In this document: positions 1 to 64,000 of the stretch, one piece after another
Position numbering within the stretch: the stretch's first letter is position 1
Layout of the letters: each line of letters opens with the position of its first letter
Assembly: GCF_004353825.1 (NCBI RefSeq)
Contig: NZ_SMNA01000001.1
Location: 372,001 to 436,000, forward strand
Direction of reading: 5' to 3'
Origin: Occultella glacieicola
GTDB taxonomy: Bacteria; Actinomycetota; Actinomycetes; Actinomycetales; Beutenbergiaceae
Length of the DNA stretch: 64,000 nt
The notes under the pieces: model-generated
The model's database searches: none
The model's input: only the letters and a program-made list of their open reading frames with translations
What the model was told of the DNA's origin: nothing
Made by a program: the position numbers and the translations under genes

Positions 1-598
1 CGATGATCGACCACAGCCGCCAGCGCTTCTCACGCAACCGCTCGAACAGGTACCCGACCACGAGGACCTCCTCAAGGAGACCGTTCTTGAGGGCGGCGAG
101 GATCAGGATCGGGACCGCCCACCAGTACGGGTCGAGGGCCGAGGCCTGGACCGAGACGGTGATGCCGAGGGCGCGTCCGGCCAGGTACAGCCCGAGCCCG
201 GGGATGCCGATGATCGCTCCGAGGGCCAGGCCCCAGCCGAAGTCTCGACCGGGCCGGCTCAGGTCGAGGCCGATCCGCCGGAACGGGTTGCGGCCGGTGT
301 CGCTGAGCAGATAGAGCGCGAGGGCGACCGGGATCAGCGCGAACGTCAGGGAGAGCACCTGGTAGAGCAGATCCCAGTAGGGCCGCTCGGACAGCGGCGG
401 GTTGAGGGTGGCGGTCTGGTCCCCGAGGGGGCCGCGGGTGAGGCGGTCGAGGATGTTCACCACGGCATAGACGCCGGACCTGCCCAGGGACAGACCCATG
501 ACGATCCAGATCTCGACGGTCAGGCGTCGGGACCGGGCCCTGGCCGACGGCGCGGGTGCGGTCAGGGAGGGTGTCTCCGGTTCGCCCTGGGTCGCCAT
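1..598 (-). CDS. CPBP (CAAX protease-like) intramembrane glutamic endopeptidase, runs off the window edge
   Basis: Hand translation from ATG at 598: MATQGEP...RLTVEIWIVMGLSLGRSGVYA...ALKNGLLEEVLVVGYL. Hydrophobic helices and an EE motif. TATAAC -10 lies 6 nt upstream. Confidence 0.85.
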   Translation of the reverse strand, partial: MATQGEPETPSLTAPAPSARARSRRLTVEIWIVMGLSLGRSGVYAVVNILDRLTRGPLGDQTATLNPPLSERPYWDLLYQVLSLTFALIPVALALYLLSDTGRNPFRRIGLDLSRPGRDFGWGLALGAIIGIPGLGLYLAGRALGITVSVQASALDPYWWAVPILILAALKNGLLEEVLVVGYLFERLREKRWRLWSII

Positions 599-634
599 AC
601 GCCGGTTATAGCGCATCCACCTGCGCCGCAGCAG

Positions 635-682
635 GCGTCAAGAACGATTGACGCACCTGGCACCGTCAATGTAAATTGACGG
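635..682. promoter_or_regulatory. Two CGTCAA-N6-TTGACG palindromic operators overlapping the -35 (TTGACG 648-653) and -10 (TAAATT 672-677) of the HTH gene
   Basis: GCGTCAAgaacgaTTGACGC at 635-654 and CCGTCAATgtaaATTGACGG at 663-682. Confidence 0.75.
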
Positions 683-684
683 AT

Positions 685-936
685 ATGAACGACTCGGAGG
701 TGAGGTCGATGAGTGCCCTGTCCGCCGCTGCCGAGGACGACGGCGACATCTTCGCCGGGCTCGCGGCGCTCGTGGAACTACGCCACCGGGCCGATGCCCG
801 CGAGGCGGTGCTCGTCCGCCGGGCCCGCAGCGAGGGGCTGACCTGGGCCGAGATCGCGGTCCTGCTCGGGGTCTCCAAGCAGGCCGTGCACAAGAAGTAC
901 GGCGGCTCGCGGTTCGAACGGCGGGGGCCCGCGTAG
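685..936 (+). CDS. Small HTH DNA-binding protein
   Basis: ARSEGLTWAEIAVLLGVSKQAVHKKY helix-turn-helix; leaderless ATG 7 nt after TAAATT. Confidence 0.85.
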   Translation: MNDSEVRSMSALSAAAEDDGDIFAGLAALVELRHRADAREAVLVRRARSEGLTWAEIAVLLGVSKQAVHKKYGGSRFERRGPA

Positions 937-987
937 GTCGGCCTGCCGACGCGGCCAGGCCAACGGTCCGGAGCGACTCCACCGGTG

Positions 988-1050
988 AGGCAGACACTTC
1001 CGTCTGAAGAAGAACGTTCCATGGTGCTGATCGGACGGGAGGTTCTGCCT
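988..1050. repeat. Long imperfect inverted repeat between convergent genes (terminator or REP-like)
   Basis: AGGCAGA..TTCCGTCTGA / TCGGACGGGA..TCTGCCT. Confidence 0.5.
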
Positions 1051-1078
1051 GACGACGGGAGGCTATGGCTCGCGCGGG

Positions 1079-1699
1079 TCAGCCCGCGGGAACGGCGTGC
1101 CCGCCGGTGAGGTCGACGAGGCGCGCCGCGACCAGGTCGAGATCGGCTCGGGCCGCCTCCCGGTCACGGGTGGGCAGCATGTCACCCCAGTGCGACAGGA
1201 ACGTGCCGCGCAGTTGCAGCATTCCGGTAGGTCGCGCGAACAGCCACCAGTGCAGGTGCTCCTGGCCGTCGCCCCACCGGGCCACCTGGATCCGTGGTAC
1301 GTCGAGGACATCGCAGGCGGCCCGCTCGATCGCGGTCAACAGCTCGCCCATCCGCGCGGCGGTGGCCGGTCGGAGGTCGCGCAGGTCGGCATGCGCACGG
1401 GGCATCAGGAATGCGCCGAAGGGGAGGGACTGGGCCGCTTGGGGGACGCCGAGAAAGGCGTGCTCGTCGTGCCAGATCACATACGAGGGATCGAGGTGCG
1501 CAGCCGCAGCGCACATGAAGCAGTCCGCGCCGCCGGCGCCCTGACGGGTGGGCTCCTCGGCGGGTTCGACGATGGCGCGAGGCCGCAACTCGCCCTCGAA
1601 CGGCCAACTCGGCCAGTCCGCCCAGCCGAGCTCGCGGTATCCGGTCGCCTCGATCGTGGCACTCACACGCCGGAACCACTGCGCCGCCGACTCCGTCAC
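1079..1699 (-). CDS. HIT-like family protein
   Basis: DCFMC, MPRAH, RWGDGQEHLHWW (degenerate HxHxH). Confidence 0.7.
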   Translation of the reverse strand: MTESAAQWFRRVSATIEATGYRELGWADWPSWPFEGELRPRAIVEPAEEPTRQGAGGADCFMCAAAAHLDPSYVIWHDEHAFLGVPQAAQSLPFGAFLMPRAHADLRDLRPATAARMGELLTAIERAACDVLDVPRIQVARWGDGQEHLHWWLFARPTGMLQLRGTFLSHWGDMLPTRDREAARADLDLVAARLVDLTGGHAVPAG

Positions 1700-1720
1700 G
1701 GCTCTCGCGCTCCCTCCGGC

Positions 1721-3004
1721 TCAGCGCTTCTCGATCAGGCCGACGACCTCGCAGGCGTAGTGCTGGGACGCCGTCATGGAACCACGGAACCACAGCACGG
1801 CGCGGGTGTCGGGGTCGCCCGGGACCACGATCGGGCGCAGGTTGTCGACGTCGGAGTTCTCGGTGACCGGCGTCCAGTCCCAGGACGCACCGCCGTCGGT
1901 GGTCCGGCCGTGGAAGATCTCGTGGTGGTCGAGCGCCGAGTCGTCGCGCGGGTCGATCGGGGTGGAGGCGTAGACCGAGTCCAGGTCGTAGGGGTCGATC
2001 GCGACCAGACCGGTGTAGTCCTCCTCGTGCGGGAGCAGAGCAGCGCCGGCCTTGGCGAGGTGGTGCACCTGCCAGGTTCCGCCGTCGAACGTGCCGTAGA
2101 AGAACCGGTGGTCGGAGAAGTCGCTGTTCTCCGGGTCGTCGCCGGCGCGGCCGGTGAGGATCGCCACGATCCGGCCGTCCGGCGCGCGGCGGAGGTCCGT
2201 GGTCCAGGCGTGCGTGATCGTGGCCCCCGCGAACTCCGAGCCGGCGGCCAGGATCGTGGTCAGCTCGACCTGGGACGGTGCCTGCTCGTCGAGGACCGGT
2301 CCGCCCACGACGGTGCCGTCACTGGCGTGCAGCGCGCCACCGGAGATGTACCCGTGGTAGATCGAGTTGTTGTAGTCGCGCGGGTGGTGGTCGGTGGTGA
2401 TCAGGTCGATCCGGTCGGTGCCGTTGCTGGCGTAACGGGTGTAGCCATTGACGTAGCCGATCTTGGGGCGGGTGAAGAGCTTGCCGCCGAAGTCGAACGT
2501 GGTGCCGTCATCGGTGGAGACCAGGATCGACGGGTCGTCGTTGATCGCACGCGCGAAGTTGTAGAGCCGGCCCTCGTCGCTGAGGTGGTGCAGGTTGGAG
2601 TAGGTGACCCCGCGCCCGTCGGTGAGGTCGGTCCAGTCGAAGGTCTGCTCGGGCTGCCAGGAGGTCGCGTCGTGCGCCTCGGTCGAGATCCGCCACCGGG
2701 TCAGGTTGTCGGTCTTGTGCTTGGTGTACATGGCCAGGTAGCGCCCGTCCGGGCGGATGAACAGGGCCGCCGTGTTGTGGTCGTCGGCCTCCAGTCGTTC
2801 GTGGAGCACGACCACCTCGGTGGTGCCCGTGGACAGGTCCACGACCGCGAGTTCCACATGGCCCGCGCGGTCCTCGCCGCCCGGGCCCTCCGGGGCCGGG
2901 ATCGAACCCACCAGGAGCGTGTTCGTGACCGGGTCGATGAGAGCGCGCTCGTCCTGGAACCAGCACCACGCGCCGTTGTCGTTGATGAGTTGCACCGTCG
3001 CCAT
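1721..3004 (-). CDS. BNR-4 repeat beta-propeller protein (putative glycoside hydrolase or lyase)
   Basis: MATVQLINDNGAWCWFQDERA, DDHN motif, Asp-box repeats STDDGTTF and TTDGGASW; true start inferred at 3004 rather than the ORF-track start. Confidence 0.8.
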   Translation of the reverse strand: MATVQLINDNGAWCWFQDERALIDPVTNTLLVGSIPAPEGPGGEDRAGHVELAVVDLSTGTTEVVVLHERLEADDHNTAALFIRPDGRYLAMYTKHKTDNLTRWRISTEAHDATSWQPEQTFDWTDLTDGRGVTYSNLHHLSDEGRLYNFARAINDDPSILVSTDDGTTFDFGGKLFTRPKIGYVNGYTRYASNGTDRIDLITTDHHPRDYNNSIYHGYISGGALHASDGTVVGGPVLDEQAPSQVELTTILAAGSEFAGATITHAWTTDLRRAPDGRIVAILTGRAGDDPENSDFSDHRFFYGTFDGGTWQVHHLAKAGAALLPHEEDYTGLVAIDPYDLDSVYASTPIDPRDDSALDHHEIFHGRTTDGGASWDWTPVTENSDVDNLRPIVVPGDPDTRAVLWFRGSMTASQHYACEVVGLIEKR

Positions 3005-3024
3005 GAACCCTGATCCTGCCAGGT

Positions 3025-3038
3025 GGATAGCCCTTTCC
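3025..3038. promoter_or_regulatory. Possible LacI-family operator upstream of the BNR-4 gene
   Basis: GGATAGCCCTTTCC resembles the palindrome GGAAAGCGCTTTCC. Confidence 0.35.
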
Positions 3039-3095
3039 GCACCTCGCCGGACAAGTCCGGCCGCCGGGTCCCTTGCGCAGCGACCGGAGTCGTGG

Positions 3096-3124
3096 CAGAG
3101 TACTTTGCAACACAAACCACTCTG
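3096..3124. promoter_or_regulatory. Palindromic operator upstream of the membrane protein/regulator/ABC operon
   Basis: CAGAGTACTTTG-caaca-CAAACCACTCTG (10 of 12 positions pair). Confidence 0.6.
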
Positions 3125-3139
3125 TGAGGAGAGACCTGG

Positions 3140-3832
3140 ATGTCCGCCGACGAGCCCGATGGCCCGCGGGCCCACGAGGCCGATGTGGCCGGACGCGCCG
3201 ACGACGCACCGCCGTCGGACCCGGCGGCCGTCCTGGCGATGATCGCCGCGCAGCGCGCGTCGACGCGTAAGGGCGTCGAGCCGAACGGGCCGCTCCTCTT
3301 CGGGGCCTGGGGGGTCGCTTGGCTGATCGGCTACCTGGTCCTGTACGTCACCTACGACGAGACCCTCGGCCGGTCCACCGCCTGGGGGTTCGTGGTGTTC
3401 GGCCTCTTCCTGCTCGGTGCCCTGGCGTTCACCGCCGTGCATGTCGCGCGGCGAGCGTCCGGGGTGCGTGGGGCATCCGCCGCCGCCGGGGCGATGTACG
3501 GCTGGAGCTGGGTGATCGCATTCATGATGGCGTGCCTGCTGTTCGCCGGCCTGTCCCGAGCGGGTGCCTCGCCGGAGGTGATGGCGATCACGGCGAACGG
3601 GGTCAGCGCCCTGATCGTGGCGGTCATGTACATGGCCGGCGGTGCGCTCTGGCGGGTGTGGCGGATGTTCGCCCTCGGCGCCTGGATCGCGGTGGTCGCG
3701 GGCGCCGCCGCCCTGATCCCGCAGCCGGGCACCTACCTGGTCATGGCGCTCGCGGGTGGTGGTGGCTTCCTGGTGGCAGCGTTCGGCGACCTGCACCAGA
3801 CGAGGCGCCGCACCAAGCGGTCCGTGCCATGA
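3140..3832 (+). CDS. Multi-pass membrane protein, first gene of the ABC exporter operon
   Basis: About 6 hydrophobic segments; GAGGAG SD; overlaps the next gene (ATGA). Confidence 0.8.
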   Translation: MSADEPDGPRAHEADVAGRADDAPPSDPAAVLAMIAAQRASTRKGVEPNGPLLFGAWGVAWLIGYLVLYVTYDETLGRSTAWGFVVFGLFLLGALAFTAVHVARRASGVRGASAAAGAMYGWSWVIAFMMACLLFAGLSRAGASPEVMAITANGVSALIVAVMYMAGGALWRVWRMFALGAWIAVVAGAAALIPQPGTYLVMALAGGGGFLVAAFGDLHQTRRRTKRSVP

Positions 3833-4131
3833 GCGAGATCGAGCTCGACCCCGTGATCCACGCCCAGGCCCGACTGCGGGTGGTCGCCACCCTGGCGACG
3901 CTCGACGAAGGTGACCGGCTGGCCTTCCCGAAACTCCAGAAGCTGCTCGAGATGACCGCGGGCAACCTCTCCACCCACCTGCGCAAGCTCGAGGAGGCCG
4001 ACTACGTGCTGATCGACAAGCGGTTCGAGGGTCGCAGCCCGGCCACCTACCTCGAGCTCACCAAGAAGGGTCGCCGGGCCTTCGAGAGTTATACCGAAAC
4101 CCTGGAAGCACTCCTGAGAGGAGCGCAGTGA
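3829..4131 (+). CDS. Winged-helix transcriptional regulator (MarR/ArsR-like, HTH_34 type)
   Basis: LDPVIHAQARLR...MTAGNLSTHLRKLEEADYV...LTKKGRRAF. Confidence 0.9.
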   Translation: MSEIELDPVIHAQARLRVVATLATLDEGDRLAFPKLQKLLEMTAGNLSTHLRKLEEADYVLIDKRFEGRSPATYLELTKKGRRAFESYTETLEALLRGAQ

Positions 4132-5042
4132 TGGAACCGATCGTCAGCGTCCGTGACGTCCGCCGCACCTTCGGCGACGTCGTCGCCCTGGACGGCGTGA
4201 GCCTCGACGTCCACCCCGGCGAGATCGTCGGTCTGCTCGGCCCGAACGGCGCCGGGAAGACCACGCTGTTGTCCCTGATCAACGGCCTCCGGAAGCCGGA
4301 CTCCGGCACCGTCCGGCTCTTCGGCGGCGACCCTCGCAGGGCCTCGTCGCGATTCGGGCTGGGCACCACTCCGCAGGAGACCGGGCTGCCCGCCACCCTG
4401 AAGGTCGGTGAGGTCATCGACTTCGTCGGCGGCCACTACAGCGACCCGATGGGCCGCGACGAGCTCCTCGACCGGTTCGATCTGCGAGACCTCGTGACCC
4501 GGCAGACCGGGGGCCTGTCCGGCGGTCAGAAGCGCCGACTCGCGGTGGCCCTCTCGCTGGTCGGTCGCCCGTCCCTCGTGCTCCTCGACGAGCCGACCAC
4601 CGGCCTGGATGTGGAGGGTCGCCGCGCCCTCTGGCAGGCCCTGCGTGACTACCACGCCGAAGGCTCGACGATCATCCTCACCAGTCACTATCTGGAAGAG
4701 GTCGAGGCGCTCGCCGAACGCGTCGTCGTGGTGGGCAGCGGCCGCATCCTCGCCGACGACCGTCTGGGCCAGGTCCTCGCCCACGTGAATGCCCGGCGGG
4801 TGAGCCTGTGCACCGGCGCAGCCGAGACCGACCTCGCCGCGCTGCCCACGGTGACCGCGGTGCAGACCGACGGCGACCGGGCCCATCTGCTCGTCTCCGA
4901 CTCCGACGCATTCGTCCGTGGCCTGGTGGCCTCCGGTACCGAGTTCTCCGGACTCGAGGTCCGCGGCGCTTCGCTCGAGGAGGCCTTCCTGTCCCTGACC
5001 GGCACAGCCGGCATGCCCGAGACCGAGGAGGTCGCAGCATGA
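4128..5042 (+). CDS. ABC-2 type exporter ATP-binding protein
   Basis: Walker A GPNGAGKTT, signature LSGGQ, Walker B LLDEPT. Confidence 0.95.
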   Translation: MMEPIVSVRDVRRTFGDVVALDGVSLDVHPGEIVGLLGPNGAGKTTLLSLINGLRKPDSGTVRLFGGDPRRASSRFGLGTTPQETGLPATLKVGEVIDFVGGHYSDPMGRDELLDRFDLRDLVTRQTGGLSGGQKRRLAVALSLVGRPSLVLLDEPTTGLDVEGRRALWQALRDYHAEGSTIILTSHYLEEVEALAERVVVVGSGRILADDRLGQVLAHVNARRVSLCTGAAETDLAALPTVTAVQTDGDRAHLLVSDSDAFVRGLVASGTEFSGLEVRGASLEEAFLSLTGTAGMPETEEVAA

Positions 5043-5842
5043 GCACCGCCACCGCACCGGCACCGATCGGGGCCACCCCCCGCCCCGGCCCGAGCCTGCC
5101 CAGCCTCGTCCTGCTGCACGCGAAGTTCTCCGTCCTGGAGACCATCCGGATCCCGATCGCCGTGGTCGGCAACCTGCTGTTCCCGACCCTGGCCATGGTC
5201 TTCTTCGTGGTCCCGAACGCGACGGTCGCCGACAATCCGGTGTTCGCGACCGCGGCCGTCGGGCAGCTGGCGATGTTCTCGGTGATGTCCACCTTCCTGT
5301 TCACGTTCGGCTCCGGGGTGGCCGAGGACCGGGCGCTCCCGTTCGACGGCTACGTGCGCACGCTGCCGGCCGGGGTGGCGCCGCGGATGCTCGGCCGGGT
5401 CCTGGCCGGCTGCCTGTTCGCGCTGGTGAGCCTGGTCCCGCTCGGCGTGGTGGGCGCGCTGCTCACCGCGGCCACCGCACCGCCCGCGACCGTGGTGCTC
5501 GCGGCGTTGATGGTGCTGGTGGTCGGCCTGCCGTTCCTGATGCTCGGCCTCGCGATCGGCTACCGGATGAGCAGCAAGGCGGCCATCGCCGTGGTCCAGG
5601 CGGTGCTGTTCCCGCTCGCGTTCGCCGGCGGTCTGTTCCTGCCCGCCGAGATGTTCCCGGCCTGGCTGAACGCCTTCTCCCAGGCCCTGCCCAGCCGCGC
5701 CGGACGAGACCTGCTGATCCAGGTGCTGACCGGCCAGGAGGCGTACTCGCTGGCGCTGCCGGTGCTCATCGCCTGGGGTCTGGTGTTCACGGCACTCGCC
5801 GTGCTGGCCTATCGCCGGGACGAGGGTCGTCGGTTCAACTGA
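5039..5842 (+). CDS. ABC-2 type permease
   Basis: About 6 TM segments, AFAGGLF, C-terminal YRRDEG; ATGA overlap. Confidence 0.9.
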   Translation: MSTATAPAPIGATPRPGPSLPSLVLLHAKFSVLETIRIPIAVVGNLLFPTLAMVFFVVPNATVADNPVFATAAVGQLAMFSVMSTFLFTFGSGVAEDRALPFDGYVRTLPAGVAPRMLGRVLAGCLFALVSLVPLGVVGALLTAATAPPATVVLAALMVLVVGLPFLMLGLAIGYRMSSKAAIAVVQAVLFPLAFAGGLFLPAEMFPAWLNAFSQALPSRAGRDLLIQVLTGQEAYSLALPVLIAWGLVFTALAVLAYRRDEGRRFN

Positions 5843-5849
5843 GTGCGAT

Positions 5850-5910
5850 GCCCGACGGCGACGGCGGCCCGGACCGGAAAGGTCCGGGCCGTCTCGTGGT
5901 CGCGTCGGGC
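5850..5910 (+). terminator. Hairpin terminator after the ABC operon
   Basis: CGGCCCGGACC-ggaaa-GGTCCGGGCCG with an outer GCCCGACG/CGTCGGGC stem. Confidence 0.65.
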
Positions 5911-6022
5911 GCGAACGGCCAAGCGTCCGGTCGGGTCGGCTGGCGACCTGCCGGCCGGAACCGACGCCAGGTCTCGACGCTCCGTGATCTGCAGGGCCTG
6001 TGCCGGGTGAGAGAATGGGGCG

Positions 6023-6904
6023 ATGGGTCGCAAGGGGTCCGCGACCATCGGGCCGATCGTCGAGCGCACCATCCAGAAGGCGGTGGCGCGTGTGGTTCGG
6101 CGTGAGCGGGCGGTCCACACGCTGAGCGTCGACTCCGAGGTCGACCCCGAGCGCGCGGTGCACCGGCTGCGGGTGGCCGTGCGCAAGCTCCGGGCCATGC
6201 TGTCCGCGTTCGGGCCGTATCTCGACCGGGGTTTCTCCGGTCCGTTGCGCCGCAGGCTGTCGGAACTCTCCGACGTTCTCGCTGCGGTCCGCGACCTTGA
6301 CGTCCAGCTGGCCGCTCTGGACCGGGAGACGACGGCGTCCGCCGCGTTCGCCATGGAGGTGGCGCCGTTCCTCGACTCGCTCCGGCACCGTCGGGCCGAC
6401 GCGGTCCGCCGGCTCGAGGAGCACGTGGCCACGCCGGAGCACGCCGCGCTGATCGCCGACCTTCAGGTGGATCGGGTCCCGGTCCGTGATGGTGAGGTCA
6501 GGGCGCGCCGGGCGCTGCGCCGGCGCCTGCGCAAGGACTGGCGTCGGAGCCGGGACCGGATCGCCGCCGCCCACACAGGGTCGGGTTCCCTGCACGAGGT
6601 CCGCAAGTCCGTGAAGCGGTTGCGCTACCTCGCCGAGCTGGCCACCGACCCGCTCGGACGGCCGGCGAAACGGCTCGCCACCCAGGCCCGGCGGACGCAG
6701 GACCTCCTCGGAGCGCATCAGGACGCCACCGTTCTGGACGGGCTGGTGCGTACCTACGTCGCGGAGACCGGCGGCGCTCCGGGCACGACGTTCGCGCTCG
6801 GGCAGCTCGTCGGCCGAGCGCACGAACGGCGCGGCCGGATCGAGCAGGACTGGCCGCACCGGCGCGACCGGCTGCGCCACCGGGCCGAACAGCTCCTCGG
6901 CTGA
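6023..6904 (+). CDS. CHAD domain protein (polyphosphate-binding)
   Basis: VHRLRVAVRKLR, VRDLDV, LHEVRKSVKRLRY, QDLLGAHQD. Confidence 0.9.
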   Translation: MGRKGSATIGPIVERTIQKAVARVVRRERAVHTLSVDSEVDPERAVHRLRVAVRKLRAMLSAFGPYLDRGFSGPLRRRLSELSDVLAAVRDLDVQLAALDRETTASAAFAMEVAPFLDSLRHRRADAVRRLEEHVATPEHAALIADLQVDRVPVRDGEVRARRALRRRLRKDWRRSRDRIAAAHTGSGSLHEVRKSVKRLRYLAELATDPLGRPAKRLATQARRTQDLLGAHQDATVLDGLVRTYVAETGGAPGTTFALGQLVGRAHERRGRIEQDWPHRRDRLRHRAEQLLG

Positions 6905-6943
6905 CGGGCCCGAACCTCTCGGCCCGACGGGTCCGACGTTCGC

Positions 6944-6964
6944 CTTGAGCGAAGGTGACTCAAC
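6944..6964. promoter_or_regulatory. HAIR (HspR) operator upstream of hsp20
   Basis: CTTGAGC-N7-ACTCAAC versus consensus CTTGAGT-N7-ACTCAAG. Confidence 0.8.
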
Positions 6965-7050
6965 CTCGGGAACGATCCTCCGCCGTCGGTGGTTGGAGCA
7001 GTCATCAGGGACCGGCGTAGGGCCGGGCCCAGCCAGACGAGGAGATAGAC

Positions 7051-7509
7051 ATGGCTCTCACCTTCGACCCCTTCCGCGAGGCGGACCGGCTCGCCCACCG
7101 CACGTCGCCCCGGGTGCCCCGGTGGATGCCGATGGACCTGCACCGCAGCGGTGACACGTTCGTCGTCGACATCGACCTGCCCGGCGTCGCGCCGGAGAGC
7201 ATCGACCTGGACGTGGACGGCAACACCCTGACCGTCCAGGCCGAACGCGGCTCCAGCCTCGGCGACGGGGAGCGCTGGATCGCCAAGGAGCGGGCGACCG
7301 GAACCTACCGCCGCCAGCTCAGCCTCGGCGACGGGCTGGACGTGGACGCGATCCGGGCCGACTACGCCCACGGCGTGCTGACCCTGACCATCCCGGTGGC
7401 GGAGCAGGCAAAGCCCCGCAAGATCGAGGTGCGGACCACGAAGCCGGCGATCGCCTCGACCGAGGTCCCGGTCGACGGCGCGGACGACCACGAGGTCGCC
7501 GCCGCCTGA
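7051..7509 (+). CDS. Hsp20/alpha-crystallin small heat shock protein
   Basis: FDPFRE, MPMDL, DLPGV, ADYAHGVLTLTIP, KPRKIEV; AGGAG SD. Confidence 0.95.
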   Translation: MALTFDPFREADRLAHRTSPRVPRWMPMDLHRSGDTFVVDIDLPGVAPESIDLDVDGNTLTVQAERGSSLGDGERWIAKERATGTYRRQLSLGDGLDVDAIRADYAHGVLTLTIPVAEQAKPRKIEVRTTKPAIASTEVPVDGADDHEVAAA

Positions 7510-7539
7510 TCCGCGGACCCGGTGGTGACGACGGGTCGC

Positions 7540-7596
7540 CACCGATGCGAACGGGCCCCGACCGCTACTTGCGGTCGGGGCCCGTTCGCATCGGTG
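7540..7596. terminator. Bidirectional terminator with a perfect 26-bp stem
   Basis: CACCGATGCGAACGGGCCCCGACCGC-tactt-GCGGTCGGGGCCCGTTCGCATCGGTG between convergent hsp20 and copZ. Confidence 0.85.
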
Positions 7597-7605
7597 AGGT
7601 CACCG

Positions 7606-7833
7606 TCAGTCGTGGATCGCCACCACGTCGTAGCCGGCCTCGTCCACGGCGGCGCGGATCGCGGCCTCGTTCAGGTCCACGTTCGAGACGACCGTGACGG
7701 GCGAGGGTTCGCCCGTGCGCAGTTCCACGGTGACGTCGAGCACGCCGTCGACGCGCTCGAGTTCCTCGGTGACATGGGCGACGCAGTTCGCGCAGGTCAT
7801 GCCGGCGACGTCGATCGTGGTGGTGCGGTCCAT
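7606..7833 (-). CDS. copZ: Copper chaperone, HMA domain
   Basis: GMTCANC and AVDEAGY. Confidence 0.9.
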   Translation of the reverse strand: MDRTTTIDVAGMTCANCVAHVTEELERVDGVLDVTVELRTGEPSPVTVVSNVDLNEAAIRAAVDEAGYDVVAIHD

Positions 7834-7875
7834 CGGGGTTCCTTCGGTCTGGGTTCTGGGTTCTGAATCGTGCGC

Positions 7876-8175
7876 TCAGGAACGCACGAGCCGGGCGATC
7901 GCGGCGGAGGCCTCGCGGACCTTCTCCTCGCCCTCGTCGGTCGAGGATCGGGCGGCGTCGACCACGCAACTGGCGAGGTGGTCGTCCAACAGGCCGAGGC
8001 TCACGGCCTGCAGGGCCTTGGTGACGGCGGAGACCTGGGTCAGGATGTCGATGCAGTAGGTGTCGTTCTCGACCATCTTCGCGATGCCGCGCACCTGGCC
8101 CTCGATCCGGCGCAGCCGCTTCAGGTACGCCTCCTTGTCTGCGACGTACCCGTGGTCGTGTCCGTGCTCGTTCAT
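7876..8175 (-). CDS. csoR: Copper-sensing repressor, CsoR family
   Basis: LKRLRRIEGQVRGI, YCIDILTQ, HLASC (Cys-His-Cys ligands). Confidence 0.92.
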   Translation of the reverse strand: MNEHGHDHGYVADKEAYLKRLRRIEGQVRGIAKMVENDTYCIDILTQVSAVTKALQAVSLGLLDDHLASCVVDAARSSTDEGEEKVREASAAIARLVRS

Positions 8176-8184
8176 CCCACGATC

Positions 8185-8201
8185 ATACCCCTAGAGGGTA
8201 T
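8185..8201. promoter_or_regulatory. CsoR operator overlapping the csoR -10
   Basis: ATACCC-ctaga-GGGTAT, matching the actinobacterial CsoR TACCC..GGGTA box. Confidence 0.8.
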
Positions 8202-8316
8202 CGTCGTGACCAGAGTGTGGTCACTCGACAACGGAACGGTCACGATCCGGGCCCTGCGGATATCGATCCGATATCGACCGGAGTTCGCGACGGGTCCGGC
8301 CCATACCGTGAGAGCC

Positions 8317-9516
8317 ATGACCTCCGACCGCACTTCCCGACTGCGCCGCGGCCTGGCCCTGACGGCCGCCGCCGCCGTCGCCGCGCTCGGCGCCGTGGTG
8401 CTCCCCACGCCGGCGCAGGCCTGCGCCTGCGGCGGGTATGTGGCAGCCGACGGGTACGAGGTGGCCGTGAACCGCGAGGTCGCCACGATCGCGTGGGACG
8501 GCGAGACCGAGCGGATCCTGCTCGAGATGGACGTCCTCACCGACGCCCCCGACGCGGCCCTGCTGATCCCCACCCCGGCTCCGGCGGAGGTCGCCCTCGG
8601 GGATGCCGAGATGTTCGACGAGCTCCTCGAGGTGATCGCACCCGAGGTCGAGGTCGACTACACCTGGTGGCCCGACGTCGAGCTCGGCGACGGGGCCGGT
8701 GGCGCGCCCGAAGGGGCGCCGCCCTCGCTCGGTGTGGATGTCCTGGAGACGGTCGACCTCGGGCCGCTCGAGGCCAGCGTGCTCGCCGCCGATGACGCGG
8801 ACGGCCTGGCGCAGTGGCTCGACGAGCATGGCTACGTGATGCAGGACGGTCTCGCCACCGCGTTGCGGCCCTACATCACCGAGGGCTGGTACTACGTGGC
8901 CATGCGGCTGACCACGGACGCGGCCGATCTGACCGGTGAACTGCAGCCGGTGGACCTGACCTTCCCGTCGGAGTCCCTGATCTACCCGATGCGGCTCTCC
9001 GCCGCCGCCGCGACCGACCAGTTCGTGCGGACCTACGTGTTCGCCGACCGCCGGATGGCCCGCACGGACGCCAGCAATGGCACCGCCCCGGTCGACCTCC
9101 GGTTCGCGGGCCCCGTCGATCCGGCGGAGGTCGAGAACCCCACGCTCGCCGACATCGCGGGTACCACGCCGTACCTGACCGTGATGGACCAGTGGTTCCA
9201 CGAGCCGGGCAGCGAGATCGTCTCCGACTTCACGTTCTCGGCGTCCACGCAGACCGGTGACTATCGCGAGGTCGTCCACGAGACCCGGATGCGGGAGATC
9301 CTCGGAATGCCGGCCGGCCCGGTGCTCACCTTCCTCGGGCTGGTCGCGGTTGCGCTCGCCCTGCTCCTCGGCGGGCGCGCGGTGAGCCGGCGAGCCCGGC
9401 GCCGCGCGGCGGCACCCCGCGGCTCCGGCCCGGCAGCGGCGACCGCGACCGAGCCGCGCCACCCGCACCCGGCCGGCGTCGGCGGCGCCGAGCGCCGGCA
9501 CTCCAGCACCCTCTGA
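8317..9516 (+). CDS. DUF2330 domain exported/membrane-anchored protein
   Basis: Signal peptide, AQACACGG, WLDEHGY, YPMRLS, C-terminal TM helix. Confidence 0.85.
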   Translation: MTSDRTSRLRRGLALTAAAAVAALGAVVLPTPAQACACGGYVAADGYEVAVNREVATIAWDGETERILLEMDVLTDAPDAALLIPTPAPAEVALGDAEMFDELLEVIAPEVEVDYTWWPDVELGDGAGGAPEGAPPSLGVDVLETVDLGPLEASVLAADDADGLAQWLDEHGYVMQDGLATALRPYITEGWYYVAMRLTTDAADLTGELQPVDLTFPSESLIYPMRLSAAAATDQFVRTYVFADRRMARTDASNGTAPVDLRFAGPVDPAEVENPTLADIAGTTPYLTVMDQWFHEPGSEIVSDFTFSASTQTGDYREVVHETRMREILGMPAGPVLTFLGLVAVALALLLGGRAVSRRARRRAAAPRGSGPAAATATEPRHPHPAGVGGAERRHSSTL

Positions 9517-9559
9517 CCCGCCTCGGTCGTCCGGGGAAGCCGCCGAGTAGACTCGCCCG

Positions 9560-10483
9560 GTGCGGCTCGGCGTCCTCGACATCGGTTCCAACACGGTGCA
9601 CCTCGTGGTGGTCGACGTGGTCCGCGGCGCCCATCCGAACCCGGACCTGGACGAGCGGGTCACGCTGCGGCTGATGCAGTACCTCACCGACGAGGGTGCC
9701 ATCAGCGAGGAGGGGATCACGGCGCTGCTCGAGGCGGTCGACGGCGCGGTCCTGCGTGCCCGCGAACAGCGCGTCGACGAGGTGCTCACGATGGTGACCT
9801 CCGCCGTGCGGGAGGCCTCGAACGGGGAGTCCGTGCTCGCCCGGATCCGCGCCCGCCTCGACGGCGACGTCCAGGTGCTCTCCGGCGAACAGGAGGCGGC
9901 CCTGACGTTCCTGGCGGCCCGCCGCTGGCTCGGCTGGGCCGCGGGGCGGCTGCTCGTCCTGGACATCGGTGGCGGCTCGCTCGAGGTCGCTCTCGGCGTG
10001 GACGAAGTGCCGGACCTCGCCGCGTCGCTGCCGCTCGGCGCGGGCCGGCTGACCCGCACCCACCTGCGTCACGACCCCCCGTTACCGGAGGAGGTCAAGC
10101 ACCTGCGTGCCGTGGTCCGGGCCGAGCTCGAGCCGCTTGTGGCGCGGGTTCGGGCCGAGCCCCGCCCGGACCATGTCGTGGCCACGTCGAAGACGTTCCG
10201 CTCGCTCGCCCGCCTGGCCGGCATGGCCGTGGACGGCGTCGGCCCGGACCAGCGCTGGCGGATGAGCACCTCGCTGCTCTCGGACTGGGTGCCGCGGCTG
10301 GCCCGGATCCCCGCCGAGCAGCGCATGGAACTGCCCGGCATCACCCCCGAGCGGACCTACCAGATCGTCGCCGGGGCCGTGGTGGCCGAGGAGCTCCTGC
10401 GTGCCCTGCGGGTGGAGATCGTCGAGGTCTGCCCGTGGGCGCTGCGCGAGGGTGCGCTGCTCCGGCGGCTCGACCAGGTCTGA
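9560..10483 (+). CDS. Ppx/GppA family phosphatase
   Basis: LGVLDIGSNTVHL, TSAVREA, LDIGGGSLE, WALREG; TAGACT -10 lies 6 nt upstream. Confidence 0.93.
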   Translation: MRLGVLDIGSNTVHLVVVDVVRGAHPNPDLDERVTLRLMQYLTDEGAISEEGITALLEAVDGAVLRAREQRVDEVLTMVTSAVREASNGESVLARIRARLDGDVQVLSGEQEAALTFLAARRWLGWAAGRLLVLDIGGGSLEVALGVDEVPDLAASLPLGAGRLTRTHLRHDPPLPEEVKHLRAVVRAELEPLVARVRAEPRPDHVVATSKTFRSLARLAGMAVDGVGPDQRWRMSTSLLSDWVPRLARIPAEQRMELPGITPERTYQIVAGAVVAEELLRALRVEIVEVCPWALREGALLRRLDQV

Positions 10484-10495
10484 GGTAACACCGGG

Positions 10496-12076
10496 TCAGC
10501 GCGCGCCGACCGGCTCCGACTCCGCCGCGGTGGCGTCGGAGGGCCGTGCTGTCCCTGCTGTCCCTGCTGTCCCTGCGGCCCGGCGCAGCACCAGGCCGAC
10601 CCCGACGGCGGTGAGCGCCGAGAGCACGACGCCCGCGACCGCCGTCGTCGCCATGCCGGAGGCGAACGCCTCCCGGGCGGAGGAGAGCAGTGCCGCACCC
10701 ACCGACGGGTCGGACTGGGCCCCCGCGACCTCGACGGCGCCGCCGAGCGTCTCGGTGGCCGCGGTCCGGTCGGCACCGGCCAGGGCGGCGGGCACCTCGA
10801 CCCGGGCGCGGTACATCGCCGAGGCGAGGCTACCCAGGATCGCGACCCCGAACGCCGAACCCAGCTCGTATGCGGTCTCGGAGATGCTCGACGCCGCGCC
10901 GGCCCGCTGCGGGGGCACCGCCGCGAGGATCGCGTCGTTGGTGAGGGTCTCGGTGAACCCGGCCCCGGCGCCGACCAGGACGAAGATCGCCACCAGGATC
11001 CCGATCCCGGTGTGGCCGGTGAGGGTGGTTCCGAGCAGGTAGCCGGCGCCCGAGACGGCGATGCCGAGCGGCACGAGCACATGCAGCGGCGCCCGTTCGG
11101 CGACGGCGGCGGCCAGCAACCCCATGCCCACCGTGGCCACCAGGCCCGGCAGCAGCCACAGGCCGGCGACCATCGGGCTCAGCCCGAGCACCAGTTGCAG
11201 GTACTGGGCGAGGAGGAACAGCAGCCCGGCCATGGCCAGGGCGGCGACCAGGTTCGCCACCACCGACGCCGCGAACACGGGCCGCTGGAACAGCCGCACG
11301 TCCAGCAGCGGGTCGGCTCGGCGCAGTTGCCGACGCACGAACAGGCCGCCGGCGGTCACCGCGACGACCGCCGGCACCAGGGCGAGCGGGACCAGACCGT
11401 CGTGCGCGACGGTCTTGACCGCGTACACGAGCGGCACCATCGTCAGGATCGACAGGGCCACGCTCACCAGGTCGAAGCGGCCCACGCGGGACCCGCGCGA
11501 CTCCGGCACCAGCAGTGGCGCCGCGATCAGGAAGATCACCAGCACCGGCACGTTGAGCAGGAACACCGAGCCCCACCAGAAGTGTTCGAGCAGCCAGCCG
11601 CCCACGATCGGGCCGAGCGCCGCCCCGCCGGAGAACCCGGCGGCCCACACCGCGATCGCGAACCGGCGCTCGCCGTCGTCGGTGAACACGTTCCGCAGCA
11701 GCGCGAGCGTGGCGGGCATCAGCGTCGCACCGAAGACCCCCATCGCGGCGCGGGCCGCGATCAGGTGCGTGGCGTCGGCGCTGAATGCGGCCCAGATGCT
11801 GACCAGGCCGAAGCCGGTGGCGCCGATCAGCAGCAGCCGGCGCCGGCCGAGCCGGTCGCCCAGGGTCCCCATCGTGACGAGCAGTCCCGCGAGCACCAGC
11901 GGGTAGATGTCCACGATCCAGAGCAGCTGGGTGGCGCTCGGCTGCAGGTCCCGGCTGAGCGCCGGCACGGCGAACGAGAGCACGGTGTTGTCGATGCTGA
12001 CGAGCAGCACCGGGAGCATGAGCGCGGCCAGGGCCAGCCAGCGCCGCTTGGGCGAGATGACCGGGGTCGTGTCCAT
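10496..12076 (-). CDS. DHA2 (14-TM) MFS drug efflux transporter, LfrA/QacA-like
   Basis: SIDNTVL, motif A GTLGDRLGRRR, LGPIVGG, ETAYELG. Confidence 0.92.
   Translation of the reverse strand: MDTTPVISPKRRWLALAALMLPVLLVSIDNTVLSFAVPALSRDLQPSATQLLWIVDIYPLVLAGLLVTMGTLGDRLGRRRLLLIGATGFGLVSIWAAFSADATHLIAARAAMGVFGATLMPATLALLRNVFTDDGERRFAIAVWAAGFSGGAALGPIVGGWLLEHFWWGSVFLLNVPVLVIFLIAAPLLVPESRGSRVGRFDLVSVALSILTMVPLVYAVKTVAHDGLVPLALVPAVVAVTAGGLFVRRQLRRADPLLDVRLFQRPVFAASVVANLVAALAMAGLLFLLAQYLQLVLGLSPMVAGLWLLPGLVATVGMGLLAAAVAERAPLHVLVPLGIAVSGAGYLLGTTLTGHTGIGILVAIFVLVGAGAGFTETLTNDAILAAVPPQRAGAASSISETAYELGSAFGVAILGSLASAMYRARVEVPAALAGADRTAATETLGGAVEVAGAQSDPSVGAALLSSAREAFASGMATTAVAGVVLSALTAVGVGLVLRRAAGTAGTAGTARPSDATAAESEPVGAR
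10547..10576. repeat. 9-bp tandem repeat (TGCTGTCCC x3.3) in the MFS C-terminal tail
   Basis: Perfect copies encoding AGTAGTAGT. Confidence 0.8.
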
Positions 12077-12123
12077 CGCGGTGGTTCCTTCGGAGTATCA
12101 GGATCGGGGTTCGGAGTTACTGT

Positions 12124-12137
12124 ACCGTCTGGACGGT
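12124..12137. promoter_or_regulatory. TetR operator between the divergent MFS and TetR genes
   Basis: ACCGTC-tg-GACGGT palindrome. Confidence 0.7.
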
Positions 12138-12160
12138 TTACCTGGCGATACACTGTGATC

Positions 12161-12673
12161 ATGTCCACAGCCAGGGAGCGCATCGTCGACGCGCTCGAGC
12201 GGGTCCTGATCGAGGAGGGGCCCGCCGCGGCGACCCTCGAACACGTCGCGGAGGGGGCGGGGGTCTCCAAGGGCGGGCTGCTCTACCACTTCGGGAGCAA
12301 GGAGGCGCTGTTCGAGGGCCTGCTCGGCCGGCTCACCGACTCCTCGCAGGACCCTGCGCCCGCGACCGATGCCCGCGGCGCCATCACCGAGTACCTGCGC
12401 CTGTCCATGGTCGCCGACGACGCGTTCAGCACCACCCTGCTGGCCGCACTACGACTCGTCGGTGCCCCCGGCGTCGACGTGCCCGCGGCGCTCTCCGCCG
12501 CGAGCGAGCAGTGGTTCGAGCAGGTCCGCCCGCACATCGCCGACCCCGTGACGGCACGCCTGATCCAGCTCGTGGGGGACGGGCTCTACCTGAACGCCCT
12601 GATCTCCGCCCCGGCCAGCCCGCATGACGACGCCGTGATCGCGCGGCTGCTCGGCGAGGTCGAGCCGCACTGA
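12161..12673 (+). CDS. TetR/AcrR family regulator
   Basis: ATLEHVAEGAGVSKGGLLYHFGSKEAL; TACACT -10 lies 6 nt upstream. Confidence 0.93.
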   Translation: MSTARERIVDALERVLIEEGPAAATLEHVAEGAGVSKGGLLYHFGSKEALFEGLLGRLTDSSQDPAPATDARGAITEYLRLSMVADDAFSTTLLAALRLVGAPGVDVPAALSAASEQWFEQVRPHIADPVTARLIQLVGDGLYLNALISAPASPHDDAVIARLLGEVEPH

Positions 12674-12686
12674 CCGCCCCGGCGAC

Positions 12687-14132
12687 TCAGTCCAGGTGCG
12701 CGACCAGCCGCTGCGCGAGGCCGGTGTAGGAGCCCGGGGTCAGGTCCAGCAGCCGAGCCTCGACATCGCCCGGCAGCCCGAGCCCACCGATGAACTCGCG
12801 CATCGCGGCCCGGTCAACCCGGCGCCCGCGGGTCAGCTCCTTGAGCCGCTCGTACGGGTCGGCCATGCCCTCGGCACCGGCCACGGCTGCCGCACGCATC
12901 GCGGACTGCACCGCCTCCCCGAGCACCTCCCAGTTGCCGTCCAGGTCCCGGGCCATCGCCTCGGCGTCCACGTCCAGCCCGGCCAGACCGCGGCGCACGT
13001 TGTCCAGCGCGAGCAGCGAGTGCCCGAACGCGACGCCGATGTTGCGCTGGGTGGTGGAGTCGGTCAGGTCGCGCTGCAGCCGGGAGGTCACCAGGGTGGA
13101 GGCGAGAGTGTCCAGCAGCGCGCAGGAGACCTCCAGGTTCGCCTCCGCGTTCTCGAAACGGATCGGGTTCACCTTGTGCGGCATCGTCGAGGACCCGGTG
13201 GACCCCTGCGCGGACAGCCGCTGCTTGAAGTACCCGAGGGAGATGTAGGTCCACACGTCGGTGGCCAGGTTGTGCAGCACCCGGTTGAACCGGGCCACGT
13301 CCGCGTACAGCTCGGCCTGCCAGTCGTGGCTCTCGATCTGGGTGGTGAGCGGGTTCCAGGTGAGGCCGAGACCGGTCACGAACTCCCGGGCCACCGCCTC
13401 CCAGTCCGCGCCGGGTACCGAGATCGCGTGGGCGCCGTAGGTGCCGGTGGCGCCGTTGATCTTGCCGAGGAACTCGGCGCCCTCGACCCGACTCAGCTGC
13501 CGCCGCAGCCGGTGCGCGAGCACGGCCAGCTCCTTGCCGAGAGTCACCGGCGTGGCCGGCTGGCCATGCGTGCGAGCCAGCATCGGCACCGCGGCGTTCG
13601 CGCGGGCCAGGTCCGCGACGGCATCGGCGACCGTGTGCGCGGCCGGCAGCCACGCCTGCCCGACGGCGGAGCGCACCGTGAGGGCGTAGGCCAGGTTGTT
13701 GATGTCCTCGCTCGTGCAGAAGATGTGCACGATCTCGGTCACGTCCGGAAGGACGGTCTCACCGAGCGCCTCGGGGGCGGCGGCGAGCCGCCGCTTGAGG
13801 AAGTACTCCACCGCCTTGACGTCGTGCAGGGTCTCCCGCTCGATCTCGGCCAGTTCGGCGATCTCGGCGGAACCGAACGTGGCCACGACGTCGCGCAGGT
13901 AGGCGACCTCCGCCGTCGACAGGCTCGGCGCTCCCGGCAGCACCACGCCGGTGGTCAGGTGGATCAGCCACTCGACCTCGACGTGCAGCCGGGACCGATT
14001 CAGGGCCGCCTCGGAGAGGTGGTCCACGAGAGGGGCGACCACGGGGCGGTAACGCCCGTCGAGCGGGCCCAGCGCGATCGGCGGGGTGATGGCGGCCAGG
14101 TCGGCGAGGTCGGTGCGAGGGCGTGAGGGCAT
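12687..14132 (-). CDS. purB: Adenylosuccinate lyase
   Basis: LDGRY, HDVKAVEY, TSEDINN, RTHGQPA, GSSTMPHKVNP. Confidence 0.97.
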   Translation of the reverse strand: MPSRPRTDLADLAAITPPIALGPLDGRYRPVVAPLVDHLSEAALNRSRLHVEVEWLIHLTTGVVLPGAPSLSTAEVAYLRDVVATFGSAEIAELAEIERETLHDVKAVEYFLKRRLAAAPEALGETVLPDVTEIVHIFCTSEDINNLAYALTVRSAVGQAWLPAAHTVADAVADLARANAAVPMLARTHGQPATPVTLGKELAVLAHRLRRQLSRVEGAEFLGKINGATGTYGAHAISVPGADWEAVAREFVTGLGLTWNPLTTQIESHDWQAELYADVARFNRVLHNLATDVWTYISLGYFKQRLSAQGSTGSSTMPHKVNPIRFENAEANLEVSCALLDTLASTLVTSRLQRDLTDSTTQRNIGVAFGHSLLALDNVRRGLAGLDVDAEAMARDLDGNWEVLGEAVQSAMRAAAVAGAEGMADPYERLKELTRGRRVDRAAMREFIGGLGLPGDVEARLLDLTPGSYTGLAQRLVAHLD

Positions 14133-14191
14133 GGCGTCATTCTTCCAGAGCCCGGTGAACGGGCCGGCAGCGTCTCGCGCGTCGGCGCCGG

Positions 14192-15076
14192 TCAGTCCGG
14201 GCTCACGTCCTGCTCGGGCACGAACCGCGCCGTCTCCAGGCCGTACCGGCGCACGCGGTCGAAGTAGGCGGTCGGGGTGAGGCCGACGAAGCGATGGAAC
14301 GCACGGGTCAGATGCGACTGGTCGTAGTAGCCGGCGGCCGCGGCGAGCTCGCTCCAGATGACCCCGGGGACGGGCGTGTCGCCGCCGTCGCCCACCTGCC
14401 CGGCGCCGGCGGCGAGGGCGGCCGCGGTCAGTCGCTCGAGCAGCCCGTGCAGCCGCTGCAGGTCGGCGAAGGCCTTCGGGGTGACGCCGCACGCGCGGCG
14501 GAACCGGGCCACGAGTGCCGGTGCCGAGACGCCCGCCCGCGTCGCCACGTCGCCCACTCGCGGCTGCGGATCGGCGCCGAACGACGCCAGGGCCGTCCGA
14601 ACGACGGGATCGGGGCGCCAGGCCACCTCGAGCCGGTCCCGCAGACCCGCGACCACCGCGTCGAGGGCGGTACCGGGGTCGACATCCGGCCGGAGCCGGC
14701 GCAGGCCCGGGAAGCCGTCGACCTCATGCACCCCACCGGCCAGCCGCTGGGGATCCAGGCCGACCGCCCGCAGGGCGTCCGGGCGCAGCCGCGCACCGAC
14801 GTTCGCGACCAGTCCACCGTTCGAACTGATCGTGGCCTCATCGGTGAGCCCGGCGACGAACGGGCCACGGAGCAGATGCCAGCCATCGGCCCGGCGGACG
14901 CCGTAGGGCTGCACCGTCAGCGGCACGATGAACGGCACGTCCGTGGCCGGCAGGATCCGCTCGAACCGGGTCGGTGCCACGGTCCGCACGAACCACAGGC
15001 CCGTGAGGACCCCCGCCAGATCTGCGGGCGCTGCTCGCTCGACGAATGCTGAGGCCGGCTCCGGCTCGGGAGGCAT
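14192..15076 (-). CDS. AraC family regulator
   Basis: RFRRACGVTPK and WSELAAAAGYYDQSHLTRAF. Confidence 0.9.
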   Translation of the reverse strand: MPPEPEPASAFVERAAPADLAGVLTGLWFVRTVAPTRFERILPATDVPFIVPLTVQPYGVRRADGWHLLRGPFVAGLTDEATISSNGGLVANVGARLRPDALRAVGLDPQRLAGGVHEVDGFPGLRRLRPDVDPGTALDAVVAGLRDRLEVAWRPDPVVRTALASFGADPQPRVGDVATRAGVSAPALVARFRRACGVTPKAFADLQRLHGLLERLTAAALAAGAGQVGDGGDTPVPGVIWSELAAAAGYYDQSHLTRAFHRFVGLTPTAYFDRVRRYGLETARFVPEQDVSPD

Positions 15077-15123
15077 GAAGAATATCCAAGCCCATCCGCC
15101 GCGCCGGCGCCTACCGTTGCCAC

Positions 15124-15558
15124 ATGACCGCAGCCATCGACACGCGGGTGCTGATCCGAGCCCCGCGGGACCGAGTATGGGACCTCCTCACCGACTTCAC
15201 CCGTGCCCACGAGTGGATGACCGAGGCGACGGACATGCGCCTGGACGACGCCACGCTGGCGGTGGGGAGCGTGTTGAGGTTCCGTGCGCAGAACACCGAG
15301 CGCACCTCGACGGTCGAGGCGCTCGAACCCGGCCGGATGATCGCGCTCGCGAGCGACGGCCCCGGCGTGCACGCCGTCTACACCTACACGTTGACCGATC
15401 GCGACGGCGGCACCGAGGTCCACCTCGTCGCCGACGTCACGGCCAGGGGGCCGATGAAGGCCTTCGGTCCGGTGATCCGCAGGTCGATCGCGAACGCCGA
15501 CGGCGGTCAGCTCGAGGCGTTGGCACACCTGCTCACGACCAACGACAACGCCGCCTGA
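15124..15558 (+). CDS. SRPBCC/polyketide cyclase family protein
   Basis: IRAPRDRVWDLLTD..W, GGTEV; divergent from the AraC gene. Confidence 0.85.
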   Translation: MTAAIDTRVLIRAPRDRVWDLLTDFTRAHEWMTEATDMRLDDATLAVGSVLRFRAQNTERTSTVEALEPGRMIALASDGPGVHAVYTYTLTDRDGGTEVHLVADVTARGPMKAFGPVIRRSIANADGGQLEALAHLLTTNDNAA

Positions 15559-15571
15559 GCCGGCCCAGCAC

Positions 15572-16369
15572 TCACACGTACGCGTCGGCGGCCCGGACGG
15601 CGGCGTCGGCGTAGGCGCTGCCGAACAGCACCGTGTGCACCAGCAACGGATTCAGGTGGTGCAGCGCGACCCGGTCCGGCCAGCCGTCGGCGAGCGGGGA
15701 GACCTCCTGGTAGCCGTCGAGGATCTCGTCCAGGAACGGTGCCCCGAACAGGTCGAGCATGGCCAGGTCGGTCTCGGCGTGCCCGCCGTGTGCGGTCGCG
15801 TCGATCAGCACGGCCTCACCACCCGAGTCGGCATCCCAGAGCACGTTGCCGTTCCACAGGTCGCCGTGCAGGCGGGCGACGGCGTGCCCACCCGCGCCCG
15901 CGCGCTCGCGCACGAGGGCCGGCTGGTCGTGCTCGAGGTCACCGGCCACGAGCCGGGCGGCGACCGCCTCGACCCTCGCAGCGCCGTCGGGAGTGATCGA
16001 GCCCTGCTCGACGGCGGTGCGCAGGAACGGCAGCACGCGTGTAGTCGCGTAGAACTCGCCCCAGCGCAGGCCCGGGGCGCTCGGTCCGGGCATCGGCCCC
16101 TGGGCCATGAAGCCGGCGGTGCGGCCCGGCACCTGACCGACATGGTCGGCGCCGGCGGCGTGGGTGCGGGCCAGTGCGGCGCCGAACGCGCGGGCCGCGG
16201 CGGCGGAGGCCGGCCCGGACCGGACCGACTCCAACTCGAGCACCCCGGGCCGCACGCCGTGCACCCGGACCACCCGGGCGCCGTCGGGAACCTGCGCCAG
16301 CCAGCGCAGGCCGTCGGCCTCGGCGACCGCGGCGTCCGGATCCGGGAACCGGGTCTTGCGCCAGCTCAC
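15572..16369 (-). CDS. Fructosamine kinase family protein
   Basis: EADGLRWL, LHGDLWNGN, GHAETDLAML. Confidence 0.92.
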   Translation of the reverse strand: MSWRKTRFPDPDAAVAEADGLRWLAQVPDGARVVRVHGVRPGVLELESVRSGPASAAAARAFGAALARTHAAGADHVGQVPGRTAGFMAQGPMPGPSAPGLRWGEFYATTRVLPFLRTAVEQGSITPDGAARVEAVAARLVAGDLEHDQPALVRERAGAGGHAVARLHGDLWNGNVLWDADSGGEAVLIDATAHGGHAETDLAMLDLFGAPFLDEILDGYQEVSPLADGWPDRVALHHLNPLLVHTVLFGSAYADAAVRAADAYV

Positions 16370-16851
16370 GCGAGCCGTTCGCGCACGTGCGCGACGACAC
16401 CCGGCGCAGCGGCGCTGATCTGGGCGTAGCTGACCTCGAAGTCGCGGCGGTCGCCGTAGTAGGGGTCGGCCACCTCGTCGTCCTCGCGGTCGGCGTCGAA
16501 GCTGCGCAACAGGCGGACCTTCTCCTGCGCGGCGGGGTCCGGGGTGAGCCGGCGCAGGGCGTCGACGTGGCTCTGGTCCAGGGCCAGGATCAGGTCCGCG
16601 TCGGCGAAGTCCGGTGGCGCGAAACGGCGGGCGCGGTGGTCGGTGAGCGTGTGCCCGTTCTCGGTCAGCACGGAGAGGGCTCGGTGGTCCGCGTCCTCAC
16701 CGAGGTGCCAGTCCCCGGTGCCGGCGGAGAACACCCGGACGGCGTCGGTGAGTCCGGCGTCGGCGATCGCGTCCCGGATCACCACCTCGCCGATCGGGGA
16801 GCGGCAGATGTTCCCGGTGCACACGACGGCGATCGTGAAGAGGTCGGCCAT
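16366..16851 (-). CDS. Low-molecular-weight protein-tyrosine phosphatase
   Basis: CTGNICRS, SAGTGDWH, DPYYG. Confidence 0.95.
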   Translation of the reverse strand: MADLFTIAVVCTGNICRSPIGEVVIRDAIADAGLTDAVRVFSAGTGDWHLGEDADHRALSVLTENGHTLTDHRARRFAPPDFADADLILALDQSHVDALRRLTPDPAAQEKVRLLRSFDADREDDEVADPYYGDRRDFEVSYAQISAAAPGVVAHVRERLA

Positions 16852-16929
16852 GCCAGCCATTGTGGCCATGGCGGCGACCGACCGCACCCAGGCACGGGCC
16901 ATGGCGACAGGTTGCGCCGACCGACGCCG

Positions 16930-17669
16930 TCAGCCGGGCCGGCCGGGTTGGTCCTGGTCGTGGGCGGCGCGGAGGTCGTCGTAGGCGGCGTCGGCGGCCG
17001 AGGAGAGGTCGGCCTCGCTGGGGATCGCCTCGCGAAGGCCTCGGGGAAGGGTCTCGTCGAGCAGGAAGTCCTGCAGGCGGGTCATCAGCGCTTGCTCGGC
17101 GACGGGACCCGTGAGGTCGAGGAAGTCCAGCACGTACGGGTCGCGGGTGAGCTGTTGGGCGAGCTCGGAGTCCGCGGCCGGCAGGCGGGCCGGGAAGTTC
17201 GACGGCGCCGCCCGGTGCGGGTGTGCAGGCGGTTCATGATCTGGTTCAGCAAGACGTTGCGGGACCAGCCGTGCTCGACTGCGGCCGTGGCGTACCAGTC
17301 CCGCTCGGACGTCTCATCGAGCTTGTCCAGGAGCACGGTGATGTGGCCCCAGGGCAACTGCGCAACAGGCTGTTGCGCGACCTCGTCGGGCCAGGTGTTC
17401 GCGAACGTGCGCATGTAGACGAGGTTGCGCTGGGAGAGGCCGCGCATCTGCGGAAATTCTTCCCGCAGGTCGGTGGAGAGTCGAGCGATGACACGTGTGC
17501 TCCAGCCTTCGACGCCCTGCCTCTCCAGAATCGTCCGGCCGAGCCGCCCGTACAGGCCGACGAGTTCGGTGTTCACCACCCGCTGTGCCCGCCAGCGCGC
17601 CTCGGCGACGGTTCGCTTCAGGTCGTCGAGCAGTCGTGGGTAGTCGTCGGGAAGGTTCTTGTAGTCCAC
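16930..17669 (-). pseudogene. YhcG/DUF1016 (PD-(D/E)XK nuclease) pseudogene
   Basis: DUF1016 N-domain (VNTELVGLY, RGLSQRNLVYMR, LPWGH, GWSRNVL); frameshift near 17212 into AAPSNF..RDPYVLDFL; nuclease core is missing. Confidence 0.8.
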
Positions 17670-17751
17670 AGGGCAGGAGGCGGTGCAGTCGGGTGCACCG
17701 GTGCCGGCACCCACGCATTGGGGGCGGGAGCGGGTGCCTAGCGTCGTGGCC

Positions 17752-18054
17752 ATGAGAGCCTCACCCTCGCCCATGTTTGCCTCGCCCGGACTGCCCGGCG
17801 GCGCCGCGTCCGCCCTCCTGGCCGCGGCCGCCGAGCAGATCCGCCTCGGCCGGGCCGCTTACGCCGCCGTGCTGCCGGAGCACTGGGAGTCCCCGGCCGC
17901 CCTTGCCTACCGGCGCCGGATCGACGCGCTGACCTCGGCCGCCGACCGGCTCGCCGGGACGCTCGACGGTGCGGCCGCGGCGGCCCGGGTCCACGAGAAC
18001 CAGAGCGCCGCGGTCCGGGCGGCGCTCGCCGGCCCCGCCATGACCCCGCGATGA
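17752..18054 (+). CDS. Small Ala-rich helical protein, WXG100-like
   Basis: 100 aa with central WESPAA; TAGCGT -10 lies 7 nt upstream; ATGA overlap with the next gene. Confidence 0.6.
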   Translation: MRASPSPMFASPGLPGGAASALLAAAAEQIRLGRAAYAAVLPEHWESPAALAYRRRIDALTSAADRLAGTLDGAAAAARVHENQSAAVRAALAGPAMTPR

Positions 18055-19613
18055 GCGGCGCTCCCGGGGTGGCGATGGTGCCCGACGGCGCGCCCTCCAG
18101 CGCCGCCGCGAACTCCGCCGCCGCGCAACTCGTCGTCTACGGCACGCCACTGGCCGCGGACCCGGCGGAACTGCGGGACCTGGCCGCCGCCGTCGACCGT
18201 GGTTCGGCGCAGGTGGAGCGCGGCCGGGCCCTGCTCCGGCGGGCTCTGGCGATCCTGCAGGAGACCGCCGTCCTGGACGCCGGCTCCGCCGGGCCGGCGA
18301 TCGCCCGGTGCTGGGAGGTGCTGCTCTCGATCAGTGCGGTCATCTCGGATGCGGACGCGATCGCGGCGGCGCTGCGCGCGGCGGCGACCGACTACGAGCG
18401 GGCCGAGGCGGAGGCGCGAGCGGGGTTCACCCGGGGTCTCACCGTGACGGCGCCGCCTGCCCTGGGACTGCCGTGGGACCCGATCGGTATGTTGCGGCCG
18501 CTGACGATGCTGGGCGTCGCGTTCGCCGGGGCGCTCGCGCGCGGGCAACTGACACCGACCGACGCCCAGTTCGGCGCCGCCCTTGAGTCATGGGCCGGAA
18601 CCCTGACCGGGATGTTGGGCGTGTCCTGGGTTGGCACGGAACGTCCCGACTCCTCGACTGTGGTGCTCGCCGGGCTGCTCGCTCCCGCGCTCACCGTCGG
18701 TCTGACCATCGGTGCCACGGCCCGCGTCCACCAGGTCGACCCACCGGGCGCGGTGCCCACCGGATCGCCCGCCACGTCCACGGGACCGGCGCCGACCGGG
18801 GTCGCCGGGGCTATCGGCAGCCTGTACGGGCTGTATCCCCGCCACGGCGGCCCGGAGGCCGCGATCCGGATCGACCGCGTCGTCGGGCCGGACGGAGCGG
18901 TGTCCTGGCAGGTCCTGGTGCCCGGCACCCAGACCGAACTGGTCCCCGAGCTGGCGCTGCCCGAGCCCGCGTTCGGGCCCCCGCATCCCGGCTGGGCAGT
19001 CTCGATGCCCGCGCCGGGGTTGGTCCTGCGGCAGCCGGACAACCCGATCAACAACCGCGGTAACCCGTTCGACTGGGGCACGAACCTCCAGGCCTTCGCC
19101 GCGATGGACACCGCCGTGGAGGACGGCGTGATCCAGGCCATGGAGCAGGCGGGCATCCCACCGGACGAGCCGGTGCTGCTCGTAGGCCACTCCCAAGGTG
19201 CGATGACGACGATGCGGCTCGCCGAGGACCCGGCGTTCACCGAGCGGTTCGAGGTCCGGTCCGTGATCACCGTCGGCGGGCCGGTGGGCCACATCGACAC
19301 CCCCGGCGACGTGGCGGTGCTCAACATCGAGCACGTCGATGACCTCACGTCGGGGTTGGAGAACACCGCCAACCCGGGCCAGTCCGGCCGGACCACGGTG
19401 ATCCGGGACCTGGCCGCCTCACCCGATCCGGCGGATCGAACGGTGACCTCGGTCGCGCAGGCGCACGACATCCCCGCCTACGTGCGCACCGCGCAGATGA
19501 TCGACGCCTCGACCGACCCGGCCGTGCGCGCCTGGCTCGCGGCCTCGCAGGACGTGCTCGGGGGGCCGTCGGACTCCGCGGCCTCGAGGTACTACCAGAT
19601 CGAGCGGGAGTGA
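18051..19613 (+). CDS. Alpha/beta hydrolase (lipase-like) with an N-terminal helical extension
   Basis: VLVPGT, LVGHSQG nucleophile elbow, EHVDD, AH near the C-terminus. Confidence 0.8.
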   Translation: MSGAPGVAMVPDGAPSSAAANSAAAQLVVYGTPLAADPAELRDLAAAVDRGSAQVERGRALLRRALAILQETAVLDAGSAGPAIARCWEVLLSISAVISDADAIAAALRAAATDYERAEAEARAGFTRGLTVTAPPALGLPWDPIGMLRPLTMLGVAFAGALARGQLTPTDAQFGAALESWAGTLTGMLGVSWVGTERPDSSTVVLAGLLAPALTVGLTIGATARVHQVDPPGAVPTGSPATSTGPAPTGVAGAIGSLYGLYPRHGGPEAAIRIDRVVGPDGAVSWQVLVPGTQTELVPELALPEPAFGPPHPGWAVSMPAPGLVLRQPDNPINNRGNPFDWGTNLQAFAAMDTAVEDGVIQAMEQAGIPPDEPVLLVGHSQGAMTTMRLAEDPAFTERFEVRSVITVGGPVGHIDTPGDVAVLNIEHVDDLTSGLENTANPGQSGRTTVIRDLAASPDPADRTVTSVAQAHDIPAYVRTAQMIDASTDPAVRAWLAASQDVLGGPSDSAASRYYQIERE

Positions 19614-19615
19614 CG

Positions 19616-20008
19616 TCAGCGGGTCTGCTTCTTCTTCCCGGAGGGGAGGATGACGCTCAGGATCACCGCGATGATCGAGATCACCAGGGCTGCCAGCACC
19701 GCCGACCAGAACCCGTCGACCGTGAGGCCGTAGTTCGTGAACGAGGTCAGCCACGTGGTGAGCATCAGCATCAGGGCGTTCACGACCAGGTGGAAGAGCC
19801 CGAGGGTCAGGATGTAGAACGGGATCGACAGGACCTGCACGATCGGTTTGACGACCGCGTTCACGAGGGTGAAGACCAACGCGACCACCGCCACCACGAT
19901 CAGGGTGCCGAGCGGCGTGCCGTCGGTGGCCAGTTCCAGCCCGGACAGCCACAACGAGGTCAGCCAGATGGCGATCCCGTTGATGATCACTCTGATGACG
20001 AAGCTCAT
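19616..20008 (-). CDS. 4-TM phage holin family (superfamily IV) membrane protein
   Basis: VNAVVKP, ILTLGLFHLVVNALML, VDGFWSA. Confidence 0.88.
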   Translation of the reverse strand: MSFVIRVIINGIAIWLTSLWLSGLELATDGTPLGTLIVVAVVALVFTLVNAVVKPIVQVLSIPFYILTLGLFHLVVNALMLMLTTWLTSFTNYGLTVDGFWSAVLAALVISIIAVILSVILPSGKKKQTR

Positions 20009-20109
20009 GCCTCGATCCTGCCATGCGCGCTCGCCGGATGGCAGGTGCGACGTGGCCCCGGCCGTGGGGGATGCGTGCATCCGTTCGCGCGCACGGGCAT
20101 GCTGGGCGA

Positions 20110-21252
20110 ATGGCATCGCGCATCCCCGGACCCCCCGCCTTCGACGCCCCGGCGCCGCCCCCGGAGGCACCGCCGGTGCGACTGCGCAAGGAACTCCTGG
20201 ACCTGCCCGCGCACGTGCCCGGGGCCGTCGGCGCCACGGCAGCCGTGTTCAAGCTCTCCGCCAACGAGCTGCCGTTCCCGCCGCTGCCCGCGGTGATCGC
20301 GGCCATCCACGACGCCGCCGAGGACGTGAACCGCTACCCCCAGGTGTACGGCGCCCGGCTGCTGCGGGCGATCGCGAGCCACCACGGCGTGGTCGAGGAC
20401 CAGGTGCTGATCGGCAACGGGGCGGTCGCGCTCGCCGAACTGCTGATCCGCTCGACGTGCGCACCCGGCGACGAGGTGGTGCACCCGTGGCGGTGCTTCG
20501 AGGCCTACCCGGCCGTGGCCCGGGCGAGTGGGGCGGTCGGCGTGCCGGTGCCCCTGAGTCCGGACGGCAGCCACGACCTGGCCGCGATGGCCGTCGCCGT
20601 CACCGACCGCACCCGGGTGATCGTGGTGGCCACGCCTGCGGACCCCACCGGGGCCTCCCTCACCCACACCGACCTGCTCGCCTTCCTCGAGGTGGTGCCG
20701 AGCGACGTCATGGTGATCCTGGACGAGTCCTACGTCCAGTTCGACCGCACCGCAGATGCGATCGACTCCCGCGCCTTGTTGCCCGTCCACAAGAACGTGG
20801 TGGTGCTGCGGACCTTCTCGAACGCCTACGGCCTGGCCGGCCTGCGGATCGGCTATGCCCTGGCTCGGCGACGACTGGTGCGGGTGCTGCGGCGGGTGTC
20901 CACCCCGTTCGGGGTCAGCGACCTCGGCCAGGTGGCGGCCATGGCTGCCCTCGGGCAGACGGCACTGGTCGAGTCCCGAGTGGCGGAACTGGTCGCCGAG
21001 CGGGACCGGGTCGTGGCGGCGCTGCGTAGCCAGGGCTGGGATGTCGGCGACCCCCAGGGCAACTTCTACTGGCTGCCGCTCGGCGAGCACAGCTCCCTGT
21101 TCGCCAAGGACGCCGTGCAGTCCGGCATCACCGTGCGCCCGTTCCCGGGCGAGGGGGTGCGGATCTCGATCGGCGAGCCCGAGGCGAACGACATCGCACT
21201 CGCCGTCGCGTCCCGGTGGGTGCACCGGCGCACGGGCAGGGGCGACGAGTAG
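20110..21252 (+). CDS. Pat/HisC-like class I/II aminotransferase homolog lacking the catalytic lysine
   Basis: KLSANE, NRYP, LRTFSNAYGLAGLRIGY (N where K is expected), VRPF, GVRISIG. Confidence 0.88.
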   Translation: MASRIPGPPAFDAPAPPPEAPPVRLRKELLDLPAHVPGAVGATAAVFKLSANELPFPPLPAVIAAIHDAAEDVNRYPQVYGARLLRAIASHHGVVEDQVLIGNGAVALAELLIRSTCAPGDEVVHPWRCFEAYPAVARASGAVGVPVPLSPDGSHDLAAMAVAVTDRTRVIVVATPADPTGASLTHTDLLAFLEVVPSDVMVILDESYVQFDRTADAIDSRALLPVHKNVVVLRTFSNAYGLAGLRIGYALARRRLVRVLRRVSTPFGVSDLGQVAAMAALGQTALVESRVAELVAERDRVVAALRSQGWDVGDPQGNFYWLPLGEHSSLFAKDAVQSGITVRPFPGEGVRISIGEPEANDIALAVASRWVHRRTGRGDE

Positions 21253-21363
21253 ACTTCGAGCACGCCCCGACCGGGCACCTCAGGTAGCTCTTCACCGACG
21301 CAGAGTTGGAGGTATCCAACAAAAACGACCCCGCGACGTGGTGGATCGTCCGAACCCACAAGT

Positions 21364-21392
21364 TACGGTCCCGTAGCCTACGCTGGCGTAGG
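21364..21392. promoter_or_regulatory. Tandem TACG-N4-CGTA palindromes upstream of the dehydrogenase operon
   Basis: TACGgtccCGTA at 21364-21375 and CCTACGCtgGCGTAGG at 21377-21392. Confidence 0.55.
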
Positions 21393-21442
21393 TTGCACGT
21401 CGCGAACCATTGATCCACACATCCACACGAATGGAGTTCGGT

Positions 21443-22594
21443 GTGATTCAGTCCGACATCCACGGGGAGACCCCCCACGTCGGCACACAGGATGACGACC
21501 TCATCCAGTTGCTCACCGTCACCGGCGAGCGCGTGCACCATCAGACGTATTCATCCCGAGTCGCCCACCTCGACACCGAGGCCCTCGAGGGCCTCTACCG
21601 CGACATGGTCCTGGTGCGCCGGTTCGACACCGAGGCCACCGCACTGCAGCGGCACGGCGAGCTCGGACTCTGGCCCCAGTGCCTCGGCCAGGAGGCCGCC
21701 CAGATCGGCTCCGGCCGGGCGCTCGCCGCCCAGGACCACGTGTTCCCCTCCTACCGGGAGCACGGTGTCGGCTGGACCCGCGGCCTGGACCTGCGCAAGG
21801 TCCTGCACCAGTTCCGTGGCGAGGACCACGGCGGCTGGGACCCGGCCGAGCACAACTTCTCCCTCTACACCCTGGTGATCGGCTCGCACGCCCTGCACGC
21901 GACCGGCTTCGCCATGGGCGTGCAGCGCGACGGTGACGTCGGCACCGGTGACCCCGACCGCGACCGCGCCGTGGTCGCCTACTTCGGTGACGGCGCCACC
22001 TCCCAGGGGGACGTGAACGAGGCGCTCGTCTTCGCGGCCGTCAACGACGCCCCGGTGGTCTTCTTCTGCCAGAACAACCACTGGGCGATCTCCGAGCCCA
22101 CCGAGCGGCAGAGCCGGGTCCCCCTGTTTCGCCGGGGCTCCGGGTTCGGCGTGCCGGCCGTGCGCGTGGACGGCAATGACGTGCTGGCCTGCTACGCCGT
22201 GACCCAGGAGGCCCTCGAGCGCGCCCGCAGCGGGGGTGGCCCCACGTTCATCGAGGCCGTCACCTACCGGATGGGGGCGCACACGACCTCCGACGATCCG
22301 ACCCGCTACCGCAGCCGGGCCGAGGAGGACTACTGGCGCACCCGCGACCCGATCGACCGGCTCCGACTGCACCTGGTCGCCGAGGGTACGGCGCCCGAGT
22401 TCTTCACCGCCCTGGACGCCGAGGCCGACGCCTACGGAGAACAGATCCGCGACTACTGCCGGTCCATCCCCAAGGCGGAATCGTCCCGGATGTTCGAGCA
22501 CGTCTACGCCGCCGAGCACACCCTCGTGGAGTCCGAGCGAGCCTGGTTCACCGAGTACGAGGCAGGCTTCGCCACGGAAGGAGCGCAGCGATGA
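21443..22594 (+). CDS. pdhA: 2-oxoacid (pyruvate/branched-chain) dehydrogenase E1 alpha
   Basis: GQEAAQ, TPP motif GDGATSQG..NN, HTTSDDP; start could be 21431. Confidence 0.93.
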   Translation: MIQSDIHGETPHVGTQDDDLIQLLTVTGERVHHQTYSSRVAHLDTEALEGLYRDMVLVRRFDTEATALQRHGELGLWPQCLGQEAAQIGSGRALAAQDHVFPSYREHGVGWTRGLDLRKVLHQFRGEDHGGWDPAEHNFSLYTLVIGSHALHATGFAMGVQRDGDVGTGDPDRDRAVVAYFGDGATSQGDVNEALVFAAVNDAPVVFFCQNNHWAISEPTERQSRVPLFRRGSGFGVPAVRVDGNDVLACYAVTQEALERARSGGGPTFIEAVTYRMGAHTTSDDPTRYRSRAEEDYWRTRDPIDRLRLHLVAEGTAPEFFTALDAEADAYGEQIRDYCRSIPKAESSRMFEHVYAAEHTLVESERAWFTEYEAGFATEGAQR

Positions 22595-23607
22595 GCGAGA
22601 ACACCGGCACCCAGCGGATCCCGATGGCGAAGGCCATCAACCTCGGGCTGCGCCGCTCCATGGAGCGGGACGACAAGGTCCTGCTCATGGGCGAGGACAT
22701 CGGTCGCCTCGGTGGGGTGTTCCGGGTGACCGATGGCCTGCAGAAGGACTTCGGCACCACCCGGGTGGTCGATACCCCGCTCGCCGAGTCCGGCATCATC
22801 GGCACCGCGATCGGCCTCGCACTCGCCGGCTACCGCCCGGTCTGCGAGATCCAGTTCGACGGCTTCATCTTCCCCGCCTACGACCAGATCACCACCCAGC
22901 TGGCCAAACTGCACTACCGCTCCCGCGGACGCGTCGAGCTGCCGGTCGTCATCCGGGTCCCGTACGGCGGCGGCATCGGGGCCGTGGAACACCACAGCGA
23001 GTCGCCCGAGGCGCTCTTCGCCCACACCGCGGGCCTGCGACTGGTCAGCCCGGCCAACCCGGCGGACGCGTTCACGATGATCCAGCAGGCCATCGCGTCC
23101 CCGGACCCGGTGCTCTTCCTCGAACCGAAGGCCCGGTACTGGGACAAGGCGGACGTGGACGTGACCGCGGCGGACCAGGTCCTCGACCTCGGCGGCGGGA
23201 ACGGACTGCACCGGGCCCGCGTGGTGCGCCCGGGCACCGACCTGACGATCGCCGCGTACGGGCCGACGGTCGCGACCGCGATGGCCGCGGCGACGGTGGC
23301 CGAGCAGGAGGGGCACAGCGTCGAGGTCATCGACCTGCGTTCGATCTCCCCGATCGACTTCGACACGATCGCGGACTCGGTGCGCCGCACCCACCGGTTG
23401 GTGGTGGCGCACGAGGCCCCCGTGTTCTTCGGGGCCGGCGCCGAGATCGCGGCCCGGATCACCGAGCAGTGCTTCTACTCCCTCGAGGCGCCGGTGCTGC
23501 GGGTGGGTGGATTCCACGCGCCGTACCCGGTGGCCAACATCGAGGAGGACTACCTGCCGAACCTGGACCGGGTCCTGCACGCCGTCGACGCCGTTCTGGC
23601 GCACTGA
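22591..23607 (+). CDS. pdhB: 2-oxoacid dehydrogenase E1 beta
   Basis: GEDIG..GGVFRVT, DTPLAESGI, EHHSESPE. Confidence 0.95.
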   Translation: MSENTGTQRIPMAKAINLGLRRSMERDDKVLLMGEDIGRLGGVFRVTDGLQKDFGTTRVVDTPLAESGIIGTAIGLALAGYRPVCEIQFDGFIFPAYDQITTQLAKLHYRSRGRVELPVVIRVPYGGGIGAVEHHSESPEALFAHTAGLRLVSPANPADAFTMIQQAIASPDPVLFLEPKARYWDKADVDVTAADQVLDLGGGNGLHRARVVRPGTDLTIAAYGPTVATAMAAATVAEQEGHSVEVIDLRSISPIDFDTIADSVRRTHRLVVAHEAPVFFGAGAEIAARITEQCFYSLEAPVLRVGGFHAPYPVANIEEDYLPNLDRVLHAVDAVLAH

Positions 23608-23639
23608 GCCGCGCGACCGCGCAGAACTGGAGTTCAGCC

Positions 23640-25106
23640 ATGCCGAAATACCTCGAGTTCCGTCTCCCGGACGTGGGGGAGGGCCTGACCGAGGCCGACA
23701 TCGTGGCCTGGAAGGTCGCCGTCGGCGACGTCGTGACGGTGAACCAGGCGCTCGTCGAGATCGAGACGGCCAAGTCGCTCGTGGAGCTGCCGAGCCCGCA
23801 CGCGGGCGTCGTCAGCAGGCTCCTGGTCGAGTCCGGCGCGACCGTCGAGGTGGGCACGCCGATCGTCGTGATCGACACAGATCCCGACGGCGAAGCGGAG
23901 CCCGACGGCGCCTCGCCCGCCGTCGCGAGTGGTTCCGGTGGGTCGGCCGACGGCGATGCCGTCGCCGACGACGAGACGAGCGGCGACGTACTGGTCGGGT
24001 ACGGCACGAAGCACGCGGCGGCGGCCCGCCGCCCCCGCCGGGCCGCCGAGCCGGCGGAGACGCCGACCTCCCAGGCCGCACCCTCCCCCCAGCCGGCACC
24101 CGCACCCGCGGCGCCCACCCCCGCGCCGCCGTCGGGCCCTGCGCCCGTGAGCCGCCCCACGGCCGGGGTGAGCGTGGACGCCGGAGCTGCTGCGCCGTCG
24201 TCGACCGTGCTCGCCAAGCCGCCGGTCCGCAAGCTCGCCAAGGATCTCGGGATCGACCTGAACCGGGTGCCGGGCACGGGCCCCGGCGGCATCATCACCC
24301 GTGGCGACGTGGAGGCCGCGGCCGAGCGGTCCGAACCCGAGCGCCAGGCCAGCTACCCCGCGGACGACCGGCCCTGGCTCGACGGCGGGGTGGTGTCCGC
24401 GGACGGGCGCCAGACCCGGGTGCCGGTGCGCAGTGTGCGGGCCCGGACCGCGGAGGCCATGGTCGCGTCCGCGTTCACGGCGCCGCACGTCACCGTCTTC
24501 CAGACCGTGGACGTGACGAAGACGATGAAGCTCGTGGCCCGCCTGAAGGAGGACCGCGACTTCGCCGACACCAGGGTCACGCCGCTGCTGATCGCGGCGA
24601 AGGCCCTGATCCTCGCGATCCGCAGGCACCCGACGATCAGTGCGGCGTGGGACGACGCGACCCAGGAGATCGTCTACAAGCACTACATCAACCTGGGGAT
24701 AGCCGCGTCCACGCCGCGCGGGCTGGTGGTGCCGAACATCAAGGACGCGCACCGGATGAACCTGCACGAGCTCGCGGTGGCCCTCGGGGACCTCACCGCT
24801 ACGGCCAGGGCCGGGAGGACCACGCCCGCGGCGATGAGCGACGGGACGGTCACCATCACCAACGTCGGGGTCTTCGGGATCGACACCGGCACCCCGATCC
24901 TGAACCCGGGGGAGTCGGCGATCCTGGCGTTCGGGGCCATCAGCGAGCGCCCGTGGGTGCACCACGGCAAGATCAAGCCGCGCTGGGTCACCCAGCTCGC
25001 CCTGTCGATGGACCACCGGCTCATCGACGGCGAGCTCGGGTCCCGGGTCCTGGCGGACACCGCGCGCACGCTGGCGGACCCGGCCCAGGGGCTGATCTGG
25101 GGCTGA
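23640..25106 (+). CDS. pdhC: Dihydrolipoamide acyltransferase E2
   Basis: Lipoyl domain LPDVGEG..ETAKS, AKPPVRKLA binding domain, DHRLIDG. Confidence 0.93.
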   Translation: MPKYLEFRLPDVGEGLTEADIVAWKVAVGDVVTVNQALVEIETAKSLVELPSPHAGVVSRLLVESGATVEVGTPIVVIDTDPDGEAEPDGASPAVASGSGGSADGDAVADDETSGDVLVGYGTKHAAAARRPRRAAEPAETPTSQAAPSPQPAPAPAAPTPAPPSGPAPVSRPTAGVSVDAGAAAPSSTVLAKPPVRKLAKDLGIDLNRVPGTGPGGIITRGDVEAAAERSEPERQASYPADDRPWLDGGVVSADGRQTRVPVRSVRARTAEAMVASAFTAPHVTVFQTVDVTKTMKLVARLKEDRDFADTRVTPLLIAAKALILAIRRHPTISAAWDDATQEIVYKHYINLGIAASTPRGLVVPNIKDAHRMNLHELAVALGDLTATARAGRTTPAAMSDGTVTITNVGVFGIDTGTPILNPGESAILAFGAISERPWVHHGKIKPRWVTQLALSMDHRLIDGELGSRVLADTARTLADPAQGLIWG

Positions 25107-25112
25107 GCCGGA

Positions 25113-25430
25113 TCGAGTCGCTGGTTCGCTCGTGGCAGCCAGTCAGCGACCTGGGCGTTGAAGTCCTCACGACTGGAGAACGAGCGCCCAGACAGGCACG
25201 AGGTCTCGAAGCAGCCTATATGTCGCTAGACCACGTTCTTGAACGCCGGATCACGCGCAGGCGCGAGCATCCCACCGTTGAGCGCGATCCGGTGGGCGAA
25301 CTCGCCCAAGGCGTACTGGCGTATCGCGGGTTCCGCGGTGCTCCAACGCTCCCTGCCGCGCCGCTGCCTGGACCATCGGGACCTCATCAGCCTGTACACC
25401 GCATGGCATCGTTTCAGGCCAGTCATCTAG
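25113..25430 (-). mobile_element. Degenerate IS21-family transposase (IstA) remnant
   Basis: Reading through TAG at 25226-25228 gives LAPARDPAFKNVV*RHIGCFETSCLSGRSFSSREDFNAQVADWLPRANQR, like the IstA PRDPESKGxVER..FETSF..GRSF..DFNAQ..WL..AN segment. Confidence 0.75.
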
Positions 25431-25468
25431 CGAACCGCTGGATGCGCGCCCGCATGTCCGGTGGTTGT

Positions 25469-25497
25469 GGGAGGGGCCGGGCGACCCGGCCCCTCCC
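25469..25497 (-). terminator. Hairpin terminator downstream of the secreted-protein gene
   Basis: GGGAGGGGCCGGG-cga-CCCGGCCCCTCCC, 13-bp stem. Confidence 0.65.
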
Positions 25498-25550
25498 CGA
25501 TCGGTGGTGGGAGTGACGTAGCGCTCTGGCGCCGCCAGCCAGCGGCCCTC

Positions 25551-26117
25551 CTAGCCCAGGGGCACTATGACCTCCTGGGGCTGTCCGCCGGGTACGTCTA
25601 GCGCGGGATCATATGTCGCTTCCAGAATCACCTCGACACCGGACCCCGCCATAGGGGCAACGGTGGCGCCGTTGCACAGGAGTGCCCGAGTGCGCCCAGC
25701 TCCCTCCATCAAGCCGGTTGACGGGTTGAAGCCCACAGGAAAGATGACCGAAGCGTAGCCGGCGCCCTGGTAGGTTCCGGCCTTGCAGATCAGCGCCGCG
25801 GTGTTGGCGTGGTAGTTCGTGTTCCAGCCGCTCGTCCAGACTGACGTGGCCGAGCGACCGTTGGTCAGATCCCTGAGCTGAGCCCTGATGCTGATCGACG
25901 GCACTGCAGCGGTGCAGTTGACCTTGACCGCGACATTGATCGTGCCGCCGACGTGGCTCGAGTTGTGCGGGTCGTTGACCGATAGGTGACACGTGATCAC
26001 TGCTCCTCCGGGACCGGTCGCAGCCTCCGCTGGCGCTGCTGACATGAACCCGATCGTCAAGGCCAAGAGTGCGCCGAGGACCGCCCCGACGCCTCGGCGT
26101 CGTACTCTTCCATGCAT
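25551..26117 (-). CDS. Secreted hypothetical protein with four cysteines
   Basis: GGGGAGA SD; signal peptide RVRRR..SAAPAEA; ITC, VNC, LIC, LLC. Confidence 0.7.
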   Translation of the reverse strand: MHGRVRRRGVGAVLGALLALTIGFMSAAPAEAATGPGGAVITCHLSVNDPHNSSHVGGTINVAVKVNCTAAVPSISIRAQLRDLTNGRSATSVWTSGWNTNYHANTAALICKAGTYQGAGYASVIFPVGFNPSTGLMEGAGRTRALLCNGATVAPMAGSGVEVILEATYDPALDVPGGQPQEVIVPLG

Positions 26118-26159
26118 TGAATCTCCCCATTCCTTCATTGATGCAGCGATCGTCTTCGA

Positions 26160-26447
26160 TCACGGAGGTTCGATCGGGATCGTCCCGGCGAGGTGGACAG
26201 GCAGTTCGCGGCTGTCGCTTCGCACGGCCAGCGACCATGCTTCTGCTCCTCGGCGCCCGGCCTCCGCTGCGACCCACGCCAATACCTCGCGCACATCGAC
26301 CGCGTTGATCAACTCGAATGCCCAAACGTCGTACCCAGAGTCGTAGACCGGATCACTTGGGGGCTGCTTTCGGTACAGCCCGACTATGTACCCCGCTGGC
26401 CCTTGATGTTCAGAGAGCGCGAGCGTTTCGATGGCTCGATGTTGCAT
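26160..26447 (-). CDS. Hypothetical protein, 95 aa
   Basis: Normal globular composition (DVREVLAW..HLAGT); purine-rich SD region upstream. Confidence 0.55.
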   Translation of the reverse strand: MQHRAIETLALSEHQGPAGYIVGLYRKQPPSDPVYDSGYDVWAFELINAVDVREVLAWVAAEAGRRGAEAWSLAVRSDSRELPVHLAGTIPIEPP

Positions 26448-26607
26448 CCCCTACCCCGTTTCCTCCCCCTCGTCGCAAACTAGCAGCGCGTACCGTCCCG
26501 TGCGCTGCCAATTGACTGACCCAAGGTGACCTATCGACACCGGCAATGCGGCTCATCCGAGCCGGCTCCAGGAAACGCATCGATTCCCGCTACGGGACGC
26601 CCACGTT

Positions 26608-27220
26608 TCAGGGCGCGGTCTCGGTCCACCAGGTGGCATCGGAGTGCCGCTCACAGGCGATCGTGCCCACCGGCCGCTCGCCGCGCACCGCCCTCGATGC
26701 ACATCGAAACCCGCTACCTCGAGCACCCGACGCAGTTCCTTCGCGAGCCATCGAGAGGCGCGCGGAACGGCGTGATTGAACGGTTCGATCGACGCACCGT
26801 CGAAGCAGCCCAGCTCGAAGCTGCTCGCGGGGCCGCAGGGTGCGTGCGAACTCGGCGATCGGCTGGTCGCAGCGCACGGCCCATGGTGGATCGTCGAGAA
26901 CCGTTAGAGGATGCCGTCGAGAGCGTCGTCGGGTTCGTCGATGTGGTCCATCCTTTGCCGGTCGAAGGGGATGCCGGGGTAGGCCGAGCGGGCGTGGCCG
27001 ATGAACGACGGCAGGAGTCGATGCCGCGCACGTTCAGCCCGAGTCCCGCCAGGTGGTTCGTCCAGTGCCCTGGGCCGCAGCCGGCGTCCAGCACTCTCCC
27101 GCTCATGCCCTCGGCCCACGAGTCGATCACCTGCCGATCCGAGGGGTGCACCGCCGACATCGAACCGAGGAGGGCCGTGTACTCATCGGCGCGCGCCGAG
27201 TAGGCAGTGGTCGCCGTCAC
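26608..27220 (-). pseudogene. Class I SAM-dependent methyltransferase pseudogene
   Basis: VLDAGCGPG; the continuation (PSFIGHAR..DGIL*RFSTIH / AEFARTLRP / PFNHAV) is spread over several frames, with an internal TAA at 26904-26906. Confidence 0.8.
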
Positions 27221-27298
27221 GGATCGAGGGTACCGATGGGCGAGCGACGCTGGTGGAACCCGCGACCGGACCGCTGGGCGAGGCCGCGCGCCGGGCGA

Positions 27299-27607
27299 TC
27301 ACAGGTCGAGCGTCGGCTCCACGGAACTGATGGCCTTGCCCTGCGCCCGCGCGTAGTCGATCTCGCGGCGGGTCGCGTCGCCGACGTAGCCGCCCTCGCT
27401 CACCACGCGGACCTCGTCCGCCAGGTCGATCCGCCGCAGATGCAGCTCGCCCAAAGCGTGGCGCAGGGCGGGCGTCGGGTCCTCACCGATCGGCTCGGGG
27501 CCGAGCACGATCACGCCGGTGGCCGTCAATCGTCGCCGCTCCGAACGGAAGAGGTGCTCGAAGCGCAGCGAGCCACACAGGCACACCACCCTGGGCGGGT
27601 TCGGCAC
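27299..27607 (-). CDS. Small Rossmann-like protein (DUF4406 / nucleoside deoxyribosyltransferase-like)
   Basis: VVCLCGSLRF...LHLRRIDLADEVRVV..GGYVGDATRREIDYA..GK. Confidence 0.7.
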   Translation of the reverse strand: MPNPPRVVCLCGSLRFEHLFRSERRRLTATGVIVLGPEPIGEDPTPALRHALGELHLRRIDLADEVRVVSEGGYVGDATRREIDYARAQGKAISSVEPTLDL

Positions 27608-27611
27608 GTCG

Positions 27612-28556
27612 CTACCAGTTCTGGCCGGAGCCGTCCCCACCGCCGGAGGCTTGCTCCTCCGCGTCACGGGACTGCTGAGCCTCCTCGTTCCGGCTCTGTA
27701 GCTCCTCCTGGCGCGGGTCGACCGACTCGCCCCCGGAGCCGGATTCGCTGGGTTCGCCGGAGCCGGACTCGGAGCCGGACTCGCTGGGTTCGCCGGAGCC
27801 CGACTCGGATCCCGACTCGCTCGGCTCGCCGGACTCGGACCCCGACTGGCTCGGCTCGCCCGACTCGGACCCGGATTCGCTCGGTTCGCCGGTCCCGGTC
27901 TCGCTGGGTTCACCGGAGGGCTCCTCGCCCTGTTGCTCCTGCTGCTGTTGCTGCTCTTCGGACTGTTCCTGGCTCTCCTGCTGGCGCTCCTCGGCCTGCT
28001 GGGCCTGCTCGCCGCCGTTGCCCCCGGACTCGCCGCAGTCGGCCAGGATCTCCTGGGCCTCGGTGTACCGGGACGTGGACTGCGCGAAGTCGCCCGCGAG
28101 GCGGGCCTCGTCGCCGAGCCCCTCGACGGCGAGGGAGTAGTTCGTCCGGACCATGCACTCGTCCTCGCCGCGGGGCTCACCGTCCGGCGCCTTCGGCACC
28201 ATCTCCAGCGCGACCCCGAACTCCTGGGTCGCGGCGAAGAAGTCGCCGCCCGCGTAGATGGCGGTGCCCTGGTTGAAGAAGGGCTTCCACGGCTCGATCA
28301 CGTTGAAGAACTCGAGCGCACCGAACCGCTCGGCGGAGGTGTTGTGGTTGGCGTTGTCGTAGGCGCTCTGCCCGGCGGTGTTGATGGCGACGGCGCTGAG
28401 CAGCTTGAGCGCGGCCAGGAACGCGATCACGACGACCGGAAGCGACCACAGCAGCAGCGCGCGACGGCGCTTGGCCAGCTTGTCCGCGAACCGCTTGTCC
28501 CGGATCTCCTCGGTGGTCTGGAACTCCCCGGGCGGCGGCAGGATGTCGAGGCTCAT
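27612..28556 (-). CDS. BatC-like membrane-anchored TPR protein with an acidic low-complexity tail
   Basis: N-terminal TM, EPWKPFFNQG, Q/E/S/G tail ending in NW. Confidence 0.8.
   Translation of the reverse strand: MSLDILPPPGEFQTTEEIRDKRFADKLAKRRRALLLWSLPVVVIAFLAALKLLSAVAINTAGQSAYDNANHNTSAERFGALEFFNVIEPWKPFFNQGTAIYAGGDFFAATQEFGVALEMVPKAPDGEPRGEDECMVRTNYSLAVEGLGDEARLAGDFAQSTSRYTEAQEILADCGESGGNGGEQAQQAEERQQESQEQSEEQQQQQEQQGEEPSGEPSETGTGEPSESGSESGEPSQSGSESGEPSESGSESGSGEPSESGSESGSGEPSESGSGGESVDPRQEELQSRNEEAQQSRDAEEQASGGGDGSGQNW
27731..27923 (-). repeat. Coding tandem repeats, about 6 x GEPSESGSES(GS)
   Basis: 30-36 nt degenerate units visible in both DNA and protein. Confidence 0.8.
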
Positions 28557-29638
28557 CGCGGGTTTCCCCTTCCGGCCGGCTCGGGTTCACGGCGGGAGTT
28601 CTCCCGACGGCGGTCCCTCGTCTCGACCTCGTTCTTGCGGCGGGTCTTCGGTACCTCGCGGGTCAGGTCCCACGCCTCCCAGGCCAGCAGCAACGCCAGG
28701 ATGACGGCGGCCGGCCAGTACACGTCCCGGTAGGTGGTGTTGTCGCGGCGCCCGTCCGCGGCGATGTTCTCGACGTCGATGCCCTCGACCAGGAAGGTCA
28801 CGTCATCGGGGGTGATCCGGTGGGTGAACTCCACGCCGAGCTGGCCGGCGAGCGTGCGCAGGTTGTCCTCGTCGTAGTGCGAGATGCCCGGTTGTCCGTC
28901 CGGCCCGGTGATGTACGGGGCGTCGGTGCCGAAGCCGGTGTCCGAGGTGCCGTCGTAGGAGCGCATCATGCCGCCCTCGGTGGTGCCGTAGCCCATCACC
29001 GCGCCACCGTCGAACAGCGGACCGAGCTGCTCGAAGGACTCGAAGGCACTGCCGGCGGTGGAGTCGGAGCCGTCGGTGTTCTCGCCGTCGGAGAGGAAGA
29101 ACACCAGCCGCACGTTCTCCGGGTTGCGCTCGATCGCGGAGTTCACCGAGTCGGTCAGCGCCTGCAGGGGCCGGTCGATGGAGGAGCCCGCCGAGTAGGC
29201 GGTGATCTCCTGGGTGACCGTGTCCGCCCAGGAGCGCACGGCGCGCGCGTCGGTGGTCATCGGCAGCTGGCGGGTGGCCTGGGAGTCGAAGGAGATGATC
29301 GTGTACCGGGCGCCCGGCATGGCGTTGGTCAACGCCTCCATGTCCGCCTGCACCCCCTCGAGACGGGCCCGGCCGTCGTCGTAGTCCTCCGCCGCCATCG
29401 ACCCGGTGCGGTCGACCACGAAGAACAGCTCGGCGTTCGTGGTGAGCAGCTCGCTGTCCGTGCGCGGCACGGCCGGGCAGAGCCCGATCACCAGGGCGGC
29501 GACGATGATCCCGGTCCGGCGCGCCCAGTCGCGGCGACGTTCGCCACGGGAGGCCTTGATGCGCCACACGGCCAGGGCGATCAGGGGCACGAACACGATG
29601 AGGAGCAGCCAGAGCGGCAGCAGCATGCGCAGGATCAT
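28553..29638 (-). CDS. VWA domain membrane protein (BatB-like)
   Basis: VVDRTGSM MIDAS-like motif, PMTTD, LSDGE; terminal TM helices. Confidence 0.9.
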   Translation of the reverse strand: MILRMLLPLWLLLIVFVPLIALAVWRIKASRGERRRDWARRTGIIVAALVIGLCPAVPRTDSELLTTNAELFFVVDRTGSMAAEDYDDGRARLEGVQADMEALTNAMPGARYTIISFDSQATRQLPMTTDARAVRSWADTVTQEITAYSAGSSIDRPLQALTDSVNSAIERNPENVRLVFFLSDGENTDGSDSTAGSAFESFEQLGPLFDGGAVMGYGTTEGGMMRSYDGTSDTGFGTDAPYITGPDGQPGISHYDEDNLRTLAGQLGVEFTHRITPDDVTFLVEGIDVENIAADGRRDNTTYRDVYWPAAVILALLLAWEAWDLTREVPKTRRKNEVETRDRRRENSRREPEPAGRGNPR

Positions 29639-30675
29639 GTGCGCAACCTCCAGACCGCGAGGAGGTAGATCCCGAGAAGCGCCATCAACCAGGGGAAGTA
29701 CTCCTCCGGCCGGTCGGTGATCACCACCTCGGGGTTGGCGTCGAGCTCGGCCGCCTGTTGGGAGGTGATGTTGTCGATGATGCCGTCCACGGCGCCGGGG
29801 TCGTCGCTGGCGTAGAACAGGCCGCCGTACAGCTCGACGACGTCGCGGTACTCCTTCTCCTGCGCCGCGGACGTCGCGGTGACCTCGCCGGCGTAGAAGC
29901 CGTGCAGCGTGATGCCCCGTTCGTCTACGAGCTCACCCGCCTCGGGAAGCGTGTAGATCTCGTTGCCGAACACCTCGTTGTCCGTGGCCAGGATGATCGA
30001 TCGGGATCTCTCGGTGTCGGTCAGGTCGAAGGACAGGGCGCAGGTGGCCAGCCCGTCCCCGACGAGCGAGGAGGAGCTGTCCCCGAGGCCGGTGGTGCCG
30101 AGCACGAAGTCCAGCAGCCGGTCGTAGGCGGCCGGGTCGAAGGACAGGTCGTCGAGGGAGTCCAGGTCGAAGTCGAGGGCATCCGCGGCGTAGCGCAGCT
30201 CCTCCTCGACCAGGTCGTAGTCGTCGGTCAGTGGGAACACGGTCCGGGAGGTGGAGTTCCAGATCGAGAGGGCGATCCGCTCGCCGTTGAAGCTCGGCAG
30301 CAGCTCGAGGAACTTCTCCACCACCTGGGTGTCGTACTCGATCATCGAGCCGGACACGTCCAGGCACAGCACGATGTCCCGGGTGGCCAGCTCGTCGGAG
30401 CGGGTCACCTTGTCGACGGGCCGCGCCGCGAGGAACCCGGTCGCGACCACGGCACCGACCAGGACCACGGCGAGGCCAGTGAGCAGCACCCGGTACTTGC
30501 TCATCCGGGACCGGAACGAGGGCAGCGTCGTCAGGTAGGACGCGTTCGCCACCCAGGTGACCGAGGTGCGCTCCCGTTTCGCGGCCCGCGCGAACCAGCC
30601 GGCCACGAGCGCGGCCACGGCGACGGCGATGACCGCGGCGATCGCCCACGGGTGCAGGAAGGTCTCGGTCACCAT
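29635..30675 (-). CDS. VWA domain membrane protein (BatA-like)
   Basis: ARP, CLDVSGSM, FPLTDD, LATDN; start at 30675 or 30672. Confidence 0.9.
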   Translation of the reverse strand: MVTETFLHPWAIAAVIAVAVAALVAGWFARAAKRERTSVTWVANASYLTTLPSFRSRMSKYRVLLTGLAVVLVGAVVATGFLAARPVDKVTRSDELATRDIVLCLDVSGSMIEYDTQVVEKFLELLPSFNGERIALSIWNSTSRTVFPLTDDYDLVEEELRYAADALDFDLDSLDDLSFDPAAYDRLLDFVLGTTGLGDSSSSLVGDGLATCALSFDLTDTERSRSIILATDNEVFGNEIYTLPEAGELVDERGITLHGFYAGEVTATSAAQEKEYRDVVELYGGLFYASDDPGAVDGIIDNITSQQAAELDANPEVVITDRPEEYFPWLMALLGIYLLAVWRLRT

Positions 30676-31196
30676 TCCCGGACCACCCCCCGCGCGCTCT
30701 CCGTGGCGCTGAGGGCCTCGGCGTCGGAGTCGGAGGCGAACGCCGGCTCCTGGTAGTCCTCGAGCAGCGTGGTGAGCCGGCCGGTGCCCTCGAGGGTGGC
30801 GATCTCGTTCACGGTCAGCGAGCTGGTGTCCATCCGCAGCCGGCCGTTCGCGAACTCGCGGAGGATGTGGTTCAGGTCCAGGTGCAGGGTGCGCAGGTCG
30901 GACTCGCCCTCCCGGTACCGCGCCTCTGCCGCGTCCACCTCGTCGAGCGTCTCCCGCCGCAGGCCGGAGTACCGATCCCGACGGCCGCCGTCGGCATCCT
31001 TCGCGGCCCGTTCCCGGGTGAAGTAGAAGACCCACCAGTACCAGGCGGCGATCAGGATCAGCAGGGCCGCGCCGACGATCCACACCCACGTCGAGAACGA
31101 CGCGGGGTCGACCGGCTCGTTGATCGGGGCCGCACCGATCTGGGCTACGGCGGGTGCCACCGCGGCAGCTGCGCCGGTCGGGTCAGTGGCGAACAC
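30669..31196 (-). CDS. Single-pass membrane protein of the MoxR/VWA operon
   Basis: One TM helix; overlaps both neighbours. Confidence 0.75.
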   Translation of the reverse strand: MFATDPTGAAAAVAPAVAQIGAAPINEPVDPASFSTWVWIVGAALLILIAAWYWWVFYFTRERAAKDADGGRRDRYSGLRRETLDEVDAAEARYREGESDLRTLHLDLNHILREFANGRLRMDTSSLTVNEIATLEGTGRLTTLLEDYQEPAFASDSDAEALSATESARGVVREW

Positions 31197-32073
31197 GGCG
31201 CTGCCTCCTCAACAGGTCGAACATCCGGTCGATCAGCTCGTCCTCACTGTTGGCGGTCACGGCCTCGACACCCTGACGGCGCAGCATGGCCGCGACGTCG
31301 TGGCGGCGGCGCAGCGCGGCGTCGGCCGCCTCGGCGGAGAGGTCCTTGCGCGAGCGCAGGTACTCGGGTATCTCGAGGTGGGTGTCGACGTCGTCGATGA
31401 CCCGGTCGGAGAACGCGGTGGGCAGCACGTCCCCGATCTGGATGACCATCACCTCGTGGCGGGTCCGCAGCCGCTTCAGGCCGAGTTCGTGCTCGGGCCG
31501 GGGACGGGCCTCGTCGGTGATCAGGACCACCAGGGACCGGCGCGTGAACCAGGTCAGGATCCGGTCGAACACCCGGTTCAGGTCGCTCGGCGGCGCCTCC
31601 AGGTCGAGCATCGACTCGGACCGGCGCAGCAGCATCTCCATGTGCTCGGTGCCGCCGCGAGCCGGGATCTGCACGATCCGGTCCTCGTCGCCGGCCACGA
31701 GGGCCACCAGGTCCCCACGGGCGCGGGCGAGGTAGCAGATCACCTCGGCCGCGAACAGGGCGATGTCGGACTTCATGGACCCGTCCGGGGCAGTGGCGGC
31801 CATGTTCCGGCCGGTGTCCAGGGCCAGCACCATGGCCACGTTGGAGTCGCGGACGAACCGGCGGATCACCGGGTGGCCGGAGGAGGCGCTGGACTTCCAG
31901 TCGATGTCGCCGACGTCGTCGCCGAACTGGTACAGGGCCATCTCGTCGAAGTCCTGGCCGTGCCCGGAGTAGATCGACCGGTGCCGCCCCTCGAGCAGGC
32001 CCGCGGCGCGCCGGACCGTGGGAAGGTCGAGCCGTGCTCGGACCTTCGCCAGGCGCGATCGGGACTGTGCCAC
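31183..32073 (-). CDS. DUF58 domain protein
   Basis: GQDFDEMALYQFGDDVGDIDWKSSA. Confidence 0.92.
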   Translation of the reverse strand: MAQSRSRLAKVRARLDLPTVRRAAGLLEGRHRSIYSGHGQDFDEMALYQFGDDVGDIDWKSSASSGHPVIRRFVRDSNVAMVLALDTGRNMAATAPDGSMKSDIALFAAEVICYLARARGDLVALVAGDEDRIVQIPARGGTEHMEMLLRRSESMLDLEAPPSDLNRVFDRILTWFTRRSLVVLITDEARPRPEHELGLKRLRTRHEVMVIQIGDVLPTAFSDRVIDDVDTHLEIPEYLRSRKDLSAEAADAALRRRHDVAAMLRRQGVEAVTANSEDELIDRMFDLLRRQRRVRH

Positions 32074-32152
32074 GGGGTGGGGCTCCTTGCCGATGGGGAG
32101 AGTGGTCGCCGTCAGTGCTGTCGGTAGCGCGTGGCGGGTGGTCGTGGCCCGG

Positions 32153-33175
32153 TCAGGGGCTCGGCACCGCCGCGTACACGGCGTCGATGAGCGACTCGGG
32201 GGCCACGTTGTTCGCGAGGGCGTCGTAGGTGCGCACGATGCGGTGCCGCAGGATCGAGTGGCGCAGGGCCTTGACGTCGTCCGGGACCACGTAGGAACGG
32301 CCGGCCTGAACGGCCAGTGCCTGGGCGATCCGCATCAGGGCGATGCCACCACGCGGGCTCGCGCCGACCCGCACGTGCTGGTTCAGGTTCGGCAGCGGGC
32401 GGGGACCTCCGCCGCGGGTGGTGTTGATGATGGCCACGATGTACTGCTTGATCGCGGTGTCCACGTAGACCTTCTCCACCAGCGACTGCAGGAACTCCAG
32501 GTCCGGCAGGGAGATCGGCTGCGCCGTGAGCGGGGCGGTCATCGACCCGGAGTTGATCCGCTCGAGGATGTCCACCTCCTCGTCCGGCGCCGGGTAGGTG
32601 AGCACCTCCTTCATCAGGAACCGGTCCATCTGGGCCTCGGGCAGCACGTAGGTGCCTTCCTCCTCGATGGGGTTCTGGGTGGCCAGCACCATGAACGGCC
32701 TCGGCAGCTTGAAGACCTCGCCACCGATCGAGGTCTGCTTCTCCTGCATCGCCTCGAGCATCGCCGACTGGGTCTTGGCCGAGGACCGGTTGATCTCGTC
32801 GAGGAGCACCAGGTTCGCGTGCACCGGGCCGAGCTGGGTGGCGAACTCCCCGGTGGCGTAGTTGTAGATCTGGGTGCCAATGATGTCGTTCGGCATCAGG
32901 TCCGGCGTGCACTGGATCCGGTGGAACGAGCCGCCGACGGCGGAGGCCAGGGTCTGCGCGGCCGTCGTCTTGGCCAGACCGGGCACCGACTCGAGGAGCA
33001 CGTGCCCGCCGGCGAGCAGCGAGGAGACCAGTGCGGTGCGCAGGGGGGCCTGCCCGACGATGCGCTGATCGAACACCCGCGAGATCTGGCCGAGCAGCGC
33101 GGTGGCGCGCCGGGAGTCGTCGTAGGAGATGGGTGAGGCCGATGGCGCGAGGTGCGACGGGGCTGGGTTGGACAT
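32153..33175 (-). CDS. moxR: MoxR family AAA+ ATPase
   Basis: ESVPGLAKT, RIQCTPDLMP, LLDEINR, ATQNPIEEEGTY, GASPR. Confidence 0.95.
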   Translation of the reverse strand: MSNPAPSHLAPSASPISYDDSRRATALLGQISRVFDQRIVGQAPLRTALVSSLLAGGHVLLESVPGLAKTTAAQTLASAVGGSFHRIQCTPDLMPNDIIGTQIYNYATGEFATQLGPVHANLVLLDEINRSSAKTQSAMLEAMQEKQTSIGGEVFKLPRPFMVLATQNPIEEEGTYVLPEAQMDRFLMKEVLTYPAPDEEVDILERINSGSMTAPLTAQPISLPDLEFLQSLVEKVYVDTAIKQYIVAIINTTRGGGPRPLPNLNQHVRVGASPRGGIALMRIAQALAVQAGRSYVVPDDVKALRHSILRHRIVRTYDALANNVAPESLIDAVYAAVPSP

Positions 33176-33337
33176 GGTCTCCCACTCGAGGACGGCGGCG
33201 GATGCATCCGCGATTATGCCAGCCGATCCTTGGAGTTCCCTGGGCGACGACGGGCAGCCCTGCCCATCGGGGGCGGGTGCAGGGCCGCGAACGCGGCCGC
33301 GTCCGAACCGCTCCCGGCCCCGATTAGGCTCGAGGTC

Positions 33338-35362
33338 GTGCCCGTGATCCCCGCCCCACTGCGCTGGGTGGTCGCCGCCCTGCCGACGGCGGTGCTCGCC
33401 TGCGTCCTCGGCCTCGCGTTCTCCGGGGCGGCCGCGCCGACGCTCGTCGCCGACTCCGGGGCACTGGTCCGGTGGGGGCTTCCGGTCGTCACGGTGCTCA
33501 GCGAAGCGGCCGCGGCGGTGACCCTCGGCTCTCTCGTGCTGCTGCTGTTCGTGCTGCCCCGCCCGACGGGGCCGCGCGCGGGCGACCGGGCCGGCGGCCG
33601 GTCCCGGCCCGGCAGGGCCGACAGGGCCGATGGTGCCGCCTGGACCCTCGCGGCCCGCGTGGTCGGCTGGTCCGGGCCGGCCTGGGCGCTGCTGCTGGTC
33701 GTGGACATGGTCGTCGGCTACGCCTCGGTCGCGGGCCGCCCGCTCGGCGGTGCGGGTTTCGGCGACGAGCTCGCCTTCTACCTCACCGAGATCTCCACCG
33801 GCCGAGCCGCCCTGGTGACCGCGATCGTCGCCGCCCTCGCCTCCGTGGCGTGCGTCGCCGTCGCCGGTTACGGCACCGCGATGCTGGCCGCCGTGCTGAG
33901 CTTCTCGGTCCTGATCCCGATCGCGACCACCGGGCACGCGGCCGGCGCCGCGAACCACGAGCTCGGCATGTCCGGCCTGTTCGGCCACCTGGCCTCGGTC
34001 TGCATCTGGATGGGCGGGCTGGTGGTGCTGTGCGTGGTCGCGCCGCGGCTGGGCCGGGACCTGCGGGCCGCCGTCGGGCGGTACTCCACGGTCGCGATCT
34101 GGGCGTTCCTCGGGGTGGGCCTGTCCGGGCTCGCGAACGCGTGGATCCGGCTCGGTACGCTGTCCGCCTTCCTCACCGACTACGGGCTGATCCTGCTCGC
34201 GAAGATCGCCGCGTTCCTGCTGCTCGGGGTGTTCGGGTACGTGCACCGTGAGCGCACCATCCCGAAACTGCCGGCCGACGGCGGAACTCGCGCCGTGTTC
34301 TGGCGGCTCGCCGGGGTGGAGGTACTCGTCATGGCCGCGGCCACCGGGCTCGCGGTGGCGCTCGCCGCCACCGGCCCGCCGGTGGCGCAGGAACCGGTCG
34401 AGGGGCTGAGCCCGGCCGAGGTGCTGTCCCAGTACCCGGTGCCGCCGGAGCCGACCCTGGCCCGCTGGTTCACCGAGTGGGTCCCCGACCTGCTGTTCGG
34501 GACGATCAGCCTGGTCCTGGCCGTGCAGTACCTGCGCTGGGTGTGGCGGTTGCGCCGCCGGGGGGATGCCTGGCCGGTGGCCCGTACGGTGGTCTGGCTC
34601 GTCGCCGTCGCCGCCTTCGCCTGGGTGACCTGCGGCGGCCCGGCCGTCTACGGCCGGATCATGTTCAGCGCGCACATGCTCCAGCACATGAGCACGGTCA
34701 TGGTCATCCCGATCCTGTTCGTCCTGGCCGCCCCGGTGACGCTCGCGCTGCGGGCGCTGCCCGCCCGGCGCGACGGGTCCCGCGGGCCGCGCGAGTGGCT
34801 GCTGGCCCTGGTGCACTCCCGGGCGGCGCGGTTCTTCGGGAACCCGCTGGTGGCCGCGCTGAACTTCGTCGGCTCGATGATCGTGTTCTACTTCACGCCG
34901 CTGTTCGAGTTCGCCCTGACCACCCACCTGGGGCACATCGGCATGGTGGTGCACTTCAGCCTGGCCGGGTACATGTTCGTGAACGTCCTGATCGGGATCG
35001 ACCCCGGTCCGGCCCGGCCGAGTTACCCGCTGCGGCTGCTGCTGCTGTTCGGGACCATGGCGTTCCACGCGTTCTTCGGCATCGCGCTGATCTCGATGAC
35101 CACCCTGCTCGCCCCGGACTACTTCGGGGCGCTCGGGCTGCCCTGGGGCGTGGACGCGCTCGCGGACCAGGAGACCGGCGGTGAGATCACCTGGGGCATC
35201 GGCGAGGTGCCGAGCCTGATCCTCGCGGTGAGCCTGGCCGTGGCCTGGTCCAAGGACGACGCCCGCACCGCCAAGCGCCTCGACCGGGCCGCCGAACGCG
35301 ACGACGACGCCGAGCTCAAGGCCTACAACGCGATGCTCGAGCGGATGTCCAAGGACGGCTGA
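33338..35362 (+). CDS. CopD-CtaG (cytochrome c oxidase assembly) fusion membrane protein
   Basis: TGHAAG, H..W.GGL (CopD); FSAHMLQHM, FHAFFG, DQETGG..W..GE (CtaG); TAGGCT -10 lies 7 nt upstream. Confidence 0.9.
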   Translation: MPVIPAPLRWVVAALPTAVLACVLGLAFSGAAAPTLVADSGALVRWGLPVVTVLSEAAAAVTLGSLVLLLFVLPRPTGPRAGDRAGGRSRPGRADRADGAAWTLAARVVGWSGPAWALLLVVDMVVGYASVAGRPLGGAGFGDELAFYLTEISTGRAALVTAIVAALASVACVAVAGYGTAMLAAVLSFSVLIPIATTGHAAGAANHELGMSGLFGHLASVCIWMGGLVVLCVVAPRLGRDLRAAVGRYSTVAIWAFLGVGLSGLANAWIRLGTLSAFLTDYGLILLAKIAAFLLLGVFGYVHRERTIPKLPADGGTRAVFWRLAGVEVLVMAAATGLAVALAATGPPVAQEPVEGLSPAEVLSQYPVPPEPTLARWFTEWVPDLLFGTISLVLAVQYLRWVWRLRRRGDAWPVARTVVWLVAVAAFAWVTCGGPAVYGRIMFSAHMLQHMSTVMVIPILFVLAAPVTLALRALPARRDGSRGPREWLLALVHSRAARFFGNPLVAALNFVGSMIVFYFTPLFEFALTTHLGHIGMVVHFSLAGYMFVNVLIGIDPGPARPSYPLRLLLLFGTMAFHAFFGIALISMTTLLAPDYFGALGLPWGVDALADQETGGEITWGIGEVPSLILAVSLAVAWSKDDARTAKRLDRAAERDDDAELKAYNAMLERMSKDG

Positions 35363-35404
35363 CCGCCACTCCTTGACCGAGGCGGGTCGCGACCCTGCCA
35401 GCGG

Positions 35405-36328
35405 TCAGCAGGTGGCGAGCAGCCGGGGCAGCACGATGGTGGAGAGGTACTCGCCGTACCCGGGCGGCCAGTCCGGGACATCCGTGGTGACCGGATAGGC
35501 GAGTACGGCCACCACGCAACTGCGGTCGGTGGTCCACGCCTCGGCGGTGAGACCCCACTCGGGGCCGGAGTACGTGCGGCCCTCGGCGCCCGGGACCTCG
35601 AGCGACGTCGTCGGGCTGCCCGCCGGCTGACCAGGTGTGATGTCGATGCCCCGGTTCGTGCGGAATGTGAACCCGACGCCGCTGGGTGACTCGTAGGCGC
35701 CGCCGACCACGGTGTCCATGACGCGGACCGCCGCCGCGAACTCGAGCCCGAGCTCGGCGCCGAGATCGTCGGCCACGAGGGTCGCGTACGGCTCCGCGGC
35801 GGCGCCCTCGAGCAGCGTTCCGGTGGTCAGCGCGTCACTCGTCAACGACGTGGTGGTGGCGACGTCCTCGTCCTCGGGGGTGTTCAGGGACGGGAACGTC
35901 TCGAGAATCTCGAAGGTGTAGGCGTCGAGCACCAGCGCGGACTCCGCCGGCCAGGACGGGTTCACCGGGACGGGGCACGGCGGTGTTTCGGTCGTGTACG
36001 CGACACCGTTCGCGTCCCGGTCGATGCTGTCGACGATCGTCATCGTGACCGTGTCGACGACGACCGTTGCAGGGTGTGCCAGGATCTCGGGCTCCAGGTC
36101 GGCAGGGTCCTCCGGGGTGGAGCCCCACACGGTGACGTAGCTCGAGCCCGGCTCGTACGCCACGAGGTCCGCTGCGGCCTCGGCGCAGTCCGGCGTCTCG
36201 GGCGTGGCGTTCGTGGCGGTGGCCGCCGGCGGTGTGGTGTCCGCCGGGTCGTCCGCGGCTGCCGTGGCACACGCTGACAGAGTCAGGACGAGCGTGCTCA
36301 CTGCGACGATGATCCGAGTGCGATGCAC
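35405..36328 (-). CDS. Hypothetical lipoprotein
   Basis: Lipobox LTLSAC after a basic and hydrophobic leader; AAGGGGG SD. Confidence 0.7.
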   Translation of the reverse strand: MHRTRIIVAVSTLVLTLSACATAAADDPADTTPPAATATNATPETPDCAEAAADLVAYEPGSSYVTVWGSTPEDPADLEPEILAHPATVVVDTVTMTIVDSIDRDANGVAYTTETPPCPVPVNPSWPAESALVLDAYTFEILETFPSLNTPEDEDVATTTSLTSDALTTGTLLEGAAAEPYATLVADDLGAELGLEFAAAVRVMDTVVGGAYESPSGVGFTFRTNRGIDITPGQPAGSPTTSLEVPGAEGRTYSGPEWGLTAEAWTTDRSCVVAVLAYPVTTDVPDWPPGYGEYLSTIVLPRLLATC

Positions 36329-36490
36329 GAGCGGCCCCCTTGACGTCGGCTCCCTGCCGGCACTGGCGGGCGACCGCGCCAGTCTGCCAGAACCTGCGTC
36401 TCGACGTGGAGTGCCGAGACCTCCTCTCCGGTGCGCGGGACCCGTAGGGACGTCAAGGGCACACTCGGTCACTCGGTGATGGCAGCGCGA

Positions 36491-37474
36491 TCAGCGGCGA
36501 TGGGTCGCGATGTGGGCGAGGGTGCCGGCGACGCACTCCGCGTCCTCCCGGTCCTGACCCGGGTACTCGGTGTGGCCGGCGGAGCGCACGTACAGTTCCT
36601 TCGGCCCGGCGAGGCCGTTGTGGACGGCGAACTGGCCCGGCGGCGGCACGGCGGGATCCCAGAGTGCGGCCTCCACCCGGGTCGGGACGGTGATCCGGGT
36701 GGCCGAGGTCGAGGCGTCGAAGAACCGCAGTACCTCACGGGCCTCGGGGTGCGCGGCGACGTGGTGGCGCACCGACTCCCCGCTGCCGGTGCACGGCATC
36801 CGCAGCCGCAGGTCGTGCTGGCCGAAGCTCGGCACCACCAGCGTGGCGCCGAAGAAGCGGTCGTCCCAGGGCAGCGCAAGGGCGCCCTGCCCGCCGCCGA
36901 AGCTCGCGCCGTGGAAGTACAGCGGCAGGTCCCCGGCGAGCCGGGTCAGGGCGGTCGCGGCGCACCAGAGGTCGGCGGCGCACCCACCGAGGATGTACGT
37001 CGCCACCGAGCCGATGCCCACCAGCACGTGCTCCGCGCCGACCGCAGGGACGCCGTCGATCAGGCTCGCGGCCGGCAGCCCGCGGGCGACCGGGAAGAGG
37101 GCGGCGGCGTCCGCCGGGACCCCGGCCAGATCCGGGGCCATCCGCCCGCCGTACCCGTGGCTGACCACGAGCCCGAGCTCCGGCGACCCGGCCACCGGCA
37201 GCGCGAGCCATCCGCCGAGCGTCAGACCGTCGGTGGTCCGGAACCGCACGGCGTGCAGCTCGTGGACGCCCGTGCGCCCGATCGGGGTGAGCACCGGCGA
37301 CGGGTCGACCTCCCGGGCCCGTGCCGCGAGATCCCGCCAGAATGCGTCGAAGCCCGGTGGTGCCGGCACCGGCTCGACGGCGAGCAGGTCCGGCAGGTCG
37401 TGGCCGTAGGTGGCGTCGGCGGTGTCGGTGCCGAACCACTCCTCGAACGGGGGGCGCCGGCTCGTCGTGGTCAC
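36491..37474 (-). CDS. Acetylxylan esterase (AXE1/CE7-like)
   Basis: PPGFDAFW, HGYGG, GASFGG, DPAVPP, AGH. Confidence 0.88.
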   Translation of the reverse strand: MTTTSRRPPFEEWFGTDTADATYGHDLPDLLAVEPVPAPPGFDAFWRDLAARAREVDPSPVLTPIGRTGVHELHAVRFRTTDGLTLGGWLALPVAGSPELGLVVSHGYGGRMAPDLAGVPADAAALFPVARGLPAASLIDGVPAVGAEHVLVGIGSVATYILGGCAADLWCAATALTRLAGDLPLYFHGASFGGGQGALALPWDDRFFGATLVVPSFGQHDLRLRMPCTGSGESVRHHVAAHPEAREVLRFFDASTSATRITVPTRVEAALWDPAVPPPGQFAVHNGLAGPKELYVRSAGHTEYPGQDREDAECVAGTLAHIATHRR

Positions 37475-37538
37475 GCCGCAACGTTATCGATGCCCGCACC
37501 GGTGCCGTCGCCGCCGAGGGCGACCCTCGAACGATTCG

Positions 37539-37579
37539 TCCGACGATGGTTGAAACCTTCGAAGGTGAACGTCGTCGGA
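37539..37579. repeat. Imperfect inverted repeat with a central perfect palindrome, between divergent genes
   Basis: TCCGACGA..ACCTTCGAAGGT..TCGTCGGA. Confidence 0.5.
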
Positions 37580-37640
37580 TCGGTACCGAGTCCGGCCGCG
37601 AGTGACGACACGGCGCAGGTTCGCGTGATAGGACCGTGCG

Positions 37641-39851
37641 GTGACCACCAACACGTTCGGCAATGACGCGACCACCCCACCCGCCGCCGCGGCGAGCACG
37701 GCCGACACCCCGGCCAACGCGACCGGCACCTCCCCGGCTCCCGGGTCCGGCGAGGCCGCCGCCCCGCCCACCCCCTTCCACGACCTCGACGCCTACCTCG
37801 CGCTGCCCCGCGTGGGCGGCCTGACGATGTCCCCGGACGGCACCCGCCTGGTCGTGGGTGTCGCCGCCCTGAACCACGACTCGACGGCGTACGTCACCTC
37901 GCAGTGGGACGTGGACCCGGCGGGGGAGCGGCCCGCGCGTCGGATCACCCGCGGCACGAAGGGCGAGAGCCAGGCCACGTTCACCGCGGCCGGCGACCTG
38001 CTGTTCGTCGCGAAGCGGGCCACCGCCGAGACCGGCGAGGACAAGGCCAAGCCGGCCCTGTGGGTGCTGCCCGCCGGCGGCGGGGAGGCCCGGGTGCTGG
38101 CCACCAGGCCCGGCGGCGTCGGCGGCATCACCGCGGCCCGCGCCGCGGACACGGTGGTCGTCACGGCGGACACGCTGCCCTCGGCCACGGACACCGAGTC
38201 CGAGCAGAGGCTGCGGGACCTGCGCTCGGACACGAAGGTGAACGCCATCCTGCACACCGGTTACCCGGTCCGGTACTGGGACTCCGACCTCGGCCCGGAC
38301 CGACCCCGGCTGTACGTCGCGGAGGCGACCTCCGCCGTCGTCGCGGATGCTCCGGACGAGGCGCCGGAGGCGCCGGCCGACCCCGACGCGCCCCTCGACC
38401 TGCGCGACCTGACCCCGGACGCCGGCGCCCACCTGACCAACACCGGGCTCGACCTGAGCGCCGACGGGACCACCGTGGTCACCTCCTGGAACCGCCCGAT
38501 GGCCAAGGGCGCGGTGCGGTCGATCCTGGTGCGCATCGACGTGGCCTCCGGAGAGCGCACCACGATCGCCGACGAACCGGAGGCGGAGTTCGGCGGCGCC
38601 CGCATCAGCCCGGACGGCAGCCGCGTCGCGTACATCCGCGAGACCCTGTCCACCCCGGAGACCGCGCCCGTGGTCACGCTCCACGTCGCCGGCATCGACG
38701 GCACGTCCCCGCAGCGGCTCGGGGCCGACTGGGACGACTGGCCGGCGTCGCTGACGTGGCTGCCGGACGGCTCCGGGCTGCTCGTGACCGCGGACGACGA
38801 CGGCCGCTCGCCGGTGTTCAAGCTCACCCTGGACGGTGAGCGCAGCCGGCTCACCCCGGACGACGCCGCGTACACCGACGTGGTCGTGGCCCCGGACGGG
38901 TCGGCCGCCTACGCGCTGCGCAGCTCCTACGAGTTCCCGGCCGAGGTGGTCCGGATCGATCTGTCCGAGGGCGCCGCCGACCCGGTCACGGCACTGCGCT
39001 CGCCGGCCCCGCGCCCGAGCCTGCCCGGCACCCTCACGGAGGTCGAGACGACCGCCGCCGACGGCGCCCGGGTGCGGGCCTGGCTGGCCGTGCCCGAGGG
39101 TGCCACCGAGGCCGACCCCGCCCCGCTGGTGCTGTGGATCCACGGCGGCCCGCTCGGTTCGTGGAACGCCTGGAGCTGGCGCTGGTGCCCCTGGCTGCTG
39201 GTCGCGCAGGGCTACGCGGTGCTGCTCCCGGACCCGGCGCTGAGCACCGGCTACGGCCAGGACTTCATCCAGCGTGGCTGGGGCGCGTGGGGTGCGGCGC
39301 CGTACACCGACCTGATGGCGGTGACCGACGCCGCGGAGGCGTTGCCCGAGATCGACGCCACCCGGACCGGCGCGATGGGCGGCTCGTTCGGCGGCTACAT
39401 GGCGAACTGGGTGGCCGGCCACACCGACCGGTTCAACGGGATCGTCACGCACGCGAGCCTGTGGGCCCTGGACGGGTTCGGCACCACCACGGACGCCGGC
39501 TACTTCTGGGGCCGGGAGATGACCCCGCAGATGGCGCTCGCCAACTCGCCGCACCTGTCCGTGGAGAAGATCGCCACCCCGATGCTCGTGATCCACGGGG
39601 ACAAGGACTACCGGGTGCCGATCGGCGAGGGCCTGCGGCTCTGGTACGAACTGCTCAGCAAGTCGGCGCTGCCGGCGGACGAGGACGGCCACAGCCCACA
39701 CCGGTTCCTGTACTTCCCGGACGAGAACCACTGGGTGCTCACCCCGCAGCACGCGAAGGTCTGGTACCAGGTGGTCTCCGCCTTCCTGGCCGAGCACGTG
39801 CTCGGCCGGACCGGGGACGAGGCGCCGTCGCTGCCGGAGTCGCTCGGGTAG
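37641..39851 (+). CDS. S9 family (prolyl oligopeptidase/acylaminoacyl) peptidase
   Basis: SPDG propeller repeats, IHGGP, GGSFGG, HGDKDYR, ENHW. Confidence 0.93.
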   Translation: MTTNTFGNDATTPPAAAASTADTPANATGTSPAPGSGEAAAPPTPFHDLDAYLALPRVGGLTMSPDGTRLVVGVAALNHDSTAYVTSQWDVDPAGERPARRITRGTKGESQATFTAAGDLLFVAKRATAETGEDKAKPALWVLPAGGGEARVLATRPGGVGGITAARAADTVVVTADTLPSATDTESEQRLRDLRSDTKVNAILHTGYPVRYWDSDLGPDRPRLYVAEATSAVVADAPDEAPEAPADPDAPLDLRDLTPDAGAHLTNTGLDLSADGTTVVTSWNRPMAKGAVRSILVRIDVASGERTTIADEPEAEFGGARISPDGSRVAYIRETLSTPETAPVVTLHVAGIDGTSPQRLGADWDDWPASLTWLPDGSGLLVTADDDGRSPVFKLTLDGERSRLTPDDAAYTDVVVAPDGSAAYALRSSYEFPAEVVRIDLSEGAADPVTALRSPAPRPSLPGTLTEVETTAADGARVRAWLAVPEGATEADPAPLVLWIHGGPLGSWNAWSWRWCPWLLVAQGYAVLLPDPALSTGYGQDFIQRGWGAWGAAPYTDLMAVTDAAEALPEIDATRTGAMGGSFGGYMANWVAGHTDRFNGIVTHASLWALDGFGTTTDAGYFWGREMTPQMALANSPHLSVEKIATPMLVIHGDKDYRVPIGEGLRLWYELLSKSALPADEDGHSPHRFLYFPDENHWVLTPQHAKVWYQVVSAFLAEHVLGRTGDEAPSLPESLG

Positions 39852-39852
39852 G

Positions 39853-40563
39853 TCAGCCGACGGCGAGGTCGTCCAGGGCGAGGTCGGAGCCCACGATCGC
39901 GACCTGGACGCCGCCGTCGACCACGGTGACCTCGGTGAGCTCGACGCCCTCCGGCAACTGCTCGATCGGCACGTCCATGCCGCCGAGGTCGCCGAGCAGG
40001 TTCCCCGGGATGTCCTCGGCGGCCACGCTCGCGCCGCCGATGCTGAAGCTGACCGGGGTCACGCTGATCGCGTTCCCGTTCGCGACCGGCTCCAGCCCGA
40101 CCGTGACCGGGAGCCCGAGCAGGCTCGCCGTCGCCACCAGTTGGCCGTCGACCACGTCGATACCGACGCCCTCGGGCACGTCCTCGGAGGAGGCCAGGGC
40201 GGCCTGCAGGGTCTCGACCGGCAGGGTCATCCGCAGGTCGAGGTCGTCGATGGTGCGAGGCTCACCCGTGCTCACGCCGAGCAGTCGCACGTCCACGTCC
40301 TGGAACGTCAGGTCCTGATATGTGGCCGATGCGGACGTGAACCGCACGTCGTCGAGCCGGCCCATGAGCACCTGGGGCAGGAACAGGAGGCCGCCGATCT
40401 CGACGTCGATGTCACCGGAGAGCTCCGGCACCGACGTGGTGATCTCGTCCTCGAGCTGGGCCTCGGTCTGCGCCACCAGGTAGCGGTCGACGGCGAACGC
40501 GGCGCCGAGCAGCACGACCAGGAGCACCAGGGTGCCGAGCAGGATCTTCCATCCGCGGGACAT
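39853..40563 (-). CDS. DUF2993/LmeA-like membrane-anchored protein
   Basis: N-terminal TM, DVEIGG..FLPQV..G.LDDV, LPEGV. Confidence 0.8.
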   Translation of the reverse strand: MSRGWKILLGTLVLLVVLLGAAFAVDRYLVAQTEAQLEDEITTSVPELSGDIDVEIGGLLFLPQVLMGRLDDVRFTSASATYQDLTFQDVDVRLLGVSTGEPRTIDDLDLRMTLPVETLQAALASSEDVPEGVGIDVVDGQLVATASLLGLPVTVGLEPVANGNAISVTPVSFSIGGASVAAEDIPGNLLGDLGGMDVPIEQLPEGVELTEVTVVDGGVQVAIVGSDLALDDLAVG

Positions 40564-40581
40564 GGGCCCCACGGTAAGCGA

Positions 40582-41301
40582 TCAACCCTGGGAACCACCC
40601 AGGTGATCACCGAGGAACGCCAGGGTGACCGGCCAGGCCGCGGCGGCGGCACGCGCGTGGTGGAACATCGGGTTCGGGTTGTCGAAGGCGTGACCGGCGC
40701 CCTCGTGCAACCGGAACTCGGCGCTGCCGTTGTCAGCGGTGACCGCGGCCCGGATCGTCTCGACCGACTCCAGGGGGATGTAGGCGTCCTCGGTCCCGAA
40801 GTGGTGCAGGCTCGGCGCCGTGATCGCCGGCGCCAGGGCGAGCAGGGCCGGCAGTGCCGAGCCGTAGTAGGAGACCAACGCGTCCACAGGCTCGAGCGCG
40901 GCCACGTTGAACGCGAGCCCGCCGCCGTAGCAGAAGCCGACCACGCCGACGCCGCCGCTGACCTCGGGGGCCGCCCGCAGCGCCGCCAGGGTCACGCGCG
41001 CGTCGCCGAGGGCATCCGCCCACGGCAACCGCCCGGCCAGCGCCATCCCACGCTCGAGCACGTCGGGCGCCGCCTCGTCGAGCTCGCCGTCCGCCAGCCG
41101 CCAGTACAGCTGCGGCGCGTACACGACGTACCCGGCCCGCGCCAGATCCGCGGCGCGGCCGCGGATGTACTCGCTGACGCCGAAGATCTCCTGCAGCAGG
41201 AGCAGGCCGGGGCCGGTGCCCGACGGCGGCCGCCACCGGTGCACGGGCAGGTCGCCGGAGTCCGTGGTGAGGGTGAGCACGTCATGGGTCGGGTCGGTCA
41301 T
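40582..41301 (-). CDS. Dienelactone hydrolase family protein
   Basis: LQEIFG, GFCYGG, SYYG, AGHAF. Confidence 0.93.
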   Translation of the reverse strand: MTDPTHDVLTLTTDSGDLPVHRWRPPSGTGPGLLLLQEIFGVSEYIRGRAADLARAGYVVYAPQLYWRLADGELDEAAPDVLERGMALAGRLPWADALGDARVTLAALRAAPEVSGGVGVVGFCYGGGLAFNVAALEPVDALVSYYGSALPALLALAPAITAPSLHHFGTEDAYIPLESVETIRAAVTADNGSAEFRLHEGAGHAFDNPNPMFHHARAAAAAWPVTLAFLGDHLGGSQG

Positions 41302-41397
41302 GATCGTCACCGTAGCTCGCCGCGTTCCCTCCCGCGGGGGAGCACCATCACCGGATCGCGGGATCTGCCGAGTTGCCCGGTCGGCGAGCGTGGAGGC

Positions 41398-41853
41398 ATG
41401 ACCACACAGACTGCAGGACAGACCGCCCAGGTGGCGCCGTCGACGACGGCTCGCACACCGAACCGCCTCACCATCGTCGCCGGCTGGTCGACGGTGGTCA
41501 TCGCCGCCGCTCACACGGCGGTCTTCGCGGGCAACCCCTACTGGGCCGACTGGCTCGGCGGCGCGATCCGGAACGGTACGGCCGACGTCGGGGCGATCGC
41601 CACGTTCTGGGCCCTGCCCGGCAGTTTCGTGCCGATCGCCATCCTGTTCGGGCTGCTGACCGTTCGGCTCGGGCGCCGCGGGGAGCGGCTGCCGGGCTAC
41701 GCCGGCTGGGTGCTGCTCGGCTGGTCCCTCGGCTGCGCCTACATGGTCGGACCGAGCGGCTTCCTGCTGGTCCTGGTGCCCGCGATCCTGCTCATCGTCG
41801 CCTCACTGCCCCGGTTCCGTCCGGACGTCGGTGACCGGAGCGCGCACCGCTGA
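41398..41853 (+). CDS. Small membrane protein (DUF6463-like)
   Basis: GGAGG SD; 4 TM segments, FWALPGSF, PSGF. Confidence 0.7.
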   Translation: MTTQTAGQTAQVAPSTTARTPNRLTIVAGWSTVVIAAAHTAVFAGNPYWADWLGGAIRNGTADVGAIATFWALPGSFVPIAILFGLLTVRLGRRGERLPGYAGWVLLGWSLGCAYMVGPSGFLLVLVPAILLIVASLPRFRPDVGDRSAHR

Positions 41854-41890
41854 AATTCCGTTGCCCGGCGCGCGCATCGGAACCTACCGT
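41853..41890 (+). promoter_or_regulatory. WhiB7-type promoter upstream of erm
   Basis: AAATT, 3 nt, TTGCCC (-35), 18 nt, TACCGT (-10). Confidence 0.6.
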
Positions 41891-41897
41891 CGCCGTC

Positions 41898-41984
41898 ATG
41901 AGCAACTACTTCATGATGGTGCGTCGTGTCCGGGAACGGGCAGCGACGCTGGGGCTGGCACCGGCTCCGGACGACCTGGGCTGA
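41898..41984 (+). CDS. Putative leaderless erm leader peptide MSNYFMMVRRVRERAATLGLAPAPDDLG
   Basis: ATG 7 nt after the -10; out of frame with erm and overlapping its start. Confidence 0.55.
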   Translation: MSNYFMMVRRVRERAATLGLAPAPDDLG

Positions 41985-42528
41985 ACGGATCCTCGACGGC
42001 ATCGCCGTCGGTGAGGGCGACCTCGTCCTCGATCTCGGCTCCGGGACGGGTGCGCTGACCCTGCCGCTGGCCGCGCGCGGCGCCCGGGTGATCGCGGTGG
42101 AACTGCACGCCGGCCGGGCCAGGTCGCTGCGCCACGCCGTCGCCGGTCAGGACCGGGTGCAGGTGGTGGAGGGTGACCTGCTGGAGACACCGCTGCCCCG
42201 GAGGCCGTTCCGGGTCGTCGCGAACCCGCCCTACGCCGTCGCCGCGGCCCTGGTCCGGCGCCTGACCGGCCGGGACTCGGCGCTGCGCCGGGCCGACCTG
42301 GTGGTGCCCCGGTGGATGGCGAACCGGTACGCCGCCGCCCCGCCGCGCGGGTTCACGGCCGAGGTCGGCGCGCACGTGCCGGCCGCCGCCTTCGACCCGC
42401 CGCCCCGGGCGGACAGCGCCGTGCTGGTGCTGCGCCGGACCCGGGCGCCGCAGCGACGCCAGGGTCAGCGGGGCCGGCAGGGTCAGCGGGGTCGACGGGG
42501 CCGGCGGGCCGCCCCCATGCGCCGCTGA
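41926..42528 (+). CDS. erm: 23S rRNA adenine-N6 methyltransferase, short Erm(37)/Erm(41)-like
   Basis: RRWGWHRL, VLDLGSGTGALT, VIAVELH, RRPFRVVANPPY, FDPPPRADSAVL. Confidence 0.85.
   Translation: MSGNGQRRWGWHRLRTTWAERILDGIAVGEGDLVLDLGSGTGALTLPLAARGARVIAVELHAGRARSLRHAVAGQDRVQVVEGDLLETPLPRRPFRVVANPPYAVAAALVRRLTGRDSALRRADLVVPRWMANRYAAAPPRGFTAEVGAHVPAAAFDPPPRADSAVLVLRRTRAPQRRQGQRGRQGQRGRRGRRAAPMRR
42460..42504 (+). repeat. 18-bp tandem repeat encoding QGQRGR in the Erm tail
   Basis: CAGGGTCAGCGGGGCCGG then CAGGGTCAGCGGGGTCGA. Confidence 0.7.
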
Positions 42529-42579
42529 CCGTGCCGACCGGCCGGCCGGCCGCTCGGGCCAGCGACCGTCGGCCGTGAG

Positions 42580-44217
42580 TCACGCCTGTGCGGCGTGTGC
42601 CTCCTCGTACTCGGCCCGGATGTCGTCCCCGCCACCGGACTTCCACGAGGCGACCGTCTCGTCCCAGGAGTCCACCGGTTCCCGACCGAGCAGGATCCCG
42701 TTGCGGGCGTCGTTCAGCATCGTGGTCAGTTGCCCGCCGACCCGGCCCTGGGTCTCGGAGTACAGGCCCCAGGAGGCCGTGAGGGAACTGGCCGGAACGG
42801 CGACCGCCTGGTGGTCGTACACCGCCTGGGCCACGTCCGGGCGCCCGGGGAAGTACGTCTCCTTGGGTGCGTCGACGAGGTACTCGACCGGGAACGCGCC
42901 GTTGGAGGTGTAGGCCAGGCCGTCCTGGGTGAGGACCGGCTCGCTGCCCTCGAACTCGAACGTCACGCCCTCGATGCCGTAGCTGCGGAACAGGTGCTCC
43001 TCGGTTCCGAACGGTGCGGCCAGGTAGTTCAGGACCTGCAGCAGCAGCCGGATCCGGTCCGGGTCGGCCTGCGCCAGCGAGGTGAAGGAGTTGTTGGGCA
43101 TGCCCTGCCACATCGGGGCCGGCTCGCCGTCGGGGCCGGGCGCCACCTGGAGCCCGAGCCGGTAGGCGTCGCCGATCGTGTTCCGGGCGAAGAAGCCGGC
43201 CACGGCCGTGTAGGTGTCCTCGATCACGGCGGCCGAACCCTGGCTGAACCAGGCCTTGGCGTCGGCGTTCGCGCCGCCCACACCGTCGGGGTGGACGAGG
43301 CCCTCCTCGACCAGTCGGCGGCCGAACTCGAGCGCATCCTTCTGCTCCGGCACCTCCAGGGCGTGCGTGAACGCCCCGGCGTCGTCGACCATCCACTCGT
43401 TCGTGATGCCGACCATCGACTGCAGGACCACGAACGGGATCTCGGTGAGCGCCCAGGCGTTGCCCTGCGGGTCGGTCATGTCCCGGCACAGCTGCAGGAA
43501 CTCGTCGAGGCCGGCGAAGGACGGGTCGACGCCGCGGGCCTCGAACAGGTCGTCGCGGGTGAAGATGATCTGGGAGCCGGTGATACCCCGCTGCACCGGC
43601 AGGCCGTAGATCCTGCCGTTGAAGACGGTGCCTCGCCAGGAGTCGGTGGGCAGGTTCGCCAGGAACGGGTAGTCCGCGATCGCGTCGCCGGCCAGGAACT
43701 CGGTGAGGTCCTGGCACTTGGCCTCGAGGAACTGCGGCAGTTGCGACAACGAGTCGTCGACGTTGAAGATGTCGCCCAGGTTGTCGCCGGCCACCGCCGT
43801 GGCGAACCGTTGCGGGTAGTCGGCGCCGGGGGTGATGGACAGCTGCAGTTCCGAGCCGACCCGCTCGTTCAGCTCGGCCCAGTACGGGTTCCGGTCCGCC
43901 GTCGGCGGGATCGGGGCGAAGGTGCCCATCGAGGCCGAGACCGGTTCGCCGTCGCCCGGCTTCTCGGAGGTCGCCGGCTGCGGGTCGGACGGATAGGCGA
44001 AGAACACGTGCGGGATCCCACCCTCGCCCACGATGTCCGGCTGCACCCCCTCGTAGGGGATGTAGGTCGGCAGCACCGCCGCCGGGCCGGACGGGTCGCC
44101 GCCCGGCTCCGCCCCGGACGAGTCCGAGCAGCCGGCCAGGGTCGGTGCGGCGGCGAGGGCGGCCAGGCCGCCGAGACCTCCGCGCAGGACGTTGCGGCGG
44201 GAGATGAACGTGCTCAT
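42580..44217 (-). CDS. Carbohydrate ABC transporter solute-binding lipoprotein (Tat-exported)
   Basis: SRRNVL twin-arginine motif, LAGC lipobox, GRIYGLP, W...GG. Confidence 0.9.
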   Translation of the reverse strand: MSTFISRRNVLRGGLGGLAALAAAPTLAGCSDSSGAEPGGDPSGPAAVLPTYIPYEGVQPDIVGEGGIPHVFFAYPSDPQPATSEKPGDGEPVSASMGTFAPIPPTADRNPYWAELNERVGSELQLSITPGADYPQRFATAVAGDNLGDIFNVDDSLSQLPQFLEAKCQDLTEFLAGDAIADYPFLANLPTDSWRGTVFNGRIYGLPVQRGITGSQIIFTRDDLFEARGVDPSFAGLDEFLQLCRDMTDPQGNAWALTEIPFVVLQSMVGITNEWMVDDAGAFTHALEVPEQKDALEFGRRLVEEGLVHPDGVGGANADAKAWFSQGSAAVIEDTYTAVAGFFARNTIGDAYRLGLQVAPGPDGEPAPMWQGMPNNSFTSLAQADPDRIRLLLQVLNYLAAPFGTEEHLFRSYGIEGVTFEFEGSEPVLTQDGLAYTSNGAFPVEYLVDAPKETYFPGRPDVAQAVYDHQAVAVPASSLTASWGLYSETQGRVGGQLTTMLNDARNGILLGREPVDSWDETVASWKSGGGDDIRAEYEEAHAAQA

Positions 44218-44263
44218 GATGTGTTCCTTTCGATTCCGGGGGACGACGTCGCGGGGCGGGCGG

Positions 44264-45151
44264 TCAGCCTTTGACCGCTCCGGTGAGGACGCCTTTGGCG
44301 AAGTGACGCTGGAGGAAGGGGTAGACGATCAGGATCGGAACGATCGTGACCACGAGGATCGCCATCTGTACCGAGGCCTGCGGTGGCACCACGTCCACCG
44401 TGGCGCCGAGGTCGGAGGCCCCCAGCTCCGCGTTGTTGACGACGTAGGTGCGCAGCACGAGCTGGAGCGGCCACTTGCCGGAGTCGTTCATGTAGAGCAG
44501 CGCGTTGAAGAACGCGTTCCAGTACCCCACCGCGTAGAACAGCCCGATCACGGCCAGCACGGCCTTGGAGAGCGGCAGCACGATGTTCGTGAAGATCCGA
44601 AGGTGGCCGGCGCCGTCGATGCGGGCGGAGTCGGTCAGTTCCGCGGGGATGCCCATGAAGAAGGAGCGCAGGACGATCACGTTGAACCCGCTCAGGGCCG
44701 TCGGCAGGATCAGGGCCCAGTAACTGTCCAGCAGCCCGAACTCCTTGACCACCAGGTAGTTCGGGATCATCCCGGGCGAGAACAGCAGGGTCAGCAGCAC
44801 CAGCATCAGCATCGGCTTCTGCCCGAACGAACCCTGCCGGGAGAGGGCGTAGGCGAGCAGCGTCGAGGCGACCAGGCTCACCGCGGTTCCGACCACGGTG
44901 ATCCCGATGCTGACCAGCATCGCCTGCGAGACCACGCCACCGGCGAAGATCGACCGGTAGGCGTCCCAGGTGACGCTCGACGGGAACAGCACGAACCCGC
45001 CCGCCGCGTTGACCTGTTCACGGGTCGCCAGGCTGGTGGACACGATGCCGACGAACGGGATGATCACCAGGGCGCAGATCACCGTCAGTGCGATGCCCTT
45101 GACGGCACGCGCCGGCATCGGCGGTGCGTCCAGGCGGCGGGAGGCGCTCAT
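44264..45151 (-). CDS. Carbohydrate ABC permease
   Basis: EAA-like loop IPAELTDSARIDGA, YPFLQRHF..G....GAVKG. Confidence 0.93.
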   Translation of the reverse strand: MSASRRLDAPPMPARAVKGIALTVICALVIIPFVGIVSTSLATREQVNAAGGFVLFPSSVTWDAYRSIFAGGVVSQAMLVSIGITVVGTAVSLVASTLLAYALSRQGSFGQKPMLMLVLLTLLFSPGMIPNYLVVKEFGLLDSYWALILPTALSGFNVIVLRSFFMGIPAELTDSARIDGAGHLRIFTNIVLPLSKAVLAVIGLFYAVGYWNAFFNALLYMNDSGKWPLQLVLRTYVVNNAELGASDLGATVDVVPPQASVQMAILVVTIVPILIVYPFLQRHFAKGVLTGAVKG

Positions 45152-46149
45152 GACTTGTACACCCCCGCTTCCCCGAAGATGTGCGCGACCTTGTTGGCGC
45201 CGAGGACCAGGATCACGCCGACCACTCCCTTGACGAGTCCGACCGCTGCCGAGACGCCCCACTGCCCGCCGACGATGCCGTTGTTGTAGACGTAGGTGTC
45301 CAGGACCTCGCTCGCGGCCAGGCCGACACTGTGCTGCTGCAGGATGATCTGCTCGAAGCCGACCGTGAGGGAGTCGCCGAGCCGCAGGATCAGCAGCAGG
45401 ATGATCAGGCCGCGGATGCCCGGCAGGGTGACGTGCCAGAGCTGGCGGATCCGGGAGGCGCCGTCCACGCTGGCCGCCTCGTAGAGGGAGGAGTCGATCT
45501 GCGAGAGGGCGGCCAGGAACAGGATCGTCGCCCAGCCGGTGTCCTTCCAGATCACCTGGGTGGTCAGCAGGGTCACGAACAGGTCCGAGTTGCCCATCAG
45601 CGAGATCGGGTCGAGGCCATTCGCCCGCAGCGTGTTGTTGATGAGTCCGCTGCCGCCGACGATCTGCTGGAACACCGCGACCACGATCACCCAGGACAGG
45701 AAGTGCGGGAGGTACAGGATCGACTGGACCACGCGTTTGATCCGCTCGGACAGCAGGCTGTTCAGCAGCAGGGCCAGCGCGATCGGCGCCGGGAACACGA
45801 ACACGACCTGGACGAGGGTCAGCACGAGTGTGTTGCGCAGCGCACGCAGGAACGCCGGGTCGCCGTTGAGGATGACCTCGAAGTTCTCCAGCCCCACCCA
45901 CGGGCTGGACCCGAACGGCAGGAACGGGACGTAGTCCTGGAACGCGATCACGTTGCCGATCAGGGGCAGGTAGTGGAACCCCAGGACCAGGGCCATGCCG
46001 GGGACGGCCATCAGGATCAGGGCCCGGTCGCGGTGCAGCCGCCGGTACCAACGCTGCTTGTGCCGGCGTGACGGCGGGCGGGTCGCCCCGGTGACCGCCC
46101 GGGCCTCGGGGGCCCGTACGGCGACCGGGTCGGTCGCGGTGTGACTCAC
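45148..46149 (-). CDS. Carbohydrate ABC permease (LplB-like)
   Basis: WVGLENF, YLPHFLSWV, LYEAASVDGA; AGGAGGAG SD. Confidence 0.93.
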   Translation of the reverse strand: MSHTATDPVAVRAPEARAVTGATRPPSRRHKQRWYRRLHRDRALILMAVPGMALVLGFHYLPLIGNVIAFQDYVPFLPFGSSPWVGLENFEVILNGDPAFLRALRNTLVLTLVQVVFVFPAPIALALLLNSLLSERIKRVVQSILYLPHFLSWVIVVAVFQQIVGGSGLINNTLRANGLDPISLMGNSDLFVTLLTTQVIWKDTGWATILFLAALSQIDSSLYEAASVDGASRIRQLWHVTLPGIRGLIILLLILRLGDSLTVGFEQIILQQHSVGLAASEVLDTYVYNNGIVGGQWGVSAAVGLVKGVVGVILVLGANKVAHIFGEAGVYKS

Positions 46150-46196
46150 GCTCTCCTCCTTTGGACGCGTGTCGATGGATGGACGAGTGCCCGCAG

Positions 46197-47060
46197 TCAG
46201 TCGGTGCCGGCGGCGGCGTCGTAGAGGCGGCGCGCGAGCGCGAGGTCCCGGGCCACCACCTCGGTCAGTGGCCGGTCCGGTTCGGTGTACTGGCCGCTCA
46301 GGCAGACCGGTCCGGCGTAGTTGCGCAGCCGCACCTGGGACATCACCGCGGACCAGTCGGACAGCCCTTCGGCGCCCTCCACGTACCAGGGACGCCACTG
46401 GGTCCGGGTCCTGGTCGCGGAGTCGTGTCCTGGTTGCGGTGCCAGGGCGCGGTAGACGGCGTTCTTCAGGTTCACGATGCCCAGCCGTGGTGCCGCGATC
46501 TCGAGGGTGAGCATCGGGTCGTCCCCGGCGAGCGCGTCGTGCGCCGCATCCCAGATCAGCGTGAAGTCCGCGTGCGGGAGACCGTCCAGCAGGTCGAGGA
46601 CCTGCGCGGTGGAGGCGACGTACCGACCATGGTGGGGCTGCACCCCGACCTTGACGCCGTACTGGCGGGCCCACCGTGCGGACTGTTGCAGCTGGGCCCG
46701 GAACCTGGCCACGGACGCGATGTAGCCGTCCGCTTCGATCGGTGCCATCACCCGGATGGTCGGCACGCCGGACGCCTGACAGGCGGCGAACGTCGGCTCG
46801 GTCAGGTCGCCGGCGACGCTGATCGGGACCACCCCGGAGTCGCCGAGCTGTGCGACGAACTCGGGAAGGCGGGCCTCGACCCGCTGAGGGGTCACGAAAC
46901 TGTTCGGCCGCACCGGGATCTCGACGCCGGTGAACCCGATGCCGGAGACGAGGGTGCCGAGCTGCGCGCCGGACAGGTCCGCCCAGGGCTTGGCGAAGAC
47001 GGACCAGATGATCCGCTCCCGTGACATCACACCGCCCACGGCGGTTTCTGCTTCTGTCAT
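46197..47060 (-). CDS. Sugar-phosphate isomerase/epimerase-like TIM barrel
   Basis: SVFAKPW, GFTGVE, QPHHG, WDAAH, VNLKN, EGLSDW. Confidence 0.85.
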   Translation of the reverse strand: MTEAETAVGGVMSRERIIWSVFAKPWADLSGAQLGTLVSGIGFTGVEIPVRPNSFVTPQRVEARLPEFVAQLGDSGVVPISVAGDLTEPTFAACQASGVPTIRVMAPIEADGYIASVARFRAQLQQSARWARQYGVKVGVQPHHGRYVASTAQVLDLLDGLPHADFTLIWDAAHDALAGDDPMLTLEIAAPRLGIVNLKNAVYRALAPQPGHDSATRTRTQWRPWYVEGAEGLSDWSAVMSQVRLRNYAGPVCLSGQYTEPDRPLTEVVARDLALARRLYDAAAGTD

Positions 47061-47065
47061 GGTGA

Positions 47066-48247
47066 TCAGTCCTGCTCTCCGTAGTTCAGGGGGCGCGCCA
47101 GCGCCCGGATCTGGTCCTCGTCCACGTCGACGCCGAGCCCCGGACCGTCCGGGACCCGCGCCACACCGTCGGTGATCTGCAGTCCGTCGACGAACAGCTC
47201 GGCGAGCAGTTCCGGGCCGTTGAGCTCCGCCGGCAGCGCCAGGTCCACCAGGCTGAACAGGTGCAGGGCGGCCGCGAAGCCGATCCCGCAGTCGGTCAGT
47301 CCACTGGCGAGGACCTCGAGGCCGTGCGCCTCGGCGACGGCGACGGTCCGCAGGGCCGCGCGCAGTCCACCCGCCTTGCAGACCTTCACCACCACCAGGT
47401 CGGCCATGTCGAGCGTGATGTTCCGGGCCAGGTCGGCACTGCTGAAGTTGCCCTCGTCGATCGCGATCGGCAGGTCGGTCTTCGACCGCACGCGGCGCAT
47501 CCCGCCCCAGTCCACGCTCGGCACCGGCTGCTCGAGGCAGTACAGGTTCGGCACGTCCTCGAGCTGCCCCAGGAGCTGATGCACGGCGGCGGGGCGGTAG
47601 GACTGGTTCGCGTCCAGCCAGATCGGCTTCCCCTGGGCGTGCGCGGCGACCGTGTGCACGGCGGCGGCGTCCGCGCTCACGTCGCCGGAGATCTTCACCT
47701 TGTAGGCGTGCAGCTCGCTCGACTCGAGGACCCGCCGACGGACCACGTCCAGCGGGTCCACCCCGATCGCCGAGCACAGCGGCAGCTCGGTGCGGGTGGC
47801 GCCGCCCAGCAGCGCGTGCACCGGCACGCCCAGCACCCGCCCGGCCAGGTCGTGCAGGGCGATGTCGACGGCCGCCTTGGCGAACGGGAACGCACTGGAG
47901 ACAGACGGGCTCAGGACCGCGCTCGCGCGGCGATGGAACGACTCGACCCGGGTCGGGTCGGTGCCGATCAGCAGCGGCGCCAGGTAGCGGCGGATGATCA
48001 CCGCCATCGTCTCGACGGTCTCGTGGCTCCAGCTCGGGAGGGCGCGCTGCTCGCCCCAGCCGACGTGGCCGTCGGTGGCGGTGAGCTTCACGAACAGCAC
48101 GTCACCGTGCTCGTGCGCGGAACCCACCGATCCGCTGCCGAGGACGAACCGGTGTTTGAACGGCACCGGCACCGCGAACACCTCGACGGCGTCGATCCTG
48201 CTGACGACACCGTGCTGGGTGCGTGACGCGGTCGGCACGGCGTTCAC
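47066..48247 (-). CDS. Enolase superfamily, muconate-lactonizing-enzyme subgroup
   Basis: GWGE, AKAAVDIALHDL, YKVK, LDAN, EQP, IDE, VPDGPGLG. Confidence 0.9.
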   Translation of the reverse strand: MNAVPTASRTQHGVVSRIDAVEVFAVPVPFKHRFVLGSGSVGSAHEHGDVLFVKLTATDGHVGWGEQRALPSWSHETVETMAVIIRRYLAPLLIGTDPTRVESFHRRASAVLSPSVSSAFPFAKAAVDIALHDLAGRVLGVPVHALLGGATRTELPLCSAIGVDPLDVVRRRVLESSELHAYKVKISGDVSADAAAVHTVAAHAQGKPIWLDANQSYRPAAVHQLLGQLEDVPNLYCLEQPVPSVDWGGMRRVRSKTDLPIAIDEGNFSSADLARNITLDMADLVVVKVCKAGGLRAALRTVAVAEAHGLEVLASGLTDCGIGFAAALHLFSLVDLALPAELNGPELLAELFVDGLQITDGVARVPDGPGLGVDVDEDQIRALARPLNYGEQD

Positions 48248-49230
48248 GCGCTGACCGCCAGCCGCGCCGGATCGACGTAGGAGGTGCCCCGGGTGCCATC
48301 GCGCAGCCAGGCCTCGACGTCGGCCATGACGAACCGGCTGAGGTCCGCGTGCCCCTGGATGGTGTCGCCGGCGACGTGCGGTGTGAGCAGGACGTTCGGC
48401 GCGGCGCGCAGCTCGGCGGAGAGGGTGGGTGGTTCGGGCTGGAACACGTCCAGGGCGGCGAGGATCCGGCCCTCGAGGATCGCCTCGGTGAGGGCGGGAC
48501 CGTCCAGGGTCGCGGCCCGTGCGGAGTTGACCAGGATCGTGCCCGGCCGGATCCTGGCGATGAGGTCGGCGCCGATCAGGCCCTCCGTCTCCGGGGTGCT
48601 CGGCACGTGCAGGGAGATGATGTCGGCGTCCATCACCTCGATCAGGGACGCCCGGCGCACGCCGAGCGCGCCCGCCCGCTCTGCGGTCAGGTACGGATCG
48701 AAGACGAGCAGGTCGACGGCGAACGGTTGCAGCAGGCGGATGAGGGCGCGTGCCGTGGAACTCGCCCCGACCAGCCCGACCGTCCGTCCGGTCAGTTCCG
48801 AGCCGCGCAGCCGGGGCTGCTTCCAGCCGCCGTCCCGCAGCGCCCGGTCGAGCTGAGGCAGGCGGCGGAGCAGCGTCAGGATTGCACCGAGGCAGTACTC
48901 GCCGACGGACAGCGCGATCCGCTCGCCCGCCGAGAAGACGGTCGTTCCGGCCGCCATGGCGTCGAGGTCGACCAACCGCTTCACGGAGCCGGCGGCATGC
49001 GCCACGGTCTTCGGCGTGCGCCCGGCGGTGAGCAGCGTCGTGTCCAGGTGCGGGGTTCCCCAGCTGCTGAGCACCACGTCGGCGCCGGTGACGAGGTCGG
49101 CGACCTCCTCGACGCCGAGTTCCGTGCTCCCCCAGCGCACGGAGAAGGTGGACTCCAACCAGTGGCGCGTCGCCGGGGAGCAGACATCCTCGGCTCGGGC
49201 TGGGGTCATCAGGGCTGAGAGGCTGATCAC
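48244..49230 (-). CDS. D-2-hydroxyacid dehydrogenase
   Basis: HAAGSVK, VGLVGAS, NSAR, LDVFQPEP, TPHVAG. Confidence 0.92.
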   Translation of the reverse strand: MISLSALMTPARAEDVCSPATRHWLESTFSVRWGSTELGVEEVADLVTGADVVLSSWGTPHLDTTLLTAGRTPKTVAHAAGSVKRLVDLDAMAAGTTVFSAGERIALSVGEYCLGAILTLLRRLPQLDRALRDGGWKQPRLRGSELTGRTVGLVGASSTARALIRLLQPFAVDLLVFDPYLTAERAGALGVRRASLIEVMDADIISLHVPSTPETEGLIGADLIARIRPGTILVNSARAATLDGPALTEAILEGRILAALDVFQPEPPTLSAELRAAPNVLLTPHVAGDTIQGHADLSRFVMADVEAWLRDGTRGTSYVDPARLAVSA

Positions 49231-49306
49231 GCAGGACTCCTAGGGTCTGGAACGGGTGCGGTTGATTGGAGGCTAGGCCGCAGGGGTCATGCGCGTCCAA
49301 GCCCGA

Positions 49307-49335
49307 TATCGCATGGCTTGATACGTTCTCTGCAT
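49307..49335. promoter_or_regulatory. LysR T-N11-A boxes in the divergent promoter
   Basis: TATC-N9-GATA (49307-49323) and ATAC-N7-GCAT (49321-49335). Confidence 0.5.
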
Positions 49336-50221
49336 GGTCTACACGCTGGCTCAGCTCCGCGGCTTCGTGGCCGTCGCCGAGCACGGTCACTTCGGCCGAG
49401 CGGCGCAGTCGCTGCTGACCAGCCAGCCCTCCCTCAGCCGGCAGGTCCAGGGCCTGGAGCGGGCCGTCGGCGTCTCCCTGTTCGAGCGTGGGCCTCGCGG
49501 TGTGCAGCTGACCGTCGCCGGGCACGTGTTCCTGCGCGACGCCCGGCGCATCCTCTCGCTCTCCGAGGGGGCACCGGAGACTGCCAGGCGAGTTGCCGCG
49601 GGACGGGCCGGTCGGATCCAGGTCGCCTTCATCAGCGCCGCGGCGCTGAGCACGCTCGAGCCGCTCCTGACCGAGATCAGCTTCGAACTGGCGCAACTGG
49701 AGGTCGCGCTGGTCGAGCTCAGCGGTGCCGAACAGCTGCAGGCCCTGGCCGACGGCCGGATCGACCTCGGCCTCGTCCGCCCGCCGGTGCCGACCGAGGA
49801 GTTCGATGCCCAAGCGGTCCATGCCGAGCCGTTGATCGTGGCCCTCCCGGTGGGCCACCATCTCGCGGAGAAGGACGGCCCGATCGCTGCGGACGACCTC
49901 ATCGACGAGCCGATCCTGGAGTACGCCGAGGACGGCACGGACTACCTCCACGACCTCTGCGTGCGGCTGCTCGGCAGCGAGAACTTCGTGGCCGCGCAAC
50001 GCGTGTCCCAGCTGTCCACCGCCCTCGCTCTGGTGCGGGCCCGCCGCGGCATCGCGCTCGTCCCGCGCTCGGCGGCGGCCATGAGGTTCGACGGCGTCAT
50101 CCACCGCGAGGTGGCGGGCTCGTCGCCACTGGTCACGCTGCACGCCTGTTGGCGCCGCGACACGATGAATCCGGCCCTGATCAATGTGATCGCGTACCTG
50201 CGGGCCCGGTTGCAGCCCTGA
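49334..50221 (+). CDS. LysR family regulator
   Basis: FVAVAEHGHFGRAA..SQPSLSRQVQGLE..LFER. Confidence 0.95.
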   Translation: MVYTLAQLRGFVAVAEHGHFGRAAQSLLTSQPSLSRQVQGLERAVGVSLFERGPRGVQLTVAGHVFLRDARRILSLSEGAPETARRVAAGRAGRIQVAFISAAALSTLEPLLTEISFELAQLEVALVELSGAEQLQALADGRIDLGLVRPPVPTEEFDAQAVHAEPLIVALPVGHHLAEKDGPIAADDLIDEPILEYAEDGTDYLHDLCVRLLGSENFVAAQRVSQLSTALALVRARRGIALVPRSAAAMRFDGVIHREVAGSSPLVTLHACWRRDTMNPALINVIAYLRARLQP

Positions 50222-50300
50222 CGCCACGGGCCAGGGGTCGGGTGACGGAGACGCGAACCCGGGCCGCTCGGGCGTCGGCGGTCCTTGCCATACTCACCCC

Positions 50301-51410
50301 ATGATCACGCGCCGAGAGCTCGCCCTGCTCCGCCTGATCGCGCAGCGCCTCGCCGGTCCCCGATGCGCCACGGCCGCGGACGCGGTGCGCCACCTCGGCG
50401 CCGCGCAGGCGCAGGACCTGCCGGGTGCGCTCACCTCGATCGCACTCCGGGTCGACGGCGGAACTCGCCGGGGCGTCGAGGAGGCCCTGGCCACGGGGCA
50501 GGTGGTGCGCTCGTGGCCGATGCGCGGGACGCTGCACCTGGTCCCGGCGGAGGACCTCGGCTGGATGCTGGCCGTCACGTCGCCGCGGATGATCGCCGGT
50601 GCCGCGCGTCGTCGCGCCGAACTGGGGATCACCGACGCGGTCCTGGACCGGGCCCGGGAGATCGCGCTGGACGCGCTCGCCGAGCGCCCCGGCCCACGGG
50701 ACGACGCGTCCGGCGGTGGGGCGACCAGCCACCGCGTGGGCCTGCGCCGGGCGGACCTGTTCGGACTCTGGCAGGCGGCCGGCCTGCTGGCGCACTCCCA
50801 GACCGCCGTGCACCTGCTCGGTCAGCTCTGCCAGGAGGCCACCCTCGTGCTCGGGCCGCTGTCCGGCACCGAGCAGCACGTGGTCGCCTACGGGGCCTGG
50901 ATCCCCGAACCCGTGCATCTGGACCGCGACGGCGCCCTGGCCGAGTGGGCCCGCCGGTACCTGCGCAGCCACGGGCCGGCCACCGACCGGGACCTCGCCC
51001 GCTGGGCCTCGCTCTCCCTCACCGACGCCCGCGCCGGGGTGAGCGCCGTACGCGAGGAGTTCACCGCCGTCGAGGTCGACGGCATCGAGCACCTGATGGA
51101 CCCCGCGCTGCCCGACCTGCTCGCCGAGCACCGCGCGCAGGCTCGGCGGCTGCGGCTGCTGCCCGGCTTCGACGAGTTCATGCTCGGCTACGCCGACCGC
51201 ACCTTCGCCGTGCCGGCGGAGTTCGAGGCCCGGATCGTGCCCGGCGGCAACGGCATGTTCCGGGCCACCGTCGTCAAGGGCGGGCAGGTGATCGCCACCT
51301 GGAAGCGCGCCGGCACGGGCGCGAGGACCCGGATCGCGCCGGAGCCGTTCGCCCCGCTCGGCCCGCGGGACCGCGCCGCCATCGACCGGCGCTACACCGA
51401 ACTGCCGTGA
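50301..51410 (+). CDS. AlkZ-like (HTH_42) DNA glycosylase
   Basis: QAQD, WPMRGTLHLV, YLRSHGPAT..DLARW, LLPGFDE. Confidence 0.88.
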   Translation: MITRRELALLRLIAQRLAGPRCATAADAVRHLGAAQAQDLPGALTSIALRVDGGTRRGVEEALATGQVVRSWPMRGTLHLVPAEDLGWMLAVTSPRMIAGAARRRAELGITDAVLDRAREIALDALAERPGPRDDASGGGATSHRVGLRRADLFGLWQAAGLLAHSQTAVHLLGQLCQEATLVLGPLSGTEQHVVAYGAWIPEPVHLDRDGALAEWARRYLRSHGPATDRDLARWASLSLTDARAGVSAVREEFTAVEVDGIEHLMDPALPDLLAEHRAQARRLRLLPGFDEFMLGYADRTFAVPAEFEARIVPGGNGMFRATVVKGGQVIATWKRAGTGARTRIAPEPFAPLGPRDRAAIDRRYTELP

Positions 51411-51429
51411 GCCGCCCTAGCGTCCGACG

Positions 51430-51582
51430 TCAGCGGGTCTTGCGTGCGGCCTCGCGGATCTTCTGAGCGCTGCGGTCATAGTCGCTGCGCTTGGCGGGCA
51501 CGACCGCCGTCCGTCGGCCTTCCAGTGTGGTGGCCTTGCCGTAGGAGCCAAACTTGCTCGGGTCGCGCTGTGGTGTCGCCAT
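51430..51582 (-). CDS. Small basic hypothetical protein, 50 aa
   Basis: GAAGG SD, then MATPQRDPSKFGSYGK...IREAARKTR. Confidence 0.5.
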   Translation of the reverse strand: MATPQRDPSKFGSYGKATTLEGRRTAVVPAKRSDYDRSAQKIREAARKTR

Positions 51583-51598
51583 GGGCTTTTCGCCTTCG

Positions 51599-52853
51599 CT
51601 AATTCGTGACTCTTGAGCGTACTGCAGCCATCCGACGCGATGCACGGAGGCGCAGCGAACGAACGATCGATCCCCAAGTGCACATCGCCACGAACGCACC
51701 TGAGATGGCGAGCGCGGCGTACCAGAAGATCATGAACCAGGGATCTCGTAACTCCCAGGTGAGCGATGCTGCCGCAGTCACGAGCAAACCGGTGCACGCG
51801 CCGATGATGAGTCGTAGCGGCGTCAACAGCCTGGACGTCAGGGCATGTTCGCGGACTCCGAGAAACACCGTGACCACAACTGCAGGAAGGGCGAGAAGAG
51901 AAGAGCAACGCCGCCGAGTCCTCCGGACGCGACCAGGTACGCATAGGCCGATCGTTCGGACTCACTGCGCACCTCGAAGGCGCCGTGGGCGTGCGCTACT
52001 ACGCCGCCGAACTCGTCCTGTGCACCAGTTGGGTTGCTGGACCCGGACGGAAGTTCAAGTGACTCGGACACCACGCCACTCGGCAGGTGTACCTCCAGGT
52101 GGTACGAAGCTGCATCTCCAGCCGCTGGCACCGGGATCGCGAGGGCCGCCGGACGCGCCCCCAGGCTGGCAAGTATCGCCGGCCCCCGGAGTTCGATGTG
52201 AAAGAAATGCGATGTCTTCAGTACCCGTCGAACGCCAGCGTGCTCGGGGGAGACGAGCGCGAACAGAATGAAGTTCTCCTCCAGGTCGAACAGGAGTGAC
52301 CGGGATGCCTCGCCGATCATCGCCAGTTCCTTCGGGACCAGGATGGGTTCGTCACCGAATGAGCCCGTATTGAGAAGAAGTTCGGCCGGTGATCCGCCTG
52401 CGGGTGACCAACCGCCGGGCGTCAGCAGAATCTGCTTCAGAGCCGTTGCCAATTGCGGGTTCGTCGGCCATCCACGCTCAATGTGAATCGGAGCATCTCC
52501 AGGGCCAGCGCGGCGCTGTCGCGCATCCCAAGCACGGGCAGCGGGGCGCCATCCGGCCCGGTGATATTGAAGTCCTTGAGCGGGCCCTTGCGAAAGAGAG
52601 TGATCGGAACAACCAACTGGGCATCACGCCCTCGGGACCAGGTAAGTCTGACGTCGTTCGGCACCGTGCAGTCGATCGAGATGCGCCAACGCCCGCGGTC
52701 TCCGCTCTCGAGCCTCATGCTATCCACGCGTCGGTGCTTCCAAGCCTGCGGGAAGAGCGTGAGTTCGGCGATCGCCGCGCCGCGCCGCGCGACCGACTGT
52801 TCCGCGTGCCTAGCGTGGGCTCTGTGCGAGAGCCGGGCGATCGGTCCCCTCAT
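51599..52853 (-). pseudogene. Frameshifted hypothetical protein with C-terminal TM helices
   Basis: Three overlapping ORFs join through frameshifts near 52465 and 51895; CATGAT -10 lies 7 nt before ATG 52853; lower GC. Confidence 0.6.
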
Positions 52854-52988
52854 GTCGCTCATCATGGCGGACCACGGAGGCTCGGATGCTGTCGTTCGGA
52901 ACCGCTGTGGACAAGCATCCGCGGAAGGAGTGGGCTCGTCGTCAGACACTGGGATCGGTAGGAGCCGGGGCGCAGCGATCGTGCCGGT

Positions 52989-53591
52989 ATGAGAAGCCTC
53001 CTCGGTCTGCTGCGGGTGATCGCCATCCTCGTGGCGGCCTGCGGTGCGGTGACCGTGCTCGCCGGCCCGCTGCTCCTGGTGATCGGCAGCCACGACTTCC
53101 GGCAGGGCACCACCACCGTCGAGGGGGACGCGGGATCCCTGGTCACCCTGCTGACGGACGACTATCTGGGCGGGGGCCGGTGCACGTTCGAGGGTGGGCT
53201 GACGCAGGTCGAGACGCTGTCCTCGGGCAGCTACGAGATCAACGGGGTGGCGTTCTTCGCGCAGGCCACGCTGGAGGTGACCGCGTCCGGAGGCGGGTCG
53301 ATCACCTGCGAGCCGGGGCTCCTCTACTACCTCTCACCGATGCCGTCGTGGCTGGCCGCACCGGTGCAGGCGATGTCCGGGCAGGGTCTCACCGGCCCGG
53401 TCGTCGCGATCGGGCTCGGCATCGCGGTGGCGTTCGTGACCGGCCTGGTCAGGTCGATGCTCGCCGAGCCGGAGCGACGTCGACCCGGGGGTCGCCCGGG
53501 TTCGCCGACCGGTGGGGATTCGGACCGGTCGGCCCGCCCGGATCTGCCCGAGCCGCCCGGGCTCAGGCCGGGGGAGTACCGAGCGCGGTGA
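52989..53591 (+). CDS. Hypothetical membrane protein (two TM segments flanking an extracellular domain with 2 Cys)
   Basis: Hydrophobicity pattern and high GC3. Confidence 0.6.
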
Positions 53592-54795
53592 GCCGCCCCC
53601 GCAGCAGGTCCGTCTCGGCGGCGTTGTCGGTCAGCTCCATTGCCCGTCGCAGCGCGGCGGCCGCCTCGCCGGTCCGGCCCAGCTCGGTCAGGAACTCGGC
53701 CCGGGTCGCGTGGAACAGGTGGTAGCCGTCGAGCCCGTCGAGGACGTCCACCTCGGCCAGGGCCGGCCCCGGCCCGGCCACCTGCGCAAGGGCGACGGCC
53801 CGGTTCAACCGCACCACCGCCGTCGGGCTCCATGAGAGAAGCTGGTCGTAGAGCGCGAGGACCTGGAACCAGTCGGTCTGCGCGTGGGTCGCGGCGTCGC
53901 TGTGGACCGCGTTGATCGCGGCCTGCAGTTGGTACGGGCCGGGGGCGCCCCGACGCAGGCAGGCGCGGACCAGATCCTGGCCCTCCGCGATCAGGTCGGC
54001 GTCCCAGCGGTCGCGGTCCTGGTCGGCGAGCAGCACGAACTCCCCGTCGGGCCCGGTGCGGGCCGCACGCCGGGACTCGGTCAGCAGCATCAGGGCGAGC
54101 AGCCCGCGGGCCTCCGGTTCGTCCGGCATCAGCTCGACGAGCACCCGGCCCAGGCGGATCGCCTCGCGGCACAGGTCCGCGCGCACCAGGTCATCCCCGC
54201 TCGACGCGGTGTAGCCCTCGTTGAAGATCAGGTAGACGACCGCGAGCACCGACGTCAGCCGGTCCGGCAAGTCGTGGTCCTCGGGCACCCGGTAGGGGAT
54301 GTTCGCGGCCGTGATCTTGCGCTTGGCCCGCACGATCCGCTGGGCCATGGTCGCCTCGGGCACGAGGAACGCCCGGGCGATCTCCGGCGTGGTGAGCCCA
54401 CCCAGGGTGCGCAGCGTGAGCGCCACCCGCGCGGCCGGGGCGATGGCCGGGTGGGCGCAGGTGAAGATCATCCGGAGCTGGTCGTCCCTCACCGGACCCA
54501 CCGGCTCGGGCTCGTCGCGTGCGTGCAGCAGCGCGGCCTCGGCGTACTTGTCATGGCTCTTCGCCTCCCGGCGGAGCCGGTCGATGGCCCGGTTGCGGGC
54601 GGTCACCACGATCCACGCCCCGGGGTTCGGTGGTGTCCCGTCCCGGGGCCACCGCTCCACGGCGGCGATGAACGCGTCCTGCACCGCGTCCTCGGCGAGG
54701 GAGAGGTCGCCGAGGACGCGGGTCAGGGTGGCCACGCACCGTCCGTGTTCCTCGCGGAACACCCGCCCGACGGCGGCGGTCGCGTCCGGCGTCAT
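53563..54795 (-). CDS. ECF sigma factor with a TPR-like C-terminal extension (ECF42-type)
   Basis: [36 protein letters not shown]. Confidence 0.92.
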
Positions 54796-54802
54796 CGGCG
54801 GC

Positions 54803-55162
54803 TCACTCGGTCGGTTCCGCCTGGAACGGGCGAACCTCGACCGGGGAGAAGCAGGCCTTCGAGGCCTGGTCGGCGTACTTCAGGGCCGCGTCCAGGTCCG
54901 GGGCCTCGATCACCCAGAAGCCGCCGAGCTGTTCCTTCGTCTCCAGGAACGGGCCGTCGGTGACCACCGCGTCGCCCTGGGTGCTGTCGACCTTCGTGGC
55001 GGTGCTGGACGGCTCGAGTCCGCCACCGAACACCCAGGCCCCGGCCTGCTGCAGCGAGTCGTTGAAGGCCCCCACCTGCGCGTAGGCCTCCTCGAGACCC
55101 TCGGCGGGGATGTCGGCCATCTCCTGGTCGGTGCTCCAGATGGAGAGCAGGTACTGCGTCAT
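54803..55162 (-). CDS. YciI/DGPF family protein
   Basis: [21 protein letters not shown]. Confidence 0.92.
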
Positions 55163-55214
55163 GTCGGTTCCTCCTGTTCGACGGCGGGCCCTGGTGGCCT
55201 GCCTCTCACCCCTG

Positions 55215-56390
55215 CTACGAACGACGGGTGCCCGGATCGACACCTCGGCCAGAATTCTTTCCGAGGTTCTTCCCGCTCGCCTCGACGCGTCGCGGATCGA
55301 AGGCCTCCCGGGGTGCGCCGAGGAAGGTGGCGAGCCGGTCGGTCGCGGTCTCGACGGCCGCCGTCTGCTCCGCGGTCAGACTCGAGGCGAGCTTGAGCTC
55401 GATGCGGGCGACGCCGCGGCCCGGGGCCCGCTTCCAGGTGCCGGCGTTCAGCCCGTCGACGACCACGGTCGAGGCGTACGGGTCGATCCAGGGGTCCGCC
55501 TCCGGCCCGCGCGGATGCCCGTCGGCGACCGGGAACCCGAGTGCCGGATAGGTCAGGGTCGCCTCGTCGTAGGTCGGTAGCAGGTGCGCGCGTGGCGCGT
55601 CCGGGGCGGTCCGCGCCGGAACGGAGGGGTCGAACCACAAGGTGGTCCCGTCCACCTCCACCGACTCCAGCGCATCGCCGACGATGTCCAGGCCCCGCCG
55701 CACGTCGGCCTGGGTCACGGCGGCCCAGCGGGTCAGGTCCTTGATCGAGGCTGGACCATGCCCAGCGAAGAACCGGTGCACCAGGGCGCCGAGGGCCTCG
55801 TCCCGTTCGAGTTCGGGCTCGGGCGGCAGGATCTCGTCGACGAGCAGGTACGTGTGCTGGGCGCCCTTCATCGGCCCGTTCACGATCACGCCCATGAGCT
55901 CGTTCATCAGGTGCAGGTCCCCGAGCGGCAGCCCCTTGTCCGGCAGGCCGGCGGAGCGCATGTGCGGGGCGATCTCCCGGCGGGTCAGCGCGGTGCGCCC
56001 GGCGAGGATCTTCCGGAACACGTCCGCCCCGCGGGCGGCCACCTCCGTGTCGAGACCGAGTTTGGCGAAGTGGCCGCGCATGCCGGAGAGCACCTTGGGC
56101 GACGTCAGCCCGAGGATCCAACGCAGGTCCTCGGGTGCCACGAAGTGCCAGGTGGGCCGCAGGATGTGGGTCCGCAGGAAGGCGCCCGCGTCGTAAGCGG
56201 CGCGGATCCCGTCGTCGGTGGCGCCCCTGGTGCGCATCCCGACCGACCACAGGGCGTTCGGGGCCTCCTGCGCCTGGACGCAGGTCAGCAGCCGGACCGC
56301 GTCCACGGCGTCGGGCAGACCGGGCGAGGTCAACCGTTGGGTGGCCATCCGTCGGCGCAGCACCCACTCGCGCGTCGTCACCATGGGCAC
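55215..56390 (-). CDS. Second AlkZ-like (HTH_42) DNA glycosylase
   Basis: QAQE, RTHILRPTWHFV, FFAGHGPASIKD..W, LLPTYDE. Confidence 0.88.
   Translation of the reverse strand: MPMVTTREWVLRRRMATQRLTSPGLPDAVDAVRLLTCVQAQEAPNALWSVGMRTRGATDDGIRAAYDAGAFLRTHILRPTWHFVAPEDLRWILGLTSPKVLSGMRGHFAKLGLDTEVAARGADVFRKILAGRTALTRREIAPHMRSAGLPDKGLPLGDLHLMNELMGVIVNGPMKGAQHTYLLVDEILPPEPELERDEALGALVHRFFAGHGPASIKDLTRWAAVTQADVRRGLDIVGDALESVEVDGTTLWFDPSVPARTAPDAPRAHLLPTYDEATLTYPALGFPVADGHPRGPEADPWIDPYASTVVVDGLNAGTWKRAPGRGVARIELKLASSLTAEQTAAVETATDRLATFLGAPREAFDPRRVEASGKNLGKNSGRGVDPGTRRS
55216..55242 (-). promoter_or_regulatory. ECF42-type promoter of the DGPF-sigma operon
   Basis: TGTCGA, 17 nt, CGTA on the minus strand. 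Confidence 0.65.
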
Positions 56391-56639
56391 CCACTATGGC
56401 GCAGCCGGGACCGCGGGCGGGAGACCCGTGTGGCGACTCGTTGCCGAACGGAGCCGCTCCGTCTCACATCGTGGAAGTTCGTGGGCGTGCGACTCGACTC
56501 GTCGGCGGAGGCGGCACGATGACACGCGGTCGCGGAGTCGTACGGCTGCGGAACGATCCCGTGGCGAGTGTCCCGCGACCCGCTCGACCGTGCGATGACC
56601 GCGGTCGCCCGTCGCCCACCCGAAAGGTCCTCGCCCGTC

Positions 56640-58028
56640 ATGACCACCCGCACATCCGAGCCGCAGGCCAAGCGGCGGCTCCGGTTCCCCTCGTTCAGCG
56701 CCCAGATCGTCATCGCCCTCGTCCTGGGCGTCGCGCTGGGCTGGCTCGCACTGACCATCGGTCCCGTCACCGACGCCAACGGTGAGGAGGCGCCGAACTG
56801 GCTCACCGAGACGCTCAGCACGATCGGATCGTCGTTCGTGACCCTGCTGCGCGCGATCGTCCCACCCCTGGTGTTCACGGCGATCGTCGCGTCCATCGCG
56901 AACCTGCGGAAGGTCACGAACGCGGCCCGCCTCGCCGGGCAGACTCTGCTCTGGTTCGCCATCACCGCGCTGATCTCGGTGGCCATCGGGATCGCACTCG
57001 GCCTGATCCTGCGGCCCGGGGAGAACACCTCGATCGGAGCCGACGCCGCGGAGGATCCGGGCCGGACGGGCAGCTGGCTGGACTTCCTCACCGGGCTGAT
57101 CCCCGGCAACGTTCTCGGGCTCGGGGCCTCCGCGGGCGGGGACGGCTCGATCTCGGTCAGCTTCAACGTCCTCCAGATCGTGGTGGTCTCGCTCGTGGTC
57201 GGCCTCGCGGCGCTGCGCACCGGCAGCAAGGCCGAGCCGTTCCTCACGTTCAACGCCTCGGCGCTCGCGATCGTGCAGAAGGTGCTGTGGTGGATCATCC
57301 GCCTCGCGCCGCTCGGCACCCTCGGGCTCATCGGCCGCGCCATCGCGACCTACGGCTGGGACCTGCTCGCCCCGCTCGCCACGTTCACCGTGGCCATCTA
57401 CGTGGGCCTCGCGCTCGTGCTGTTCGTGCTCTACCCGGTGCTGCTGCGCGCCAACGGGCTGTCCGTGCTCAGCTACTTCCGCGGCGCCTGGCCGGCGATC
57501 CAGCTCGGCTTCGTCTCCCGTTCCTCGATCGGCACCCTGCCGGTGACCGAGCGGGTCACCGAGCGCAACCTCGGGGTGCCGCGCGAGTACGCGTCGTTCG
57601 CGGTGCCACTCGGCGCGACCACGAAGATGGACGGCTGCGCGGCGATCTACCCGGCCATCGCGGCGATCTTCGTGGCCCAGTTCTACGGCATCGACCTGTC
57701 GATCACGGACTACCTGCTGATCGCGTTCGTCTCCGTGGTCGGCTCGGCCGCGACCGCGGGTCTCACGGGCGCGCTCGTGATGCTGACCCTCACCCTGTCC
57801 ACGCTGGGGCTCCCGCTCGCCGGGGTGGGTCTGCTGCTCGCGATCGACCCGATCCTGGACATGGGCCGGACCGCCGTGAACGTCGCCGGCCAGGCGCTCG
57901 TGCCCGCGATCGTGGCCAAGCGGGAGGGCATCCTCGACGTCGAGCAGTACCGACGGGCGAACGCCGAGGACCTGTTCACCGAGGACGAGGAGGCAGCCGC
58001 CGAGCCGGAGCTGGCCGGCACCCGCTGA
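56640..58028 (+). CDS. Dicarboxylate/amino acid:cation symporter (DAACS)
   Basis: SRSSIGTLP, PLGATTKMDG, LDMGRTAVNVAG. Confidence 0.95.
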   Translation: MTTRTSEPQAKRRLRFPSFSAQIVIALVLGVALGWLALTIGPVTDANGEEAPNWLTETLSTIGSSFVTLLRAIVPPLVFTAIVASIANLRKVTNAARLAGQTLLWFAITALISVAIGIALGLILRPGENTSIGADAAEDPGRTGSWLDFLTGLIPGNVLGLGASAGGDGSISVSFNVLQIVVVSLVVGLAALRTGSKAEPFLTFNASALAIVQKVLWWIIRLAPLGTLGLIGRAIATYGWDLLAPLATFTVAIYVGLALVLFVLYPVLLRANGLSVLSYFRGAWPAIQLGFVSRSSIGTLPVTERVTERNLGVPREYASFAVPLGATTKMDGCAAIYPAIAAIFVAQFYGIDLSITDYLLIAFVSVVGSAATAGLTGALVMLTLTLSTLGLPLAGVGLLLAIDPILDMGRTAVNVAGQALVPAIVAKREGILDVEQYRRANAEDLFTEDEEAAAEPELAGTR

Positions 58029-58035
58029 CCCGACG

Positions 58036-58081
58036 GAACGCGCCGGCCCGGTCGGGGAATCCCGACCGGGCCGGCGCGTTC
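58036..58081. terminator. Bidirectional terminator with a perfect 21-bp stem
   Basis: GAACGCGCCGGCCCGGTCGGG-gaat-CCCGACCGGGCCGGCGCGTTC. Confidence 0.85.
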
Positions 58082-58134
58082 GTCATAGGGATGGTCGGAC
58101 CGGCCGATGGTGCGCCGACCGGCCCGACCGCCGG

Positions 58135-60837
58135 TCAGGCTCGGCCGGAGCCCATCCGGCGACGCGCGGCCAGCGCCACACCGCCGAGCAGCACGGACGC
58201 GAGCGCGGCGAGAGCGACGCCCGTGACGCCGGGCTCGACCCCGGTCGCGGCCAGGCCACCGGGGCCGACACCGGGGCCGCCGAAGCCACCGTCCGCGGCC
58301 AGCACCTCGAGCTCGGCCCAGCCGAGCACCGTCCCGTCCTGCGCCTGGACCACGATCCGGTGCGGCCCGGCCGGCGCGTTCGCGGGGATGGTCACCTCGA
58401 GGGTGTCATCGGCGTTCACCGTCACGCTGGCCAGCAGCACCGGGTCGGAGAGCATCCAGACGTGCACGGCCGTGCCCGCGCCACCCGGGAGGGTGAACAC
58501 GACGGTCTCGCCCGGTTCCGCCGTCTCCGGGCCGGTGAGGTCGCCCCGGTTGTCCTCGGTCAGGTCATCGGCGGATGGTGCCGCCGGGGCCGGGTCGGTC
58601 GGCGCCGGGTCCGTGGGGTCGGTCGGGTCGGGGTCGCCCGGGCCGGCCGGGACGCACGCCGCACCGTCGGCCACCCGCAGGGAGACGCCGTCGTGCGCGG
58701 TGTCGGAGATCCACAGGGTGGTCGGCGCCGCGTCCGGGTCGGCCGAGCACCACACGAACGCGAGCCCCTCGTTCGTGTACGACGTGTTCATCCCGGTCGG
58801 CGCGTGGTGGTCCACCTGCCAGGCGAGCAGGCCGTCGACGAACGCGAACACCGAGGTCCGGTTGTCGCAGGCCTCGTCGCACAGACCCCAGAGCTCGTTG
58901 GCCCCGGCCCGCCAGTCCAGGTCCATGAGCACCGGCACCGACTCGGACGCCTGCGCGGTCTGCAGGAGCGTCGCATCGCCGTCGGACTCGAGTACCACCA
59001 GGTGCACCGCGCCGGTCTGCTCGACGGCCACGGCGAAGATCCCGCCGAAGTGCTCGCCGAAGGCGGCCGGGTCGTACGTCGCCCCGTCGGCGTCGCGGAC
59101 CCCGAGTGCCGTGGCGTCGGCGTCGGAGATCCACTCGATCCCCTCCAGGCCGGCGTTCGCGCCCAGCGCCCCGGTGATCGCGGTGAGGTTCCACTCGTGG
59201 GTCGTGTCCGAGGCTCCCGAGGCACCCAGTTCCACTCGGAGCACCGACGGCCGGCTCGTGCCGCTCGCGTCGTTGTTGCGCTCGGTCGAGAGGAAGATCG
59301 CGCCGTCGCCGGCCACGCTCAGGCCCTCGGCGTCGGGCGTGCCCGTGCCCTCGGGGTAGGTCGGCACCCAGGACTGCGCGATCGCGTACAGCCCACCGGT
59401 CGCCTCAGGTGCGGCGAGTTCGAAGATCTCGCCGTTGTCGTTGTTGACGGCGTAGACGGTGCCGTCGGCGCCGAGGTCCAGGCCGGACATGTCCTCGCCC
59501 CAGGTGTCCGGGGCGACGGCCTCTCGCACGTCGTTCCCGAACGGCCACGGCGACGCGACCACCTCGGGCTCGGTGATGTCCTCGCACGCGTTGACGAGCT
59601 CGAACGTGCCCTCGGAGGTGTCCCCGAACGGGCCGGTCGGGTCCGGGCAGCGCCCGACCGTGGCGGGCGCGTGGGTCGCCCAGGCCACGGAGTCGACCAC
59701 CGCGCCGGTCTCGTCCCGCACGGTGACGCTGTCCGCGCCGCCGAGCCCGAAGTGCGGCTCGGTGAGGAAGGCGCGGTAGCCGCCGGACTCGATCTCGCCG
59801 GTCAGGACCATCGGCTCGTGCTCCGGGTCCGCATCGACGAGGGTCCAGCCGGTCACGTCCACCGTCTGCGCCAGGTCGGTGTTGGCGAGCTCCACCCAGT
59901 CGCCCCGCGGGTCGCCGTTCGACTCCACCTCGTTGATGACGACGGCGTGGGTGCGCGGCCGGGGGACGTTCGCCGTACCGCGGGTCGGCGTGGTGTCGGC
60001 GAACACGCCGGTGCCGTCCGGGAGGCGGCCCTCGGCGAACGCGTGGTCGGTCCAGGCGTAGGAGTCCACCAGCCCGAGCCCGTCGGGGAGGTACATCCGG
60101 AGCTCGTCGTTGGAACCCAGCCCGAAGCCGGCGTCGGTCACGTTCGTCTCGACCACGAGGAAGGCGCCGGGCGCGATCTCGGTCCCGGGCGCGATCGGGA
60201 GCTCGCTCAGGGGGTCGTTGTCACGCAGGATCCAGCCGGACACGTCGATGGCCTCGGCACCGGTGTTGTACAGCTCGACCCAGTCCTCGCCGCCGTCCGG
60301 GTCGTCGGACATGACCTCGTTGACGACGACCGGGGAGTCCGCGTCGTAGAACTCGGGCAGCTCGCGCACCACGTTGGCCGCGCCCGGCGTGGGCTCGGTG
60401 TCGACGAAGTCGCCGGTGCCGTCCGGCACGCGCCCCTCGCTGAAGGCGTGCGCGGTCCAGGTGTAGGAGTCGATCAGGGTCGTGCCGTCGGCCAGGTAGA
60501 GCCGGGCCATGTCGTCGCTGCCGAGCCCGAAGCCGTTCTCGCCGGAGTCGGGCTCGATGACGTAGAACCCGCCCGGTGCGATCGTCACGTCGGGCAGCGC
60601 CAGGGTGCGCGAGTCGTTGTCGTCGCGCAGGATCCAGCCGGTCACCGTGACCGGGTCGGTGCCGACGTTCGTGAGTTCGACGAAGTCGGGGGCGTCGTCG
60701 GCGCTGTTGGACTGCACCTCGTTGATGCGGATGTCGGTCTCGGCGGCCTGGGCCGCGGCCGGCGCGATGAGCACGGCGCCGAGGCCGAGGCCGAGGGCGC
60801 CGGCCGCGGCAAGTGGAGCGGGGATGGGTCGACGCAC
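58135..60837 (-). CDS. Sortase-anchored surface protein with three lamin-tail domains and a propeller-like domain
   Basis: Signal peptide AAQA; three I/VNEV..D.VEL.N repeats; SGL/EGL blades; LAATG + TM + RRR. Confidence 0.85.
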   Translation of the reverse strand: MRRPIPAPLAAAGALGLGLGAVLIAPAAAQAAETDIRINEVQSNSADDAPDFVELTNVGTDPVTVTGWILRDDNDSRTLALPDVTIAPGGFYVIEPDSGENGFGLGSDDMARLYLADGTTLIDSYTWTAHAFSEGRVPDGTGDFVDTEPTPGAANVVRELPEFYDADSPVVVNEVMSDDPDGGEDWVELYNTGAEAIDVSGWILRDNDPLSELPIAPGTEIAPGAFLVVETNVTDAGFGLGSNDELRMYLPDGLGLVDSYAWTDHAFAEGRLPDGTGVFADTTPTRGTANVPRPRTHAVVINEVESNGDPRGDWVELANTDLAQTVDVTGWTLVDADPEHEPMVLTGEIESGGYRAFLTEPHFGLGGADSVTVRDETGAVVDSVAWATHAPATVGRCPDPTGPFGDTSEGTFELVNACEDITEPEVVASPWPFGNDVREAVAPDTWGEDMSGLDLGADGTVYAVNNDNGEIFELAAPEATGGLYAIAQSWVPTYPEGTGTPDAEGLSVAGDGAIFLSTERNNDASGTSRPSVLRVELGASGASDTTHEWNLTAITGALGANAGLEGIEWISDADATALGVRDADGATYDPAAFGEHFGGIFAVAVEQTGAVHLVVLESDGDATLLQTAQASESVPVLMDLDWRAGANELWGLCDEACDNRTSVFAFVDGLLAWQVDHHAPTGMNTSYTNEGLAFVWCSADPDAAPTTLWISDTAHDGVSLRVADGAACVPAGPGDPDPTDPTDPAPTDPAPAAPSADDLTEDNRGDLTGPETAEPGETVVFTLPGGAGTAVHVWMLSDPVLLASVTVNADDTLEVTIPANAPAGPHRIVVQAQDGTVLGWAELEVLAADGGFGGPGVGPGGLAATGVEPGVTGVALAALASVLLGGVALAARRRMGSGRA

Positions 60838-60984
60838 GGGTTCTCCTATGGTGTTGGGGGTGCGCCGATCCTTGCGGGCACAGGCGAACGCCCGGTGAAC
60901 GGCCGGGGTTCTGCGGATGACCGCGGGGACTCGGGTGGCGGCGGCCGACCGGCGCGGTGGAGGCGGTCGACGCAACCGAGTGGC

Positions 60985-62016
60985 ATGCTGCCAGGCGTGC
61001 GGGAAGACTGGGTGGACCTCGCGAAGGGCATCGCGATCGTCCTGGTGGTGTCGTTCCACGCCGTCGTCTTTCCCGCGAGCCTCGGTCTGGTGCAGGAGTG
61101 GCGAGACCTTGCCGCGTTGCTCGACACGTTCCGGATGCCGTTCTTCTTCTTCACCTCCGGGCTGTTCGCGGCGAAGGCCCTGCGCGCCAGCCTCGGCGCC
61201 CTGTGGCGCACTCGGGTGGCGCGGCTGCTCTGGCTCTTCGTGCTCTGGAGCGTGATCTGGTTCGCTGCCTTCTACGCGGCGCCCCCGCTCGGCACGAGCA
61301 GGATCGGGCAACGGCCGGACGAACTCGTCCTGCTGTTCCTCTCGCCCAACCAGAACACCTGGTACGTGTACGCGCTGGCGCTGTACTTCCTGCTGGCGTG
61401 GGCGTTGCGTCGGTTGCCCACGGCACTCCAGATCGGACTTGCCGCCGCGTTGGCGGTGGCGTTCGACGTCGGCCTGCTCGACGCCACCAACGGCGCGGTG
61501 GACCGCATGGGCCGCGGCTTCGTGTGGTTCCTGGTGGCCGTACATCTGGGCCCCCGGGTGCGTGCGCTCGCCCCGCGGGTGCGGTGGTGGCACCCGCTGC
61601 TCGCCCTGACGATGTACGGGAGCGCCGCGATGCTGGTCGACCTCAACGGTGTCAAGGATGCCCCGTTCGTGCGGCTCACCCTGGCTGCGCTCGCCGTGCT
61701 CGCCGGGTGCGCCCTCGCGGTGGCCCTGAGCCGCGTCGCAGCGCTGGACTGGCTCCGGGCCCTGGGTCGGCGCACCCTCGAGGTCTACCTCGTGCACTTC
61801 TACGTGATCCTGGGCCTGTGCCTGCTGCTCGCGCCCGTCGCGGCCCGGATCGCCGAGTCGCGGGTGCTCGACCTCACCCTGCCACTGCTCCTGACGGCGG
61901 TGGCGGTGCTGGTCCCGCTGGGGGTGCGGCGCCTCACCCGCCGTCTCACCTGGCTCTGGGACCGACCACACCTCGCGCCACGTGAGGACATGGAGGTGGT
62001 CACGGTCTCCGGATGA
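60985..62016 (+). CDS. Acyltransferase-3 family membrane protein (YcfT-like)
   Basis: [45 protein letters not shown]. Confidence 0.9.
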
Positions 62017-62072
62017 CGCGCGCGAGGGCGCGCCCGTCACGGGCACCCAGGGATGCGATCTAGGCTCGAGCG

Positions 62073-63956
62073 GTGAGCGAACGCACCCCCCGCACGCCCC
62101 GTGTGCGTGCCTCCGAACTGGTCGGCCGCGGCTGGCTGAACACCGGCGGCGCCGAGATCTCCCTCGCGGACCTGCGCGGCAAGATCGTCATCCTCGACTT
62201 CTGGACGTTCTGCTGCATCAATTGCCTGCACGTCCTGGACGAGCTGCGCGACCTCGAGGAGCGGCACCGGGACAGCCTCGTGATCGTCGGCGTGCACTCG
62301 CCGAAGTTCGTCCACGAGGCGGACCCTGACGCGCTCGTGGCCGCCGTGGAGCGGTACGGCGTGGCCCACCCGGTCCTCGACGATCCCGAGCTGGTGACCT
62401 GGTCCGCGTACACGGCGCGCGCGTGGCCGACCCTCGTCGTGATCGACCCGGAGGGTTACATCGTCGCCCACATGGCGGGGGAGGGGCACGCCCCGAACCT
62501 GGAGGTCCTGATCGCCGACCTGATCGCCGAGCACGACGCGAAGGGGACCCTGCACGCCGGCGACGGCCCGTACGTGGCGCCCGCACCGCCGTCGGGCACG
62601 CTGCGGTTCCCAGCGAAGGTGATCGAGCTGCCGGGCGGCAACCTGCTCGTCGCGGACGCCGGCCACCACAGCCTGGTCGAACTCGAGCCCGACGGCGAGA
62701 CGTTCGTCCGCAGGATCGGTTCCGGTGAGCGGGGGGCGGCGGACGGCCCGGCGGACGTCGCACGGTTCAACGAGCCGAACGGGCTGTGCCTGGTCCCGGA
62801 GGAGCTGCGCGCATGGAGCGGCTACGACGTGATCGTCGCCGACACCGTGAACCACCGGCTGCGCGGCGTGCGGCTATCCGACGGGCAGGTCAGCACGGTC
62901 GCCGGCACCGGACGCCCCTACCGGGTCGGCGCCCCGGACAACACCGATGAGCCCCGCGACGGCGTCTCCGGCGCCCGCCTGCAGAACCTCTCCTCGCCCT
63001 GGGACGTGGCCTGGGTGCCGCGGATCGGCGGCTTCCTCGTGGCGATGGCCGGCACCCACACCCTCTGGGAGTTCGACGACCAGCAGGACCACGTGTGGCA
63101 CGTCGGCGGCACCATGAACGAGGGGCTGGTGAGCGGGGAGATCCGGCAGGCCTGGTTCGCCCAGCCGTCCGGCCTGGCGGCCGACGACGACGGCCGGGTC
63201 TGGGTGGCGGACGCGGAGACGTCCGCCCTCCGGCTCGTGCACTTCACCGGCGGCTTCGACGCGGACGTGAGCACCGCCGTCGGGCAGGGTCTGTTCGAGT
63301 TCGGCCACGTCGACGGGCCGGCGGCGGACGCGCTCCTGCAGCACCCGCTCGACGTGTGCCTGCTCCCGGACGGCACGGTCGCGATCGCCGACACCTACAA
63401 CGGCGCCGTGCGGTGCTACGACCCGGCGACCGAGCAGGTCACCACGCTCGCCCGCGACCTCGCCGAACCGTCCGGACTGCTCGTCGTCGACGGCGGCGCG
63501 CACCTGCTCGTGGTCGAGTCCACCGCGCACCGGCTCACCCGGGTGCCGCTCGGGGAGGCCGGCAGGGTCGACACTGGCACGACGCACGACGGCGGCGCTC
63601 ACCGCACGCAGCGGCCGGTCACCGACGTCGGTCCTCGCCTCGAGCTCTCGGTGGTGTTCACCCCGGCGGCCGGTCGCAAGCTGGACGACCGGTTCGGGCC
63701 GTCGACGCAGGTCAGTGTCTCCGCGACCCCGACGTCGCTGCTGCGGGAGGGCGCCGGGATCGCCACGGACCTGAGCCGCAGCCTCACACTGGGACCCGGC
63801 GAGGGCGTGCTGCACGTCACCGCCCAGGCCGCGTCCTGTGACGCCGACCCCGCCGTGGAGTTCCCCGCCTGCCACCTGGCCCAGCAGGACTGGGGGATCC
63901 CGGTGCGGGTCGGCCCCGACGGTGTCGCGGAGCTCAGCCTGCCGCTGTTCGGCTGA
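62073..63956 (+). CDS. Thioredoxin-like + NHL repeat protein (NHLRC2/SOQ1-like)
   Basis: LDFWTFCCINC, GVHSPKF, LRFPAK, FAQPSGL, LQHPL, IADTYN. Confidence 0.92.
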   Translation: MSERTPRTPRVRASELVGRGWLNTGGAEISLADLRGKIVILDFWTFCCINCLHVLDELRDLEERHRDSLVIVGVHSPKFVHEADPDALVAAVERYGVAHPVLDDPELVTWSAYTARAWPTLVVIDPEGYIVAHMAGEGHAPNLEVLIADLIAEHDAKGTLHAGDGPYVAPAPPSGTLRFPAKVIELPGGNLLVADAGHHSLVELEPDGETFVRRIGSGERGAADGPADVARFNEPNGLCLVPEELRAWSGYDVIVADTVNHRLRGVRLSDGQVSTVAGTGRPYRVGAPDNTDEPRDGVSGARLQNLSSPWDVAWVPRIGGFLVAMAGTHTLWEFDDQQDHVWHVGGTMNEGLVSGEIRQAWFAQPSGLAADDDGRVWVADAETSALRLVHFTGGFDADVSTAVGQGLFEFGHVDGPAADALLQHPLDVCLLPDGTVAIADTYNGAVRCYDPATEQVTTLARDLAEPSGLLVVDGGAHLLVVESTAHRLTRVPLGEAGRVDTGTTHDGGAHRTQRPVTDVGPRLELSVVFTPAAGRKLDDRFGPSTQVSVSATPTSLLREGAGIATDLSRSLTLGPGEGVLHVTAQAASCDADPAVEFPACHLAQQDWGIPVRVGPDGVAELSLPLFG

Positions 63957-64000
63957 CGGCCGCCTCAGGCCGAGGGCGCCGACAGTCCCGAGGGCACCGA

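Follow-up and report, generated by a model that had tools for sequence, protein, structure and literature searches.

An open reading frame at 20110..21252 on the + strand of the window (the whole stretch of Occultella DNA that was analysed, 64,000 nucleotides long) encodes a 380-residue protein (P0001) that is by descent the single Pat/ArAT (PRK03321) orthologue of its genome and that has lost the Schiff-base lysine of this family of aminotransferases. The catalytic residue is gone from a gene that is itself intact and under purifying selection, and the product is in this sense a pseudoenzyme. Twelve near-invariant columns of the family alignment changed on the genus stem and then froze. The protein, referred to below as Occultella Pat, probably has a new job, most likely small-molecule binding rather than the old reaction, and the databases, which name these proteins histidinol-phosphate or phenylalanine transaminases, are probably mistaken about them throughout the genus. 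The genus was assigned as Occultella from named proteins that are 92% identical.

A Pat orthologue and its altered pocket

The frame is open throughout with a GC3 of 0.937, in keeping with the original prediction of an intact gene with high GC3. Its product scores 426 bits against NCBIfam PRK03321, above the cut-off of 374, and 256 bits against the hisC model TIGR01141, under the cut-off of 276.55; in Pfam it matches PF00155 with 187 bits and the DegT family PF01041 with just 24.8 bits over residues 85-174. An alignment-based fold model (pLDDT 91.5; a single-sequence fold with a pLDDT of 44.7 was set aside) has 4R2N as its top Foldseek match, with an rmsd of 1.4 Å and 44% identity, and the M. 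tuberculosis ArAT Rv3772 (4R2N) is the closest solved relative by sequence as well as by fold. Residues were mapped on the 4R2N alignment, in which the chain numbering is the native numbering plus one. Within the source genome the frame is the only Pat-level tblastn match, the next being HisC with 29% identity. Occultella Pat shares with Rv3772 (4R2N/4R5Z; C. glutamicum AroT) the subfamily, the fold and the equivalents of the Val86, Phe110 and Phe246* pocket residues, here Val106, Phe130 and Phe267; Phe130 is of the Phe110 type and not the tyrosine of HisC. The pat gene tree agrees with the species tree and the locus is ancestral, as expected of an orthologue; a horizontal origin is ruled out, as the tree groups the gene with the family orthologues at an ancestral locus. 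A Lys-bearing relative, P0004, is 64% identical. Outside the sequenced genomes, the ESM Atlas returned ordinary ArAT clusters only, and a metagenome scan gave a top match of 64% and, in the 80 loci retained out of 410, no other copy at genus level. A class-wide short-pattern scan of 400 genomes gave 17 matches outside the window, none of them an aminotransferase.

The codon at 20821..20823 (+) is AAC, as had been read from the sequence, so that RTFSNAYG contains Asn238, which aligns with Lys217 of 4R2N; the same codon is AAC in 4/4 Occultella genomes and AAG in the three outgroups displayed. Unlike Rv3772, Occultella Pat cannot form an internal aldimine, and the two proteins differ further at the Asn157 (Asp), Tyr15 (His) and Ser85 (Ala) positions. 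In all, twelve columns that are at least 95% conserved in 144 relatives are altered and fixed in the genus, namely Y35H, S51A, M79V, S105A, S129C, I135A, C174A, N177A, N178D, A207S, K238N and V247I. His35 (20212..20214, +) belongs to the N-terminal lid and corresponds to M. tuberculosis Tyr15; Ala174, Ala177 and Asp178 (20629..20643, +) replace Cys, Asn and Asn of the family; and the changes at 51, 79, 105, 129, 135, 207 and 247 lie in the span 20260..20850 (+) together with the retained site residues Tyr76, Gly104, Phe130, Asp205, Tyr208, Thr235, Ser237 and Arg246. Ala105 occupies the Ser85 position. Asp178 occupies that of Asn157, which we take to be the equivalent of Asn194 in AAT, and the same Asn-to-Asp change is found in a separate Lys-less Pat clade. 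The departures exceed chance: Occultella Pat deviates at 10 of the 80 columns that are at least 97% conserved in the 144 relatives, and each of these relatives, when left out in turn, deviates at 0-4 of the same columns (mean 0.75).

Not all of these changes carry equal weight. The original prediction had listed HVPG, GNGAV, TPADPTG and DESY as deviant motifs, and all are where it placed them; Thr175, however, is what close relatives normally have, and the truly derived changes in the TPADPTG segment are C174A, N177A and N178D. Five of the genus-fixed changes (S51A, M79V, S129C, I135A and V247I) were absent from that list. Among 150 distant Pat representatives alanine recurs at 51 (in 15), at 105 (in 11) and at 174 (in 12), for which reason S51A, S105A and C174A are regarded as mild; alanine at the GxGS serine, seen in those 11, is also found in a plant HisC. 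In the same set Asp178 occurs once, and His35, Ala177, Ser207 and Asn238 are absent from the residues listed per column. The only lysines in Occultella Pat are 27, 48, 228 and 333, which are ancestral or variable, and none is new near the site in sequence.

The remainder of the pocket is unchanged. Seven of the nine subfamily I-beta residues named by Nasir et al. (PMC4703992) are kept, those lost being the Asn157 and Lys217 equivalents, and all seven (the equivalents of Gly84, Pro158, Asp184, Tyr187, Arg225, Gly227 and Arg330) are invariant across the genus, as are 13/13 retained site residues. Both carboxylate arginines (Arg322 and Arg330 equivalents) and the Phe110 equivalent are present, as are the residues that act in trans, Tyr54*, Pro245* and Phe246* (Tyr76, Pro266 and Phe267). 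The claim that the changes cluster at cofactor contacts is therefore too simple, as most contacts are untouched, among them the phosphate cup and Phe130, Asp205 and Tyr208 as well as the two carboxylate arginines. That the phosphate cup, Asp205, Tyr208 and Phe130 are frozen argues that the pocket is apparently still in use, although buried residues can remain conserved through folding alone, which weighs against the reading favoured below.

Constraint within the genus and distribution of the gene

A codon model of our own (GY94 type, F61), applied to the tree of the four genomes, gives pat an omega of 0.035, next to 0.034 in E1alpha, 0.025 in E1beta and 0.109 in ptpA, within a range of 0.015-0.109 across 14 genes of the region; for pat, omega equal to 1 is rejected with an LRT of 449 (a value of 1873 for E2 resembles an optimiser failure and was disregarded). 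Relaxed selection, the outcome that would have counted against repurposing, is thus not seen. In the pairwise comparison of G000 and G001 the omega of pat (0.049) is close to the median of 254 ORF pairs (0.050) and to hisC (0.053), and its identity of 91.8% lies at the 68th percentile of the ORF pairs, with hisC at 92.1%; this control derives from 284 ORFs in 21 stretches, covers 0.42 of 5.6 Mb and includes some shadow ORFs. The ratio of Pat distance to neighbour distance is 0.98-1.08 inside the genus versus 1.15-2.3 in eight outside pairs. At the 12 derived codons there are no amino-acid changes within the genus and synonymous changes in four, and omega equal to 1 is rejected (2dL 71-74). The same picture emerges without a codon model: given that 68 of 163 fourfold sites are variable, about 10 of 24 first and second positions would be expected to vary, and none does. 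Codon bias is 0.68 for pat versus 0.685 for hisC, and no stop or frameshift interrupts the gene in 4/4 Occultella genomes. As had been proposed, the gene is not in random decay; it is retained genus-wide with its derived sites frozen.

Events on the stem are less clear. In the protein tree the Occultella Pat stem is long (0.327 versus 0.097 for neighbouring genes) and the crown slow. The stem omega of 0.077 versus a background of 0.046 is not significantly higher (p 0.41), and the E1alpha and E1beta stems show a similar rise; positive selection on the genus stem thus lacks statistical support, in a comparison whose power is low, since deep dS in these GC-rich genes is near saturation. Constraint on Occultella Pat after the change is evident, whereas positive selection during the change is not.

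The distribution of the asparagine is that of the genus. A pat search matched 51 of 61 genomes at E<=1e-30, and when 30 loci were aligned with 119 proteins, some of them entered twice, the lysine site held Lys in 144 rows and Asn in five (four Occultella genomes and P0002). The change is therefore clade-wide, with Asn in 4/4 genus genomes and Lys in 144/144 other close relatives, and neither a strain-private change nor, as was anticipated, a sequencing error, the same codon being present in four independent assemblies. Six of the nine members of a 92%-identical cluster were checked and 6/6 have Asn, two of them being JGI/IMG records. A canonical pat elsewhere in the genome was also looked for: each of the 4/4 Occultella genomes has one Pat, which rules out a duplicate freed by a canonical paralogue.

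In genus g6 the gene is absent, as 0/10 genomes (seven of these at least 98% complete) have a pat over the cut-off. This genus, whose place an earlier tree had left unsettled, groups as sister of Occultella with a support of 0.85 once RpoC is added, and is thus the probable sister genus. IlvE, PheA, AceE, YggS and PdxS are present in 5/5 genomes tested. In C. glutamicum, phenylalanine is described as needed only by the ilvE aroT double mutant (PMC8070496), which explains how a lineage can do without Pat catalysis. That the protein makes up for missing B6 genes is ruled out by the presence of YggS and PdxS in 5/5 genomes, and a link to phenylacetate catabolism by the finding of paaA in just 2/36 family genomes, so that its occurrence fails to follow Pat status. 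One genome of the pat-less genus has two ilvE copies in tandem (G031:C1:3160951-3163083). At another locus (L043, G013:C1:1523442-1524665) the pat match is split in two, with about 170 bp between the parts, in a single open frame on the strand opposite E1alpha, for which a local inversion, an insertion or an assembly fault are candidate readings.

The locus and other lysine-less relatives

Downstream of pat on the + strand are E1alpha (21434-22594), E1beta (22591-23607) and E2 (about 23640-25106), identified by a TIGR03181 score above the cut-off and by Pfam. Together 21434..25106 encode an alpha2beta2 2-oxoacid dehydrogenase, probably of the branched-chain type, the substrate being predicted from sequence; a separate AceE exists beside these genes, and mycobacterial pdhABC has been re-annotated as bkdABC, according to PMC3920632. 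On the other side is a divergent gene for a Phage_holin_4_2-family membrane protein (19616..20008, -; PF04020), an ancestral neighbour found in the same place in Lys-bearing relatives. The original prediction tied the protein to the dehydrogenase operon, a link that the comparison does not sustain: at 16/17 non-genus loci, with Lys verified in 15, pat is upstream of an E1alpha gene that shares its strand, so the neighbourhood was inherited from an active enzyme, and the operon survives without pat in 10/10 g6 genomes. Since the adjacency is ancestral and common to Lys-bearing enzymes, it does not speak for a scaffold. The pat-E1alpha gap varies from about 150 to 5500 bp across loci.

Two short elements flank the gene. 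In the pat-E1alpha gap a near-palindrome, GTTACGG-TC-CCGTAGC (21362..21377, no strand assigned), probably serves the dehydrogenase operon as an operator and does not depend on pat; its strict pattern occurs in 13/40 loci, two of these in the pat-less genus, and the palindrome TACGG-N2-CCGTA is conserved ahead of the E1alpha gene across the family. It was not assigned as a BkaR operator, being only loosely like the GTTA(N)T(N4)A(N)TAAC given in PMC3920632. Upstream, GGCATGCT (20096..20103, +) stands 6 nt ahead of the ATG and is probably a leaderless -10 inherited from the Lys-bearing orthologues. Such an element had been claimed from the start; a sigma-70 consensus scan gave 0 sites, but the presence of the element in 18/30 upstream windows displayed, Lys-bearing orthologues among them, supports the start codon and shows that it is inherited rather than peculiar to the genus.

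Elsewhere around the locus, a sugar-ABC-like cluster was seen by eye upstream of E1alpha in 6/7 g6 loci with ORFs listed (nine were fetched), and in L081-L086 (about 10900-17200) it stands, with a ROK-like regulator, where other genera have pat. In the window, a DUF1016 N-terminal domain gene (17085-17774, -) looks truncated and is frameshifted or fragmentary in G001-G003 too, and an ORF at 25551-26138 (-) with a GC3 of 0.75, a signal-peptide-like start and no Pfam match, absent from related loci, is probably a recent insertion.

Lys-less Pats have arisen elsewhere. Of the 150 distant Pat representatives 149 have Lys; P0276 is the only one without it and the only one with Asp at 157. Its 119 best homologues comprise 116 with Lys/Asn, two with His/Asp and one with Ala/Asn, and in a 28-row tree P0276, P0279, P0280 and P0352 form one Streptomyces/Nonomuraea clade. 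This clade resembles Occultella Pat in its Pat origin, the loss of Lys, the Asn-to-Asp change at 157 (in 3/4) and the retention of the Asp184, Tyr187, Arg225 and Arg330 equivalents. It differs in having His (two members) or Ala at the Lys site, in being a sporadic extra copy (one genome checked also has a higher-scoring Pat) and in its independent origin, as a single clade joining the two is rejected (AU p 2e-7). The loss of Lys together with Asn-to-Asp thus arose twice in Pat, a convergence that is suggestive and not proof, because there are two events only and AAC-to-GAC is an easy GC-ward transition. At L136:2263-3420 the second-clade gene follows an HTH-regulator-like ORF and lies near methyltransferase-like and MFS-like ORFs, as judged by eye.

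When 185,579 species genomes were scanned by exact motif for a codon other than Lys with C or T as its last base, a search whose counts are lower bounds, at least 21 loci emerged: two in Occultella, 10 in Acidobacteriota (His, Leu or Ile), five that bear Phe (Myxococcales, Nannocystaceae and similar labels), two in Bacillota (His), one in Bacteroidota (Ala) and one in Nonomuraea (His). The 18 non-actinobacterial loci keep Asn157 in 17 cases and have His at the Lys site in 12. The Acidobacteriota set (L120, L125-L129, L134, L135, L138 and L139; match at 3001-3035) is mostly Terriglobia and HisC/PtaA-like; most have an N-terminal SRRxFL twin-arginine-like signal, and they may possibly be exported Lys-less B6 proteins. 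The Phe-bearing loci (L121, L124, L131, L133 and L140), which include related MAGs, are HisC-like with TYSKVP at the ring-stacking position. L122, L123 and L130 are the Bacillota HisC-like loci with His and the Bacteroidota locus with Ala; L123, with His, is over the hisC cut-off.

A probable change of function

Repurposing, as first proposed, is the best reading of a gene under purifying selection with frozen derived sites, although the proposed scaffold link to the dehydrogenase operon is not retained. Sequence and model evidence does not discriminate between sensor, scaffold and B6-binding roles. The explanation tentatively favoured here, which we hold with something less than confidence, is that Occultella Pat is a transamination-dead homodimer that would bind a B6 vitamer or an amine non-covalently, as a non-catalytic small-molecule binder. 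A vertically inherited Pat/ArAT would have lost its activity on the genus stem, its catalysis being dispensable since IlvE and HisC may cover aromatic transamination; the probable sister genus g6 deleted pat. The pocket would then have been remodelled: without Lys neither an internal aldimine nor a 1,3-proton shift would be possible, and Asp in place of Asn157 would lie beside O3'/N4', while the lid carries His for Tyr and the side chains at 79 and 135 are smaller. Since then, the purifying selection described above has acted on this altered pocket, on the phosphate cup and on the residues lent to the partner subunit. The homodimer may hold PMP or a PLP-amine adduct, with the ammonium or a protonated O3' paired with Asp178; alternatively the ligand may be a free aromatic amino acid or amine, and the role that of a buffer or sensor. 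Removal of the lysine in AAT K258A is described as costing 10^8-fold in activity, and Lys mutants of this kind frequently retain non-covalent PLP binding and the ability to make external aldimines (PMC6424897). Like the engineered AAT K258A, Occultella Pat is a fold-type-I aminotransferase without the active-site Lys in which non-covalent cofactor binding is plausible; unlike it, the protein is natural, genus-fixed, under purifying selection and altered at 11 further positions of the pocket region. As AAT Asn194 is reported to hydrogen-bond the deprotonated O3' (PMC9430417), Asp178 may repel B6 rather than hold it, and by analogy it could either pair with a PMP ammonium or protonated O3', or shut B6 out. 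With YggS and PdxS present, B6 homeostasis shows no gap that a new binder would have to fill, and neither a partner nor a regulon of Occultella Pat came to light.

The protein may instead be a ligand-free structural or regulatory partner that acts by way of its surface, either on E1/E2 (a small share of this option) or on HisC, in a heterodimer of which it would be the inactive half; we consider this unlikely but worth weighing. Its conservation over the whole protein equals or exceeds that of the enzyme orthologues, Tyr76, Pro266 and Phe267, which serve in trans, are kept, there is a precedent in SPT1 for SPT2 (PMC6148460), and Asp178 may exclude B6. Yet the residues that act in cis, of no use to a partner's site, are just as frozen, the adjacency to E1/E2 was inherited, all g6 genomes have the operon but no pat, and HisC is only 29% identical. 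SPT1/LCB1 of serine palmitoyltransferase is likewise a Lys-less fold-type-I subunit kept by selection (PMC6148460), but it arose beside an active paralogue and is without further cis catalytic residues, whereas Occultella yielded no active Pat paralogue and its Pat retains the cis residues.

It is improbable, though conceivable, that the protein performs a new Lys-independent B6 chemistry, with PMP or PLP held non-covalently and Asp178, His35, Cys129 or the substrate amine as acid/base. The residues that anchor PLP are for the most part retained, three ionisable residues are newly fixed, and His stands at the Lys site in two second-clade Pats and in 12/18 non-actinobacterial matches. The 3-dehydratases ColD, E1 and SpnQ, which according to PMC8987622 are PMP-dependent, also have an aminotransferase fold without the catalytic Lys. 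These known Lys-less enzymes, however, have a catalytic His at that position and belong to the sugar-aminotransferase branch with NDP-sugar substrates; the Asn of Occultella Pat cannot serve as a base, and no pathway genes arrived alongside in a neighbourhood that is ancestral. A functionless relic in slow decay is very improbable and already largely refuted: loss in the probable sister genus indicates that the gene is dispensable in near kin and many changes are GC-ward, but the intact reading frames, the low omega, the hisC-like codon bias and the retained start signal all count against decay. A still-active aromatic-amino-acid transaminase with a low rate or a substitute base, as the score above the PRK03321 cut-off, the intact fold and the status of sole Pat might suggest, is least credible of all, given that both the Lys217 and Asn157 equivalents are replaced, that no new lysine lies near the site in sequence and that K258A is so costly to AAT.

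It is also possible, if doubtful, that the loss of Lys with Asn157-to-Asp is a recurrent two-step switch from Pat to a Lys/His-independent B6 enzyme or a dedicated PMP/amine binder, with at least two actinobacterial origins. Occultella holds a fixed, single-copy version of this Lys-less Pat state. Pseudoenzymes and Lys-less PLP folds are kinds already known; the literature search (titles and the beginnings of abstracts, with few subscription journals) found no report of Occultella Lys-less Pat or of the second clade. The genus is a clear example from nature of an enzyme being retained once its key residue had gone, with no gene duplication involved; the list of 12 changes is short and Lys-bearing P0004 is a ready control. 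Were B6 or amine binding, or Lys-free catalysis, to prove true, it would widen the range of functions of fold-type-I PLP proteins, and the repeated Asn-to-Asp change would provide a search signature for others.

Follow-up and report, generated by a model that had tools for sequence, protein, structure and literature searches.

A leaderless peptide lies out of frame over the start of short erm genes in Actinomycetota and may link macrolide arrest to re-initiation on the erm start codon

How could a macrolide switch on an erm gene if the ribosome that it arrests sits on the start codon of that very gene? The erm locus of Occultella glacieicola poses this question. In the window analysed here (the whole 64,000-nt stretch of DNA), a short leader ORF with a leaderless start signature lies out of frame over the erm start and carries an R-x-R motif exactly at the overlap. 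A preliminary description had placed the AT tract, the −35, the −10, the ATG, the 28-aa ORF and the GTG within its codon 10, and every one of these coordinates proved exact on re-reading.

41853..41857, + strand: AT tract AAATT, 3 nt before the −35, putative WhiB7-type binding site
41861..41866, + strand: −35-like hexamer TTGCCC, 18-nt spacer to the −10
41885..41890, + strand: −10 hexamer TACCGT, separated by 7 nt from the leader ATG; predicted transcription start site (TSS) at 41898
41898..41984, + strand: leaderless leader ORF, 28 aa, MSNYFMMVRRVRERAATLGLAPAPDDLG, conserved only in its first 12 residues
41918..41921, + strand: weak SD-like GGTG, 4 nt, ahead of the erm start
41921..41949, + strand: predicted hairpin of 12 bp that buries the start codon of erm; arms 41921-41932 and 41937-41949, −21.1 kcal/mol
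41925..41933, + strand: R10-V11-R12 of the leader, where macrolide/ketolide arrest is predicted (P site on V11, A site on R12)
41926..42528, + strand: Erm-type rRNA adenine methyltransferase, short (200 aa), Erm(37)/Erm(41) clade by profile matches and alignment
41982..41984, + strand: leader stop TGA, made by the erm codons GCT-GAA

The product of 41926..42528 consists of a catalytic domain followed by an Arg/Gly-rich tail. It matches PF00398 (RrnaAD) at 75.6 bits against a cut-off of 24, as expected of an Erm-type methyltransferase domain, and its best NCBIfam matches, Erm41 (149.7 bits) and Erm37 (146.8 bits), cover profile positions 2-172 of 173, which bears out the earlier assignment as an Erm(37)/(41)-like gene. 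The W-G-W-H N-terminus (alignment A1) and the absence of a C-terminal domain are those of the short clade. The protein does not reach the NCBIfam cut-off of 350 bits for Erm(41) or Erm(37) proper, and the broad Erm profile scores 113.6, below its threshold of 212. With 47% identity to the mycobacterial Erm41-like protein of locus L220 and scores far under both family cut-offs, it represents a distinct allele class. Methylation of 23S A2058 and macrolide resistance are presumed from homology. Across the 167 orthologues scored below, the GxGxG motif is invariant and a [NS]PP[YF]-type motif is present in 163. Residue 2 is Ser, Pro or Ala in 160 of them, which fits a true N-terminus under the methionine-removal rule. 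In the Occultella locus, a TGA in the erm frame at 41914 leaves no earlier erm start possible.

The closest named relatives of the gene are from Occultella and Ruania. Homologues occur in 24 of 36 genomes of the family and 16 of 301 genomes of the order, and their distribution across the phylum is patchy: no homologue appeared among 301 genomes sampled evenly from a further family of the class, and a one-genus sample yielded one in 400 genomes scored. A search of 72,556 plasmid records returned zero homologues at E 1e-20. One homologue with a leader (L047) comes from a MAG classed as Chloroflexota, reflecting either transfer or mis-binning.

The −10-to-ATG spacing of the leader had been described as that of many leaderless genes in the window, and the genome agrees. 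Crude gene calls gave 4,483 coding-like ORFs with 10,977 in-frame ATGs close to their 5′ ends, and TANNNT precedes these ATGs at spacer 6 in 173 cases, spacer 7 in 167 and spacer 8 in 52, against 3-19 cases at each other spacer; 9 of the 50 coding-like ORFs in the window start with this spacing. A −10 box 6-7 nt before an ATG is found at only 508 of the 82,186 ATGs in the genome. The erm GTG (41926) begins at the second base of leader codon 10 and thus occupies bases 2-4 of the R10-V11-R12 stretch. The leader peptide has zero Pfam matches.

For a view of conservation, we gathered 189 distinct loci with the anchor motif, in addition to five without it. Ten long-type Erms, seven loci too close to a contig end and three without the W anchor were set aside, leaving 169; L153 and L197, which have no normal start at the junction, were also left out, so that 167 loci were scored, the Occultella locus included. 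As these loci are related, the counts overstate their independence. Every one of the 24 family loci, and every one of the 167 scored, has a leaderless, out-of-frame leader across its erm start, and the check for a conserved uORF and frame proposed in the preliminary description therefore came out positive. TANNNT precedes the in-frame leader start in 149 of the 167 (spacer 6-7 in 147), compared with none before a start in the third, control frame and none before the erm start itself. The leader starts 7-11 codons before the overlap in 142 loci, and 8 or 9 codons before it in 123.

Conservation is concentrated at the junction. The overlap codon encodes Arg in 161 loci, His in 5 and Cys in 1, and always completes a GTG or ATG; the next codon is Val (97), Ala (57) or Gly (13), and the one after that is Arg in 164 of 167. 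Two and three codons before the overlap stand Val (146) and Met (139), respectively. The third base of erm codon 2, synonymous for Erm and needed for the last leader Arg, is C in 164 loci, compared with 50 expected. A leader stop falls within 30 codons in 165 of the 167 loci (21% expected) and is made by several different T-ending erm codons; it lies 14-19 codons past the overlap in 132, the full range of this distance being 12-39 codons. Residues past the junction show no conservation. On a quick tree, the class of the middle residue changed at least 36 times while the start codon and Arg were held, and the His/ATG overlap variant arises at two separate places. The first R/K-x-R/K of the leader stands at the junction in 134 of 142 loci, and the residues before it are nearly uncharged. 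Only 3 of 401 genomes contain a match to a 20-nt junction pattern, and all of these matches are at erm starts, none at another gene; five other loose junction matches in the Occultella genome look random. Hence the R-x-R on the erm start within a leaderless leader, as first described, is conserved and under selection at synonymous sites and at the stop codon, and the leader over the erm start is a real, strongly selected regulatory module. By comparison, strong selection on an SD before the erm start was rejected as a candidate feature: the Val codon bearing the SD-like GGTG varies, being GTG in 80, GTC in 60 and GTT in 6 of the 167 loci.

Loci outside the scored set tell us something about the breadth of the module. 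Four contig-edge loci, L167 and 10 of 13 long-type loci likewise show the junction. The latter (L027, L029, L030, L032-L038) are longer Erm-like genes, with ~200-290 aa past the anchor, and their leaders indicate a module wider than the short clade; L026, L028 and L031 are long-type loci without a leader over the erm start. L029 and L038 have an SD-like run ahead of the leader, and in L034 the R-x-R comes two codons earlier than usual. Three loci, each a single metagenome contig that may contain an assembly error, are irregular: leader and Erm share one frame in L153:200-290, GTT stands at the erm start position with an intact leader in L197:955-1010, and L167:695-830 has an intact junction with a frame break later in erm.

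The preliminary description saw no room for an attenuator hairpin. This was wrong, as the predicted 12-bp stem at 41921-41949 covers the erm start codon. Its z-score is −3.6 for a 35-nt window picked around the stem and −1.5 for the 113-nt region. Opening the erm start region is calculated to cost 17.5 kcal/mol, compared with 10.3 ± 3.8 kcal/mol for SD-led starts of the genome (250 of 1,568 sampled, 4% of which reach 17.5). Of the 167 orthologue folds, 154 have the erm start paired above 0.5, and the median z of a 40-nt window is −0.87 versus +0.28 for the control; the start regions open about as easily as windows inside erm (16.8 versus 16.3 kcal/mol; 152 distinct loci). A single conserved, covarying hairpin found no clear support: with alignment A3, RNAalifold placed no hairpin at the start (−0.34 kcal/mol), and with alignment A2 it predicted another stem, which does not covary. 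Among 500 covariation shuffles, 70-481 matched the named stems of A2 and 7-158 those of A3, in which the stem was taken from the Occultella locus, and a held-out base in the stem predicted its partner poorly. Folding models thus have the erm start occluded by structure in the Occultella locus, with weak covariation across orthologues. An Rfam search of 41300-42700 gave only one chance match (E 0.58), and a generic promoter/terminator scan of the locus gave no matches and no terminator-like site.

The promoter ahead of the leader has the sequence features of WhiB7-activated promoters, for which an AT-rich tract 3 bp before the −35 and a TANNNT −10 are described (PMC10727445). Of 142 orthologues, 98 have an AT run of at least 4 in the interval −36 to −27 before the −10, compared with 4 and 2 in the flanking windows, which, together with the fit to the published motif, upholds the earlier claim of a WhiB7-like promoter. 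The AT tract is present in only 11 of 24 Acidimicrobiia loci, and the −35 to −10 spacer is 17-18 in 79 of 142 orthologues, with no −35 motif found in 55. The host encodes a WhiB7 with EPW, GVWGG and an AT-hook (L219:1393-1779), hallmark features according to PMC10727445, which reports WhiB7 binding and dependence for erm41 of M. abscessus. Strict WhiB7-motif matches in the Occultella genome number 15, against 2-18 in eight off-register controls; since this count is not above the controls, support for the promoter comes from conservation and orthology. Motif and orthology suggest that WhiB7 activates the Occultella erm promoter.

Elsewhere in this genome, whiB7 itself (128 aa; L219:1393-2200 on contig C16, − strand) has its own WhiB7-type promoter, a 55-codon uORF and a long leader. 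Strict motifs also precede genes for two GNAT acetyltransferases, an MFS protein, an ABC exporter, a beta-lactamase-fold protein, a glyoxalase-like protein and an ArsR regulator (L236-L245), which form a candidate WhiB7 regulon by a motif that is not enriched over controls. An ABC-F gene (C19, near 196,400) combines a looser WhiB7 motif with a leaderless start.

Ribosomes arrested on R-x-R hold the middle residue in the P site while the last Arg occupies the A site (PMC8298421), which would place the P site of an arrested leader ribosome at 41928-41930. In each of the 167 loci, this P-site codon starts 2 nt beyond the erm start, whereas a classical attenuator has its arrest site far enough upstream for a second ribosome to reach the start. 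With the P site on the erm start, a second ribosome would be shut out and classical attenuation could not work. Because the arrested ribosome would cover the start, the arrest must be useless, harmful or resolved in place, and conservation of the arrest motif argues against the first two. The suspicion that the mechanism would be unusual is strengthened, since the arrested ribosome itself would cover the erm start.

The reading that we favour, and to which we give about an even chance for the Occultella locus, is a two-tier control in which WhiB7 acts together with a drug-induced arrest that serves as a conditional stop, the same ribosome re-initiating on erm. WhiB7 would activate a σA promoter whose transcript starts at the leader ATG (41898), and ribosomes would load at the 5′ AUG and translate the leader. 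When drug is absent, they would pass the junction, terminate at 41982 and depart, and the erm GTG, with its weak SD and buried in structure, would remain shut. When a macrolide or ketolide is present, ribosomes would arrest on R10-V11-R12, where, with a P site 2 nt beyond the erm GTG, they would keep the structure open and cover the erm start such that a second ribosome could not load. Peptidyl-tRNA drop-off, possibly with HflX splitting, would empty the arrested complex, and the same 30S or 70S would re-initiate on the erm GTG. The A-site Arg codon would then be a drug-conditional stop, with the geometry of an 8-nt start/stop overlap. Arrest and re-initiation on the Occultella leader are steps that we infer, alongside the anatomy, conservation and selection that we observe. 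That the Actinomycetota Erm lineage at large, erm(41) and erm(37) included, is switched on by arrest-coupled re-initiation atop WhiB7, with no second ribosome, we propose more tentatively, at a little under even.

Overlaps of 8 nt form a local peak in the Occultella genome, numbering 53, compared with 7-21 at 7, 10, 11 and 14 nt (crude gene calls). The genome also encodes HflX, and macrolides are reported to cause drop-off, with HflX splitting such ribosomes (PMC12493154). Re-initiation after such drop-off or splitting would suit every scored locus. Several observations count against arrest-coupled re-initiation: no WhiB7 motif was found before hflX in this genome; the first Arg is replaced by His or Cys in six loci, and the second is missing from three; the hairpin covaries weakly, and start regions are no harder to open than erm interiors; and L153 and L197 depart from the pattern. 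Moreover, 71 of 167 Erm N-termini have an R/K-x-R/K of their own, at which a drug-bound ribosome could stall again, and the conserved C-G might serve the hairpin instead of Arg. We know of no precedent for arrest-triggered re-initiation.

The mycobacterial genes appear to carry the same arrangement. The primary TSS of erm(41) in M. abscessus lies 28 nt before the start, in a listed context ending in AT (PMC4974804), and would correspond to the leader ATG; the ribosome-profiling supplements of that paper contain zero sORF rows at the erm(41) leader, which counts against the favoured model. For M. tuberculosis, a TSS-defined, leaderless 26-aa ORF with an R-R-V-R junction is listed that overlaps a W-G-W-H frame 28 nt in (PMC9094748). 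Its entry is TSS-based, with blank density cells and an unnamed gene, again a point against arrest-coupled re-initiation, and no entry was found for the erm start of the locus. The mycobacterial Erm41-like locus L220 has the same leader. From the W-G-W-H motif and the interval 2231652-2231732, which we take to be the erm(37) site, we read the 26-aa ORF as the leader of erm(37).

Published views of these genes vary. PMC6966227, citing Nash 2009, mentions a second ORF at the erm(41) 5′ end with a predicted role as leader peptide; in a 2014 paper (PMC4128351), erm(37) is set apart from uORF-controlled genes as a 'notable exception'; and a 2026 preprint describes erm(41) as WhiB7-controlled while proposing a non-overlapping leader for erm(55) (10.64898/2026.07.08.737060). 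The genes erm(41) and erm(37) resemble the Occultella gene in belonging to the short Erm clade, probably in the leader and, for erm(41), in the 28-nt 5′ end; the accounts consulted treat them as WhiB7-controlled, and the Occultella allele class is distinct. Our search, outside of which most subscription journals lay, found no literature on the breadth, register or mechanism of the overlapping leader; further related erm literature includes PMC13410324.

Among the alternatives, the best supported, though unlikely, is that coupling operates independently of drug: leader translation opens the structure, or terminating ribosomes scan back, drug control runs through WhiB7 only, and the R-x-R is a by-product of start codon and stem. 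The first Arg indeed follows from C+GTG and is replaceable, the start is paired in most folds, the nearby leader stop is strongly selected and overlapping uORFs are known to act by coupling (PMC13285730), yet this account leaves the fixed, uncharged N-terminus of 7-11 codons and the nearly invariant second Arg unexplained. It would also tolerate a useless arrest motif on the start, which would be harmful, and it sits poorly with stop distances varying from 12 to 39 codons and with Acidimicrobiia, where the leader is kept while the AT tract is found in fewer than half of the loci.

We give a small chance to the leader being a repressor or mRNA-fate element, with leader ribosomes occluding the erm start and cutting leakiness, arrest mainly shielding or trimming the mRNA 5′ end, and fresh 30S subunits making Erm after the stall. 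Stall-dependent stabilisation of erm mRNA is known. Two starts 28 nt apart would conflict sterically, close upstream sites are reported to occlude (PMC13285730) and Erm over-expression is costly (PMC13170274). What such an element gives no reason for is the constant 2-nt register between P site and start across many lineages.

A slim chance goes to a drug-induced frameshift, in which a backward slip of the peptidyl-tRNA by 2 nt (from GTC to GTG, each a Val codon), or a hop, yields a leader-Erm fusion and evades arrest by bringing Ser into the A site in place of Arg. The fused frame of L153 and the lack of an ATG, GTG or TTG start in L197 suit it, though each is a single metagenome contig, and macrolide-induced frameshifting is known for ermC (cited in PMC4128351). 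Cognate Val-to-Val re-pairing is possible in 93 of the 167 loci, Occultella included, and is thus not conserved as in a programmed frameshift: it is poor or lacking in the 13 Gly and 5 ATG loci, fits by wobble only in 56 Ala loci, and take-off and landing codons for a hop match in only 79. A start codon, superfluous for a fusion, is kept in every scored locus and was twice retained when Arg was traded for His. The +1 frameshift fusion raised in the preliminary description fails, as no tRNA re-pairing exists for it at the junction and variants keep the start codon at Arg's expense; on the re-pairing counts, +1 frameshifting, −2 slippage and hopping were all rejected as general mechanisms.

Very improbable is a classical-like attenuation further downstream, in which a ribosome that stalls later, e.g. 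at the leader stop, masks the hairpin's 3′ arm so that a second ribosome loads on the GTG. The stalled ribosome would obstruct the newcomer, and the conserved motif sits at the junction while post-junction residues are unconserved; the 3′ arm does lie downstream of the start, and a stop 14-19 codons past the overlap in 132 loci leaves roughly enough room. Chance overlap or a GC-rich reading-frame artefact, conceivable because alternative ORFs are plentiful at 71% GC, is already refuted by the empty control frame, the synonymous-site and stop-codon selection, the TSS data and the restriction of the 20-nt pattern to erm starts in 3 of 401 genomes.

Set beside known systems, the Occultella leader is an erm leader whose geometry departs from the one that defines classical attenuation. 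With ErmDL/RLR-type leaders it shares a short leader, an R-x-R at the catalytic centre (here at codons 10-12) and an erm start predicted to lie in structure. A classical attenuator has a leader that terminates before the erm start, and stalling there uncovers a separate ribosome-binding site for another ribosome (10.1101/834739, PMC8298421), whereas in Occultella the predicted arrest site coincides with the erm start codon, and the leader is both leaderless and in a different frame. For erm(55), the predicted leader likewise has its motif, R-I-R, at positions 10-12 (10.64898/2026.07.08.737060). Termination-re-initiation coupling has in common a start codon under the ribosome when elongation ends and the 8-nt overlap geometry, but the 'stop' in Occultella would be a sense Arg codon made impassable by drug. 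Ketolide-induced frameshifting in the ermC leader, where drug likewise acts on the ribosome translating an erm leader, requires a slippery run, and none is conserved at the Occultella junction. The whiB7 uORF attenuator, present in the same genome and regulon, also senses ribosome stalling through a uORF but acts on a transcription terminator in a long leader (PMC10727445); no terminator was found at the erm leader.

Treatment of M. abscessus is shaped by inducible macrolide resistance through erm(41), which the accounts consulted credit to WhiB7 alone. If arrest-coupled re-initiation holds, a translational sensor on the start codon would bear on inducer differences among macrolides and on the reading of 5′-end polymorphisms, and could guide the choice of non-inducing drugs. 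It would be a new mode of leader-peptide control, in which a sense Arg codon becomes a conditional stop through the antibiotic and the arrested ribosome itself restarts 2 nt upstream on the resistance gene. The fixed register bears on whether an arrested bacterial ribosome can re-initiate in place, and ~170 natural variants mark which leader positions matter.

The surroundings of the locus complete the description. The 27-residue Erm tail (window 42445-42528) is rich in Arg, Gly and Gln, contains a short imperfect repeat and varies in length among relatives. Upstream, a DUF6463 membrane-protein gene (41398-41853; E 4.7e-6) shares the last base of its stop codon with the AT tract, and a dienelactone-hydrolase-family gene lies at 40582-41301 on the − strand. 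Downstream, a convergent set of ORFs (42580-46071, − strand) resembles, by eye, a sugar ABC transporter.
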